This document shows positions 1 to 64,000 of a stretch of DNA of 64,000 nt, piece after piece. Each line of letters opens with the position of its first letter. Within the stretch, counting starts at the first letter, position 1. The position numbers and the translations under genes are program-made. Below the pieces are notes generated by a model. It saw only the letters and a program-made list of their open reading frames with translations, did not search any database and was not told where the DNA came from. This DNA comes from Ramazzottius varieornatus (taxonomy: Eukaryota > Animalia > Tardigrada). The DNA lies in NCBI GenBank assembly GCA_001949185.1, contig BDGG01000008.1, positions 248,001 to 312,000 of the forward strand, given 5' to 3'.

Positions 1-623
1 CCAACTGTGATAAAGATTACAGTACTTTATTCCCCTTCAGTGAGCAATCCTCCACCCGTCTGCTATGCAGTGCCGAAGGTTTCCGCGGCTGATCTCTGCG
101 TGCAGTTCTTCGATCTGCACGTCCGAAACAAGGTTCTGTCAGGTATATACGCAAAATTCGTTGCCTCGTTTTTCCTGTTTCGAGCCTATAATGCTGTAGA
201 TGAAGAGCCGTCGTTCGATGCTTTTAGGGTGTTTACGGATCATCGCCGAAATTGCCAGCCACGAAATATTGAAGAAGGACATCGGATGCATCCATTTCCC
301 TATTTCTTACAAGGAAGCGTTCTTGGCGCGAACGGCCCATCTGATACGGCAGAAAGAGGTGGCTGACAGTCATCAAACTTTATAGCCACTGAAGTTTTGT
401 CAGGAAACATCTTTGTTTATTTTCTTCTGCATATTTCCTCTCAAGTTCCTTGCCTTGGGTTTTTTGCGCAATCTGATTTTCGTTTTGCTCAGGACAGCCG
501 GGAACAGGTGGTTGTACAACATTGTGCTACCAGCCCGGAAGTCGTAAGTCCCTCGATGAAAAAGGTCGCATGCGGTTGGTCTTCAGCTGAGTTTTTGCTT
601 GTTGAAAGCTCCTAAGCTACAAG

Positions 624-1062
624 GAGAACACAGCGGAGTTGCCAGGCATGGTGGANNNNNNNNNNNNNNNNNNNNNNNNNNNNNNNNNNNNNNNNNNNNN
701 NNNNNNNNNNNNNNNNNNNNNNNNNNNNNNNNNNNNNNNNNNNNNNNNNNNNNNNNNNNNNNNNNNNNNNNNNNNNNNNNNNNNNNNNNNNNNNNNNNNN
801 NNNNNNNNNNNNNNNNNNNNNNNNNNNNNNNNNNNNNNNNNNNNNNNNNNNNNNNNNNNNNNNNNNNNNNNNNNNNNNNNNNNNNNNNNNNNNNNNNNNN
901 NNNNNNNNNNNNNNNNNNNNNNNNNNNNNNNNNNNNNNNNNNNNNNNNNNNNNNNNNNNNNNNNNNNNNNNNNNNNNNNNNNNNTCAGAAGATTCGGATG
1001 AGCGGAAGGCAAAAAGTTCGACCTGACAAGTCCACCATGCCTGACAACTCTGCTATGTTCTC
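624..1062. mobile_element. Inverted repeat flanking the gap; possible MITE or foldback element
   Basis: GAGAACACAGCGGAGTTGCCAGGCATGGTGGA (624-655) matches the reverse complement of TCCACCATGCCTGACAACTCTGCTATGTTCTC (1031-1062) at 29/32 positions. Confidence 0.55.
656..984. other. Assembly gap (run of N)
   Basis: Run of N; ORFs crossing it (599..1066, 617..1075, 639..1001) are artefacts. Confidence 0.99.
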
Positions 1063-1516
1063 GTAGTGTATGCATGCGTGGACGGTTTCCGGTTTCATCT
1101 TGTTTACCAGTTTGAGTGGCGCTTCATGTGGCTCGACCTTGTCAGCACAACCTTGTGGAACTGCTTTTTATACTTTTTGCAGTGTGCATTCCTTTTGTTA
1201 ACACTATTACGCAACCGTTTTACAAGCTGAGCACTTTGCAGTTTGCATTCCAAGTGGGAACCATTCCGCTGCGAGACCACGTAGTGACTTCGAACCAACA
1301 TAGTTACGGTAATGAGTTTTTGATCTTTTCCGACACAACAGTTCTCAATACTTAAAATAGGACAGAGCTGCGTAAGAGAATCAAAGAGGGACTTTACGTG
1401 GCAACAATAGGAAACTGAGCTTATCGCCCTTGTACAGAAAAATAAAACTGATAAAAGTAGGATATCTGACTTTGCAAGTATGTCAGCTTGATACAAAAAG
1501 AAAGAAGAACCTAGGC

Positions 1517-3219
1517 CTAAATGCGAGTTGTACGTTGCTGTTCAGTCGTGGTGGTGGTAGAGGTCGCGCCACCAGTGTGGCTGCTGGAGTGCTTCTCAGC
1601 GCTGGTAGAGATGGATCCTTTGGAGATTGTAACGCCGATGGCAGTGTCGAACTTGACATCCACAGCGGTCTGGGCCTTTGCTTCCTCCAAAGCTTCGCGA
1701 GCTGCCTTGCGTTCCAGCTCCAGAGCTCGCATGGCGTACTCGGCTTCCAGCTGGATCTCGCGTTCTTGACGGTTGACTTGGTGCTCAATCATCTCCTTGC
1801 GGAACTCTTGAAAGGAGAAACAATTCGGAAACGAAACTTGGTTCAGCTCAAACTTCCGATCAAAATCGTCAGTTTAATCTTCAAATTAATTCTTTTTGAA
1901 TGATCGAGTTCCTTGCTTACCAAGATCGCGGATGTGTTGTCGTTCCAGAATCTGCCGGATCAGCTCAGCATCTCGTTCAACTTCCTCACGGTACATAGCA
2001 GCTCGTTTGCCAGCATCTCGTTCGTCCTTCGCAGCCAGTGCTTCAACCTGAAAACAAACTTGCTCTTGACGTAACAAGCTAGCACCAACCACTCTATCAG
2101 ATCTGCATAAGTCAAGTTGAAGTAAAGTACCTTGGCCTTGTATCGGGCGTATTCTTCCGGTCCCAAATCCTTGCGCTGCATCTGGGTCAAATCCACCGTG
2201 GTTCCGGCATGGATCTCGGCGCTGGCGCCTCCGCCCAGCTGCAGGTCCAAGGTAGTGTGGATCGGTTGAGCCAACTGGGGAGCTGCCACCGTCAAAGCCT
2301 AAACAAGGAAGTGAGTTACAACAATGAAATCGAGTTCTCCATCCTCAGGTTCGTCAAATGTTGATATCCTCACATTTCTGATTTCGTCACAGAAAGAAAG
2401 GTGTCTCATCTAACCGCGACTGAACCAACCTTGTCTTCCGTGTAGGTGTATCCCGTACGGACGCTTTCCATGTTAGAGCTCTCGAAGGAAGTAACGGGTA
2501 CTGCAAGGACAGCATCAACCAATCAAGCGGGGAAGATCATTTGGTTGACTAGACAGAAACTGGCCGAAACGATGATGCTACATACCGGAGATGACGTGGG
2601 TCTCACTCTGAGTCGCTCCACCGGACGTGTGGTGCTTGATGACATCTGTCTGCTCCCGGATGGTGGAGTGGGCTCCTGTTGGGACGGTAACGGTTCGTTG
2701 CAAGCCGCCGATGGTGGGTCCTCCGGTAGTGGTGGTCACTTCGGTGCGCTGGTAGGTGGTAGCGCCACCACCCATCCCAGAACTGCCACCGCTGTGCATG
2801 CTTCCGCTCAGTCCACTGCTAGCGCTGCCCATCCCCGAGCTGTGGTGATGACTTCCCATGGCCGAACCAGAGCTGGTGTGGGATGACGAGGAATGGCGAG
2901 TTGTGCTAGAAGATCCCATGCCGGAAGTACCGGAAGAGTGGAGCTCGGTAGCAGATCCTTGGTGGCCCATCATTCCGGTAACAGTTGGATCAGGAACCAA
3001 GCCAGCCGGACGCTTGTCCTGGGGTAAGCAGTAAGGTCACAGACCGCCCAGAAGATAACCCAGTGATCTCCAGACAAAATGGGAGAACATACAAACCTGG
3101 AAGTTGAGTGCCGGATCCTCCCCTCCTCGATCAACTCCGACAGTCTTCAGCGTAGCGTTTCCCGTAGAATCGACGTCCACCTTTTCCACACGCTCGAATT
3201 TCTGCTCCTTTCCAGCCAT
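1517..3219 (-). CDS. CAHS: Cytosolic abundant heat-soluble protein, CAHS3-type (~403 aa, 6 exons)
   Basis: Exons 3219-3097, 3018-2586, 2500-2430, 2298-2131, 2047-1921 and 1806-1517 splice in frame via GT-AG introns. The C-terminal region DLGPEEYARYKAKVE...YREEVERDAELIRQILERQHIRDLEFRKEMIEHQVNRQEREIQLEAEYAMRALELER is the CAHS helical motif region, closely resembling Ramazzottius CAHS3 as recalled. Confidence 0.95.
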
Positions 3220-4184
3220 GGTAATGCTTGATGGAAGCGGTGAGAAAAAGAGGAAGAGCTCCTGGAGCAAAAGTTCAAGAGACCAAAGGCACACGCTGAA
3301 GCTCGCGAAAAGAAAGGAGGAACAAGGAATGCCACGGCGCAGGAAAATCGTCGACTGAGCAGATTTATGGAAAGTGCCGCTGCTTGATGGAATCCAAGAT
3401 AACAGCCCTCTGCCTTCCACTTGTACCGTTGTTTGTTGTACGTCTGGAGAGGGAAGCTGGCGCCAGGCGGAGCGACGTAGTCTCGAAAAAGGGACGGAAT
3501 CGTATTCGACGAAATACACCCGCTTCCAATCTTACAGTCATGTCGCTCCGCTTAATGATTGCCGTTCACCATGGGAGAGCGCCACGATCACCTGTTGCTC
3601 TGTAGGAAACGCCCTCAGCGACGGTGAGTTATGACATGACAGTGTTACATCACTCCGGTGCGTAAGGTTGATTGATATCCCGTATCGACGGTATCGTAAG
3701 CACAGCAGTATGTGACTGTAGAAGTGTAGGTCGTAAGTTACCGAAGCTTACCGGGAATTTGAAGCCCGTTGAGATAAAATCAAGATTTAGTTCGAAATTC
3801 CACATAAGGTGCTCAAATACGCAAATGCTTGTCGTGGAGAAGGTGAACAAATTTTTCGTATTAATCTTACACATTCAGTTCAAATTTGTGTTTGGTTTAG
3901 GCGGCCCTACTTCCGAGTTCCGACGATCGGATACACATGGCTTTTGCCGCAGTGAAAAACCGCCATCCATTGCACTGACTCCCAGTTTGTGGTAGTTTTA
4001 AGTACGAAGTACTAAAGTTCCTCGCATCAGGGCACAGCTACATGCTCTCTCAGCGGAAGCGAAAGTGGCAGACAAAAGAGAGGCACATATTACAGTAATA
4101 TACACTCAGAAACCTTCCAGCTCCATGATAAAGCAGCGATAATCGGTAGTTTTGCTTACTTCAAGCATCCAAATTCTGGGAAAT

Positions 4185-4725
4185 CTAACGATCCTGGTGA
4201 ATTACTTTCTTCTCTGTGACAATTGTTTTCTGGACGCCGACCGGTTCGATGCGTCCTCCCGTAGTAAACTCCGAAGCGGACGTGTTGAGCGTGTCCGAAC
4301 CGGTCGAGACGAATGGGCCTGGAATTTGTCCCGGATTCAGGGGAGCGCTTCCAGTTACGGCAGATGGCACCACCCCGATTGGAGTACCTGTTGAGAACAC
4401 CAAACAAAATTTACTTTCCAGAGTGGAGTTGAACGTGAAATTTTAGTGATCCAGACCTGGAGCAACAGGTGGTCTGGCGTCCACATAGTTCATCCCAGGG
4501 TCCTCTTTCCCTCGGTCTTCACGGGAATCCACCAATGTGGCTTGGCCAGACTCATCTACTTGGGCCTTGTCCACTCGCTCGTACTTGTATTCTTTGCCTG
4601 AAATACAAAGCATTTGTGAGTCTCTGTTCGAAGAAGCAACAGCGAACCCATCAGATGTTCTTACCGTCCACCTGTCCCGGAAGAGCTGCCGGGTTAGCGG
4701 ATTGCTCGTGCGTGTGATGAGGCAT
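4185..4725 (-). CDS. Small (134 aa) protein consisting of the CAHS N-terminal module plus a Pro/Gly/Thr-rich tail; no CAHS coiled-coil
   Basis: Exons 4725-4665, 4597-4457 and 4387-4185, joined by two phase-1 GT-AG introns (67 and 69 nt), give an uninterrupted ORF MPHHTHEQ...GKEYKYERVDKAQVDESGQATLVDSREDRGKEDPGMNYVDARPPVAPGTPIGVVP...QKTIVTEKKVIHQDR. Exon 2 aligns with the first ~50 aa of the adjacent CAHS. Confidence 0.8.
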
Positions 4726-5243
4726 AATTCTAGCTTGGGTTTGCTGCACAGGAAGTGGAGAATAGTCAGTCAAAGTACTGGAAAGAGAACAAGGAATTTG
4801 TTAGTGATGAAGAAGTCTGCAACGGAAAAGATAATGACACGTTTTACTGATGAGAAAGTATGGAATGGTATATTCCACCTCGCGCTTGGAAACTATTTAG
4901 CCCGAAGTCGAAATTCCTTAAGGAGGGAAACCGGTTCCATAGCAGATGTCGGTGTCAACATGGCCGCATGTCACAGTCAGGTTAATCATCTTGGTACTCG
5001 TACCACTAAATTGTTTTACTTACCTGCAGTCACCTGCTTCCCAATTATTCAAGCGCTGTTTTCGTCGAACGTCTGCCATCTCTTATCTTTTGTTTACTAC
5101 GAGCTTGTGGGACGACGGCAACAAATGACAGAAGAAAAATGCTGGATCGACCGCTATCGAATTCTGATCTAGGAAAATCCATTCTCGGCCTTTCTCAATC
5201 ATTAATTCTCAGCAAAAATTTGACAATAGTAGAAGCGATTCAT

Positions 5244-5314
5244 GCGAAGCTAGTACAGCGGTAGTATGCCTGCCTTCCAAGCAGGTGATCCGGGTTCGAC
5301 TCCCGGGTTTCGCA
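5244..5314 (+). tRNA. tRNA-Gly (anticodon TCC)
   Basis: 71-nt cloverleaf: acceptor stem GCGAAGC/GTTTCGC, anticodon arm CCTGC-CTTCCAA-GCAGG, T arm CCGGG-TTCGACT-CCCGG, followed by a TTTTT Pol III terminator. Confidence 0.96.
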
Positions 5315-5749
5315 TTTTTGCTTGTTCGAAGGAATGGATTTTCTTGAAACAAAGTCTGCCGCGCATCTACGGCATTAACACAAGGAACCCGGAAGTTAGG
5401 GGCGCAGCGCAAAGTCTAGTTTAATCGTAACAAGGATGACGCAACTCCCACATTCTTTCCTCACGTCGAGTCACAATACCGGTTACTTGGGCGATCAGCT
5501 GATCGATTTTTTCCTTGGCAGCTTCTGGTGAAGTGAAACGAACCTCCAGAACGAGCGTAACAGTTAATCTGGAGGTCCGAAATTCTGTGCTCTCGCTTCC
5601 GGTTAGGCTCGTCCAGTTCTTGGAGCACGGCTATGGTACAACTGTCATAAGCATGTGTAGTCTTTGCTTATCTTCACTTTGACGATCCCATCATAGCCAA
5701 CTTTGCGGAACTGCATCATATCAGGGGATTTGTCCAGCGGAACTTCAAA

Positions 5750-7358
5750 ATGTTGGCATGGTGCCTTGTCGCTGCGGCGCTTGCACTGTTGATCCAGCAC
5801 GTCTACTCTGGAGCGGCCTTCTCCAGGCGTAAGTCAATTTGCCCACCCAGAACATTGTGCGGACAGTGGTGATAATCTGATTCTGATCCTGATTGCTTCT
5901 TTTATCGGTTTCTAGAGAATTCATTCCGCGACCGCAACAACGATGGCGGAGACAGGGGCACAGAACGCCCTCTTCCAGTGGACCCCGATCTAATGGCTTT
6001 CAGGTACGTGCGGTTGCTCCACCCGCGAAATATGCTACGTACTGTAGCTGGATAGCTTCGAGACGGATGATGTAACCCAGAATTCAGTGGCCGTTTGCTG
6101 TTTAGCGAGGAGATCTATCGTCTAGACCAAAAAGGGAACGCTGCACTTGAAACCGTAGACTGGGCTGTGGACACCAGAAGCCGGACCGGAAAGTAGGTAT
6201 GCAAATGACCGTTGCGCAGTTTCAGGATGAAAGGGTATCATGAATGAGTTTTTTATTTGTTGCAGATTGTTCTCAAGAATGAACCAAGCACTGCTACAGA
6301 AGCCAACTTACGCCAAGCTGATAGCGCTGTTGGATCAGTATAATCCCGTAATGGGACAACGGGAAGAGGTGACGCCCGCAGAACGCCGGGACCAGTCGAG
6401 CTTTCTGGATGCGATCTTGGCGACACCGGTAATGCGGAAAACCTGGGACTTCCTCAAAAGCAAAGGTAACGGGGCTTCAGCAACGACGCCATGATATCTA
6501 TGACTTCACGACATGAGCTTTGCTCGTTTAGGTGCCGCGCCATCATCTTCTGCTGATTTCAAAAATCTCCTAAGCCGAATATGGTAAAAGGCTCATATAG
6601 CGCCGCGATATTTGAAGGCACAGATGACAGTCGAAACATATGGAGGCAATGTTTATGGTATCTTTTGAGGTTTACTGTGTACAAACGAAGAGGACAACCA
6701 GACACTTCCGGGTATGTTGCTGGTAGAACTCTGCCTTTGAGGTGGCAGTCACAGATCCCTGAGAGAGGAATGGTTGACCGCTCTTAATCAACTGCAGATT
6801 CGAACATGTGTTTGTTGGAGAGCTCGACGGACCAAGTCCTAATTCACCCGTTAGTGGATTCCATAATTGGGTTCGCTACTATCTGGAAGAGCGATCGGGA
6901 CGCGTGGAGTACCAGCGGTGGAAGGGCCAAATCGATGTAAGGTGTCACTTATTTGCTATTTTGAAGACTTTGCTGTCACTGGTTGATTTTCCAGCCCGAC
7001 ATTTTCGGAATGCAGTTCAAGTGGAATGGACACTCGAAGATGAAAAGTACAATAGTAAGTAATGTTCCTACACGAATAAGGTAATGTGGTGGTTTGTGTA
7101 CCGATCAATCTTTTGCAGCGCATTGGAGAAAGCCCAGAAATGTCGATTGCGGTCTTGACAACCTGCTTCCTGTTGGTTCCCAATAACGAGTGCAAGCTAC
7201 GAATGGGAGGAGGTAAGTTACTTGCGTTCCTTCCGCTTTTGGTAACTGCTCACTGCAATCAACTTCTTGTCGCAGTACCTGTCACTGTCATAACGCACAA
7301 ATGGACAACCAAGAACCCCAACGAATTTTACGTCGCTTCGGCATATTACGACAACTGA
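5750..7358 (+). CDS. ENDOU: Poly(U)-specific endoribonuclease (EndoU/XendoU family) with predicted signal peptide
   Basis: Multi-exon. Motifs PTYAKLIALLDQY, SGFEHVFVGE, GFHNWVRYYLEE and IGESPE; hydrophobic N-terminus MLAWCLVAAALALLIQHVYS. Confidence 0.9.
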
Positions 7359-7559
7359 ATGAGGGGCACGCTGGAGTAGCAGTCTGGCAGGACTGACACA
7401 AGGACCAAAACACGGGAACCATGATTCATTGGTTTGCGATCAAATTTGTTGGGAATTGTAGAATTCTTCTGACAGAAGCTATCATTTGTTTCAAAATAAA
7501 TTCGCATAATTATTTAAGGGATCGGACATATAAACAGACAAATATCTGGAGTTTTTCAG

Positions 7560-9512
7560 ACACTACTTCCTCCTCTTCTTGTGGTCTGGGAGACGGTCTT
7601 ACATTCTAGGTGTGATTGTTCTCAAACCCTCGTTGGATGTCTAGACGTTCGGCCGCGTAACTTGCGGGTTGTAGATGGGGCTACGGGAGATCGCGCGGAT
7701 TCCTCTGACACCGCTGCTCGGTCGTCCCGGCCAGACGGCTTCTCACTTCCACTTGGCACATCTCTATCAGGAGACCTTTTGCTCCGGGCTTTGAACAGAC
7801 AATTTGCGTATGGCTGACTCTTTAGAAGTTTGGGTCCTCATCCCTTGATGCATATCACACTGGTAGGGTGAAATTGTCGGGTTTTGAGCAGCATTTTCCC
7901 CTCCACCGGACTGCCGGATGCTGGATCTTTCGGTGTGGAATGCTCAGTTTTGATACTAGGTCTTGGCTTCTTGGAAAAGTTCGTCGCCTGTTTTACCTTT
8001 TTGGCTGTGCTTATGGGTCTTCGTTTCTTTGACATTCTTTAACGCGGCAGGCTTTTGAGATGCTTGATCTTCGAATGTGACTTGCGCTTCTTCAGCATCG
8101 TATACAGAGCATTCGTCATCAATGTTTGGTGTACGTTACAGGATGCAAACCACACAGTTTTCTGAGACACCGGCTGAGCTCTAATCGCATCCGAGTTCTG
8201 GAACGATGTTACCCTTTCCTCGTCCTGTCTCATTACAGTATTGAAAGGCAGCCTTAGTGGGACAGATGGTGGTTTACTGGCGTCGCCCTCCAGCTCTTCG
8301 TCATCTTCAGATGTCTTGATTACGAGCCTCTCCTTGGTAGTTTCCTTGTGGACAGATGGAGCTGCTTTGCGAGGAGATGGTTTCTGCTTACCTTCTCCAA
8401 CGTTCTCGGTCTTGGCCTGCTTTTTGGTCGATCAATGTTGTGGAGTTGGCTCGAGCTCTTCACCGGCTGCAGACGACACCTGACCTGGCTTAGTCCGTGC
8501 CTGTCCCATGGCGGAAGCCACCGGCTCCATATAGCCTTCTTTGGTGGGACCTTAAGAACCGCGCAGAGTCTTTAGTGGCCTTCGTCCGCGGTATCTTCTT
8601 GTAAGGCCTGGACGTAGTTGGAGCAGGATCTTCTGGCTTAGGCATATCCAGGTCTTCGGAGACCTTCTTCGGACGCACCGGTCGGGTGACGTCCTTCTCC
8701 AGCGCTGCCTTCATTGCGGCACCTTTTACTTGTGCTTCCGGCGTGATGGTTTTACTCCCTTTTGGTTTACTAATCTTTCTCTCTTGCATTACTACTGTGT
8801 CGTCAGCATGATCCGACGCTTTCAAAGCCAAAGGTTTCTTGACATAGTTTGCTTTTAGCTTGGTCGCCTTAAACGCTGCATATTCGTCCTTCGCCTTTTT
8901 GCTCATGTCTATCTTCTTCCGTTTTTCGTAATCCCAGGTGCTTCTGTACTCGTCGTTGTCCGGCTCGTCGAGTTCGTCCAGATCCGTAACTTCACCTTTT
9001 TTATTCGTGATCACGGTCTTCTGGTGTTCTTCCTCGTCAGAATCTTCGCTAGTCACCAACCGCGTATCGATATCAGGTTCCTCCTCTTCTCTTTTCTTTG
9101 ATTCTTCGTCAGACGCACCCGCTTCGGTGTAGGCGGAAGTGAAGTTAGAACCAGCCGGAAGTACTTTCTCAATGACAACATTGGGAGGAGCTGTGACGTG
9201 ACATAATGTATGGCATTCCCAATCGCTATGGCAGATAGAAAATGCAAAATCAACCAGAATAATGTACGTGGTGAAGTGTCACGGTCGTTCCCTTCGGCCG
9301 CTTTCACTTCCTGCACGGCGCCTTTTTGTCGACCTTGATCTTTTCGACCTATTCAGTCTCGTATTCCTTTCCGCGAACCATAACTCCGGCGGGTGCGTCC
9401 ACAGCTTCCTTGTCGTCGTCCTTCTCCTTGCTGGATTCCCCATAGTGTGCATCCTTTGCCGCTTTGTCACGTTTCTCCTGCGCCTTGGGATGATCTGTCT
9501 TCTTTCAGGAGA
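7560..9512 (-). pseudogene. Decayed gene for a large Lys/Glu/Asp/Pro-rich disordered protein, related to the CAHS N-terminal module
   Basis: Codon-like charged reading frames (e.g. ORF 8490..9059) broken by in-frame stops (TAG 9351-9349, TGA near 8432) and frameshifts (near 9325 and 8555). Contains GKEYETE*VEKIKVDKK/GAVQEV and QKTVITNKK. Boundaries approximate. Confidence 0.55.
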
Positions 9513-10173
9513 CTAAAAATCTTTTCAACTCTTGAAAAAAGCTTGCTGCAACATGAACAATGCATGTAACAAGGGCCGAAGCAAAACTCAAAGATCGTAA
9601 TCGAGGGACGATTCTAGCACACAAAGGCTCACCCAGGTGTCAATGGCATCTAGACAAGCTGTTTTGAGTGATGGTAAAACACCGATACTGGATCCACTCC
9701 ATAAACTTGTTTCTAACACCTCAAATTCAAGATGAAGAGTTTTGTGGAGCTGGCTCTTTTAGGTCAATCCAGCCAAACATGCCTTCCGGGCTCAGACACC
9801 TCACAAAGAACCAACTGTAGCCTAACGTAAGGATAATCCCATCCGCAAACAATATTTGGTTTTCTGTGCCATAAAAGTAAGAACCATTCGTTACAAAGAG
9901 TAAGGACAAAAGAATCGTTGGGGTTTAGCTCTGAGGGGTCTATAAATACCACAATTCGGACGAAATGGGACGAAACCTCGTCATGGAAAGAATCACTGGT
10001 AAGTACAGCGTATTCGATCACGAAAAAAAGTCCAGCAAAAAAGTCTAGGGAAAACAGTTGGTCGGTGATAAGAAAACCCAAAGCTGCGTGACCGAGTCGA
10101 AAGTTTTGCTACGTAAAACAAGACGGGACCGGAAGTAATAGACACCATTGACAGTATCACGAACCGACTTTCG

Positions 10174-12596
10174 TTACTCCAGATCATCATAGCTGTCTTC
10201 TTCAGCCTCCTCAGCAGCTCCTCGCGCCCGCCTGGCCAGCGAGTACAGCAGACCGATGACGTAGAAGACAAGGATTCCCCAGGACAGCCAGTAGTAACAG
10301 GCACCGAAGAACCAGGCCTTGAAGAAGTAGCAGACCAGGAAATAGCTGTTTCTTGTCATTTCGCAGTCTGTTGAATAACATAAAACAATGAACTGTTAGT
10401 CGCGCTTTCAGTCAGACTTCAAAGGTTTACCTATGGCACCCTCCTCGCAAGGCTTCAACTCTGCATCAGTATAGGACGCCAGATTCTCGAACTCCTCAAC
10501 GTATGGTCTATAGTGCTGGCTGCCGAATGTGGAATACTGAGGGGACAGGAAGTAGGAGATGACATTGAGACCGAGCACGGAGAAGGTGAGGATGAAGCAC
10601 AGGAAGAGGATTCCTTGTGGTCGGGTTCCATGCGGCCGGAATCGGAAAAGCTGCAAAACGTCCATATTACAACAACAAGGCAGAAAAATTAGTCTGCGAA
10701 AGCGTGAGAAACCGTACCCGAACACAAAAACATCTCAGACCAAGGTCCTTGACGGCCATCACAGTGACGAAGAGCAGGAACGCTACCGTCATACCGTAAA
10801 AGATGAAGTCCAGAGGAAAGAGTTGCTGACTTTTTACCAGGACCCAGTCGATCGGCTGAAATAACAAAAGGCGTTCCAAACAGTGTTTACATTATGTATC
10901 AAGTGGAATCCAAATACCTACATTGGGTAATGTACGGTTTTGTCTTGGGAGAATGTATCCAAAGCGCATATGAGAGTGCATTGCCTTGTCGATACTGCAA
11001 TGCGAACAGGAGCAAGTCAGCTTAATGACGAAGTCAATGAGTACAAGATGCGACTACTTTGTAAGAAGAAGGGAAACCGCGATAAGCCCGGCAAGGAGAA
11101 ACATCGAGAAACCCAGAAGGATCTGGAAGGGTCGCCAGGCGTTGCCCAAGAAAGCTCGAACTCGACTACGCGCAGCTGGCTCTAATTCCCGTTCCTGACG
11201 AGCCAACAAGCGCTCCCTTTCTTGAATCTCGCGATTCCGGAGATTTGGGTACAGACGAGAATTCTGGAACGTAAGTTGATTTCGTTAAGGACCAGCAACA
11301 TGGTTGTCTCAAAGCGACTTACCGCAACAGTCAGCTCTCGCCGAATTTCTGCTCGTCGAGCTACAACGTCCTCATACTGGTGGCGAATGCTCCGAGAACC
11401 CCGCATCATATTAACCGGCCAACTGGCCATTCCGAATCCCGTGTAGAGTGCGTTGAATAGCATACCGATCACGCAAAGAATAGACACCATGAAGGATATC
11501 GCATCTTGACCACCTGTAGATAACGGTAGAATGACGTAAACGTGAACCGGAAGTACGATTCTCGGACTTTGACAGGAGAATATGAAACCTCATAATGTAC
11601 TATACCATTCTTCTCGAACGACTGAACAATAATTCGCAGGTCATCCCAAACCGTACCATTTCCGGATACTGGATCGTTAAGTGGGATGAAAGCCCTGTGA
11701 ATATCGAAGGTTTAGTACAGCGTATTGATAATAAGGCCATACAATCCAAACAAGATTCCAACCAAGTGTCTGTGATTACCCCGTCAGAAGTATTATTCCA
11801 GCGAGGACGACAAAACCGATAGCGTATTTCATCGCGTTGAAAAGACGCTGCAAAACACAGATAAGCAAACCTGCGAGTTGGCGGAAATTACAGTATGTAC
11901 ACACATTATACAGCGAGTAATGTTTCTTACCGGGCGCCATGGACGGTCGTCATCCCGCTCTTCGTAATAAAAATACGCAAGTGGAAGAAGGAGAAAGGTG
12001 GTGAGCGTGATGGTTCCGTACAAAGCTAGAACAATACAAAAAACCTTACGCGGTCTGCGGTCCCGAATCCACAGAAAGATCCGACGGGCGAAAACTAATG
12101 TATACCATAATACGCGGTCATGACATCCGACTCAAGCTCTTGTCGATCAGTCGAGTTCTGTGCCCAATCCTGCAAAGAGAAGCTGGGTCAAACGCTCAGC
12201 CCGCTGCCCGTAGTATCTTGAGCATCAAATCCATATATACAGCAAAGTGCGCTGCGGTACACAGTATATGCGTCTAAACGGACCAACCTGAAAAGTGCCG
12301 TTTGCAGTTTTCATCCAAGATACCAGGAACACATCTAACGGAAGTAACGCCGAAGTCGACAGAGTAAGGACGAGCGCAAACACCGCGACTATTGATGATG
12401 AAGTCTCGTACTCGTTGGAGCTTTGATGGTGTCGAATGAAGAAGGTTGAAAACAACAGAATGACCTGTGCAAAGCAAACGATCAACAAGCTGAACCTCAG
12501 GGCTTGTTCTATCAAATGCGGGAAGTTTCGACCTACCGCCAACGCTCCCAAGAACGGGATCCAGCCATAGGCGGCAATACTCGCTGGAAGAGACAT
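10174..12596 (-). CDS. LMBRD1: Lysosomal cobalamin transport escort protein LMBD1
   Basis: Multi-exon polytopic membrane protein. Motifs SALLPLDVFLVS..K..NGTF, LPLAYFYYEE, YTGFGMASWP, FPLDFI, RPHGTRPQGILF, PQYSTFGSQ; acidic C-terminus. Confidence 0.9.
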
Positions 12597-13369
12597 CCTA
12601 GATACACGATCTGCTAACAGTTTGTCGAAGGAGGCTCGCGCAGTCACACAGACACGTTCTGGACGCTTGTTGAAGGTTCTGCTTCTCGTACCCAACTGCC
12701 GATGGATTCTTTCACGCTCCACCGCTACCCATGAGTAGATCTCTGAGAAGTCGAGAGTTGAAATGCACCAACCAAGACACAGAAACAGGAAGAATCTGGA
12801 AGCTTAAGATACAAAAGAAAATTAAATTACAGTAATCGTGTTCAGATTCACAACGTAAAAGGTAAACAATCCTGTGTTTCCGCCCACCTGGGCGAATCCG
12901 GTGCTCTTATTGGATAACTTCGGGGATACACGCAAACTCCTTATTGAATATGTATTCGTTGCAATTTTTAATCGATTTTTCGTTTTTTGAATTTCGAGTA
13001 AGTGGACTGTGGACGTTGGACAAGCACACTGTCAGCTCGGCTCCACGGTGTCGGAGCTCGTCGGTATCTCTCAGGCATCTCGATCAGGTGCGACGGACGG
13101 AAGATCCTGGTGACTTCGCGTATGTCTGGCGCTGGAAGAATCGTTTGCACGGCGAAAGACGAAAGGAACTATATTCGCTTTTTGATCGCCGACCATTCCT
13201 TCGACAACCATCATGGAGGTATCCAATCCAAAGTTGGTCGTACATGCGCACGAGCAGCATTGATACGCTGACCCGACAAGTCTTGAGCAACCCGCGTGCG
13301 CTCTATGGACGGTGGGTATAAGCTGTGGACGCGCGTTGGCGGTTGCCGATCGATTAGATATCTTGCACA

Positions 13370-16300
13370 ATGAAGCGGCTCCGGAAACTTCAGGAAAGCC
13401 TCCCCACTGAGGACTTCACACCTCGGGATTACCAGGTAAGTCTAACGTACAAAGTAATCTGGTACGTGCGGTCCAAACATCGTCAGGCTACAGTGTACGG
13501 TCATTGCCTGCATATATGTAAAGGACCCTCGTTCTTTATTCTGCAGCTCGATCTTCTGGAAAATGCTCGTCGAGAAAATACGGTAGCCGCTGTTGGCTCA
13601 GGTGATACAAAGTGCCCCGTGCATTCTGTGACACTGTTGGATGTAACTGGCTGTTATCATTACACTTCGTGTTTCGTTAGATGGAGGAAAATCCTTTTTG
13701 GCCCTGACGCTGCTGCGCGAGTTGGACCAGTCGCATAAGGTGGACAAAGGGACGAATGGCCGGACGCGGAAAGTTGCCCTCATTGCTGTTGAGACCGGTA
13801 TGTGTATTCTTGTAAAGCGAGATACCCATCTAGTGGTCCTGGTTTATTTCAGCCGAAATTGCGGACGAGTATGTTCGAGCGGTCGAAGACCACACGGACT
13901 TCGTTGCCGGACGCTTGAACAATGTGCCACCGCAAGACCTTTCTCAGCTGGATGTTGCCGTCGCACTCCACGAAGAGCTGATCGCGTTGTTTTCTACACG
14001 CCGTATAGGTAAGACTGCGTAAAATTACCCGGACCTCGTAATACTGCAGATTACGAATTTTACCCAATTGCTGCAAAAGGTTAAATTCGTTGTCGCGAGT
14101 TTTGACGTGGTACCGCGTATCGTTCTGATTGCTGGAACTGTGTAGATTTGAAGACGGTGGGACTAGTGGCGATTGACGAATGTACATTCGCCGTGAAGAA
14201 GTATCCGTATAGCCAGCTGTTCCACCAGGATTTCTTGATCAACGGTTCGCGCGAACTGGACGGCGGAATGCGAGTACTGGCGCTGACGTCCTCGCTGCTG
14301 ACCAAAGATGCCGTTGCTGATTCTGTCGTCCTGGATTCGGCAGTTGCTCACTTGGAAGATGTCTTTCGTAGTAGACTAAAGACCTCAGTTAGCTTGATCT
14401 CAGTCGACCGGTTCGGATACCCAAAGGAAGTCCAAATTATTCCTTACTCGGTAAGATTTGTGTACTATTCATTTCAAAACGCCGCAGTAGATGACTGATG
14501 TTGTATGTGCTGTTGCAGCTCAACGTGAAGCCAGAACTGGAAAAAGGCACAAACTTCGTGAAGCGGAAGTTGCAAGAGCTCCTCGGATTCCTCCAGCAGT
14601 GCATCCATATCTCCACGTTGACCAAAGTGGAGAAAGCCGACTGCATCATGAACGTGAATGCGTATAATGTCTTTCAAGTCTCTGCATCGGAAACTCTGGA
14701 ATGCCTGAGAGTTTTGGGACTGTGGCCCACTTATCGAGTAGGTAATAACACCAGCTTCCGGTTTAGTATTCATATAGTAACCGCGGTGTGCGTACTGGAA
14801 AGCATCACTGTTATTTTTCAGTTGGTCAATATCATCGCAAGAGACTTCCGGAATATTCAGCTGAAGAACCTCGTGGAACAGAGAATCATGCGAATCCTGG
14901 TGGCAGTTACCTGCCGGTTTCAAGAGATCGCTATAGGCCTTGAGAAGATGTATGGCTTTGACAGGGTGGAGAAGGGCGATTTGACAATCTTGAACTTCGT
15001 CTCGGAGAAGCTGCGTATCCTGGTGGAGAGAATGGATCCATACGATCCGAAGAACCCCGATGAAGGAAAACGTAAGAATAACCTTTCTATCAGACCTGGT
15101 AGCTCGGCAAACAAAGTTGTTTTCCTGAGTGACGCACGTGCCCAGTACTGCTTACTGCAAGCATGCGCCGCTTGAGAGAACGATCTTGTCGAGTTTTGTT
15201 TAATTTTGTTTGCCTAGGTCGCAAATATCATTGTTTTGCTTTAATTGGCTTTCTATTTCTTTCTCTTTCTGCAGCTTGCTTCCCGGAGAAGTATTTCAGC
15301 ATGATCATCAACGTCTCCCGACCGTACCTCGCCTGGGCAGTTAGTCGGTTCCTCCGAGATCTCAAGTCCTCAGACAAGAAGTGCAAGTATGGGTTCGTCA
15401 CCAGTGCCTACTGTCTGGGGTCTTTCAACAGCAGCTATGTCACGCCGACCGATGCCTGCTTCTTCGGCATGCCTTTTCAAGTACAAGAAGAGATACTACG
15501 ACGTTTCCGGAACCGTGACTTCAATGTTTTGGTGTCCACATGCACAAACGATACGACGTTGGATGTACCGCCTTGCACATTCTGCGTCCAGTAAGACTAA
15601 ACTTGCTCAGCTTCTTTGCCTAACTCGAATACTCTTGACCAGCGTAAATTTCTCTTGCAGGTTTGACCCGGTGAAAGATTACTTAACCTTTGTACATGCC
15701 AGACACCGGACGAAAAGTAGATACGGAACTCTGTGCCTTCTTGTCGAGAATGAGGAGGAACAGCAGTACCGTACGGAGCATGCTTCCCGCTTCGAAAAGA
15801 TCGACGCCGTAAGACTATGCGTACTTAAGCCTATCTTTACTGAGTCCAGCCACATTAAGCAGAGCGACCATGTTGTACCGAGTTTCTGTTTTCAGACTGT
15901 CTTGACTCGCTGCCCGGATCATATTATTCCGTCTCCCCCCGTTCCACCGGAAGTCCTTTCACTTCCTCCTGAAGCACTAGAGCCGGTTCGTGCTGCGTCA
16001 ACTGGTGTACAGATCACCTTCCTCCAAGCTATCGGCGTGATCAACCGCTACTGCTCAAACCTCCCAAGTGACGCTTTTGCCAACTTGACGCCCCTCTCGT
16101 ACATTAAAGAAGTACCTCAGATGGATGGAACATCGTGGTATCAGTGCAAGCTTACACTTCCCATCAACGCTCCGATGAAGCATGCAATCCTGGTAGGTTA
16201 CTCTGATGATTCACTCCCAGAAAATTCGCAGTTTATAATGCCGATCTTTTTAGGGTCTGGTGATGCCAACCAAGCAGTACGCCAGACAGTCCGCCGCGTT

Positions 16301-19300
16301 GGAAGCCTGCCGGCAGTTGTATCAGCTGGGCGAACTGGATGAATCGCTGGCGCCGGTTAGTAAGGACACTTGGAAAACAGAGATAACGAAATTCGTAGCG
16401 CTTGAACCACCCGAGAATGTAGCTGATGGAGAACCCAAACCAGGAACAACGAAACGAAGGCAGTACTATGTCAAGAAGGTATTCTATCGAATCCACTCTC
16501 CTTTCCCATTAGATGGGCGGAACGATTTCAGTCAAATACATACAATGAAGAAAGTGCTTGCCTTCTCGTGATCAAATTTGATTGCTTTCGTGTACATGCG
16601 CACACTCACTGCAATTGCACTAATGTGCTGCTAGTCAACTTTGATCACGAGAAGGCAAGCACTTTCTTCATTGTACAAGGGTTCTTCATGAGTGTAAGAC
16701 CCGTTGTATGCAGTCGGCAGGAAAGATGCGTAGCTTCATGTGGGGACTTTGGATAGATGACAGGTCTATTTCTTTAGATTCCAGCAGCTTTGAAGAACGC
16801 CTTACCTGTCGTGGGAAGTAAATGCTTCCTGTACGGACTGGAAATGAAGTTGACATGTCCTGTTCCGCAAGAACAGAATGTCCGAGGCCGGAAAATCCAA
16901 CATCCGGAAGACGCTCTACGAGTCTTCGGAATACTCTCAAGGAAAGCCATTCCGGCTATTCCCGACTTCAACATCTACGACCGGTCCGGAGAGATCCGCG
17001 TTTCCTTAACCGAGATAGCACGTGACATCTGTGTTCCGGACGAAGGAGCTGCGTTGGCGAACGAGTTTCACAGCACGATCTTCTCCAAAGTTCTTTCCTT
17101 GGAAAAATATTCCATAAAGTTTTCGCCGAGTTATGCTTCATCCCAGTTCCTCATCGTTCCTTTATGCCGCGGTAACTGAACATATTATTCGTGTTGGAAT
17201 TTTTACCCAGTATTTTCAGGTGAACGAAAGTTTCGTTTGTTTCACGTGACAATCACCTGCATACTCACGGGCCGTGTCAAATATGTGGTGTGGAGTATGC
17301 AGGGTCGTGACACAGACGTATAACTTTTTGGTGTTGCTCTCAGTTCAGGGCAAATATGGTAGACCAGTTCTTTGACGACTCACTTCGTCTTCTTTGCAGA
17401 GAGTTCGGACTACGTGGTAGACTGGAGCTACATAAAGAGTGTAAATCAGACAAACGTCATGAGAGTCGTACCAGTGCCTGATGAAGACCGCAAGCCTTTC
17501 GCGGAGGAACTATTCGCCGACGCCGTGGTCATGCCATGGTATCGCAGTATCGACCAGCCGCAGACGTTCTATGTTGAGCAAATTTGCCCGTGGCTGACTG
17601 TACAGTGTGAGTTTCCGGACAGCGAATTCCCAACGTTTGGAGACTACTACAAGGCCAAGTACAACATCACTATTCAGCACCCAGACCAACCGCTCTTGGA
17701 TGTCGACCACACTTCCACACGCTTGAACCTTCTGCTTCCTCGTTTCCTGAGTCGAAAGGGCTCCTCGTTAAGTCAGATCGAGAAGAGAGAACTTTTGAAG
17801 GACAAAGAATCGCGACATCGTCAGATCCTGGTTCCCGAACTGTGCAAGGTACCACAGTTTTCTAATGATGAAGAATGTTCGTATCAATCGGTTTGACTGA
17901 AAACAAAAATGAACTACAGTACTTCAAAAAAATTTGACAGAATATAATATCAATATTTCGAGCCAACATCTAAAAAATATGTGAACTAGGTTCATCCTAT
18001 ATCTGCTTCGCTGTGGCGTCAGGCCATCTGCCTACCTTCCGTTCTCCACCGCATCGAGTCACTGTTGGTCATGGAGGAACTCCTGCAGAAGATCAAGCAA
18101 GGAACTGGAATAGGGACCAAAGCCGCAACAACGAACAGTACAACAACCTGGCCGCTGATCGACTACGGTTGGAACTTTGAAGAGAAAGTACAGGCTTTAG
18201 GCACAGACCAGAGCGAGCGCGATGACTTAGACATAAGAAATGCTTCTATCATCGAGAACGCTAGGCTGAAACACGAAAAGACGTCATGTACTAAGAAACA
18301 GACAACTGACACTTGGAGTACAAGGGAGAATGTCAAAGACCCAGACTACTTTGAGATTGGTAACTGGACGTCTGATCAGTCGGACTTTATGGTCGACACG
18401 TGGAACTCGAGCTGCGTTGAGCCACAGAGTGATACATCAGTGTCGTTCTTCGATCATGTAGACGACAGCTATGGGAAAACGAGTAATGTGACCGGAAGTA
18501 GCTCGAAGCTGTCGGACTCGCTGTTCAGTGGCACGTCCAGGATTCAGCTGAAGAACGGAAGTCTCGCTGCGAGTTACGCAAATGAGGTAGACGATGTCGA
18601 GTGGGGATACGGCGAACCCGGAGACCTTCCTGGCATTAGTCTGGTGTCGGGCTTCTCCAACACGGTCATGAAGGATATCGAGAAAGACCTGGCGAACTTC
18701 GACGATTCTGGAATGGTCGGAGAAACCAGTGATGTCGGTAAGGATCTTTTCCTTGTCTACTCCAACTTCATGTCGGTTGAACTTTAAGTTGATGGTTTTT
18801 CAGCGGACGATATGGAGACGATTGCCGACTCGATGATGACCGCCCTTCCAGTCTACAACCTCGAAGCCCTCGATCCATTGAAAGATCGCGAAGAAGAAGA
18901 CTTCGGACCAGTGATGTCCTCCATCCTCCATCTAAGGTTCTCCGAGTCCGCACCGGATGACTACCCAAATCGCAGCTCGGCGGATGTCTTCGAGAATATG
19001 TCCGACTTCACTCTTGGCGACCCTGGAATGGACAAAGACAAGAAGAACGCCGACAAAGCCAAGGACTCGCGAGCGGAATTCGGCGAAGTCCTCCGCGCGA
19101 AGTCTTCTGTCGCAGCTGACAAAGTGGCCACCAGAGTGAAGCAGCAACCGGTGGTCCTTCTCGAACCCACCATCAAGTTCGACGATGACCGAGAACCAGC
19201 CTACGTCGCCGGACCCGATCCTGGACTTCTTTTGCAGGTAATTATTCCTGTAGCGCCAAATTCACTTGTCTCTTTAACATCGGATGTATATTTGTAGGCG

Positions 19301-20999
19301 TTTACTTCGTCCAACGCCAATGATGGCATCAACCTAGAGCGTTTAGAAACCATCGGCGATTCTTTTCTCAAATTTAGCATGACCACTTTTCTGTATTTCT
19401 GCTATTCGGCCTACCACGAAGGGAAACTGTCCTTTTTGAGAAGTCTCCAAGTGAGCAACTACAATCTCTACCGATTAGGTTTCCGCAAAGGTTTCGGGGA
19501 AATTCTGCTCAGTAGCAAGTTTGAGCCGACAGAGAACTGGCTTCCGCCATGTTTCGCACTGACTGAGAATACGGACAGCCCCAACTTGAGAACCCAGCAC
19601 TGCGTCTCGGACAAGACGCTGGCTGACTGTGTGGAGTCGCTGATTGGGGCGTACTTGGTCTCGTCGGGAATCAAAGCGGCGCAGCTGCTGATGTCCTGGC
19701 TGGGCTTGAGTGTCCTGCCGGAACGACCCGGTGCGCAGGACGAAGAATGCATGCTCAACCGCTACACATGGTTCCCACAACCAAGCACAGTTCTTCTGGA
19801 AGGCACTCCGGAAGACTTCCTAGAGCTTGAAAGGCTGCTGAATGGCTATGAAAAGTTCGAAGGCCGCATCGGCTACAAGTAAGCTTCTTACCTTCCCGTA
19901 ACATTTCGCTATCAGCTGGTTAAAGTTTTGACGGCTCGCAGGTTCCGCGATCGATCGTACCTGCTTCAGGCCTTCACCCACGCTTCGTACACCTATAATC
20001 GCGTTACCGATTGCTATCAACGGCTGGAGTTTCTCGGCGATGCTGTTCTGGACTATCTGATAACAAGGCATCTGTTTGAAGATCTGCGGTAAGTTTCAAG
20101 AGCAACTCAATTCCTCACAGATATCTTTTGGAAGGTTGGTTCGGTGCGGCTCCACCAACCGTTCCTTACTTGTTTAGTGGCCATTCTCCCGGTGCTCTGA
20201 CGGACCTTCGATCCGCCTTAGTCAACAATGCCATCTTCGCTTCGATGGCGGTACGGTACGAGTTTCACAAGTACGTGAAGCTGCTCAGTCCGGCCATTTT
20301 TCAACTTGTCGAGAAGTACGTCAAGGAGCAACGAGAACGGGACCACAGCGTTACCATCTTCAGCGAAGATATTGTAAGCTTTTGTTCTAGACTTTCAGCA
20401 CGAGCCTTTAGAAACAATTCGCAATTGGGTTTTAGTACTTTTACGATCCCGCGGTCGATGAGGATATGCTAGAAGATGATGGTGGCGCCGAGGAAACTGA
20501 GTGTCCGAAAGTTCTGGGTGACGTTTTCGAGTCGGTTGCTGGAGCCATCTATCTGGATAGTGGCATGTCCCTGGACGCCGTCTGGAGAGTGTACTATACC
20601 ATGATGAAGTCCGAAATCGGTAAGAAGTGTTTTACTACCATGGTCTCAACTTGGTGAGTTATCATTTTCATGCAGTCAGAAACATACTCCCGTTTGTTTC
20701 TAGAACAATGCTCCACGAATATTCCGAAGTCTCCGGTACGAGAGCTTCTTGAACTTGAGCCGGAGAACGTTAAGTTCAGGTACTCCCGTAGAAGTTTTTT
20801 CATCTTTCAGCTATCCATTTTGAACTTGATCCTTTGTAGCATTCCGGAGAGGACTGCGGCTGGAAAGATTCGAGTAGTGGTGGAAATTTTCGACAAGGGA
20901 AAGTTCGTGGGTCTCGGACGGAACTATCGCACCGCCAAGTGTACTGCTGCCAAACAAGCGCTGAAATACTTGCGCTCTTTAGAGGATCGAGCGGCCTAG
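13370..20999 (+). CDS. DICER1: Dicer-1 type RNase III (degenerate helicase, DUF283, platform, PAZ, RNase IIIa/IIIb, dsRBD)
   Basis: N-terminal FTPRDYQ; DUF283 [17 protein letters not shown]; [24 protein letters not shown]; RNase IIIa [13 protein letters not shown]; RNase IIIb [14 protein letters not shown] and [10 protein letters not shown]; ds[13 protein letters not shown]...[13 protein letters not shown]. Confidence 0.97.
16541..16675. mobile_element. Tc1/mariner-like MITE in a Dicer intron
   Basis: Perfect 36-bp inverted repeat TACAATGAAGAAAGTGCTTGCCTTCTCGTGATCAAA (16541-16576 / 16640-16675). The terminal TA is consistent with a TA target-site duplication. Confidence 0.75.
17256..17303. 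repeat. Motif family A copy (CCTGCATAC-N30-GTATGCAGG) in Dicer intron 17172-17399
   Basis: Arms at 17256-17264 and 17295-17303, embedded in a longer imperfect hairpin 17227-17327. Confidence 0.8.
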
Positions 21000-21664
21000 T
21001 CTTTCTGCTTCTCTAACTCCTCCGTTTTATCCGTTTTGAGTATTTTGTACTTTTACACTTCAGTACTCCGTGCTTTCTTATCCGGTCTTATGCTTCAGCA
21101 AATTTGAGCATTTTGCGGCGCAGAAGTTCTCTTTTCAAGTGTTTTACAGCATCTTTTGTGCTGCGAGTTTGACTGTTTGGGTTTATAAAAATCAAGGGAG
21201 ATGGCAAGTGTGGCTACTGTGCCACCTAGTGTGTGCCGGGAGTTCATTCAACAAGGTCAACAGTCAACACCCCAAAACCCGAAAAATGACCTCATTCTGT
21301 TGTCTGCGGTTCCGGACGACGGTTTCGCCTGGACCGCTCCGTCTTCGAGTTTCGACTCGCGAAACCACTAGTCCCAGTTAACTAGTTAACTTAGTTGGCA
21401 GCTTCGCAAGAGCGGTAGATGCGCGATGCGACCAACTTGCTAAAATTTGACGATGCGATTTGTTAGACTGCCGCAACGCTTCTTTACTGTTCAGATGAGT
21501 TCTGACTTTCTACTCTTTAGTCTTCATCATCTTTCTGTCTCCTTCTCCAACTCCTGATCGAAGTTCGTTTGTTCCAGACGAACGGGATCTCGGTTGTCGA
21601 TATCTACATTGTGGTAGAACGTGCGCAGGTTACAGACGGAGTTACGGCGAGGTGGAAGTGATAA

Positions 21665-24185
21665 ATGCCGAGTAGAAAACGAAAGATTTCAACTGAAACT
21701 CCTTCGCAAGTCGACATGAATCCTGCTGGAGCAGCAAAAGAAGAACCATCCGTCAGCTCGGGAACGCGAAGTTCTAAAGCTACGGCGGCCCCCTCAGGTA
21801 CTCAACCACTAGAAGCAGTTAGGCAAACCCGGTCGATGAGCAAGATGAACAATCCTCCCGCTAATCCAGCAGCACCAACTAACACTTCCGGTGAGATAAT
21901 CCTTCTACGTTATGTAACAGAGTGCTCGCTTATAGGCAAAATTGACCAACCCCGCTCTCATCCTAGTAGCAACTTTCGGCAAAAATTGATACCAGAATAG
22001 AAAGAGGCTTGGTTTGAAGTTACATGAAGTAATTTTTAGGACGAGGAAAGCAGAAGAAACAAAAGCAAGCTGCCAACAGCGCTTTCGGGATGGAATGGAA
22101 CGATGATGATGACGACGAGGACTTCTTCCCTCCGTCCTCTCAGCCTTTCGCGATACCAGTGTCAGCAGCGCCAAATCTACCCGGCGGAGCGTTCAACCCT
22201 CCTCCCCCACACTGGACTCCTTTTTTTGCCAGCCATTCCTTGCCTCCCTGGATGCAGGGCGCACCAGGCTCAGCAGCTTACGCTGCTACTCCTAATGGTG
22301 TGTATATGCCTCTATATCGATTTTCTTTCAGGTACAGAAAGGTTTCCGGTACGCGCTGGAGACAGGTACTAACACAGCTAGGTGATTTATTCTTGCCGTT
22401 CTAGGCTCAGGTTGGGCACAGGTTTCAGGGAATGGTCCTGCTTATTTCAAGCAGAATATGCCCCCTCACGGTCAAGGCTCTGCTGGTAAGTGGTAATCAA
22501 TGTTCTCTAGCCTATTTTTCACTGAATCCGTAGTATTCTCGCAAATTACTAGAACGTTACTCTCGTTTCAAGCTTTCGTGAAATTTGTTTTGCACTGGAT
22601 CAAGTTCGATGTTTGACGAATGAAATTTTCATCTGTATTTTTGTTGATAGGTGATGCGCCACCGTTACCATTTTCGCTGAGTGGTCTGGGGTTAGGACCC
22701 ACCGATCCTTTTACTGGTCCTGGTGGTATGTTCAGCCTTTCGGGCAAGCATAGTTCAGCCAACCCTCACCAGAGTCCATGGGATCCTCGACAGTCGCCAG
22801 ACTGGGACAAGACCGAAGCCTCCGCTATGTGCAAGAAACGAATGCAGCATGATCTGGCCAACTCTCTTTCGGACGAGGACTGCATGGGCATCTACATCCA
22901 GCCCGATGAGAAGAACATCACCAAGCTTCACGCCTTGGTGATCGGACCCAAAGATACTCCTTATGAAGGGGTAAGATTGATTTCTGCAAGTCTGTCCCTT
23001 GCTCAAGTCAGTTTCGTATATTCTTTCCAGGGATTCTTCCTGTTCTTTGTGCGCTGTCCTCCCGACTATCCGCTACGACCTCCCAAAGTCGCTGTTTTGA
23101 CTACCGGAAACGGAAGGGTCCGCTTCGGGCCCAACCTGGTATGACTTTCACTTTGGCTTTATTATATCTCGATGATTTTTATTTAGACGAGACGTTCATC
23201 ATTCTTGGTTTTTTATTTATTCCAGTACAACTGCGGCAAGGTCTGCCTGAGTATTCTTGGGTAAGGAAATTCCTTCTTCTTCCAGCAACAATCGAAAACA
23301 TTTAACATCGGCTGACTTTTTGGGGAATGTTTTTTCCCCAAGTGGTGCACGGTCTTTGCCAGTAACAACGGAAACGTAGGCCACGTTGCTTCGAGCTCGC
23401 ATACAATACTAACTACACTACGAGTACGTACAGTGGTTAAGTGCATATTTTTTGTTCGCCTCGTAGGACCTGGACCGGTCCTTCCTGGACAGCAGCCATG
23501 ACAATGAGCGTTCTGTTGACAAGCATTCGTAGCCTGATGAGCGTCGGTGCTCTACGAAACGAGCCCTCGTACGAGAACCGTGCTCTGACGGAGCCCGCGG
23601 TGATCGCTTACGACCGAAACGTGAAGTACGAGACCATTCGGGTGGCTGTTCTGGACAACCTGGATATCGTACTGACAGCTGGTCAAACAACCTTTTCGGA
23701 GAAATTCTGCCAGGTGATGCTCAAGTCTTTCAGTGAGAATTGCGAGACCATCATAACTCTGTGCGAGGTTGAGATCCAGCAACAGGCCAATCTTCCTCCT
23801 TCGACTACTAAGCCCCAACCCAGAGGCTACAATCCCGAAATGGTAAGTGTCGAGCCTTTCAGTTTGAGTTTTCGGAAAGCCAGTACCTAGGCAAACTCGA
23901 CAACATCGTTTTTTTCCAAGTGGCGCACCCCTACATTCAGCAGCACTGGAATTGTGAGCCACTTGGGAACAATCCTGGCGAGGTCATTTGCTGAGGTCTT
24001 CATTCATTGGTAGCTGCATCTTTTGTATTTTCTTACTTCAGAGTTACGTCATGTCTGTCGGTGGTCAGTATGGACCTGGTGGTGCTCAGCACAACTGGAA
24101 GCAACTGAAGGATCGACTGCAAGCCATGAAACCTCGGGTGAGGAAAGCTCTCAGTGGTACACAAGCCCCCATTACAATCTCGTGA
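21665..24185 (+). CDS. UBE2Z: Ubiquitin-conjugating enzyme E2 Z (USE1)-like with a long disordered N-terminal extension
   Basis: [68 protein letters not shown] and LRNEPSYE...YETIRVAV. The active-site Cys lies on a 35-nt exon (23226-23260). Confidence 0.88.
23338..23388. repeat. Motif family B copy in a UBE2Z intron
   Basis: CCAAGTGGTGCAC-N25-GTAGGCCACGTTG. Confidence 0.65.
23916..23966. repeat. Motif family B copy in a UBE2Z intron
   Basis: CCAAGTGGCGCAC-N25-GTGAGCCACTTGG, preceded by TAGGCAAACTCGACA. Confidence 0.8.
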
Positions 24186-25222
24186 AAGACTTGCCCAAAT
24201 TTTAATTGCATAGAATCTGATGCCATTACGTACTTTGTACAAACTCCGACTGTCCGATGTTCCTTTCTGGTGAAAGCGAATTTGCTCTTTACCCTTTTGC
24301 GGTCGACGGTATATACCTTTTACTTTTGCTACTGTTAGTCTGTTACTGAATCACATAATGGTAACGTCGGAAACGTCGAAATCGAATCTGTTGTACCGCA
24401 CTGAACGAGTGACGACTTTTACAAAAAGTTGACTCAAAAGGCTTTTACAAGTGTACGACAAAATTTACCGTTAAAAATGGGCGTAACACTTCAGCTGAGC
24501 TCACGCACGACTCAACCAATGAGAATTAGGTCTCGCTGCATGCGCGAATTTCATTGGCTTTAACCATCTGGCTCCATACACCCATTTCTAACGGTTTATT
24601 TGATCGTACACTGTATGCACTACTGGCAAAACCAGAATCGATACCTGGAATCCTCGCATGCCACGAAACACAGTGACGAAACACAAATCTGAATGCCGGA
24701 TCGAACAAAAGTGGACTGTAACGATTGAGTGCTGAAGTCCTTGCTTCCTGCAACGGTCCAAGAAGATGTGGATCAACTTGTTTCTCTGTCGAGAACCTCC
24801 GGCGGCCCTCCGGTTGACGAGGTCGGAAGTCTAGCCACAACCCAAGTGGTATACTGAGTGACGTAAGGAATGACGTCAGGCGCATGTTGTGACACAAAGA
24901 ATTTGCGAAGTGCTGAATTAGAGGCTGCATGCTGACCCACTTTCAAGTTTTGACGGATTCCTTCTCATCTTTTCCTTGCGTTCCTTCCCATAACTGCTTC
25001 CTCTGGAAGTTAGAAGTTCAAGTATCTTGTGGATGGTGCAAGAAAGGATGAACCATCGAACTAGTGTTAGCCCTTGTCTGTAAGCATGGCACTGCAACTG
25101 CCAACTGGCAGACTGATCCAAGATCTTAGTCCGTTTGTTTACACTTCACAGATATTTGGGCAGTTGAAGTGTTCGACTGTATCTACCTAAGTGCTGCTCG
25201 ACGACACAGCTTCTTCCACGAT

Positions 25223-27240
25223 ATGGTGCTGGAGCCAACTACTGGCTTCTCTTCTGCATCTGCAAGAGGAAACGAGACAGCCTCGTCTCATACGGAGAAA
25301 GTTGATCAGATAGACATGGCATCAGAAGCATCAACGACTTCCTCTGTCACGCTTGACCAGCTTCCAGAGGAAGTTCTTCACATTATTGCAGCCTTCCTGG
25401 AGCCTGCGGATGTCATTGGAGGGCTTATGAGGACGAACGAACATCTGCATCGGATATTCTCCGACGAAGAGTACTGGAGGATCCGCATCAAGCGACGCTG
25501 GCCATCCACTTACCCAATCATCTCAGGTAGTCAGTGTTTCGACCATTACGTCACTTTCATCTCTTCTATCGTGTCCGATTGTTTTACAGATCGCACGCAA
25601 TCAAGGAATGTCTGGAAGAAACGTGCCTGCACTCGTGAAGCACAGTATAACAAGTTCAGCAGTGAGGCGAAGACACCACTGCAGAACGTCTCGTTCGGAG
25701 CCGAGCATGGTGGCTTCCACTTCTCGGACATCAATGCGATGTGCTTCATCAACAACGGTACGCACTCGCTTTTCTGGATAATATTCATAGCAGAACCTCA
25801 AACGCCAGTTTAGGACCCATTACTCCACTTTGTGTGTCTTTGATGAGGCCTTATCTAAGCTTAGTGGCTCCGAATATGGAGGCCGGAAGTGAAGACTCTG
25901 TATAGTTTACGGCTAGTTGCATTGATAGTCAAGTTACTTTATCTGTTTCAGGAGATGTTCTGGCAAGCGGTGGACGAGACAGGCAGCTGATTTTGTGGGA
26001 TATCACAGCCATCAAGCGGAATTACGAGCAGAAAGTAGAGCCTGTGTCGGCGGCCACAGTCCAGACTATTCTTCACACCCATGGCGTAAGTTACGAAGTG
26101 CACAGTTTCGAATGGTAGATGCAGTAGTTGATAGTCCAGAATTGATTTGAGAAACAACTAAAGGAGGGGCTTTACGGAAACTCGTTGTTTTGTAGGGCTG
26201 GGTGTGGTCCGTGCAGAATGTCGGAAACTCCTTGAGCGCTGGTAAGATATACTCAATAGATCATTTCGTTGCAGCTCTCTTGATGGAGGGAACGTACAGT
26301 AACACCTTTCCTTTCTTGCTCCTTAGGTTCCTGGGATGGCGCAATCCATATCTTTGATCTCGACCATTCGACAGACAAGTCGAATAACTTCAAGTATGTA
26401 CGCGCGTTCCTCAATTCCCGAAAAACCCAAGTACACTGGGTTCCATTTTTATTTGTTTGTAGGTGCGAGCAGGCCGTAACTTGCCACTTATGGCATAAGG
26501 ATTTAGTGATCGCTGGAACGATCATGGGTTCCATTGTGGTCTTCGATGTACGAGCCGGACCCAAATCTGTGTATAAACGCAAGCAGTCTGTCAATCAGGA
26601 TGCCGTGCTCGGTGTACAGTGTGTCGACGATTACGTCGTCACTGTCGGTGCGGACAAGAAGTTCCATGTGCTCGATCTTGGTCGACAAGACTTTGTCATC
26701 AAAAGAAGCGTGAGCAAAGCAGTCCTAAACAGCACTGAGTGCAGTCCGATGCTCCCTTGGAGTCTAATTGGTGGGTGGTGTCTCTTATTCTGTAGATTCC
26801 CAATAACGATTTCGGCACGAAGATCGTCGCTAAAGAGGGCCACGTTTGGGTGGGCACCAAGCACGGTCAGATCCTCCTGTACGATGCAGAGGAGTTTGAG
26901 CTGGTGGAGAACTTCACGGAAGTCATGGGCCATACTGAGCACATCACTGGCCTACACTTTGACGCCGGTCACCTGGCTACTTGCGGTCTCGACAGGAAGG
27001 CCCAGATGGTGCAGCCCACAAAGAGCGCTGAAACAATCTGGAAAACCAAGTCAGACACGGGTAAGTACCGCTGTATAACCATAAGGGCCGCTCATTGGGT
27101 CGTCGCATAGGTGAGCGAACGGACTAGTTCTTTTCTCTCACCTGCCTTTTGTTGCCGTTATAGGCTTCACCGCCATGGACTTCTCAAAAGACTGCACCAT
27201 GGCCTTGGCATGGGGTTCGACCGTCGGTCTTTGGTGGTAA
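25223..27240 (+). CDS. FBXW9: F-box/WD40 protein, FBXW9 (MEC-15)-like
   Basis: F-box LDQLPEEVLHIIAAFL...EEYWRIRIKRRW followed by WD repeats (LASGGRDRQLILWDI, HGWVWSV, GSWDG, GHTEHITGL). The subfamily call comes from recalled similarity only. Confidence 0.7.
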
Positions 27241-27479
27241 CGTACGTAGCCGCACTAAGTCACAATGGCTGTCAGCGGCATATCGATATCGCCAAGTTGT
27301 CCATGTGAGTCTTGTGATACCTTCTCCTATTACTTCACCGGTTCGCCAGTTATTTCACCGATTTCAAACAAGGCTTGAGTTGTTACTTTCTCGTCTTAGC
27401 CAGCTTACTCTTTCGTACCCGATCAAGAGAATACTAGTCTGTCTTCACTGCCCCCGGAAATCTTTTGCGAAACCAGTTG

Positions 27480-27932
27480 TGCATGAAGGTGGCTGTCACT
27501 TTCACTGATGTACAGTAGGACAGGGACATTATCAATAAGGAAGTTAGTGGGGAACTGCTCGGAGCTAATATATTTCGTCTGCCGGCCTCGCAAATATTGA
27601 CAAACTTACCTTTCGGCAGTTTAGCTTCCCATTCGACTTCCCCGAGAGAAACTTGAATTTGTCCTTCGTGTCCACACGCCCAGATGTGTAGCTACGGTCA
27701 CCGAAATCCGCTTTCCGTTCTTCAGGAGTCCGTTTGCTTGCCATGTTTTATACGGCAGGTGATGTTGCAGTTCGTTGTTCGCGGTGCTCGGAACATTTAC
27801 TCGATTTCATTCGAACTCATTAATCGTGTTGCCATCAAAGTCATCTCGAAGTATCTCCACGTAGTTCATAGCGTAAACGTTTCTTGCAGTCGCCAAAACC
27901 AGTACGACACAAAAGACACTAATGAAATTCAT
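27480..27932 (-). pseudogene. GH16 glucanase pseudogene, tandem paralog of 28229..29200
   Basis: MNFISVFCVVLVL...NYVEILRDDFDGNTINEFE*NRV (TGA at a conserved Trp, 27809-27807), then RSYTSGRVDTKDKF, a frameshift, and GEVEWEAKLPKG at the same intron position as the intact copy. Exon 2 is only a remnant. Confidence 0.85.
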
Positions 27933-28228
27933 GATTACTAACTTCTGACGGCCTTGCTGATTCGGGCCAAACACGTACAATTTTGTGGCTGTGCTGGGTC
28001 GTCTATAACTCTGAGCGAAAATCGCCGGAACGGACGATCGTTTATCGATATCAAGTTTTGACGTGACTTGCGAACCTGTTGTCGATCGCGGTTACTCCAG
28101 TTAGCTGTACATCGAGCTTCGTCGCAGAAACATTGAGCATAGTGGAGTCCAAATGGCTGCTAATCTAACTTTAGACTGACTTTAGTAAGTACCCAAGGTT
28201 CTTCGAACAGTTTTCCGGATCCATTGAT

Positions 28229-29200
28229 TTACTGCCATCTGTGGACGGTAACGTAATCAATAATAAAATGAGTAGGAAAAGGCGTAGAGTTGCTTGGGCT
28301 TCCACTGTACCAGCCGCCCACCGCGACATTCATGATCAGGTACATTTCTTCCTTCGGAATATGAGTTTTGTCGGTGATCTTGTATACCTCTCGTCCGTCA
28401 ATGAAAAACGTCACTTGGTTCGGGTCCCAGATGACTTTGTAGGTGTGGAAGTCCGCTGTAAAGTCGATTCCCCAGATTTCCTTCGTGTCGTCCCCGTTGT
28501 TGGGTGCGCGACCGTAGTGCAGCGTGGTGGTAACTTTGTTCGGTTGGTCTCCGCGGGCTTCCATCACATCAATTTCCGGGGGCCATGTCGTACAAGGAGT
28601 GGCTGGTGGACATTGCCATTGCAACAGCCACAACGCAGGCCAAATTCCCGTTCCTGAGAAACCAGTTTTCGATCGGTACGAGTAAGCTCCTGCCTGACGT
28701 CACAAAGCTTACACGACAGAAACTAAGTTACAGCCATTGCGTTCACAGCAACACATGATGAACTTGACATGACATGCCCGGGACATACGCTCGACATGAC
28801 ATGCCCGGGACATACGCTCGACATGACATACGTGTCACACATGACATGACCGGGTAGTAACGCGTGTCTTGCCTCTGGGCAGTTTCGCTTTCCACTCAAC
28901 TTCTCCGTATAGGAAATTGAACTTGTTTTGAGTGTCCACCCGTCCGGAGGTGTAGCTGCGACCTCCGTAATTTCTTTTCTGGCTCCTAAGGAAGAGAAAG
29001 TCATGCTCCTGCCAGGTGTCGTCCCACACGTAATGCTGGAGCTCCTGGTTGACGTTACTAGGTGTTGTGATCCTGTTCCATTTGGCTTCGTTGATGGTGT
29101 TGCCACGGAAGTCGTCCCGAAAGATCTCTACGTAGTTTAGCCCATGGATTTTCCCAACCAAAACGCACAGCGCTATGCATAAAACATAGTTGACAGCCAT
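28229..29200 (-). CDS. Secreted GH16 beta-1,3-glucanase (laminarinase-like), ~250 aa, 2 exons
   Basis: Signal peptide; YTSGRVDT..KF.FLYG..E..AKLPRG|TGIWPALWL; catalytic WPPEIDVME; DFHTY..IW; YLIMNVAVGG. The intron 28872-28654 has a GC donor. Confidence 0.92.
28766..28829. repeat. 27-bp tandem repeat (~2.4 copies) in the GH16 intron
   Basis: Unit GACATGACATGCCCGGGACATACGCTC at 28766 and 28793, with a partial copy at 28820. Confidence 0.9.
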
Positions 29201-30334
29201 GTTGCCGCTCTGAAATAAAGTTTCTAAGGCCCAGAAGGGTGCATCCGGGTATCATACCAGTTTATGAGACAATGAAGAAGCCGCCTTGTGGTTGTTATCA
29301 AAATTTGAACTCGCTGTTTATCGATTTCTCGAAAACTTTCCAACGATTAACGTCACTCAAAGCGTTCTCGATAACTTTTGACGAGCCATCTCAAGGCTGA
29401 CTACGCCATATTAGAACAGAGTCTTCGAAAAGTGTTATGCGCGCCACTTCCAGCCCAGACGAGTTCTTGGTAACCTGCTCTGAAGTTTTCTACTCCTAAA
29501 TCCTACGCACGCAACCTCATCTGATTTTGGCCGGACCTTGATAAAAACAGGCCATGAATTGGCATGAAACGAGCTTTTAGTCCAGGTTGAACCTGCTATC
29601 GCGAAATCAGCTTCTTCTGTCTGGCGAACCAGAGATCTGGCTGGGCTGGTTTACACATGATATCGTTATCCAGTCTTCAAGTCCAGTGGTTCATTCGTAT
29701 TTGTCCGGCGTTCGACGTCAAAAACGTCTACCTTCTCAAGATCTTCGAAGAGAGCACGGGCTTCGCCAAGGAGCGTCGACGTGTACCTTTTCTTAGGTAC
29801 CCGCTCGTGGAATAAACCGGGATTTCCATTGTCCGCTATTCCAAGCGTTGTTGGTAGAAGATACTTCAGGATACGAGTAGTGGAACAATTTATCTGTACA
29901 CTTGAACTCAAGTCAACTGACATTAGATTAGGAGAAGAAACGTGTTCTTGAGAAAAAGATACCACAACACTTGACTCAAAAAAATCGGTCCAGAAAAGAC
30001 CACCCGTGAAAGCACACCATCGAGCAGGAAAAGAGATCAAGATCATTACAGCTAAACTCGTCCATTCAAACTTCAGAATTAGACTGCCACTTTGAAGAAA
30101 GCCTGCTCGACGCTGTGCAGGGGGAAAACTCGTCTCAACTGGGGCACGAGATGTCATGACAAAGGGAAAAGGAAAATTTTTACAGAGCATTCAGAAACAA
30201 AGTTAAAATCAAAGATTGTCTTGTAGCAGACTAATCCCATGAGCTGCCATGTTCGTGTAAAAAGAGAGAGATAGAGTTCTGAGGACCTGCTCGGACCGAC
30301 CTCGAACGGGAGCAACAATAGAGCAACCGAGCTC

Positions 30335-33300
30335 TCATGCCGCTCCAACGTCGGCGCTCGGTATTCTCAAGACGTTCTCCGCCCTTGGATGGTCGTTCCT
30401 TTGCTCACTTTGGGCAAAGAGACGGTCGCGTTGGTCCTGCAGCCGTTTCCTGTTGACAGGAGGCCCTGAACACAAAACAATTCGGTCAATACAAGATTAG
30501 TCAGAGATCTGCATCAGTATTTAACCGCAAAATTGGATTGATGATCCATTAACTTTCTCTAATTATAGCCCAATCAGTGGGACCAGTAAATGAGCATGAC
30601 AGTTTGAAGTTCAGAATGACAGAATGTTTACATACCGATGAACGTCAGGAGGACGGGCAAGAATACTAGACCATGAGCCGCGCCTATGAGGACAATGCTC
30701 AAGTACATCCGGAAGTAGTATATCCTGAAGATTTGCGAGTGACTAAACGCCAAAACGATGATGCCACCAAACTTCGTCAAGGTTATACCACTTAGAACCT
30801 ACAAAAGCCATACCGCCATCAGTGAAAAGATCGAGGACGAAGGAGTGTTAAAGAGACAGCTTACCGAGCTGCCCATGTGCGCAAGAGCATCTTGGGCGCG
30901 ACCAACACGACCTCCTTGAGTACTGATAGCGAAAGCGCGGACCAGATGAGAACAGAACTCTACTGAGATTCCCACACCCTGAGAAACAACAAAGAATGGT
31001 TAGACAAGAATGCGGGAGTAGCCCAGGCAAGAGAAGCAAAAACTCTTACCATGACTAAGTTGACAAGAGAGATTGCATTGAGATCGATGTTCCACCAGTA
31101 CATGACCGCCATCAGATCTATCTCAATCATAGCAATGGTCCCCACTACCACCACTGCAGAGTACCAATCAAGGCCCAGGAGAATGAAGGTTACAGCGAAG
31201 ATAGCTGCCAATGAGAAGGTCAGGTTGCCCACGGTCTCCAACACCACCGTCAGGTACTGCTCGTAAAACACGTAGAAGACGCTGTACGGGAACACTTTGA
31301 CGCCCAGCATGGCTGTAATGTTGTCAGCGATGGCATGAGCCTCTTTCAGGGCGGTGGTATACTCCGCAGATTTCTTCAGGACCGTGTGGTAAGTCGCGAA
31401 ATGCGAAGCCCCGACTGTCGGCTGAGAACCGTTGTGGGAGACCAACTCCACGGCACTTCCGTATCTGGCATGTCCACTGTAAGGGGAAAAACATGTCACA
31501 TTACATTACCGATATACTACAACATATATTACCGACGTGCACAAATTGTTACCACATTACATCCCGACAATACTGTATTACATGACAATATGACTTACCC
31601 TTTTGGACATGCGACTGTCGGGTTGTCCGACAGGAAGAACGGCAGGTATTTCATGAAATCCCCTTGGACCGGTCGACTTCTTTCATAAGTGGCATTACAA
31701 GGCTCGCACAGTTGTTCTCGGTTAATCTGAGAAGATGGACAGAACTGGGAGGGATCCGCCTTGAGGACCTGACAGCAAGGGTTCGAGCCCCCTGGCCGAA
31801 GCCAGGCTATGTAGTCGTCCAGCCAGGAGGAACCTTTCTGGGCGATCTTCGTGTAGTTGGATCCAAAAGAGGCCAGCGTGATCTGCGCCATAAGCGACTC
31901 TTGATCACATCCCGCAGTTCCACATAGCTTGTTCTGCTGAAGGCGGTTCGAGTAGTCCATGCCGTCTTCCACTACGAAGTACACCGGCGCACCGACGGAG
32001 AGGTACTCTTCCATGTTCGTCATGTAGTCCAGAACATACGAGTCCTGCCAAACGAAACGCCGTTGTTAACAGATAAGTTCTGCTTTCAACCGACTGATCT
32101 GAATTCATGGCAAATTTGATGCGTCGACTAACAAAATATACCAGTCGTTTACCATCCTGCATACACGACACCGTGGAGATACATTGGCATCCTGGTATGC
32201 ACGAGTATGAAAGCCCGGCAAACAACTACCGCACACTTTTCATCGACCACCAGTTAAGATACACCGGCGCGTTTCGAAATTAGCTTTTCAATATCTCTTT
32301 AGTTTGACACTTTTCGCTCTGCAGAGTGCAATTGTTCCATAAAGCGATTATTCCCGGTTCTTGGTGAATAGTCAACTTTGAGTTTTGAGGTTTTGCTGTC
32401 ATGTTTTCTCGGTTGAGAAATTAGGTCTTTCAAGCCTACGGTGAAACCACGAGGCCTGTGCTAAACATGCCAACTTGGCACTGGTTTATTACCTCAGGCA
32501 TGGAGATCTTCTGATCGAAGCCAACATTGATTTTGTTGATCACCGCAATGGAAGCCAGGAGCCAGCCCGAGAAGACTAGCAGAACGAGCACACGCACGGC
32601 TTTGCTTGTGACGAAGGGCGTGTAGACCCGGCTGACAAATGTGTACAGAATGTCCGGGGAGTTGTCGGTGCTCTTTTTAGAAAACTTGACGCAGCACAAG
32701 AAATCCAGTCGGGAGCTCTGTGTCGGAAGAAGAATCAATATTTAGATGGCGTTACGTGAAGGTTAGCCAGCATTTCTGGCCTAAAGAGGAGACAGACGAG
32801 AATGAGTGAATGATAAATCGTACCTCTTGCCGCTTGGCGTCCAATGTCATCAGGCTGACGAAGCAGGAGATTTGCAACAGGAAATCGATAAACACAGCCA
32901 GAGCCGCGTATAGCGAGAATATTTTGACAGCTGGCATTGTCGACAAGGCGCCTGTAAGAAAATACAAATCTCATGAAGTCATCCATTCAGGAACAAAAAA
33001 ACAGAGACCAAAAACAGAAACACAGTCTTGTATTTTTTAGCTCCATTTTGTGAATAGTCTGATATTTTTTCTCAAACTTATCAGTTTTTTCATGCTCATT
33101 TTTTGTAAGTAGTACACGTGTATCAAATTCTCAATCTGAGCCCGATTCTCCAAGCTGTCTACGTACATTTTGCTCGCCTGCTGTTTGTTTTGATGACGAT
33201 AAAGCTAGACAAACTGTCCTACTTGATAACCTGGTAAAAAACTTGGAGACAAATTTACATACCGATAAAAAAGCAGCAAGACTCCGATAAACTTGTCAAC

Positions 33301-36300
33301 AGCATACTGGGGCCTACTTTGCCCACCACACGTGCCACTTGATCGTCGACAGACTCGTGGCTGTCTTGTTGATCGCGCTGGAACGTTTGGACCAGAATGA
33401 AGATGTTGTCCACACCGACAGCCAGGACCAGGAAGGGAATGACTTCTATGATGATCAGGGTAGCAGGCAGACCGATGTAGCTGTAGAAGCCCACGGAAGC
33501 CCCAAAAGACGCAAAGACGATCAGGACACCGGCTAGACCCAGCGTGATCTTGGAGTCTATCAGACATCGTTTCCAGTTTCCGTACTGACCAAGTGTCACT
33601 GTGATGTAGACGAACATAACAATGTAGCTCAACAAGACGGTCTTGACATCGGCCTGACTTTCCCTGTTGATTTCATCCTCGATGGAACGCTGAAAAGAAA
33701 CAAGGCGGTATCAGCGATCGCTATCTTGACACTTCGATAGAGAGAAAACCGGCAACATGACTCGCGCATAACAGCAAGAGCCTGCATACATCGGCTGATT
33801 GTACCAAATAACAGTCGAACTGTATGCAGGTACGTGAACGAATAAACCATTGCTGAAAATTGATCTACTGAAGTGCGCGTTATGAACCTGCATACACCAG
33901 AACCAGTTAACTGCTGTGGAAAGCGTATGCAAGTTAGAAGATGCGTACATTCTTGGCTCCTCCATGTTTCACTTTCCCACGGCGAGACTTTGCTTTACGA
34001 AAAGCTTACCTCCATCATGAAGGAGATGGTTATGTTGCTTTGATTGTAGGCTTTGAGATACTTGATGGCAGCTTCTTCCCACGCCAGCGCTTCGTCAGTC
34101 TTGGTCTGATTCAGTGGATTATTGACCGGGAACGTCACGATCAAGGCCGACGCATTACCATACTTGCCGTCCTCGAAGCCACCAAAGACTACCCAGGGAA
34201 AAACAGGAGCGCCAGACACACCCAGACACGGCATGCCCACCAGTTTATCCGCGTCCGCTGTCGACGTTGGGTTGTTGGTACAGTACATGATATGATCAAT
34301 GTACGTAGCGAATCTTTGCAGATGGAAATCGTCCCAGTTCTCCTCATTTAGCAGAGACTCGTTACCTATAAAATAAACAGACATGGGTCAATCGACCGGA
34401 AGAGATGAGCGCTAAGGTCGTGAGTTGAAAGTACCTTGGAAATACTGACTAACGCTCACTGTCGTGCAGTTCTGATTTTGGGGAGCTAACGCTTGGAAAC
34501 AGACATCTTGAAGAGAGACCGGCCGATACCCTCCAGGTGCTCTCGGATCACTGACGTTACCCAAAAGACCCATGATGTCTCTTTCCATTCGAAAGACCTG
34601 TAATCAAGCGAAGACATTAATGCCTTCCAGAAACTAATGAACCCCCTTCAAGTCTTACCTCTTCCAGAAACTCTTTGCGGAAGACTGCACTGTACTGAGT
34701 AATGGTGTCCGGACTATCTTCGAAACCCGTCCAGGTGCTGACTGGAGTAGTGTTAGTCGGTCGGATAATGAGTTGCTCTGTCCTGTAGAATCGGCCAAAG
34801 TGCTGGTCGAAGTAGTTCTTCTCGATGCGGGCGCGGCTGACGGGAGAAGACCACAGCTCGACGGGGTCGGTGGTGACACTGAAGAACATCCAGCCCATAC
34901 AGCAGACGACTAATAGCAAAGCCGAACCTAGTAGCACGATTATGGGATGCTTCGCGCAGAAGAATCCCCAACGGTAGAAAAACTTCTGCAGCAGGTCATC
35001 CAAACGCGCTCCGGCTTCCTCGAACTTGCTGTAATCTCCTGCGAAACGAAAGAACTTGAATTCATTTGGTCAGTTTTGACGCCATTAGTTTGAAGATATA
35101 CAGGAGCTCGGCAAACAAACTGGACCAGATCGTCCCCCCAAGTGGCGCACATTTCCAGCCAGTATTGCTGAAAAGGTGTTCCGCTTGAAAAAACGTGCTG
35201 AGGTTTGTTTGCCGAACGCCCATATTCCTCTAAGATATTTCTTTCTCTATGATCTTTCAATCGGATTTTGAGAGTGGCTTTTGAGAGTGATGTCGATAAG
35301 ATTGTCATTTTATGGTCATTAAAATCGTTTAAGCGTTCTCAAGTTTGCTTCATTTACCGGCTGCCATGATGTAATCGACATCTTCCAACGAGCGCGTCGG
35401 GCTATCTTTTCGCAAGCTGTTGTTGCTGCTACCAATATTTTGCCGTAGCCATTTTTGGACCACATAGGCGATGAACAGCGAGCTTAGGCCACAATAGATA
35501 AACACACAAATGGCCCACGCACAGTCCACCCCTGCACAACAAAGAAACCATAAGACCTGAGTAAGCACAACAAAAGTGAACCATTCCGGCACTCAGACAT
35601 GCACGTACCGAGAATAAGGCAGACGTTTGGTTCAGCGGGTGGCGGTGGTCTAGCCGGACACGCTTCAGTGCAGTCCGTGCAGGAACAGGCATCGTGCTCC
35701 TCGTCGATGGCTTTGTAACAAGGAGTGGTGGATACAGTCAGAGGAGCGAAAATCTCGGCGGAACCATTACTGGCACCTCCTGGAAACAAAAAAACACAAG
35801 AAGACCGTCAGTTAAGTTGTTGTTCCTGTGCTAGGGAGGCCGAATGAAAAACCCCAAGAAGTGCTCCACGTATTCACATTAATTTTATTTACGGCACGAT
35901 CCCTGTATGATGACGTGAAAAGCCACATCAAGGCCGTGCCGTAAGTGTATCCACCGGAAGTGCTTCTTCGTTCATATGTTTAGGTGAATCTCACCTGTTG
36001 AAAGTGTGAAGTTGACAGCGAATGGTGTTCCGGGATTGGTAGGGTTACCCAGGAAAGTAAACCACTTGTCCGCGCTGCAGTTCTTTGAGCCGAAAGGAGA
36101 GCACATGAGATCCATGACTGGGCCATTGGTACTCGGGTTTAACACTGACTTGCAAGAGTTGTACGCCTCTGTTGCGTACTTTGTGTCGAGAAACACCCCA
36201 AGTGCTTTCACGTATGTAACATCTGGAAACACAAAGGATGAAGACACGGACGAGGATATTCACTGCCGATGTAATATTATCATTCACTCACTGTCATCAC

Positions 36301-37057
36301 TGACTGCAAATTCTGCCGGGTAAGCAAACGTGCTCTGGATTGGCGAGCAAGTCATCTCGCAGAAGAGCGTCATGAAGTTCCGTAAACACGAAGGACATCC
36401 ACCGAGGAGCGTAGTTACCATATCCATCCCGGCTTTTAGCGCCTTCAGCTGGTTCGTATCACAGCACAAATCCACGACAGATCCATCTAAAAAAGCAAAC
36501 AAAAAATTCAAAATAATTTCGCTCACGTTCGTGTCTTTATAATTAGCTTTGTGGATTTTTTCTGCGTCGTTCGATTGGATATACGAGTATAGTACCTTTA
36601 TTGATCATCGACGGGCACATTTCTTTGAACAGTGAGACGCCACTTCCGTCGAGCGCTTTTGGTGCTCCATAGTACGGGCAATTGTAGGCACCGTTGGCGC
36701 CTTCCGCACACTGGCCATACATGACACAGGATCCATTTGTTGAGTTTTCCGAGATCGTATTGTACCGTCTAGGTCGAAGCGTAGTCAACGGCGAAGACGG
36801 GGACGGAGTCGTTGTTAAAGAAGAAGCAATCGATAAGTTGCCTTCGGCAGCCGAGAACACCTATCAATAGCAACCAGACAACATTCATTACCAACGGAAC
36901 ATCTGCGCTGACTCACGACAACGCCGAGGAAACTACCAAAAGACCTGAAACCACTTCGTGCAAAGTTCGAAGTTATACTTACAAATAGATCTTGTGTACA
37001 AAATAGGATATATGAGCAGGACAGGCGGAATACCGAGGGGAAATTCATCTTCAGCAT
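30335..37057 (-). CDS. NPC1: NPC intracellular cholesterol transporter 1
   Basis: N-terminal Cys-rich domain ([28 protein letters not shown]), [29 protein letters not shown], sterol-sensing domain ([18 protein letters not shown]), [40 protein letters not shown]. Start codon uncertain (37057 or 37048). Confidence 0.95.
32156..32203. repeat. Motif family A copy in NPC1 intron 32045-32492
   Basis: CCTGCATAC-N30-GTATGCACG. Confidence 0.75.
33781..33830. repeat. Motif family A copy in NPC1 intron 33690-34009
   Basis: CCTGCATAC-N32-GTATGCAGG. Confidence 0.8.
33887..33933. repeat. Second motif family A copy in the same NPC1 intron
   Basis: CCTGCATAC-N29-GTATGCAAG. Confidence 0.75.
35108..35215. 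repeat. Motif family B full palindromic element in an NPC1 intron
   Basis: Outer 13-bp inverted repeat TCGGCAAACAAAC/GTTTGTTTGCCGA; core CCAAGTGGCGCAC(35138)-N25-GTGTTCCGCTTGA. Confidence 0.8.
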
Positions 37058-38173
37058 AAACGTCTCAAAATCCGGTTGGGAAAAATTCCGAAAAATATTC
37101 CGTAGGCTCTTTGAACTCTGAGTATCACAGTGGGAAGAAAGAAGACCAATTCGGCTGTTCCGCGGTAGCGAGTATAGAGGAATAGATCTCCAGACGGGAT
37201 ACTCGCTAAATAAACAAACAAACAAGGCTGTCGGTTCACTCAATCAAACACAGCGCTAGAAGGTCGGATGACGAAGGGTTGAAAATGGCCGCACGGAACT
37301 CCCATCCTCTTCCGTTTGAGTTCAATCGTGCCCTGAACAAAAGCATGCAGTCATCTGTAGACAACGTACGATGGCAGGTGGGTCGTCAAATCGTCCAAAG
37401 TCCGGGATAAAAGTCTAATGTTGCCAAGAACCACACAGCAGAAGCCAGAATGGACTCTTGTATGCGGAGGAAGAAACATCAACAAATTTCTACGCCTATA
37501 CAGGTGGGCGGCGCCTCGGATTCCAACGCGCAACATCAGATCTTGTTCCAGCCAATTGCGGGCCGCGGGATCTGTGGGGTAGCTCAATTAATCAACTGTT
37601 ACCTACGCATGGCTTCTGGCGTGTCACGGCCTTGTTTCACTGTTGAGTCATACCTCACACCACACCATGACGCATACAAGGTCACGTAACGTCATTAGGC
37701 AAACTGTAGGTGGCGCGGTTCCACGAGGCCACGACCACACCCAGTGACAAAAACACGGCATGTGAAAAACTTGCATATAAGCTAGCAGATGCAACTCAAC
37801 CGGAACATCGTCAGACAGCTCTGTGCGTCCCTCTCTTCCTGAGAACAACAATGCGATCCCAATCTTGCCTGCATACTTCCAGCAAGACGCTAATCAGTTC
37901 GTTCGATCCTTATCGTTCTCCTCCAAACTTGCGCCACGCTGCTGCATGATAATGCACGTGGAAAACTGCATCGATCGATCAATCACTTTTTCGTTCCAGA
38001 CTTTACTATTAACCATGTTTAGCCTATCCAAACGAGATAAGATTTCTAAAATCAACACGGACGAGACTTATCAGCAGAATTCGTGTAAGCCACCTGAAAT
38101 AAAAATCAAAAGCCACTGTAAAAAGCAAACACAGTTTACTCTTCAAACTGTTCACAGTAATCCAGTGGTCAGT

Positions 38174-41100
38174 TTATTTCTGCGCAGGTCGGAAGTAATA
38201 TCGAACCGGCGGCCAGATGACCATATTCTCTTCTCCATCCATAGTCTCGTCATCGTCACCCATGTCCACCGACAGGTCGATATAGTCTTCTTCCTCCGGG
38301 AGATCGAGGTACTTCTTAAACGGCTCAGCCAGGCGGTTCTTGTGTCCAGGCATGAAGGGCATGTACACCATCTTTGAACCTTGGAGAATCGTACTGACGT
38401 CGCGATGGTACTTGTCCTTCACGGCCTCCACAAAATTCTGCATGGTGAAGTCCATATCACCATTGACGCTCCACTGGTCCCACAACGATACGGTAATTCC
38501 ACCGGGCAGTACGGTCTTCTTTGCTTCACCGGGCTCCGAAAAGTAGATCACTAAAAGGAAACCTAATATAATCTCGAAAGTTATATGGGATGTCGCTAAA
38601 TGACTTAAGCAGTGATGCAAACTTGTTTCGAAAACTATGATACGTGCGCCACTTTAGTGAACCATCATAATCTTCCATATTTCTGCTCTGAAACTTCTTG
38701 AAAATTTCATTTAGTCGGTAAAAAGACCAGTCTAGCATTTCGTTCTACAATGTACGTCAGGTATTTACCGGGTAAGGCCAGATTCAAGAAAGTGTTCTTA
38801 TAGCGAGTCAGAACACTGCTATCCAACAGGTGTTTCCTTTCCGGTGTCATCTTGTTTAGATCTTGTGCCAGCTTTATCAGTTCCAGAGTGGCCAGTCCCG
38901 ACACACAGGCGGTCGTGGTGGCGATTGCCGGTACGATTCTACCAGCAATGCGCTTGACGTGGGTACGGTTAGACCCGTCGATGCGGTACATCGCTGCTCG
39001 TAGATTAGCTGCCGCGTATATGAAGTCAATGTGGAAATTGGCATCATCGTCCTTTTCGAAGGACTCGGGATGCATCGACATAGTGTCAGTCGCTGAGAAA
39101 TCACCCCGTTCTAATGATGACTGAAGGAGATCAGCTAGTCGATGAGCCTCTTCGGCACTGTGAGAAAGGGACTGGTTCGTCGTGGGCGCTGTGGTGGCGG
39201 TAACCGAAGCTACTTCCTTCCCCCTGTAACCAAAACGAAATTGAATTAACACTAAAGACTAATAGACCTTAGTCATCTTACGAACAACGAGCTATGGTGA
39301 GCTTATCGCTTCTGAACGTAATCGGAAGCTCGACAAAAAAAGAAGCGCAATCTTTTGCAACCTGCATACCACTCTTCACGTACACCAGCGCAATCACATG
39401 TATGCAGGTGCATGAAAGACTGACTCATTTTGGAGAAGGCCGTCCGCATTCAAATTTTCGGAAGAAAACGTTATCAAAAGGGATCAGTTTGAACGAAATC
39501 AGAGCGGAAAATTTACTGGAAGCGAAAATACAAGTGTAAGCGTACTTTGGGACGAAGCTAGGAATATGGACCTTCGCCACAAGGGTTTTCAGTTTCTCCA
39601 TGGTCAGATCCGACGTGCTGACAGGAACATTGTAGATGTGAGCGTAGAGAGCTGTAGCTGAACGAATGAAATCCATGTGAAGCTTGTTCTCCGGGTCAAA
39701 CATGACAGGAATGGGAGCCCGTTTCGGAGCAGTCCAGAACCTGATTCCGCCCTCGAGAACATGATCTTCGGGGAACATGTACAGAAGCTGCAGAGCTTTG
39801 AAAGTGAAATACTTCTCGAACTTCATTCGCGCCATCTTAACCACATCCTACAAAACGAAACATTCGATATTTATGATGTGATCTCCCTGTGACTACCTTG
39901 TCATCGCAAATGCATACCTGGAGCGACTTTGGCTGGGCGCTGATAAGCTTGTACACTATAGCCACGTTTTCCAAATGACTCTTCTTCTGCAGTGCTTGGA
40001 GGACTTGACCAGTGCTTGGACCATGTAGATTCCAGAATGTATTGAATACCTATTGGCATAAAACACATGGGTCACCGACAGGCACAGTAAATGGGACACA
40101 GTGAACGAGATCAATGAAACTTCGCTCACTTCCGGTTTCATCGAAAAGGATGATTGGAACTTTTCTCGTGCCCACTCGATGCAATGCTCGATCAAAGCCG
40201 GAAACGATTTCAAGGTGCAGTAAGGAATTGAGTCACCGGCATTCTCTGCTGGATCCCGCTGAGTACCGTAACTCTAAGAGACAAAAGAAGAAAAACATTA
40301 AACAGCTCAAAGTTTTGATTGGAATTGATGGGTAAACATCAAGCTACGTACTTCGGTGAGAAATGGTACGACGACCTGTACGTGTCCTTTGGTACTCAGG
40401 GTTCCAGAGTCCAGCAGGGGTTTGCAGTTTGTGACACATCTACTGTCCATGTATATGCGAGCTTGAACGTTGTCCAGCGCGTTCACCACGATATGCTGAT
40501 TATGATAAAATTCATCGTTGAAGGGAGTCTTCTGTGTGGCTGGAGAAACTCGGAACAGGTACGCAGTCACTTGCATATCTGGATTGATACACTTCACCCG
40601 GTCAGCTGCCATCTCACTTTTTGACTTTCCGATGTGCTCCGGTCGGAACAGAAACTGACGATTGAGATTACTGTCAAAACACGTATTTTATTTATTTATA
40701 CGGTTACTTACGTCATCAAAGATTTAGAGTTTTCGGCTATTTTCCCTATAACGTTCGGGAACTCGGAAGACAAACTCGACAAGGCTCCTTGTGCAAATGG
40801 CGCACGATCTTACCCAATAATACTGATAAGGTGCGTCGGTTGGGAGAACCATCATGTCGAGTTTGATCGCCGCGCTCTCAGTTTTTTCTAATTTAATATT
40901 TGTCCAACCTTTTCTCTATGCGGTCGTCGTCCGTGATGGTCACCATTCCCTTACTTCCACAGCCGACTCCGATCAAAGCCAGGTTCTTTAGTGTTTCACA
41001 GCCTATGGCTCCGCAACCGACCATGAAGACCTTCAGGTTCTTCAGCTGTTCGAGAGTTTTGTCTCCTATGCACGCCCGAATTCCGTCATATCGGTCATCG

Positions 41101-42824
41101 AGAATCGAAACCGTGGAGTCTTGTGAGTAGATGTCGCGAGCGTCTAGATGCAGCCATTGTCTGAGAGGCGTCCACTTGCACGTCAGAGCCTTCATGGCTT
41201 CCTATACACACAGAATTCATTGCGTTCCGAGTACATGAATTCGTCCACGGCGCCAACGTCAAACTGAAAACCTATAAATATAAAAGTACCTGTGCCAACA
41301 CCCCACCCATGGTGGCAACCAAAGGGTTCAGCTGTCCAGAGGACGCCCGAATAGCAGCTTGCAGGAACTTCTCATCGAAGTCAGTCAGCTCCTGGTCTTG
41401 TGCCGCTTGTTTAGCGAGCTGTATTGCTTCGCTGACTTCAGCGAGATCTTGAGGATCTGAAAAGAATCAGTTAGTTGAGAATTACCTGTAAGCAACCAGG
41501 CAAAGATACATTGTAGCAAAGCTTACTTGGAAGTCTGGAGTACTTTTCCTCGAACTGCATCAAGGCGATCCAGCTAACATGACATTCTTTCGCTGCGTTG
41601 AACCGAGCGAGATCGCAGTCTAGTAGAGCAGGTTTGCGTATGGAATCTTCGAGGGAGTGAAAGCTGACAGTCTTTGGCTTGGGTGCTTGCTTAGCGATAC
41701 CCCCTTGCTCATGTGGGGAGAATTTAGTAGTATCTCCGATAGCAAAGGAAAGCGGGGAAACCACCTTATTCACCACGAACACTCGGCCATTCAGTTCTGT
41801 CATGCCCCGTACATCTTTAAACTCTACCAAATCACCCTCTTCCAAATGATGCATGTATCCTTCCAGACAAGTGACTTCACCTTGTTCCGTCTAACGGAAA
41901 CCATAATTATGGTAACCAACAACAAACAAAAATCTGGGATCTAGGCAAACAAACTCGACAAAGTGCTTTTCCAAGTGGCGCAAGTTTTCACCCAATAAGG
42001 CTGCAGACGTGCGCGGCTTGGGGAAAGTACCTTGCTGAATTCGTTAGACGAGTCCGCCTGAGCTCCTGCTTCAAAACAAGGATTTCTTGCCTGTGTTACG
42101 TGCCCAATTAGAAGTTCGCGACTTTCTTCCGGACTTGGATCATGTACCAGGAACTCGTCTCCAAAGTCGCAGAAGCCGGTGACGAAGATGCCGAACGCGT
42201 CGCCCGTAATAAACGGAATTTTGTGGGACCGTAGCTGCCTGTTGAGAGCGATGCGACTGGCCAAGGCGATTTCAGTCGCAATGACACAGTTGAACTGGCC
42301 ATGCAGCGACTTCAATCCTTCAGGGGAGGTGGCATCTCCATCGAAGATTTCGACAGTGACGCCAGGATTCAGTTCACGAAGCTTTCCGATACAGGCGTCG
42401 ACTCGTGATACGCGCTTCTTGACATCCTCTTCTGTAATGTAGAAATTACCGGACAAGTCCAACCATCTCGCCGGCTGGTTATCCCATAGACTGACTTTCT
42501 TGACTCCCCCCAGGATCTGCAAATACATGGTAATCGCGATTAACGGATTTTTCCCGTTCGGATGTATTAAGATTGAACACTTACCAAATTCTTCGCGATT
42601 TCCACGCCAAGTCCACCGAGCCCAAGGATAAGGACAGATGCTCTGTGCATCCGTTTCATGGCTTCATCACCGAGAACATAACGTTGACGGCTGTAGAGAG
42701 AGTCGTCAATTTCCACGCTGGGTTGACGCCGGAATGATCCTTTCGTTTCTCCCTCCGACGCGGTGGAGAGATGACGGCCCAGACCGTTGTGTCGCTTTCC
42801 ATCTTTGACGTGCTCGTCCTCCAT
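38174..42824 (-). CDS. UBA6: Ubiquitin-like modifier-activating enzyme 6 (E1)
   Basis: UBA6-type rather than UBA1-type signatures: [16 protein letters not shown], catalytic [16 protein letters not shown]-terminal [13 protein letters not shown] and PPVRYYF. General E1 motifs [46 protein letters not shown]. Confidence 0.93.
39361..39408. repeat. Motif family A copy in UBA6 intron 39224-39545
   Basis: CCTGCATAC-N30-GTATGCAGG; the spacer is not self-complementary. Confidence 0.8.
40771..40865. repeat. Motif family B copy in a UBA6 intron
   Basis: Outer inverted repeat CAAACTCGACA/TGTCGAGTTTG; core GCAAATGGCGCAC(40793)-N25-GTGCGTCGGTTGG. Confidence 0.75.
41941..42021. repeat. Motif family B copy in a UBA6 intron
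   Basis: CTAGGCAAACAAACTCGACA flank; core CCAAGTGGCGCAA(41971)-N25-GTGCGCGGCTTGG. Confidence 0.8.
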
Positions 42825-43470
42825 CGTGTCCCTTCTTCAGCAGCCTACAGACAAGGTGGGAGAGAGATATCCAGGACTCTTCAGCTTCGCAAGAACGCCA
42901 CACCTATCAAATGACGAGAAAACAGAGAAAAATTTAATCTTCAAAGAATAAAGATTCAAAAATATGCTGATTCACGGCTTAGATGACATACAGTAACATA
43001 ATTAACATCACATAACCTGGCATGACATGACTGTTTTAGTCGCGGTCGCCTCCTTTTCCTTGTTAATCTAGTTTCCGTCTTGACCCCCTGAAAGTACGTA
43101 ATTCACAGACATACCAGTGATGGTGGAAACATCTTAACGCAGCGGAAAACAACGTAGTACAGTAGCAGAGAAGAAGGCAAAACGAAGGCAGTTCGACAAA
43201 GTGGTCAGTTTCGAACTTCTCTGAGATGGAGACTCACTTCCGTGTGGGCACATATCGTTCTAGTTTGCAAAGGCTTCGGAAAACAAAAACGTAGTATGAC
43301 TGTACTAAAAACTAACAACTTAAAGTCTACTGTCAATGCAACTAACTATACCGAAGTATGTGAGAAGTGCTGAACGAAATAAAATGCGGTAAAACGTAAT
43401 ACTACGGGCGAACGCCAGCGAAAGCCGAAAGTGGCCAGATTATGAGCTTCAAGGAATCACCAGATACAAG

Positions 43471-45790
43471 CTACAGATCGTTCTGCATGGGGTCATCTTC
43501 GTTGGGAAGCACGTCCCGCTGTTTGCGACGAGCTGATCGTTTGATGGTTGATATTGAGAAGAAGCAGTCTCCTACACTATTCTCTGTTCCTTGTCTGACG
43601 GGTTCCGGGTTCGGAAGTGGAAGAGGAGGGATATAATCACCTTCGCCATCGGACGAACTCGACAACTGCAAACGACAACAATTAGTCGAAGTCCGAGAGG
43701 ACTTTAGTACACAATGAGCGGTGATTAGGTTAAGACGCTTACCGTCTGAGATTCATTCATATCTGGACCAACTCGCATGTTTGCTGGATCCATGTGGAGA
43801 AAGCAGTACTTGATACCGATGTTCTTCAGTACTGCATTATGGCATCGTCCTGGCGTCATAGCAGCGCAGCGTTTGTACAAATACTGATACTGGTCCTCCA
43901 GTATATGGGAGAGACAGTGACGAGAGAACGGCAAGGAATACTGCGACGAGAAATGTTCAGTTGACTTGAGAACGAAACACTTCAAAAGTTCTTGACATAC
44001 CTGACGACACTTCGAAATCCTGCCACTAGGTGTGGTTTCCGCATGTAGACAGCGGCTAATGGATTCTGGCATCTTGCCGCCATGTTTGACAACCGTACAT
44101 GGTTTTTTGTTGTGTGCGAAAGCAAACTTCGGTCTCTTTCGATGGAAGCGCATCTTGGTCCGTAGCTGTTTGTAGGCCTTGGTCGAGTGAGGATCGTGCC
44201 GAGCTTGCATGCTTACAGTGGCTGCAATATCAAAACAGGCTCGCATTGTACAACGTACTGAAGTCATCATACTGGCACAAACCGTTTCAGTGAAAACACT
44301 TCACCAGTTACTCACGTAAGAAAGTTTTCTCTTCAGAGACTTCGGTCAAGTACCGAGCTCGTGCATCTTTCAACTTGTACTCTTGAAGACGCAGCTCGCA
44401 CGCGAGAAGCTCCTTCTGTTTCGAAATCTTCAAGCGAAGCATACGAACCAACTCCTCAACCGTAAAAGTATGACCGTTCCTGGGACATTATTTAACATTA
44501 AAAAAGGCATTCAGTGAACTTTGATATGATAACAACAGTCAGTGAGGATTACATACTCTAATGGATCATCCTCTTCCGAGTCCAGTTCGTCGTCTGTATC
44601 GAACGCTCTCGTCGTGAACATGCCGACATGTCTCTCGTCCACGGCAGACTCGTCGGACGACGAGTTGGAAGCATAGGTTTCTTTAGCAGTCGCGCGAAGA
44701 TAGGTTTCCAGACCGTCACGCATCGTACTGTCGCCCAGATCGTCGAAGATATCAGAGGCTTTCGTCGGTGGTAGCCCTTTGTCCACGTTTGCGTTGTGAT
44801 CGCCCAAAGCGGCCATTGCGTTGAGGACGGTGTTGGCCGAGCTGGACATGTGCGTGCGAACTTCTTGCATACATTTCTCCAGATGAATCGAGCACAATCT
44901 AAAGAGCAAAAGTTATGTAAGAAAACATGCACATCAGTTAAGAGACCAGGAGCGAGAAAGTCTTACGCTTCTTTGGAGCGTTGAGGTCGATTCTTCCCAC
45001 CAGCTCCAGGCGGAAGTCGCGCTGGATATGGACATGGGTTGGCTTCGAGACGTTGAAATGCACACGGTACAAACGGCAGACTCTTATCGTCAAGCAAGTG
45101 TTTCTCGCAAAACACGTATCCTTCCCGCTTGTTGAAAGGACAAAACGACTCTGTATGTCCGCAGCGGTCCACTTCCCAATCGGCCTGGTAAGGTAGTGCT
45201 TGAGTTAGCGCCGAGCCTCCCTCGAAGTCGATCAGCGACCAAGATGGACGTAGAACATCTTCAGCTCCAGAGGACACTCCACTGCTGGGCTTTGACAGGC
45301 TTCGCTTCGCCGGAGGATGAGTGATCAAAGAGTTTGAGAACGCGTTGAGATAACTGACGTAGGTGATGGGATTGTCCTTAGCGGCAGGTTTGGAAGCTGT
45401 GGGTTTCGACGGCGCAGGAGCCTGAGTGCTCTGTGGCTTCCCGCGAACAGGTAAGGCAGCAACGGGTGATGAAACTGTTGGAGCACTGCTAGATGGTCCA
45501 CGGGGCAAGGAGGATCCGACTACGGCTGCGGCCGCTGGAGCGATCTTTTCCACCTTTCGCTTCTTGGCTGTCGTCTTCTTTGTTTCAGCTGCTGGAGTAA
45601 CTGCACCAGCTGCAGCTTTCTTGATATCTTCCAAGGCTTCATACTTTCTGCTGATTTCCAGGACGGTGACTGTAGGCTTTATGTCCTGCTGCAAAGTAGC
45701 ATTCGCATAAGTGGATGCGCCGCCAGTCATCTCGACGTCTTCTTCCACCTTCACCATGTGCACATTATGCTTGTCGCTTGTTACCTCCAT
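43471..45790 (-). CDS. KANSL2: KAT8 regulatory NSL complex subunit 2-like (zf-C3Hc3H domains)
   Basis: C...C.....EGYVFCEKHLLDDKSLPFVPC...CP domain; LDSEEDDPL..GHTFTVEE motif; second domain SLPFSRHCLSHILED..QYLYKRC...C...YCFLH. Confidence 0.75.
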
Positions 45791-46409
45791 CGTTGTCCAC
45801 GGTAGTACGAAGTGTACACGGTCCGATGATGAATGTATATCTGTTAGTCCATGACCCGCAAGCACAACCAGAAGTTAGCGGCTTAACGCCAGTAGTATGA
45901 TACAGGATAAGGAGTCAGGAGAAGTTGGTACAACTGCTGAATTCTGGAACTTCCGGTCGGAATTTGCAGATTAAGGGAGGTCAAGCCCACCTTTACTAGT
46001 AATACTTCATCCCCGGTCCCCAAGTGCTTTTGGGTTCGGTTAACTATGCCGCTATCGGTCTGGTCTACTGGTCCGACTCAGCGGCCCTTTAGCCAGAACT
46101 GCGGAGCCGGACGGAGCCAAAATGGTGCCGGAAAATCGGGAGTTCCGATTCGGGACGACGAGAACAGGATTTATCGTTGAAGAAAGTTTACTTTCTTGAT
46201 GGCCTTCCTGATTTTCTGAACGTGTTACCCGTTTTCTATGCTTTTTAGGCAGGATCCAACGAGCTGAAGGGGACACTTCCAGTAAGGCCTGCACTTCTGA
46301 CTGCTGTTTACAGGTACGGTGCTGGTAGTCCTTTCCCAAACCGCCAGAAGTGCTCGATTCCAGAATCCAGATAATGCAGATATGCATTGTGTTTCAGACG
46401 GCCGCGATC

Positions 46410-47660
46410 ATGAGCCACAACGATTCTGGAGACGTCGAAATCTCGGATACGGTCTACTTGCGATGCTCATGTTGTCAGGTACTTGTCGAGCATCTTTGCC
46501 ATGCGATGCCTAAACCGGAAGAGGTGCAGATAGTCACGAAGAGACGCAAAAACTTTCAGGTACGGTGACATCTGAATTCTGTTTAGTGGAACAGAGTTAC
46601 ATTATACAGAGCACAACCAGATCATTTCTCAGCTGATAGTAACTTTATTGCGTCCAGAAAATTACGGCTTCGGAAGCCACAAGCTCTGCTGGGAGCGATG
46701 AGCAGAATCAGCCGGAAAGTGATACTGAAGCTGAGCCGGACGAATTGCCGGCCAAACGTCGACGCAAAAGCAATCCTCGCTACGACTCGAACTTCGTTGA
46801 AGGTTCGCTCAGAGGATCTAGCAAGAAGCCGAAACCGACCACGCCACCTAAGGAAGCGTCTACAGAGGAAGATGATTGGGGTGTGGTGGAAGTGGAAATC
46901 AGTCAGGATGTGGACGCACGCAGTGAAGGTGTGCGTCTCTTTCTGTGCATGTAGATTTTTGAGTTTTGTAACGTGTGTTCTCGTTTCAGGCGGAATTTCA
47001 GGGGCTGAAACTTTGTTCATGATCAACGACGATGCTGATGATTTCGAGGACGAGGTGTCTGAAACAGCCACCTTCAAGAAGAAACAGACCAAAGACAAGA
47101 AAACAGCACAGAAGGGATTCAAGTCAGCTGCTGACTACCTTCTCGAGCTGTCGGATCCTCATTGCGTAGTGGCTGAGGATGGTGAGAATATCGAGTGCAC
47201 GGCTTGTGACCGATTGATTTCTCGCGTTCACTTCCCTGAGAAGCGTCATCGTATCGATAACTTGCGTTCTCACTGTCAGTCACAAAGTCACAAGGCCAAA
47301 GCCAAGTTAGTCAAGCCTCCGACTGGGAACAGTCGCAATGGGGAAAGCAAAGCCAAATCAGTATTTGAACGGAAGATATACCGTTACGACTCACCGTACT
47401 TCTGGAACCAGGCGAACGATATTTGCATTTGCTGTGGGGTGCGAGTTGGAACTAGAGACGAGTGGAAGATCCACTGCCATTCCGAAGGCCACAAAGACCG
47501 CTTCACTTCTCTCAAAGCTAGTCCGGCTTTTGCTACCTTTGCCAAGAAACAAGGTAGATCGTTGTCCAACGGGAAAGCGTCTGGGAAGAAGACAGACTCG
47601 TGGAAGCAGAAAAAGCGAACCTTCTTGAAACCCGGACGCGCGGGTAATTTTAAAAGTTGA
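46410..47660 (+). CDS. Uncharacterised protein with two U1/matrin-like C2H2 zinc fingers and a basic C-terminus
   Basis: Three-exon model; CTAC...HCQSQSH and CICC...HCHSEGH; acidic middle region and Lys-rich tail. Confidence 0.65.
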
Positions 47661-48695
47661 ATTTCTTTGTCGAATAACGAATATCTTATAGAAAAACATG
47701 AAGATCGGCTATATGATTGACGAATCTGTTTACAGTTGGCCGTGTGGCTTCGACAGTATCGCGAAGGAAGCAGTCCAAGCCTTCGAAGCGTGTTTAGCCG
47801 TGGAAATTCAGTGTTCACGATTGCGTTCTCGTTTTCAGTTTTCATCATTACAAGTAATCATGTAAAGTGACCAAGGAACGACTCCTGTGAAAGTGCAGCT
47901 CCGTGTAGAACCTGTAGAATGTACAGTGGATTAGGGGTTTTTTTCACTCTTTGCCTCCGCCCTCCTCGGCTACTGGCTCATTTTTGTGTTAGCTTTTGTG
48001 GAACTTCACGGCTTCGCTTGGCTTTCAACAACGCTGATGGTTTTTGGTAGTCTTTGACGGATTCTTGTCTAGTTTTTTCTTTCTGGCCTTATCGAATTTT
48101 GACGGTTTCGGGGGCCGGAAAACTAGGGTCCTTGTGTGGTGTTCTAGGGAATTCTCGATCACTTTGAAAGTGCGGGAACTACGGCAATCATTCCCTCACA
48201 TATCTGTAGCTTTCTTGTAGTACTGTAATCCAGATTTGGAATAAAGATATACTCTTCAAAGGTTCAGATTCTCGCGACTCACGAGAATAGTCTGCGAGAA
48301 ACAAAACCGCTCAAACAAAGCTCGAAAGCGAAGCTCCTCGGACGATGCTTTTCTGCTTCTTCAACAGTGGGACCGACGTATACGGAGAGTTGCGTCATCG
48401 TTCGGCGACGTCGCCTTGGGATTTTAAATCGTGTGAATTAAATATTATTAATATCGATCAGTGATTTCTCTGGTGATTTGTTCTTGCTGTCCTACTAAAA
48501 CAATCTTCCTCCAGGACTCCTGTCGTCTTCGGGATCGTTTCTTGCTTTGCGCTGGAGAAAGCGCTAGCGTATCTAGGGGAGAGCGCCGATCGTGTAGGTG
48601 TGTGGATCGTCTGGCTTGTGGGTTGATCTCGATGATCAGGGGGACTTTACCTATGTTGGAAATGTACTCGTGGAAGACGCTATGATCTCAGCAGT

Positions 48696-51600
48696 ATGAT
48701 ACAAGGACAGGAAAGTCTTGGCCGCAACATGTTTCTCTCTAAAGCTTTGGAGAAAATTCTGGAGGAGAAGGATGTTAGAAGATCGCAACATCTCCAGTTG
48801 AAGAAAGCCTGTGAATCCGCGCTCGGTAAGGCTCCTGGCTTCATCTATGCAAACAAATCGTTAATTGCCTCGTTTAGCCCATCATCACCGTGGAATATAA
48901 TTACAGAAGAAATCAGGAATGACTCGAAGAATCTGTCGTAAGTTGGAACATCTTCGTATATAAACATACCGTAATTTGATGAGTATCGCAGTGAATGAAG
49001 GCGTATACGTAATGTGCGTTGTTCACAGGGATCAAACCATCCGTGGCTCCTCGTCCACCTTACCTCTCCCGAAATCCATGTCGTCGTTTGGTGGATCGGA
49101 GAGATACTTTCTACCATTCGAACTGGCTCTACAGTCCAAGCAGCCCCGGTTCGCGATTTTGGCCTTGGATTGTTTGCAGGTACAGAGAAGCGTTTCACGA
49201 AGCTATCATTACACTGCTTACGTAGGAAGAGACCTCGATGTAACGCGTTTAATCTCGTCTTTGACTAACATACAGAAACTTATCGCATACGGACACTTCT
49301 CGGGAAATAAGGTGGACGCTACCAACTCCTCTCGGAAGCTAATTGATCGTTTAGTGGAGGTGGTGTGCGAATGTTTGAACAATGGGCGAGCCGAGGACTC
49401 TGTTCAGCTTCAGATTATCAAGGTATGCTTGTTAACTGGTACCACCTGGTGCTACGACGAGAGTTTCCCTTGTACTGTGCTGAATTCCTTGTAGCTTCTA
49501 TTAACGATAATCGCGTCGCACAATGTGGAAGTCCATGGAGAAAGTCTTCTTCTCATCATCCGGACCTGCTTCAACATTCATCTGTTCAGTCGAGAGAAGG
49601 TGACACAGGAGACCGCCAGTGGCAGCCTGGTCCAGATGATTAGCCGTATCCTGGCACGTATGGAAGAGCAGCCGGAAGTTCCTCGCACAGAAGCACTTCG
49701 AGCACGAAGTGTGAGCCAGCTTGACAGTCAACGAGGAACCATCGATGAGAACCACATCAACCACTCCTCCTCAGCAGTACATCTGAACGGTAACTCGGAC
49801 GCAATCCATCCCGTCAACCCGGAAGTGGCTGAGTTACTGGAAGCCATGATCACCGCTGTGTCGAACGGTACAGAAAGACGGAGGTAAATCTTTCCCTTCA
49901 CAATCATTCATCTTTGTTTATCTGTCTTTGCAGAAGTGGATGGTCCATCGGTGGACGACCAGCGCTCCCTTACGTCGGTTCCCGCTTCGCCGGTAGTCCG
50001 CCATAGGGAAGGTTCGGTGGACTCGGTCAGTCTTCGAAGCAGTGGAAGCAACGAAGAAGCCGCCGCAGAAGATAACTCTACGAACAAGAAGCATTGTACC
50101 ATATTGGAGAAGGACGCTTACAACGTCTTCCGATCGTTATGCAAGCTCAGTATGAAGCCTTGCAAAGAGCCACCGGATGTCAGGTACTTTGTGTATCTCT
50201 CATTGCTTTTGTAAATGCACCTGATTGATATTGTGTGATGTTCAGGGCTTTGGACTACAGAAGCAAAACGTTGTCGTTGAAGCTGATCCATTCCATGTTA
50301 CAAAACGCCGGTCCGGTCTTTCGTTCCCACCCAATGTTCATCGATGCGATCAAAAAGTACCTCTGTGTATCTTTGTCGAAGAACGGAGTTTCTTCGGCGC
50401 CAGAAGTGTTCCGGCTGTCCTTGTCCATCTTTGTGGAACTGCTAGCTAAGTTCAAGTTGCACCTTAAGATGCAGATCGAGGTGTTCTTCCGAGATATCTT
50501 CCTCAACATTCTGGAATCACCTTCGACCTCGTTCGCTAACAAGTGGACACTTGTGGAAGCACTGACAAAGATATGCTCTGGTGAGGATCTGTCATTCACA
50601 ACTCGACTTCCGGTTCCATGTTTCCGTAACATGTCAAAATTTAGATACTAGTGGTTTATCAACCGCGTGTTTCTTATCGCAGATGCGCAGTGTGTGGTGG
50701 ATTTGTACGTCAACTACGACTGTGATATGACGGCAGCTAATTTGTTCGCGAGGATTGTGGGCGATCTCACAAAAATTGCACAGGTAAGGATGACACTTCC
50801 GGTATGCAGTCCTGGAGCTCGATGATGAGTTGCTTGAAATTACAATGATTTTGTGGATAGGGTGTGGTGCTGATCGATCCAGCTGTAAGTCCGCAACAAG
50901 CCCAACGAATGCGTATCAAAGGTTATCAGTGCGTTGTGTCCGTACTGAACTGCATGGTTGAATGGAGCCGGGACCTTTACGTGAATACGCATTCCACAGT
51001 CAAGAATGGTAATGTTTTCCTTGAATTATACCTAGCAGTATTAAAGATATCTTAAACACAATGGTACTTTGTATCTAGAGCTTGATGGATCGAGCGTAGG
51101 AGAAGAGCCATCGACTGGGCCGCCGATGTCGAGGAATTCCAGCAGTCCTTCTTTCGATGTACCAAAGAAAGCGGTATCGACTCTGGACTCGCCGACACAC
51201 CTAGAAGAACGCAAGCTGCAGAAGGAAATCATCGAGCAAGGCATCGACATCTTCAACAAGAAGCCGAAGAAGGGTCTTCAGTTCTTGCACGAGCAGGGAC
51301 TTGTGGGCGCGACCCCATGGGAAACTGCCATGTTCCTGATGCAGGAAGAACGCTTGGACAAGACACAGATGGGAGACTTCCTCAGCGAGAATGACCCGTA
51401 AGGAAACACCTCTCATCTCTGTTTCTATTACTGTATTCTGATGCGGCTGAGTTCTTCCAGATATGCTCGTGATATCATGCATGCTTACGTGGATCAGATG
51501 GATTTCTCCGGACGTGATATTGTACATGCTCTGAGAACCTTTCTAGATGGCTTTCGTTTGCCGGGCGAAGCTCAGAAAATAGATAGGCTGATGGAAAAGT

Positions 51601-54600
51601 TCGCGAGTCGATATTGCGAGAATAATCCGCAGTACGTCTTTTCTGTTTCCGCTGTCGAATAATTTTACTAGAATCTACCACGCTTGTGCTTTCTGTTTGG
51701 TAGTCTGGGTATCTTCGCTAGCGCAGATACAGCTTACGTACTAGCCTACTCCATCATCATGCTGACAACGGATCTACACAGTCCTCAAGTTAAGACCAAG
51801 ATGACTCGCGAACAGTACATCAAGATGAACCGCGGTATCAACGACCAGAAGGATCTTCCCGAAGACTACCTTACAAAAATCTACAACGAAATTTCCGAAC
51901 ACGAAATCAAGATGAAGACTGCACCTCCGCCAAAGCTCAAGAACCAACAGAACAGCGCGATCAACCCCAAACAACGAAAACACATTTACAACATGGAAAT
52001 GGTCCAAGTCGCTCAAGCCGCAAAGGTGAGCAAAACAATCTCGATTTGGCTGTTCAAGCGTTTTGAGAAATGAAAGTATCATTGGACTTGACGATACTCG
52101 TGGAGAAAAATAAAAAAAGGAATAAGTAATTACAAAAAAGTTTGATATTTCATTATTTTAGACGGACTTTTTTTCAAGGTGATGATGGAGAATGTCAGTC
52201 ATGTCCAAGCGTCTTTCACTTCCGCTCGACATTCGGAGCATGTTCGACCAATGTTCAAGATATGTTGGACGCCGTTCTTGGCGGCCTTCAGTCTGGGTCT
52301 TCAGGACTCTGATGATCCTGAAATCAACCAGTTCTGTCTGGAAGGCTTCCGTTATGCCATCCGCATCGCCTGTGTGTTCCACATGGCCATGGAGCGAGAC
52401 GCCTATGTTCAAGCGCTGTCCAGGTTCACACTACTGACAGCCAACTCGCCATTGTCGGACATGAAGGCCAAGAACGTGGACACCATCCGAACGTTGGTCA
52501 TGGTGGCGCAGACTGACGGGAACTACCTGGAACACTGTTGGCTTGAGGTACTGTAATGTACTATTCATCTTCTCCATTTCTTGTATCATCTTATTTGGGA
52601 ATATTTTTCGCAGATTTTGAAATGTATTAGTCAATTGGAACTTGCTCAGCTCATTGGCAGCAGCGGAAAATCAAAGTTTGGAGGATCACAAATGATGCTC
52701 AGGGGAAAATCGTCCATGAATGTGGTATCCGACAGTTTCACAATCTTCGATCACGAAAGTATGGGAAGTGATGGCCTTAATTATCTATTTTGGCTTGTTA
52801 ATGGAGCAATAATGGCGGAAGTCTTGTGTCTGACGTACGATCTGACATTGCAGTATGGAAAGGAAAGCTGGACCAGCAAAGGCTCGTCTCACTTCAAGAG
52901 TCTATCGAAGAAGCCCGGAGTCAGAGCATGGTAGTAGCCGTGGACAGGATATTCACAACATCCATAGCGTTGGACGGCGATGCGATAGGTAAGATCTTTT
53001 CCCATGTAAAGTTCATCCCAAGCGGAAATGTCAAAGAAAGCACGTGGTTCTAATCGTGATTTTGGCATTCATATTGCAGTACACTTCGTAAGCGCTTTGT
53101 GCCATGTCTCGATGGAAGAACTGCACTCGGCACATCCTCGGATGTTCTCCCTACAAAAGATCGTCGACGTGTCGTACTACAACATGGACCGCATTCGGCT
53201 TCAGTGGTCGCGTATATGGCAGGTCTTGGGAGAACACTTTAACCAAGTATGAGGAATGCTCTGGCTGATTGCCGTACGTGTCAATAGAGTCAGGATGTCT
53301 TTCTTTGTCAGGTAGGGTGTAAATTCAGCGAAGAAATCGCCTGTTTCGCCATCGACTCGCTACGACAGCTGTCCATGAAGTTCTTGGAGAAAGGAGAGTT
53401 TGCTCACTTCCGCTTCCAGAAAGACTTTCTGCGTCCCTTCGAGTATATCATGAAGACCAACCGCTCGCCGGTCATTCGCGATATGATCATCCACTGCGTC
53501 ACACAGATGGTCAGTTCCAAACCCGGTAACATCAAGTCGGGCTGGAAGAATATCTTCAGTGTCCTCCACCATGCAGCGGCTGACAACGACGCCGACCTCG
53601 TCGACCTCGCTTTCAGCACTACCAGCAAGATAATAAGTCAGTACATAACTCAAACCAACGACAAATTCAAACCACCCCAGTCAGATTCTTTTTCTGTGTT
53701 ACAGCGCAATATTTCAACCTGTACTTCACAAACATCGTCGAGTCTTTCCAAGACAGCGTCAAGTGCCTTGCTGAGTTTGCCTGTAACGTGAATTTTCCTG
53801 ATATCAGCATGGAAGCCATTCGGCTCGTTCGAGTCTGTGCCCGGTACGTGGACGAAAGGCCGCAGGTTTTCAGGGAGCACGCGCTGGATTTCGAAGAACA
53901 CAGCGACAAGGACGAGCGAGTCTGGGTGAAGGGATGGTTTCCGATCCTGTTAGGACTGTCCGTTGTTGTCAGTCGATGCAAGCTTGACGTCCGTACAAGG
54001 TAACAAACTGAAAACTAGATGCGAGCTCGGTTTCGATCGTGTTACCAAGCGGCGCACTTCTCAGTAATTTTCGCTGGTAGCGTGCGCCACCTGGTAAAAT
54101 GTGGTCGAGTTTGCTTGCGGAGCGCCGAAATAAAACTGGTGGAAGGGTGATGATCGTATATTGTTTAACAGGGCGTTGACGGTGCTGTTCGAAATCATCA
54201 AGACGTTCGGCCATTCTTTCCATCCAGAATGGTGGAAAGACCTCTTTCAAGTCCTCTTTCGTCTGTTTGACGATCTCAAGTTACCACAGAACCATATGGA
54301 GAAGGCCGAATGGATGACCACCACTTGCAGCCACGCACTGTTCTCCATCGTCGATGTCATGACACAGTACTTTGACATTCTTGGACCGTTCCTGCTGGAT
54401 GACGTATACAGCCAGCTCAGGTGGTGCATAACACAAGGTAGAGTACACTCATTCCAGATCAGCACTCGGTACTGATTCCGACGTGCGTGTTCTTTGCGCA
54501 GATAACGAACAGCTTGCTCGGTCTGGAACGAACTGCCTCGAGAACCTCGTTCTAACCAGCGGACACAAGTTCGACACGGAAGTGTGGAAGAAGACCTGTA

Positions 54601-56110
54601 CGACGTTAGGCACAGCTCTCAGGAACACCTTACCGACTGAGCTTATGGATTTCGTTCCTAGAGATCCCGTAGCGGCTCATAGCTCTGATGTAAGTGAAAT
54701 CATCTCGTCGATTCGACGTTCTTTTCCCGCGTCGTAAGCGAAAGTTTTTACTGATCCGTACATGATTTGTTTTCGGCAGGATGCTCAGCTGGATGGATTC
54801 TCTCAACAGTTGATGGACCATCAAGAAAACCACCGCATTGATCACGAAGAAATTCGAAGAACCAAAAGGAGACAATCGCACCCAAGTAAGCACGAAAAGC
54901 TTATAGTTTTCGAACTTAATTGGAACGTCGGCAAACGAAACACACAGGATCGCCAGGTCAAGTGGCGCACTTTTTCACTGTTATTGGCTGATTGTGTGCT
55001 CCACTGAGAAATAACGATCTCGCACGTTCGGTTTGTGGGCCTCCCAATCTATGGCACGCAAAACCTTCATGTGGTGAAATTTTTAATGTCATCGGTTACG
55101 TTACAAAGAAGGATTTTCCAGGGCTCTCTCAGCAAGACAATCCTGTATTGGCGAGGGCAGTTGTTAAGTGCACTGTCCAGCTGGAGCTGATCCAGGCCGC
55201 CGAGAATATAGTCTTCTTCCCTGCCACCTGCAGGAAAGAAGACGTCGAGCTCCAGGCCATAGCCGAGTCGGGCCGACCCGTCTTGCCCTCCGTACCTGTA
55301 ACTGTGCGCGATACGGATTCTCCCGTACCAACTGGAATGTACCCCAACATGTCCAGTGAGCAGCTCTTCGAACTGGTCGCGTCCTTGTTAGATATCCACA
55401 ACTTTTGCAAGTCGTTCAACATTACGGAAGACACTCGAGCGCGCACATCGGAAACAGGTACAGTATCCCTCTCTGTTTCACCACGCTACTTGTTAGGTCT
55501 CTGACCCTCTAACTTTTTGCTCTAGCCGTCACAAATCCTTCAAAGATGAATGAGCCCGTTCTGCTTAAACAAGAGATTCATAGCTTCTCTTGCGCTCTGC
55601 GGATACTTTTTCGAATGTATGACGACTCTTCTAGAAAGGACGCATGCTCCACATCGGAAGAAATGCTCTTAAGGTTGGTGCGCGGTTCTACTTGGAATGT
55701 TTTGTCGATTTCTTCCTTTAAGTTCGATTGGTTGTGTTCGCAGTCTTAACCGTGACGCGATTGGATACGCTTGTAGCCTGCCGTCCGAGCTGTACAGAGG
55801 TGCCTGGAAGTCAGTGTTAATACTGATCCTTCTTAAAATCATACGGTTGGATGACGAACGGGTAAGCATGTCACACGTGGATCTTCTGGAATTTCAAGAC
55901 TCCCTAGTGAATACCATACTGTACTAAGTACGCACTCCTTATAATGCTGTTTGTTGCATGTTGCAGTTCCGTCGGCATGCCGCTGTCCTGTACCACAACG
56001 TTTGCCTATTACTAACCATCACGCAACAAACGGAAGTCAAGAACTTGATGAGATGGTTCTTTGCTAGATGCGGTGAGACATTCCAGATAATTTCTCCACA
56101 GCATGCCTAG
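48696..56110 (+). CDS. ARFGEF1: Brefeldin A-inhibited Arf GEF (BIG1/BIG2, Sec71)
   Basis: [11 protein letters not shown]; [24 protein letters not shown]; [38 protein letters not shown]; Sec7 [44 protein letters not shown]; HDS domains [30 protein letters not shown]. Confidence 0.96.
54045..54094. repeat. Motif family B copy in an ARFGEF intron
   Basis: CCAAGCGGCGCAC-N24-GTGCGCCACCTGG followed by GGTCGAGTTTGCTTGC. Confidence 0.8.
54958..55008. repeat. Motif family B copy in an ARFGEF intron
   Basis: TCGGCAAAC flank; TCAAGTGGCGCAC-N25-GTGCTCCACTGAG. Confidence 0.75.
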
Positions 56111-57016
56111 AGCTGCTTTCCACCTTATATGTACATCCGTCTTTTGTTCTTCGGTTTTAACTTATTTTCCCCCGTGCTGGATTGTGATACAGCGGAGAGC
56201 TTTTCGTTGTTTACAAGCGTTTTTATACATGAACTGTGTTAGCACTTATCGTTTGGAAAATGAAAACGAACGTGGGCATGTCTGCTAGTGCTTCCAGCCT
56301 CGTTCTTCTGTTTCGTAAACGTCTTTCTTGATGTAAGACTGTTTTCTAAGCCTCACAGTGGGAATTTCACAGCCAGCGCGAGTAGGCCTGTCCTTTTGCG
56401 GTATCTGGGGGTAATACGCTACTACCTCTTTTGACGCCTCGCCGCGTTTCTAATCATCGCTATTGCCGGTAAATTCCGTGGGTTGCAAAAAGCAGAAAGA
56501 GCGTGGAAGTGATTCAGCACGATAAAAGAAAACCCGCGGACGGTTCCGACCCATAGCCGAGATTAGTCTGTTTCATTCCCATACCGGTCATGGTGGAGTT
56601 CTTTGCAAGAGCCTGCTTCCAAGAGTCTGCTCGAGCCCCACCCTACGGCTGTGGCTGCAAACACTCCTGTTTTGCGGCTTCGTGGAAATTCCAGTAATTA
56701 CCCAACACGCCACCCTGCTGTTTTCAGGAAATGATTTCTAGGGTCTGACTAAAGTTTCCTACAGGCTATCTTTACTGGATGAATGCTGACTACCGAGAAG
56801 GATTCAAAAGACTGCTGGCTCGGCTATTTCCCCGATGCAGCTTCAACTAAAACGAGTGGCTCCTCTAGCACCATCGGCAACCGGATGGCGCCGTGGGCAT
56901 CAAGAATAAGAACGTGTCACTTTGGGAATAAAAATAGCGATGCAAAATTCCAAGAAATAAAATTATCAAAACTCTAAACGGTAAGATTCAAGTTTGAAGG
57001 CGAGTACGACCTATAC

Positions 57017-58298
57017 CTAGTTCGTCTTTTTTTTGAGTTTCTCTCCTGAGATATGTCCAATATTTTCAGCGGGTATCTTTTCTTTCAGTCGATTGAATTC
57101 TTTGTACTGCGCATCTGTGCCGAACAGACGATCCCACCACACGAACGTTGACGCGTAGTTCCCGGTGAAGTTCTGGTGATGAAAATCGTGATAACGTGCA
57201 CCTGGAAAAAAAGACTTCCACGACTGACAGAGCGTTCGGAGAAACACTGCGTAGCAGTTTACGTTGTTTATAATTAGGAGCTGAAAATATTTCCGATATT
57301 TCTCGAATTGAAAAAAAGGAACTAGTCTCACCTGCGTATCCCGGGATTAGATGGAATGGATTAACCCACGGAATATCATATCCACTGTGAACATCAATGG
57401 TTTCTAACAGACGCATCAGCACCCACAGCCACAACAAAACGACATGGGTACAAAAAGTCATAATCCCGATGAAGAAACCCATCCCGAGGATTAAAGTCTC
57501 TGCGGGATGGGCGTATTCAGCCACCATCCCAAAAGGCGCCTAGAAAAACATATCACTCATATTCATTTGCAGATTCGTTAGTCGAACGCATTTATCGAGA
57601 ACATATCAACAGAAGGCAACGTACTTGATAATTATGATGAATTTTGTGAATGTATTTGTAGATTCTCTTGTCGTGAAGAGCCCGATGGAGGAAGTAGTGC
57701 CAGGTGTCTTCGATGAAAGCGCAGCCTATTATCTGGCCGGCCAGCACGTACCACCGAGGCATAGAGTCCCAGTCGTACGGTATGTTGAAGAACTCCGTGA
57801 AGTGGTATGTCCCAAATATGAGGGGAAACTGCAAAAGGAAATCCATCTTGTTATACAGTATAGCAAACATGGCTTTCTATGTTAAGAGTACCTGGATGAT
57901 GAAGTGGCTGAACATGAGCTTCTTGAAGCATTTCCACTGTTTCTCAAACGTCTCTGGTTTCTGCGGTTGGATCTTGAAGCGTTTCATGAAGGGGATAAAC
58001 TGGAAGAGGAAGGCCGGCAAACAGGCTCCAAAGTACACTATCTGCAAGAGAAACGTACAATAATCATATGCATGAGAGCGAGTGAAGCCGTATAATTACA
58101 GTATTAGGGAAGCAGCGCTACCTCATGAACGAGTAAAGATCCGAATGTGGCGATTTGAAACTTGCTGTAGCGGCTCAGCATATAGTTCCAGGTGTCCCTA
58201 TACGGGCTTTGAAAGGGATTCTCAGGTAGATAGCTGGAGAAGAACTCGAAGATGTCCGAAGAGTAAGGCATTGATGTGTTGTTTGCCATGATGTCCAT
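57017..58298 (-). CDS. MSMO1: Methylsterol monooxygenase 1 (sterol C4-methyl oxidase, ERG25)
   Basis: [27 protein letters not shown], His boxes [13 protein letters not shown] / IHKIHH / [31 protein letters not shown]-terminal KKTN ER-retrieval signal. Confidence 0.95.
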
Positions 58299-58955
58299 CT
58301 TCCTGTATCCGCGGTTTGCCCAGATTAGGTCGTCGGCGAGTAGCAGTCCGGTGGTTCACTCCAGCACTTCCTGTCCTATCCGTATCGATGACGAACCAGA
58401 GGTACAGGAGTACTAGAAGGACTGAAACACAGAACGAAAAGGACATATGCTAAGAACGGCTAGTTCAGCCTAGTTGGCCGGAAACGAACAGCTGATCGAC
58501 AAAACGGAGTTTGACCCTCATGGGCGGGTCTACCATCCAACTTACCATCGGCAGACCCCACCGAGGTTGGTTCCTAGTCAAACTTTTGCTCGAAGTCCAG
58601 ATTAAATCTGGGTGTCCAAAACACCAGAACATTCCGGAAAGCACGATGGTATTATCTTAATTTTGTAAAAGAAAAGCATCCTCGGATCCAGAGGTTAAAG
58701 TCACGAATAAAGCGAAAGGCAGATTAAGAAGCGGAAGCCGTGTTCTTGAACCGCACCGACCCGAAGTATCACCACGGTAGAACCATCAAGTTGGTAAATA
58801 AAGGTAAACAAATAACTGAAATAAGGACAGTCGCTGCAGCAATCCGAAGTTCTCACTTCTGGTCAATTCTCAGCTGCTTCCAGTTTATCTTTCTCTGACG
58901 CCGCTCTGTCAGCGTCGGACAATGTCATAGGGATGAGCAGGAGAAGGAACCCGGG

Positions 58956-61041
58956 ATGTTCATAACGCAGTACTGTCGAGCTATATTGAAGATGTCTACC
59001 TTACCAATTGTGGTGGTTCTCGGCGCTACCGGAACAGGAAAATCCAAACTTTCCATCGCTCTTGCGAAGCGCTTTGAAGGAGAAGTCATCAACGCTGATT
59101 CCATGCAGGTGAGGGAGCATATATAACTGATGTTGAACTTGGACAAACAAGTGGATCGGTTTGCGGTATAACTGTTATTACAGCGCATATATGACTGATG
59201 ATGTGAGTTTCCAGATCACATATACTGTAACTTGCGGTTGTTTCTTCATACGTAGGTTTACCGTGGTCTGGACATAGTCACGAACAAAATCACGGATGCA
59301 GAAAGAGCGGAATGTCCTCATCATTTACTGGGATTCTTGGACCCATTAAGAATGTTTCACGTCTTCGATTTCCAAGAACAATGTTTGTCAATTGTAAGTT
59401 AACAGTCGGTCAGTATGGGTTCGTCTTTCCATAGAGCCGGAAGTGCTATGCCGTATGGCGATGCAAAAGAGCTTTATTGTTTCAGGTGGAGCGATTAGCT
59501 GAGCAGAAAAAGCTTCCCGTCATAGTTGGAGGAACGCATTACTACATCGAGAGTGTAATATGGAATGTTCTTCTGGCGAATAACCGGGAGGTAGGGAGGG
59601 CGTACGACGGTACGACAAAGCCAAAAACCTACCGAATTGACCGATTTGTTTGGGTCTTAGGACAGCGAACAAGAAAAAGTCGAAACGTCGTCAGGTTCTG
59701 ATGATCTTATTGGAGAATTCCCTCGCGAACACCTTCTGGATCCTCTCACCCATCTCACTTACGTTCCAACCCTGGAACTCCACGGTCTGTTGAAGTCCGT
59801 AGACCCGGAGACCGCCGATACTCTACACCCTAACGAAAGGAGGAAAATTTTAAGGTACCCAACTCTTAAGTTGAACAGGAAGCACTAGGCGTATGTTCCG
59901 GGCTAATTGGTTAGCTTTGTTCAGAACAGAAGCCTTCAAGTCTTTGCCTCTCACAAGAAACGACATTCGGAGCTGATAGCTGCCCAGAAGGCCGAAGCTG
60001 GTGGAAGCTCTTTGGGAGGTCCACTACGATTCCCAAACGCGGTCTTGCTCTGGCTTCAGTGCGATGAAGACGGTAAGTGTCGGCGAGAAATGTCTGACTT
60101 GATTCCTGTCCTGGAGCTACATGGAGGCTTGCTCCTTTTCAGTCCTGGACGAGAGAATCAACAACCGAGTAGACCAGATGGTCGAGGCAGGCTTAGTTGA
60201 TGAGTGCCGGAACTTCCACAAGTCCGTTGCGAGCCACAAGAGGTTGGTACACTGCACAGTAGTTCAATGCAGGTTGTTCTTGGTAACGGATCTTGAGTTG
60301 TCCGGCTGTCGTAGTACTAATGTCTCGTTCTTTGATCGTAGCGAACTCGATTACACCAAAGGTATCTTCCAGTCCATCGGTCTGAAGGAACTACATGACT
60401 TTTTGATGCTTTCTCCGGAAGACCAGGAAAGCGAACAAGGCCAGAAGTATTTGGAAGAAGGTCTACAAAACGTGAAAGCGCGAACGCGGAAGTATGCCAA
60501 GAAGCAAATACAGTGGATACGGAATCGTCTTCTCAAGCGTAAGTTAGACGCGCAGTAAGCAGAACTTTTGAAAGGAAAAATAGTGATAATGTTTCATTGT
60601 AGGATCTGACCGGCAGCTTCCTCATGTGTTTGGTCTGGACGCTACCGACCTCTCCCGATGGCCGGAAGTAGAAAGCAAGGCATTCGAGATAGTCGACACT
60701 ATACTCTCCGCCAAGAAACCTTCCGTGGAACCGCTCCCTCAAGAGTTCCGGGCAGAGGATGTCCGAAGTACAAACGTTTGCAAAGTCTGTGAACGAGTGT
60801 TTGTCAGCGGTAACCAATGGAAAGGTACGTACCTCGTAGGAGTTTGTGCGAAAGCCGCATTCCCATTGCGTCTCACGAGTGAACTTGTCCAGGCATTTTT
60901 GTAACCATGACCGTTTTCACAGAGCACCTTTCGTCGAGGTTTCACAAGAAACGGATGAACAAGCAGCGGAAAAAACTGCATGCACTGGAAGTGCGGCGTG
61001 AACGACCAACGGCCCTTCAGACTGTTCCGGAACCATCGTAA
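58956..61041 (+). CDS. TRIT1: tRNA dimethylallyltransferase
   Basis: [12 protein letters not shown]-loop, [62 protein letters not shown]-terminal C..C...W.EHL.S..H zinc finger. Confidence 0.95.
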
Positions 61042-61522
61042 TGAATACTACTGCATGAGCTGTTGAGTTTCTGTTTTGTATTTCCGTAGTTTTAGGTCGT
61101 GTCTTCGGTCGCTTCTTCGAACGGGATAATCTGCGCTATTTTATAACTAGAGTTTGGAAAAAGTTTCAACACGAGTTGATTGTCAGTCAACACAAGTGAC
61201 GTTTTCACACGCTACGGAAGGCTGCGTATTTTGCCTAGAGCGTTTTCATCGTTTCGCGAGCCACGTGGTTATCGTGAAAATCTTCGCGATAACACGTGGG
61301 ACGCTCAAGTCGTACAGGCTGCGTAGCTCTCGCTGTCTCGCACAGTATGAGTCAGAAGGCGCAGGAATTTTGCCGGGGATATCGGGTAAACTGGAATTAA
61401 TTTTTCCAGACTCTATGTATATAACTCAGTTTGTCGATAATCAAGTTGCCAATTAACCGAAATGGTGGACTTATAAAAAGACGACCAGATGATCAGAAAG
61501 AAGATCAAACTATAAGCCTAAA

Positions 61523-62473
61523 CTACCTATCCACATGATCAGAGACTACTGCGTCGTCTTTCAAAAGTGCAAGAATTTCGTCGAGGTAACCCACCTCTTC
61601 CTGGTATTCTTCCGCGCATTCAATCTCCCTGCGTCTCGATCTCAAAAAGGCAACCAAAGCGTGCTGGTTTTCTGCTTCCCGTACCAAATCAGGGTTTCCT
61701 CTCAGCAGGGTCGCCAAAGCTTCCATTAGATGTTCATGGTATTGTCCATGCTCCGTACGACGTAGAAGTGCGATCAAGTGCTGTGTCACACCCATATCGC
61801 CCAACTGTTTCCGGAACGCTTCGTTATCCCCACATATTCTGCTCAACAGGAAGGCTGCTTTCGTCTGGAACCTCGAGTCTTTGGTATCCATCATCGAACG
61901 AAGAAGGACAGAGAAGCCATCCATTTCACTGAACGCTTGCTGACCAACTTCGTTCGAACGGAGGAAAGAAGACAGCGCGGACAAGGCTTTCACCCGAACA
62001 GAGACATCGCTGTCCTTATCCATCGTATTGAGAACTGCTTCAATGAGTCCAAAATCTGAAACGGCCTTCTGGCAACAGGGGTTGTTCTGCATGATTTGCG
62101 CTAGTACTTCGCAGGATAACGAGCGAAATTCTGGTCGTGAATCTGTCAGGTACTTCTTGACTGAATGCAGGCCTCCAATCTTGCAAAAGTCGTTTGCGTA
62201 GTCGATGTTCTCAGTGTAGAGGAGGAGACCGTCGAACGCTGCTTGCTGGTTTTCTTCCGTACAGTCCTCGTCGGTCAGTATTTGAAGACAAGCTTTCATT
62301 TCTTGTACAGGATCGACAGACTGGAATGTGGATGCTAGGGCTTGTTGGAGCCATGCTCGGCGCTCCGGATCCATAGTCGACTGACTCGACTCCGCATGAC
62401 TATTCGGATTTTGTGCTGTGATGGCGAGGTTCAGAAGGTCCCTCGGATTCTGCTGTCCGCGTCGCGACTCCAT
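61523..62473 (-). CDS. HSPBP1: Hsp70-binding protein 1 (Fes1-type nucleotide exchange factor)
   Basis: Single-exon 316-aa ORF: MDPERRAWLQQAL, ENIDYANDFCKIGG, QNNPCCQ, VRVKALSALS, DGFSVLLR ARM repeats. Confidence 0.93.
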   Translation of the reverse strand: MESRRGQQNPRDLLNLAITAQNPNSHAESSQSTMDPERRAWLQQALASTFQSVDPVQEMKACLQILTDEDCTEENQQAAFDGLLLYTENIDYANDFCKIGGLHSVKKYLTDSRPEFRSLSCEVLAQIMQNNPCCQKAVSDFGLIEAVLNTMDKDSDVSVRVKALSALSSFLRSNEVGQQAFSEMDGFSVLLRSMMDTKDSRFQTKAAFLLSRICGDNEAFRKQLGDMGVTQHLIALLRRTEHGQYHEHLMEALATLLRGNPDLVREAENQHALVAFLRSRRREIECAEEYQEEVGYLDEILALLKDDAVVSDHVDR

Positions 62474-64000
62474 AGTTTCCCCAGTGAAAGTCCGAAATGG
62501 TCCTGTACTGCAAATAGATCACCAGGTCAAGGGAAGATAGTCCCTTCTCAAACAGCCATTAACTTACCTGGATCACCGTCTCCCCACCGTGCAGTACTTC
62601 TGTTGATCAGTTCTCGGTATCCAGTGTGTACCCGCAGATCCAGCGAAGATGTAAACGGGAGAATCTCCGATAAACAAGAACGCAACAGTGTACTGTACGA
62701 GTAGCTTAAACGCGGGCGATCCAACCGGAAGTACTCTAGAATCTAGATTCTGATTTCTGGAAAGATCAAGAATCAAGACGATTTGGCCGGGTTTGCATCC
62801 CGATTGCACCAACTGGTAGTCTGGTGGTACCCGGCTAAAGCCCTTCAGTTAACAAAATAACCCTCAGTCCAGTCATCCGTTGCACTCGGCACAGACTTCA
62901 CAAGTTAGCTTAACAAGTTTGTGCCATTAACCCGTAGGAGAACTTTCACGTGGTGCCGCCTACAAAGCTCTGTTCTAATTTTCTGGTTCGCATTGGCAAG
63001 TGGATCTGTCATCTGTTCTTCGCGGATTTCGTAGAGAATTTGAACTCTGTCTTTGTCTCGATATACATCTTCAGGATTAGTGTGATATTTTGACAATGAT
63101 CGACTCCGTAGATGCCAGCTTTTCTCATGAGTGGTGTCGGTACGGTTTTGATATACTTGACGTTTTATTCACGATTCAGACGCGATCGAGGCGTCTAGAA
63201 CCTCGCACCCGCGAACGAGACTTGTTTCCCCCTCGTTACCGCTTATATCACGAACAATTTCCATCTCACAAACCATTTTTTCCAGGAACGCACAAGTTCA
63301 GGACAATGAAATTTGACAATTAAATTAGCTACATTTGATACTCGCGCGCATTTTAAGGCTACCGATCAATTGCCATCGCCTGAGTGAAGTTTCTTGCAAG
63401 AAGTGCATGTCTTTCCAGTGGACGAGGTCGAACCGCGTTGGCCGACCTGTGAGGAACCTGTGCATCCATCTCTTGATCGTGGGGAGCTCGAGCTCCAGAT
63501 ACGGAAGAGGCCTTAGCTTCCATTTCGTCTCGCTGCAGAACTTCTTTGCAAATAACGATGAATGATATAAGCAGTGTGAAGGTCTGTGAAGCATAGAAGA
63601 TATATGCTTCCAATAACGCACTCGAGATTATACGGTAATTGGCGGATATCAATAGCCCGTGTTTGCCTGAACATCGATCTTTCTGCGTTGAGACTACTGG
63701 ATTTCCCTGTTCTCTTCGGCGTTTCGACGTGGCGAACTTGACATCGGACTGCTTACCGTGAATATGAAGTGCCGAGTGAAGTGAAGTATCTCTGCTCCGC
63801 TAAACATAATCAGCTGGTCCTTACTAACCTGGATGAATGTTTGTAAAATCGAGTGGAAAGCGCGACCCTATAACAAGTCATACCGTGAACGTTAGGCATA
63901 AAATATTCAGGAGCAACAGTCCCGTGCTTATGAAACCAAACCTGGGAACTGTTTAGCGATCCTATGACTTCTGCTTTCTCGATTAGCTGGTGAAGGCTTC

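What the first reader, a model, noticed from the sequence alone, without database searches (positions are those of the whole stretch)
4185..4725. Free-standing 'CAHS N-terminal module' gene in tandem with a CAHS gene
Seen: a clean 3-exon gene (only partly in the ORF track), ~1 kb upstream of the CAHS gene and on the same strand. Its exon 2, GKEYKYERVDKAQVDESGQATLVDSREDRGKEDPGMNYVDARP, aligns without gaps to the CAHS N-terminus GKEQKFERVEKVDVDSTGNATLKTVGVDRGGEDPALNFQDKRP. The protein then ends without any CAHS helical motif. Established: CAHS families are defined and searched by the C-terminal motifs, and the N-termini are regarded as variable disordered regions. From memory, a long Hypsibius CAHS begins with a similar KYERVEK..VD..DRGKEDPGMNFQDKRP stretch (needs verification). 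Inference: this ~45-aa segment is a conserved, mobile module of its own, and this gene is a cryptic desiccation-family member that CAHS motif searches would miss. It could act as a cap, competitor or adaptor for CAHS filament or gel formation.
Basis: partly seen in the sequence, partly recalled or inferred. Interest (0 to 1): 0.85.

Follow-up and report, generated by a model that had tools for sequence, protein, structure and literature searches.

The report
Stand-alone CAHS head-module protein gene
A small tardigrade gene beside a CAHS drying-tolerance gene encodes only the CAHS-type N-terminal segment; it is real, conserved in three genera, made as protein, and its orthologs switch on strongly during drying, but its role is untested.

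Summary
Confirmed. The minus-strand three-exon model (4725-4185) is exactly the public 134-aa protein RvY_12774 of Ramazzottius varieornatus, labelled "hypothetical". It lies 966 bp upstream of RvCAHS11 (RvY_12773). Residues 22-78 match the N-termini of CAHS11/14/15-type proteins (54-55% identity, E 1e-13 to 2e-18). No CAHS helical motif (CR1/CR2) is present.

It is neither a recent duplicate nor a pseudogene. Synonymous sites between module copies are saturated. Orthologs in Hypsibius exemplaris (BV898_09039/09042), Paramacrobiotus metropolitanus (XP_055337188) and three unnamed assemblies form a clade with 98/98 support and 38 invariant columns. These columns cover residues encoded on both sides of both splice junctions.

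Supplementary data of Tanaka et al. 2022 list RvY_12774 among 336 TFE-dependent reversibly condensing proteins (3 peptides). Its orthologs are induced about 40-55-fold by desiccation, like the adjacent CAHS14 orthologs. No paper in the searchable library discusses the gene or this family.

R. varieornatus has at least five module-only genes, and four of the CAHS sequences checked carry the module.

Function is inferred only: a disordered, non-polymerising protein that co-condenses with CAHS. The "cap" idea is untested, and the module-bearing N-terminus of CAHS12 lies outside the region sufficient for its filaments. The scan noted the module before on other DNA of this genome (s1-812380).

The parts
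4665..4725 (-). RvY_12774 exon 1 (ATG 4725-4723; 20 codons plus the first base of a Gly codon)
   Evidence: The encoded tail (..NPAALPGQVD) is conserved in orthologs of three genera.
4598..4664 (-). Intron 1, 67 nt, GTAAGA..TTTCAG, phase 1
   Evidence: The junction is supported by identity to P0007 and by ortholog continuity across it.
4457..4597 (-). RvY_12774 exon 2, the core of the CAHS-type N-terminal module
   Evidence: (E=1e-13 to CAHS11 exon 1).
4388..4456 (-). Intron 2, 69 nt, GTCTGG..CAACAG, phase 1. If it were retained, the frame would end after five more codons at 4443.
   Evidence: Orthologs conserve ..RP.V.PG|TPIGVV.. across the junction.
4185..4387 (-). RvY_12774 exon 3 with stop (TAG 4187-4185). 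The first ~10 codons still belong to the segment shared with CAHS. The rest is specific to this orthogroup (IPGPF and a C-terminal T-rich/KK tail).
   Evidence: (no other copy in the genome).
3097..3219 (-). RvCAHS11 exon 1, the paralogous module copy (41 codons, ends ..NFQ)
1517..3018 (-). RvCAHS11 exons 2-6 (3018-2586, 2500-2430, 2298-2131, 2047-1921, 1806-1517), including the CR1/CR2-type helical region in exons 5-6
   Evidence: The total of 403 aa and the junction sequence agree with RvCAHS11 in S3 Data of Tanaka 2022.

Best explanation
RvY_12774 is a genuine, translated, 134-aa intrinsically disordered protein of Ramazzottius varieornatus. It is one member of an unnamed family of small 'module-only' proteins, so far seen only in eutardigrades. 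Its residues 22-78 are an old paralog of the N-terminal segment of CAHS11/14/15-type proteins, but it lacks the helical CR1/CR2 region through which CAHS proteins polymerise.

The gene sits in tandem with a CAHS14-type gene. By gene numbering this pairing holds in Ramazzottius, Hypsibius and Paramacrobiotus. Its orthologs are induced with that neighbour on drying, and the protein is recovered in the same TFE-dependent reversible-condensate fraction.

Shown: the gene model, conservation under purifying selection, protein detection, ortholog induction, and the absence of CAHS helical motifs.

Inferred: on water loss the protein enters the same reversible condensates as CAHS. Because it carries one weakly beta-hairpin-forming module and no coiled-coil part, it acts as a non-polymerising partner. 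It would be either a client or a valence-limiting modulator of the CAHS network, not a filament former.

My odds: real independent conserved gene about 0.9; works inside CAHS-type condensates about 0.5; specifically caps or tunes network growth through module contacts about 0.2.
For: Gene model and annotation: exon translations equal P0007 = RvY_12774, with GT..AG introns of 67 and 69 nt.

Paralogy to CAHS: E=1e-13 to CAHS11 exon 1, and E=2e-18 over 58 aa to H. exemplaris CAHS14.

No CAHS body: BLASTP of P0007 against the CAHS11 exons hits only exon 1. Exon 3 has no other copy in the genome. No Pfam family matches.

Age and selection: synonymous sites are saturated, with dN 0.29-0.43 between module copies. 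The orthogroup clade has 98/98 support. There are 38 invariant columns across 7 orthologs. Identity to BV898_09039 is 55% over 119 aa, E=5e-40.

Protein and expression, from Tanaka et al. 2022 PLoS Biol S1 Data (PMC9592077):
- RvY_12774.1: Mascot score 234, 29% coverage, 3 unique peptides, IUPred2A 0.745, classed 'Tardigrade-unique'.
- Ortholog HDUJA.g02927: log2FC 5.77 (FDR 2.5e-83). Ortholog PARRI_09359: log2FC 5.23.
- The neighbouring CAHS14 orthologs, g02925/g02926 and PARRI_09358, are induced 5.8 and 4.4.
- Paralogs RvY_16233 and RvY_16235 are in the same fraction.

Disorder and hairpin: AF2 mean pLDDT 54, with only a hairpin at residues 31-34/40-43.

Model precedent: in CAHS D, beta-rich termini are needed for gelation, and variants missing one terminus do not gel (PMC10949331).
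Against: Which peptides were detected is not known to me.

Fractionating together in 20% TFE is not interaction, since 336 proteins are in that fraction.

For CAHS12, which has a variant of the module at residues ~5-41, the H2-H3-CR1-CR2 region is necessary and sufficient for filaments. The module is therefore not required for polymerisation in that assay.

The CAHS D N-terminal region was not shown here to be homologous to this module.

The hairpin prediction is low-confidence.

Expression change in R. varieornatus itself was not found. The paper states that this species expresses stress genes constitutively.
Confidence: 0.55

Rival explanations
1. It is an independent protectant or signal-bearing disordered protein. 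On this view it is a desiccation-induced disordered shield or solvent-replacement protein that works on its own clients. The shared module would reflect common descent, or a common function unrelated to CAHS assembly, such as a shared binding partner, a turnover signal or a localisation signal. There would be no direct effect on CAHS gels.
For: The orthogroup has its own conserved parts that CAHS lacks: the exon-1 tail, IPGPF and a C-terminal tail. Two module-only paralogs, RvY_12760 and RvY_06887, lie away from any CAHS gene and are not in the condensate fraction. The CAHS12 N-terminus is dispensable for filaments. The complex prediction gave no support, which is not evidence either way.
Against: The tandem linkage to a CAHS14-type gene appears conserved in three genera (by gene numbering), and induction nearly equals that of the neighbour. 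It is recovered with CAHS in the same fraction.
Confidence: 0.3
2. The exons are alternative 5' exons of CAHS11 or a read-through transcript. Exons 1-2 would be spliced onto downstream CAHS11 exons, and the 134-aa model would be an annotation artefact.
For: The two genes are on the same strand and only 966 bp apart. The phase-1 donor after exon 2 is frame-compatible with the phase-1 acceptor of CAHS11 exon 3 (sequence reading). I could not lay reads.
Against: Exon 3 and its stop are conserved in orthologs of three genera. Separate gene models exist in all three annotations. For the Hypsibius locus, Tanaka et al. mended g2925+g2926 from transcriptome data but left g02927 separate. The 134-aa entry was matched by 3 unique peptides. 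CAHS11 has its own ATG and its own module copy.
Confidence: 0.05
3. It is a decaying partial duplicate: a 5' fragment of a CAHS gene left by an incomplete tandem duplication, transcribed but without function.
For: It sits in tandem beside a CAHS gene and keeps only the CAHS head. Partial duplicates are common in tandem arrays.
Against: Synonymous sites are saturated while amino acids stay 51-65% identical. The ortholog clade predates the split of three genera. The reading frame is intact with canonical splice sites. The protein has been detected.
Confidence: 0.03

Closest known systems
CAHS family, long subgroup with the N-terminal module (RvCAHS11/14/15, HdCAHS14, PrCAHS14)
   Same: They share a homologous ~58-aa N-terminal segment (54-55% identity). 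Both are tardigrade-restricted and disordered. Both are in the TFE reversible-condensate fraction. Their orthologs are induced to nearly the same degree by drying, and the genes are adjacent.
   Different: RvY_12774 has no CR1/CR2 or other helical CAHS motifs. It is 134 aa against 403-527 aa. It has an extra conserved leader encoded by exon 1 and its own tail. Intron positions are not shared.
RvCAHS12 (RvY_13011), a major T-DRYP studied by Tanaka et al. 2022
   Same: It starts with a divergent variant of the same module (..EQKFERVEER..GDPALNF). Relatives P0022-P0024 are hit by the module profile.
   Different: It is a full CAHS with CR1/CR2. Its filament formation needs only the C-terminal H2-H3-CR1-CR2 region.
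Module-only paralogs RvY_16235, RvY_16233, RvY_12760 and RvY_06887 (all 'hypothetical protein')
   Same: They are small (101-181 aa) proteins that begin with the module and lack a CAHS body. RvY_16233 and RvY_16235 are also T-DRYPs.
   Different: They belong to different lineages in the module tree. They appear to be single-exon across the module. Their tails are unrelated to exon 3 of RvY_12774.
Terminal regions of CAHS D (H. exemplaris) in the dumbbell/gelation model
   Same: This is a functional analogy only. A short segment with transient beta structure sits at the end of a disordered desiccation protein. In CAHS D such ends are needed for network formation (PMC10949331).
   Different: Homology of the CAHS D N-terminus to this module was not tested here. 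In CAHS D the ends act together with a helical linker, which RvY_12774 lacks.

Membership tests
CAHS (cytosolic abundant heat-soluble) proteins | Conserved C-terminal helical motifs CR1 and CR2, present in all 40 CAHS proteins compared by Tanaka et al. 2022 (CR2 is missing in one) | tested here: not met
   BLASTP of P0007 against the CAHS11 exon translations hits only exon 1; nothing matches exons 5-6, which hold the helical region. No CAHS signature string occurs in any member of the orthogroup (listing). Exon 3 has no other copy in the genome.
CAHS (cytosolic abundant heat-soluble) proteins | Restricted to tardigrades, highly disordered and hydrophilic | tested here: met
   All named hits of the module profile among 1.84 billion representatives are R. 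varieornatus, H. exemplaris or P. metropolitanus. AF2 mean pLDDT is 54. IUPred2A is 0.745 in Tanaka S1 Data.
CAHS (cytosolic abundant heat-soluble) proteins | Heat solubility and abundance in the cytosol | not testable with these tools
   Only TFE-fraction proteomics was found. No heat-soluble proteome entry was found for this ID.
T-DRYPs (TFE-dependent reversibly condensing proteins; operational class of Tanaka et al. 2022) | Identified by nanoLC-MS/MS in the fraction that precipitates in 20% TFE and redissolves | tested here: met
   RvY_12774.1 is listed in S1 Data with 3 unique peptides, 4 PSMs and 29.1% coverage. This is taken from the paper, not re-analysed.
Module-only family (unnamed; RvY_12774 orthogroup) | Leader ..NPAALPGQ.DG, then the KE.KYERVE...EDPGMNF module, then ..PPG.PIGVV.S..SG.AP..PGPF, with no CAHS body | tested here: met
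   Alignment A2 has 38 invariant columns in 7 sequences. The clade has 98/98 support. The H. exemplaris ortholog matches at E=5e-40.
Desiccation-induced tardigrade genes | Transcript induction on drying | tested here: inconclusive
   Orthologs HDUJA.g02927 (log2FC 5.77) and PARRI_09359 (log2FC 5.23) are induced, according to Tanaka S1 Data.

The most novel reading that the evidence does not exclude
The ~58-aa module is an autonomous, weakly beta-hairpin-forming interaction element that has been joined to and separated from CAHS bodies more than once. The co-induced, tandem-linked module-only proteins (the RvY_12774 orthogroup, RvY_16233/16235) would then be dedicated monovalent regulators. They would set the valence, and so the gel point, fibre length or reversibility, of the CAHS11/12/14/15-type network during drying and rehydration. 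This would be a built-in 'chain stopper' system for a stress-induced cytoskeleton-like gel.
Probability: 0.2. Interest if true: 0.8.

Novelty: new variant of a known kind. Interest (0 to 1): 0.6.

Why it matters
CAHS proteins are the best-studied effectors of tardigrade anhydrobiosis, and current work on their gels and filaments looks only at proteins that carry the helical body. This locus shows a conserved, co-induced, tandem-linked small protein that keeps only the CAHS head. It has at least four further relatives in the same genome, and three of the five are already present, without comment, in a published condensate proteome.

This gives a concrete, cheap test of whether CAHS networks have natural regulators or partners. 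It also shows that some CAHS N-termini contain an old conserved element and are not just variable disorder, and it flags a family that motif-based CAHS censuses omit.

If the protein proves to be only one more disordered protectant, the result is modest: one more tardigrade-specific, desiccation-induced family.

Tried and rejected
Splice junctions and 3' ends were therefore not checked on reads, and no ortholog DNA could be fetched for dN/dS.
- Complex prediction of CAHS11 exon 1 with RvY_12774 residues 17-75: no answer (score 0.08). This counts neither for nor against binding.
- AF2 with the 7-row ortholog alignment: mean pLDDT 54. The model was too poor for a fold search, so none was run.
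- ESM Atlas: best feature score 0.81 (band 4.1 CTD clusters), which is chance level; structure hits were all TM<0.5. Rejected.
- Pfam: no family for any module protein.
- Exon 3 against CAHS11 exon 2: no significant similarity beyond the first ~12 residues. My first impression of a shared 'TTGG..Q(K/R)T' tail motif is dropped.
- Gene IDs are absent from the main text of all searchable papers and from the held supplements of Yoshida 2017 and Yoshida 2022.
- P0003 (5412 aa, 21 weak repeats matching only profile positions 11-32) was treated as an unrelated repeat protein.
- Direction of evolution (fusion or fission) could not be resolved: the base of the module tree is a polytomy.
- No hand-joined spliced protein was sent to any search. 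Exons were searched by reference, and full-length work used P0007, the database protein returned.

Full report
**Where we are.** The window is contig C8:248001-312000 of a 55.8-Mb, 200-contig genome. Exact matches of its proteins to GenBank entries identify it as Ramazzottius varieornatus.

**The observation.** On the minus strand there is an ATG at 4725-4723. Three exons follow:
- Exon 1 is 4725-4665.
- Exon 2 is 4597-4457.
- Exon 3 is 4387-4185, including the stop.

The two introns are 67 and 69 nt, both GT..AG and both phase 1. The three exon translations plus the two split glycine codons give 134 residues. A profile search of 1.84 billion representative proteins returned P0007, which is this sequence letter for letter. 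P0007 is GAV02177.1 / A0A1D1VKN4, "hypothetical protein RvY_12774".

I sent no hand-joined spliced protein to any search tool. Exons were searched by reference, and P0007 was used for full-length work.

**The neighbour.** The gene 966 bp downstream on the same strand has six exons: 3219-3097, 3018-2586, 2500-2430, 2298-2131, 2047-1921 and 1806-1517. Its 403 aa and junction sequence agree with RvCAHS11 = RvY_12773 in S3 Data of Tanaka et al. 2022.

**The similarity is real.**
- Exon 2 aligns without gaps to CAHS11 exon 1: 20/37 identical, E=1e-13.
- Against the H. exemplaris CAHS14 N-terminus, the match runs over residues 22-78 of RvY_12774: 55% identity, E=2e-18.

The shared segment is therefore about 58 aa and crosses the exon 2/3 junction. 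CAHS11 has an intron inside its own module copy (after NFQ), and CAHS14 and CAHS15 have none there. The module is thus not an exon-delimited unit.

**It is not a CAHS.** P0007 matches only exon 1 among the CAHS11 exons. It does not match exons 5-6, which hold the helical region. Exon 3 has no other copy in the genome. No Pfam family matches.

**Distribution of the module.** A profile of seven copies finds eight places in the genome.
- Three are CAHS genes: CAHS11, and the tandem CAHS14 and CAHS15 on C14.
- Five are small genes without a CAHS body: RvY_12774; RvY_16235 (113 aa in isoform 2) and RvY_16233 (101 aa) on C13; RvY_12760 (101 aa), 16 kb before this window; and RvY_06887 (181 aa) on C3.

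RvCAHS12 starts with a divergent variant of the module. The genome search missed it, but its relatives P0022-P0024 were hit by the profile. So four of the CAHS sequences I checked carry the module, and both module types occur with and without a CAHS body. The labels "CAHS" and "short" need at least two changes on the module tree. The base of the tree is unresolved, so I cannot say whether fusion or fission came first.

**Age and selection.** Between RvY_12774 exon 2 and the other R. varieornatus copies, synonymous sites are saturated (the NG86 estimate is undefined). dN is 0.29-0.43 and amino-acid identity is 51-65%. This excludes a recent duplication and a freely decaying fragment.

The profile search also returned orthologs:
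- BV898_09039 and BV898_09042 of Hypsibius exemplaris (165 aa each);
- XP_055337188.1 of Paramacrobiotus metropolitanus (257 aa, auto-named "CAHS 89226-like");
- three unnamed proteins from ENA, JGI and Logan assemblies.

Together with RvY_12774 they form a clade with 98/98 support. They share 38 invariant columns. The H. exemplaris ortholog aligns over 119 residues at 55% identity, E=5e-40.

The conserved stretch includes residues encoded at the end of exon 1 (..NPAALPGQ.DG) and at the start of exon 3 (..PG.PIGVV.S..SG.AP..PGPF). Both splice junctions are therefore supported by cross-species continuity, which partly makes up for the missing read evidence.

**Synteny.**
- In NCBI numbering, the H. 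exemplaris CAHS14 fragment is BV898_09038, next to BV898_09039.
- In the annotations used by Tanaka et al., the pairs are g02925-g02926 / g02927, and PARRI_09358 / PARRI_09359.

The CAHS14-type gene and the module-only gene therefore look like neighbours in three genera. This is inferred from gene numbering only.

**Published but unremarked evidence.** S1 Data of Tanaka et al. 2022 (PLoS Biol 20:e3001780, PMC9592077) lists RvY_12774.1 among the 336 "TFE-dependent reversibly condensing proteins". The entry gives Mascot score 234, 29.1% coverage, 3 unique peptides, 4 PSMs, 134 aa, pI 5.49, IUPred2A 0.745 and class "Tardigrade-unique".

Its assigned orthologs are induced on desiccation:
- HDUJA.g02927: log2FC 5.77, FDR 2.5e-83.
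- PARRI_09359: log2FC 5.23, FDR 3.9e-9.

The CAHS neighbours show almost the same induction (g02926 5.84, g02925 5.81, PARRI_09358 4.44). RvY_16233.1 (68% coverage) and RvY_16235.3 are in the same list; RvY_12760 and RvY_06887 are not.

The paper's text discusses CAHS, LEA, HSP and peroxiredoxin families, but not these proteins. None of the gene, protein or ortholog identifiers occurs in the main text of any paper in the searchable library. For the Hypsibius locus the authors merged g2925 and g2926 using transcriptome data and left g02927 separate. This argues indirectly against the "alternative 5' exon" reading.

**Structure.** AF2 with the ortholog alignment gives mean pLDDT 54 and pTM 0.14. 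The only secondary structure is a hairpin at residues 31-34/40-43, inside the module. The protein has no Cys or Trp, and 54% of its residues are P, G, S, T, A or V. It should be treated as disordered with at most a transient hairpin. No fold search was run on such a model. The ESM Atlas gave only chance-level neighbours.

**Mechanism.**
- Established by others: CAHS3 and CAHS12 form filaments through a C-terminal helical region that is necessary and sufficient. [quoted passage not shown]
- Inferred here: RvY_12774 cannot polymerise in the CAHS manner because it lacks the helical region. It is made together with its CAHS neighbour and behaves like CAHS in the TFE assay. The most economical reading is a non-polymerising component of the same dehydration-induced condensates. 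It could be a monovalent modulator that occupies module-binding sites, or simply a co-condensing protectant.
- Against the specific "cap" idea: the module-bearing N-terminus of CAHS12 is not needed for filaments, and the complex prediction gave no verdict.

I put the capping or tuning role at about 0.2. The broader "works within CAHS-type condensates" reading is about 0.5, and an independent protectant role about 0.3.

**Verdict.** The proposed function remains open. The gene is annotated and listed in a supplement, so the sequence itself is not new. What appears undescribed is the family, its paralogy to the CAHS head, and its conserved tandem linkage and co-induction.

**Limits.** There is no read-level confirmation. 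No ortholog DNA was available, so there is no formal dN/dS on orthologs. Synteny rests on gene numbering only. Expression data are for orthologs, not for R. varieornatus itself.

Noticed in passing
L008 (C13:654000-663999): RvY_16235 ORF about 4617-4910 (+); CAHS last exon 5625-5924 (-); CAHS first exon ATG at 6910 (-): The C13 CAHS gene (RvY_16236, 303 aa, second most abundant T-DRYP) is 88% identical to CAHS11 in the C-terminal motif. It starts without the module. The module-only gene RvY_16235 lies convergent, about 0.7 kb beyond its 3' end, and RvY_16233 lies 2.6 kb further on. This looks like a CAHS gene whose head exon was separated from the body by an inversion (gene fission).
   Followed up: partly
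L006:1483-1788 (+) = C8:231675-231980; L009:1997-2542 (+) = C3:1320496-1321041: Two more divergent module-only genes are annotated as hypothetical proteins: RvY_12760 (101 aa, beside the lanosterol synthase gene) and RvY_06887 (181 aa, Ala/Thr/Pro-rich tail). Neither is near a CAHS gene and neither is in the T-DRYP list.
   Followed up: partly
A profile search of all six frames of the window with filters off finds none; the best non-member hit in the window has E=1.9.
   Followed up: yes
window 5243-5315 (+): A tRNA-Gly (anticodon UCC) lies about 520 bp upstream of the RvY_12774 start codon, on the opposite strand.
   Followed up: yes
window about 5890-7360 (+): A multi-exon gene of the XendoU endoribonuclease family (PF09412; E=3.6e-16 and 1.3e-8 on two exon pieces) is divergent from RvY_12774.
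   Followed up: partly
window about 650-1000: This is a run of N (masked or withheld stretch) just downstream of the CAHS11 3' end. It shows as X-runs in the ORF list.
   Followed up: no
P0003 (5412 aa, source not looked up): A giant repeat protein with 21 stretches resembling only the first half of the module (..EKVEKVHVSSPGRLVIP..) scored 98 bits in sum. It is probably an unrelated repeat, but the hairpin-like motif is recurrent.
   Followed up: no
P0015 = XP_055337188.1 (P. metropolitanus): NCBI's automatic name is 'cytosolic-abundant heat soluble protein 89226-like', yet the protein has no CAHS helical motif (listing). The name probably rests on the N-terminal module alone.
   Followed up: partly
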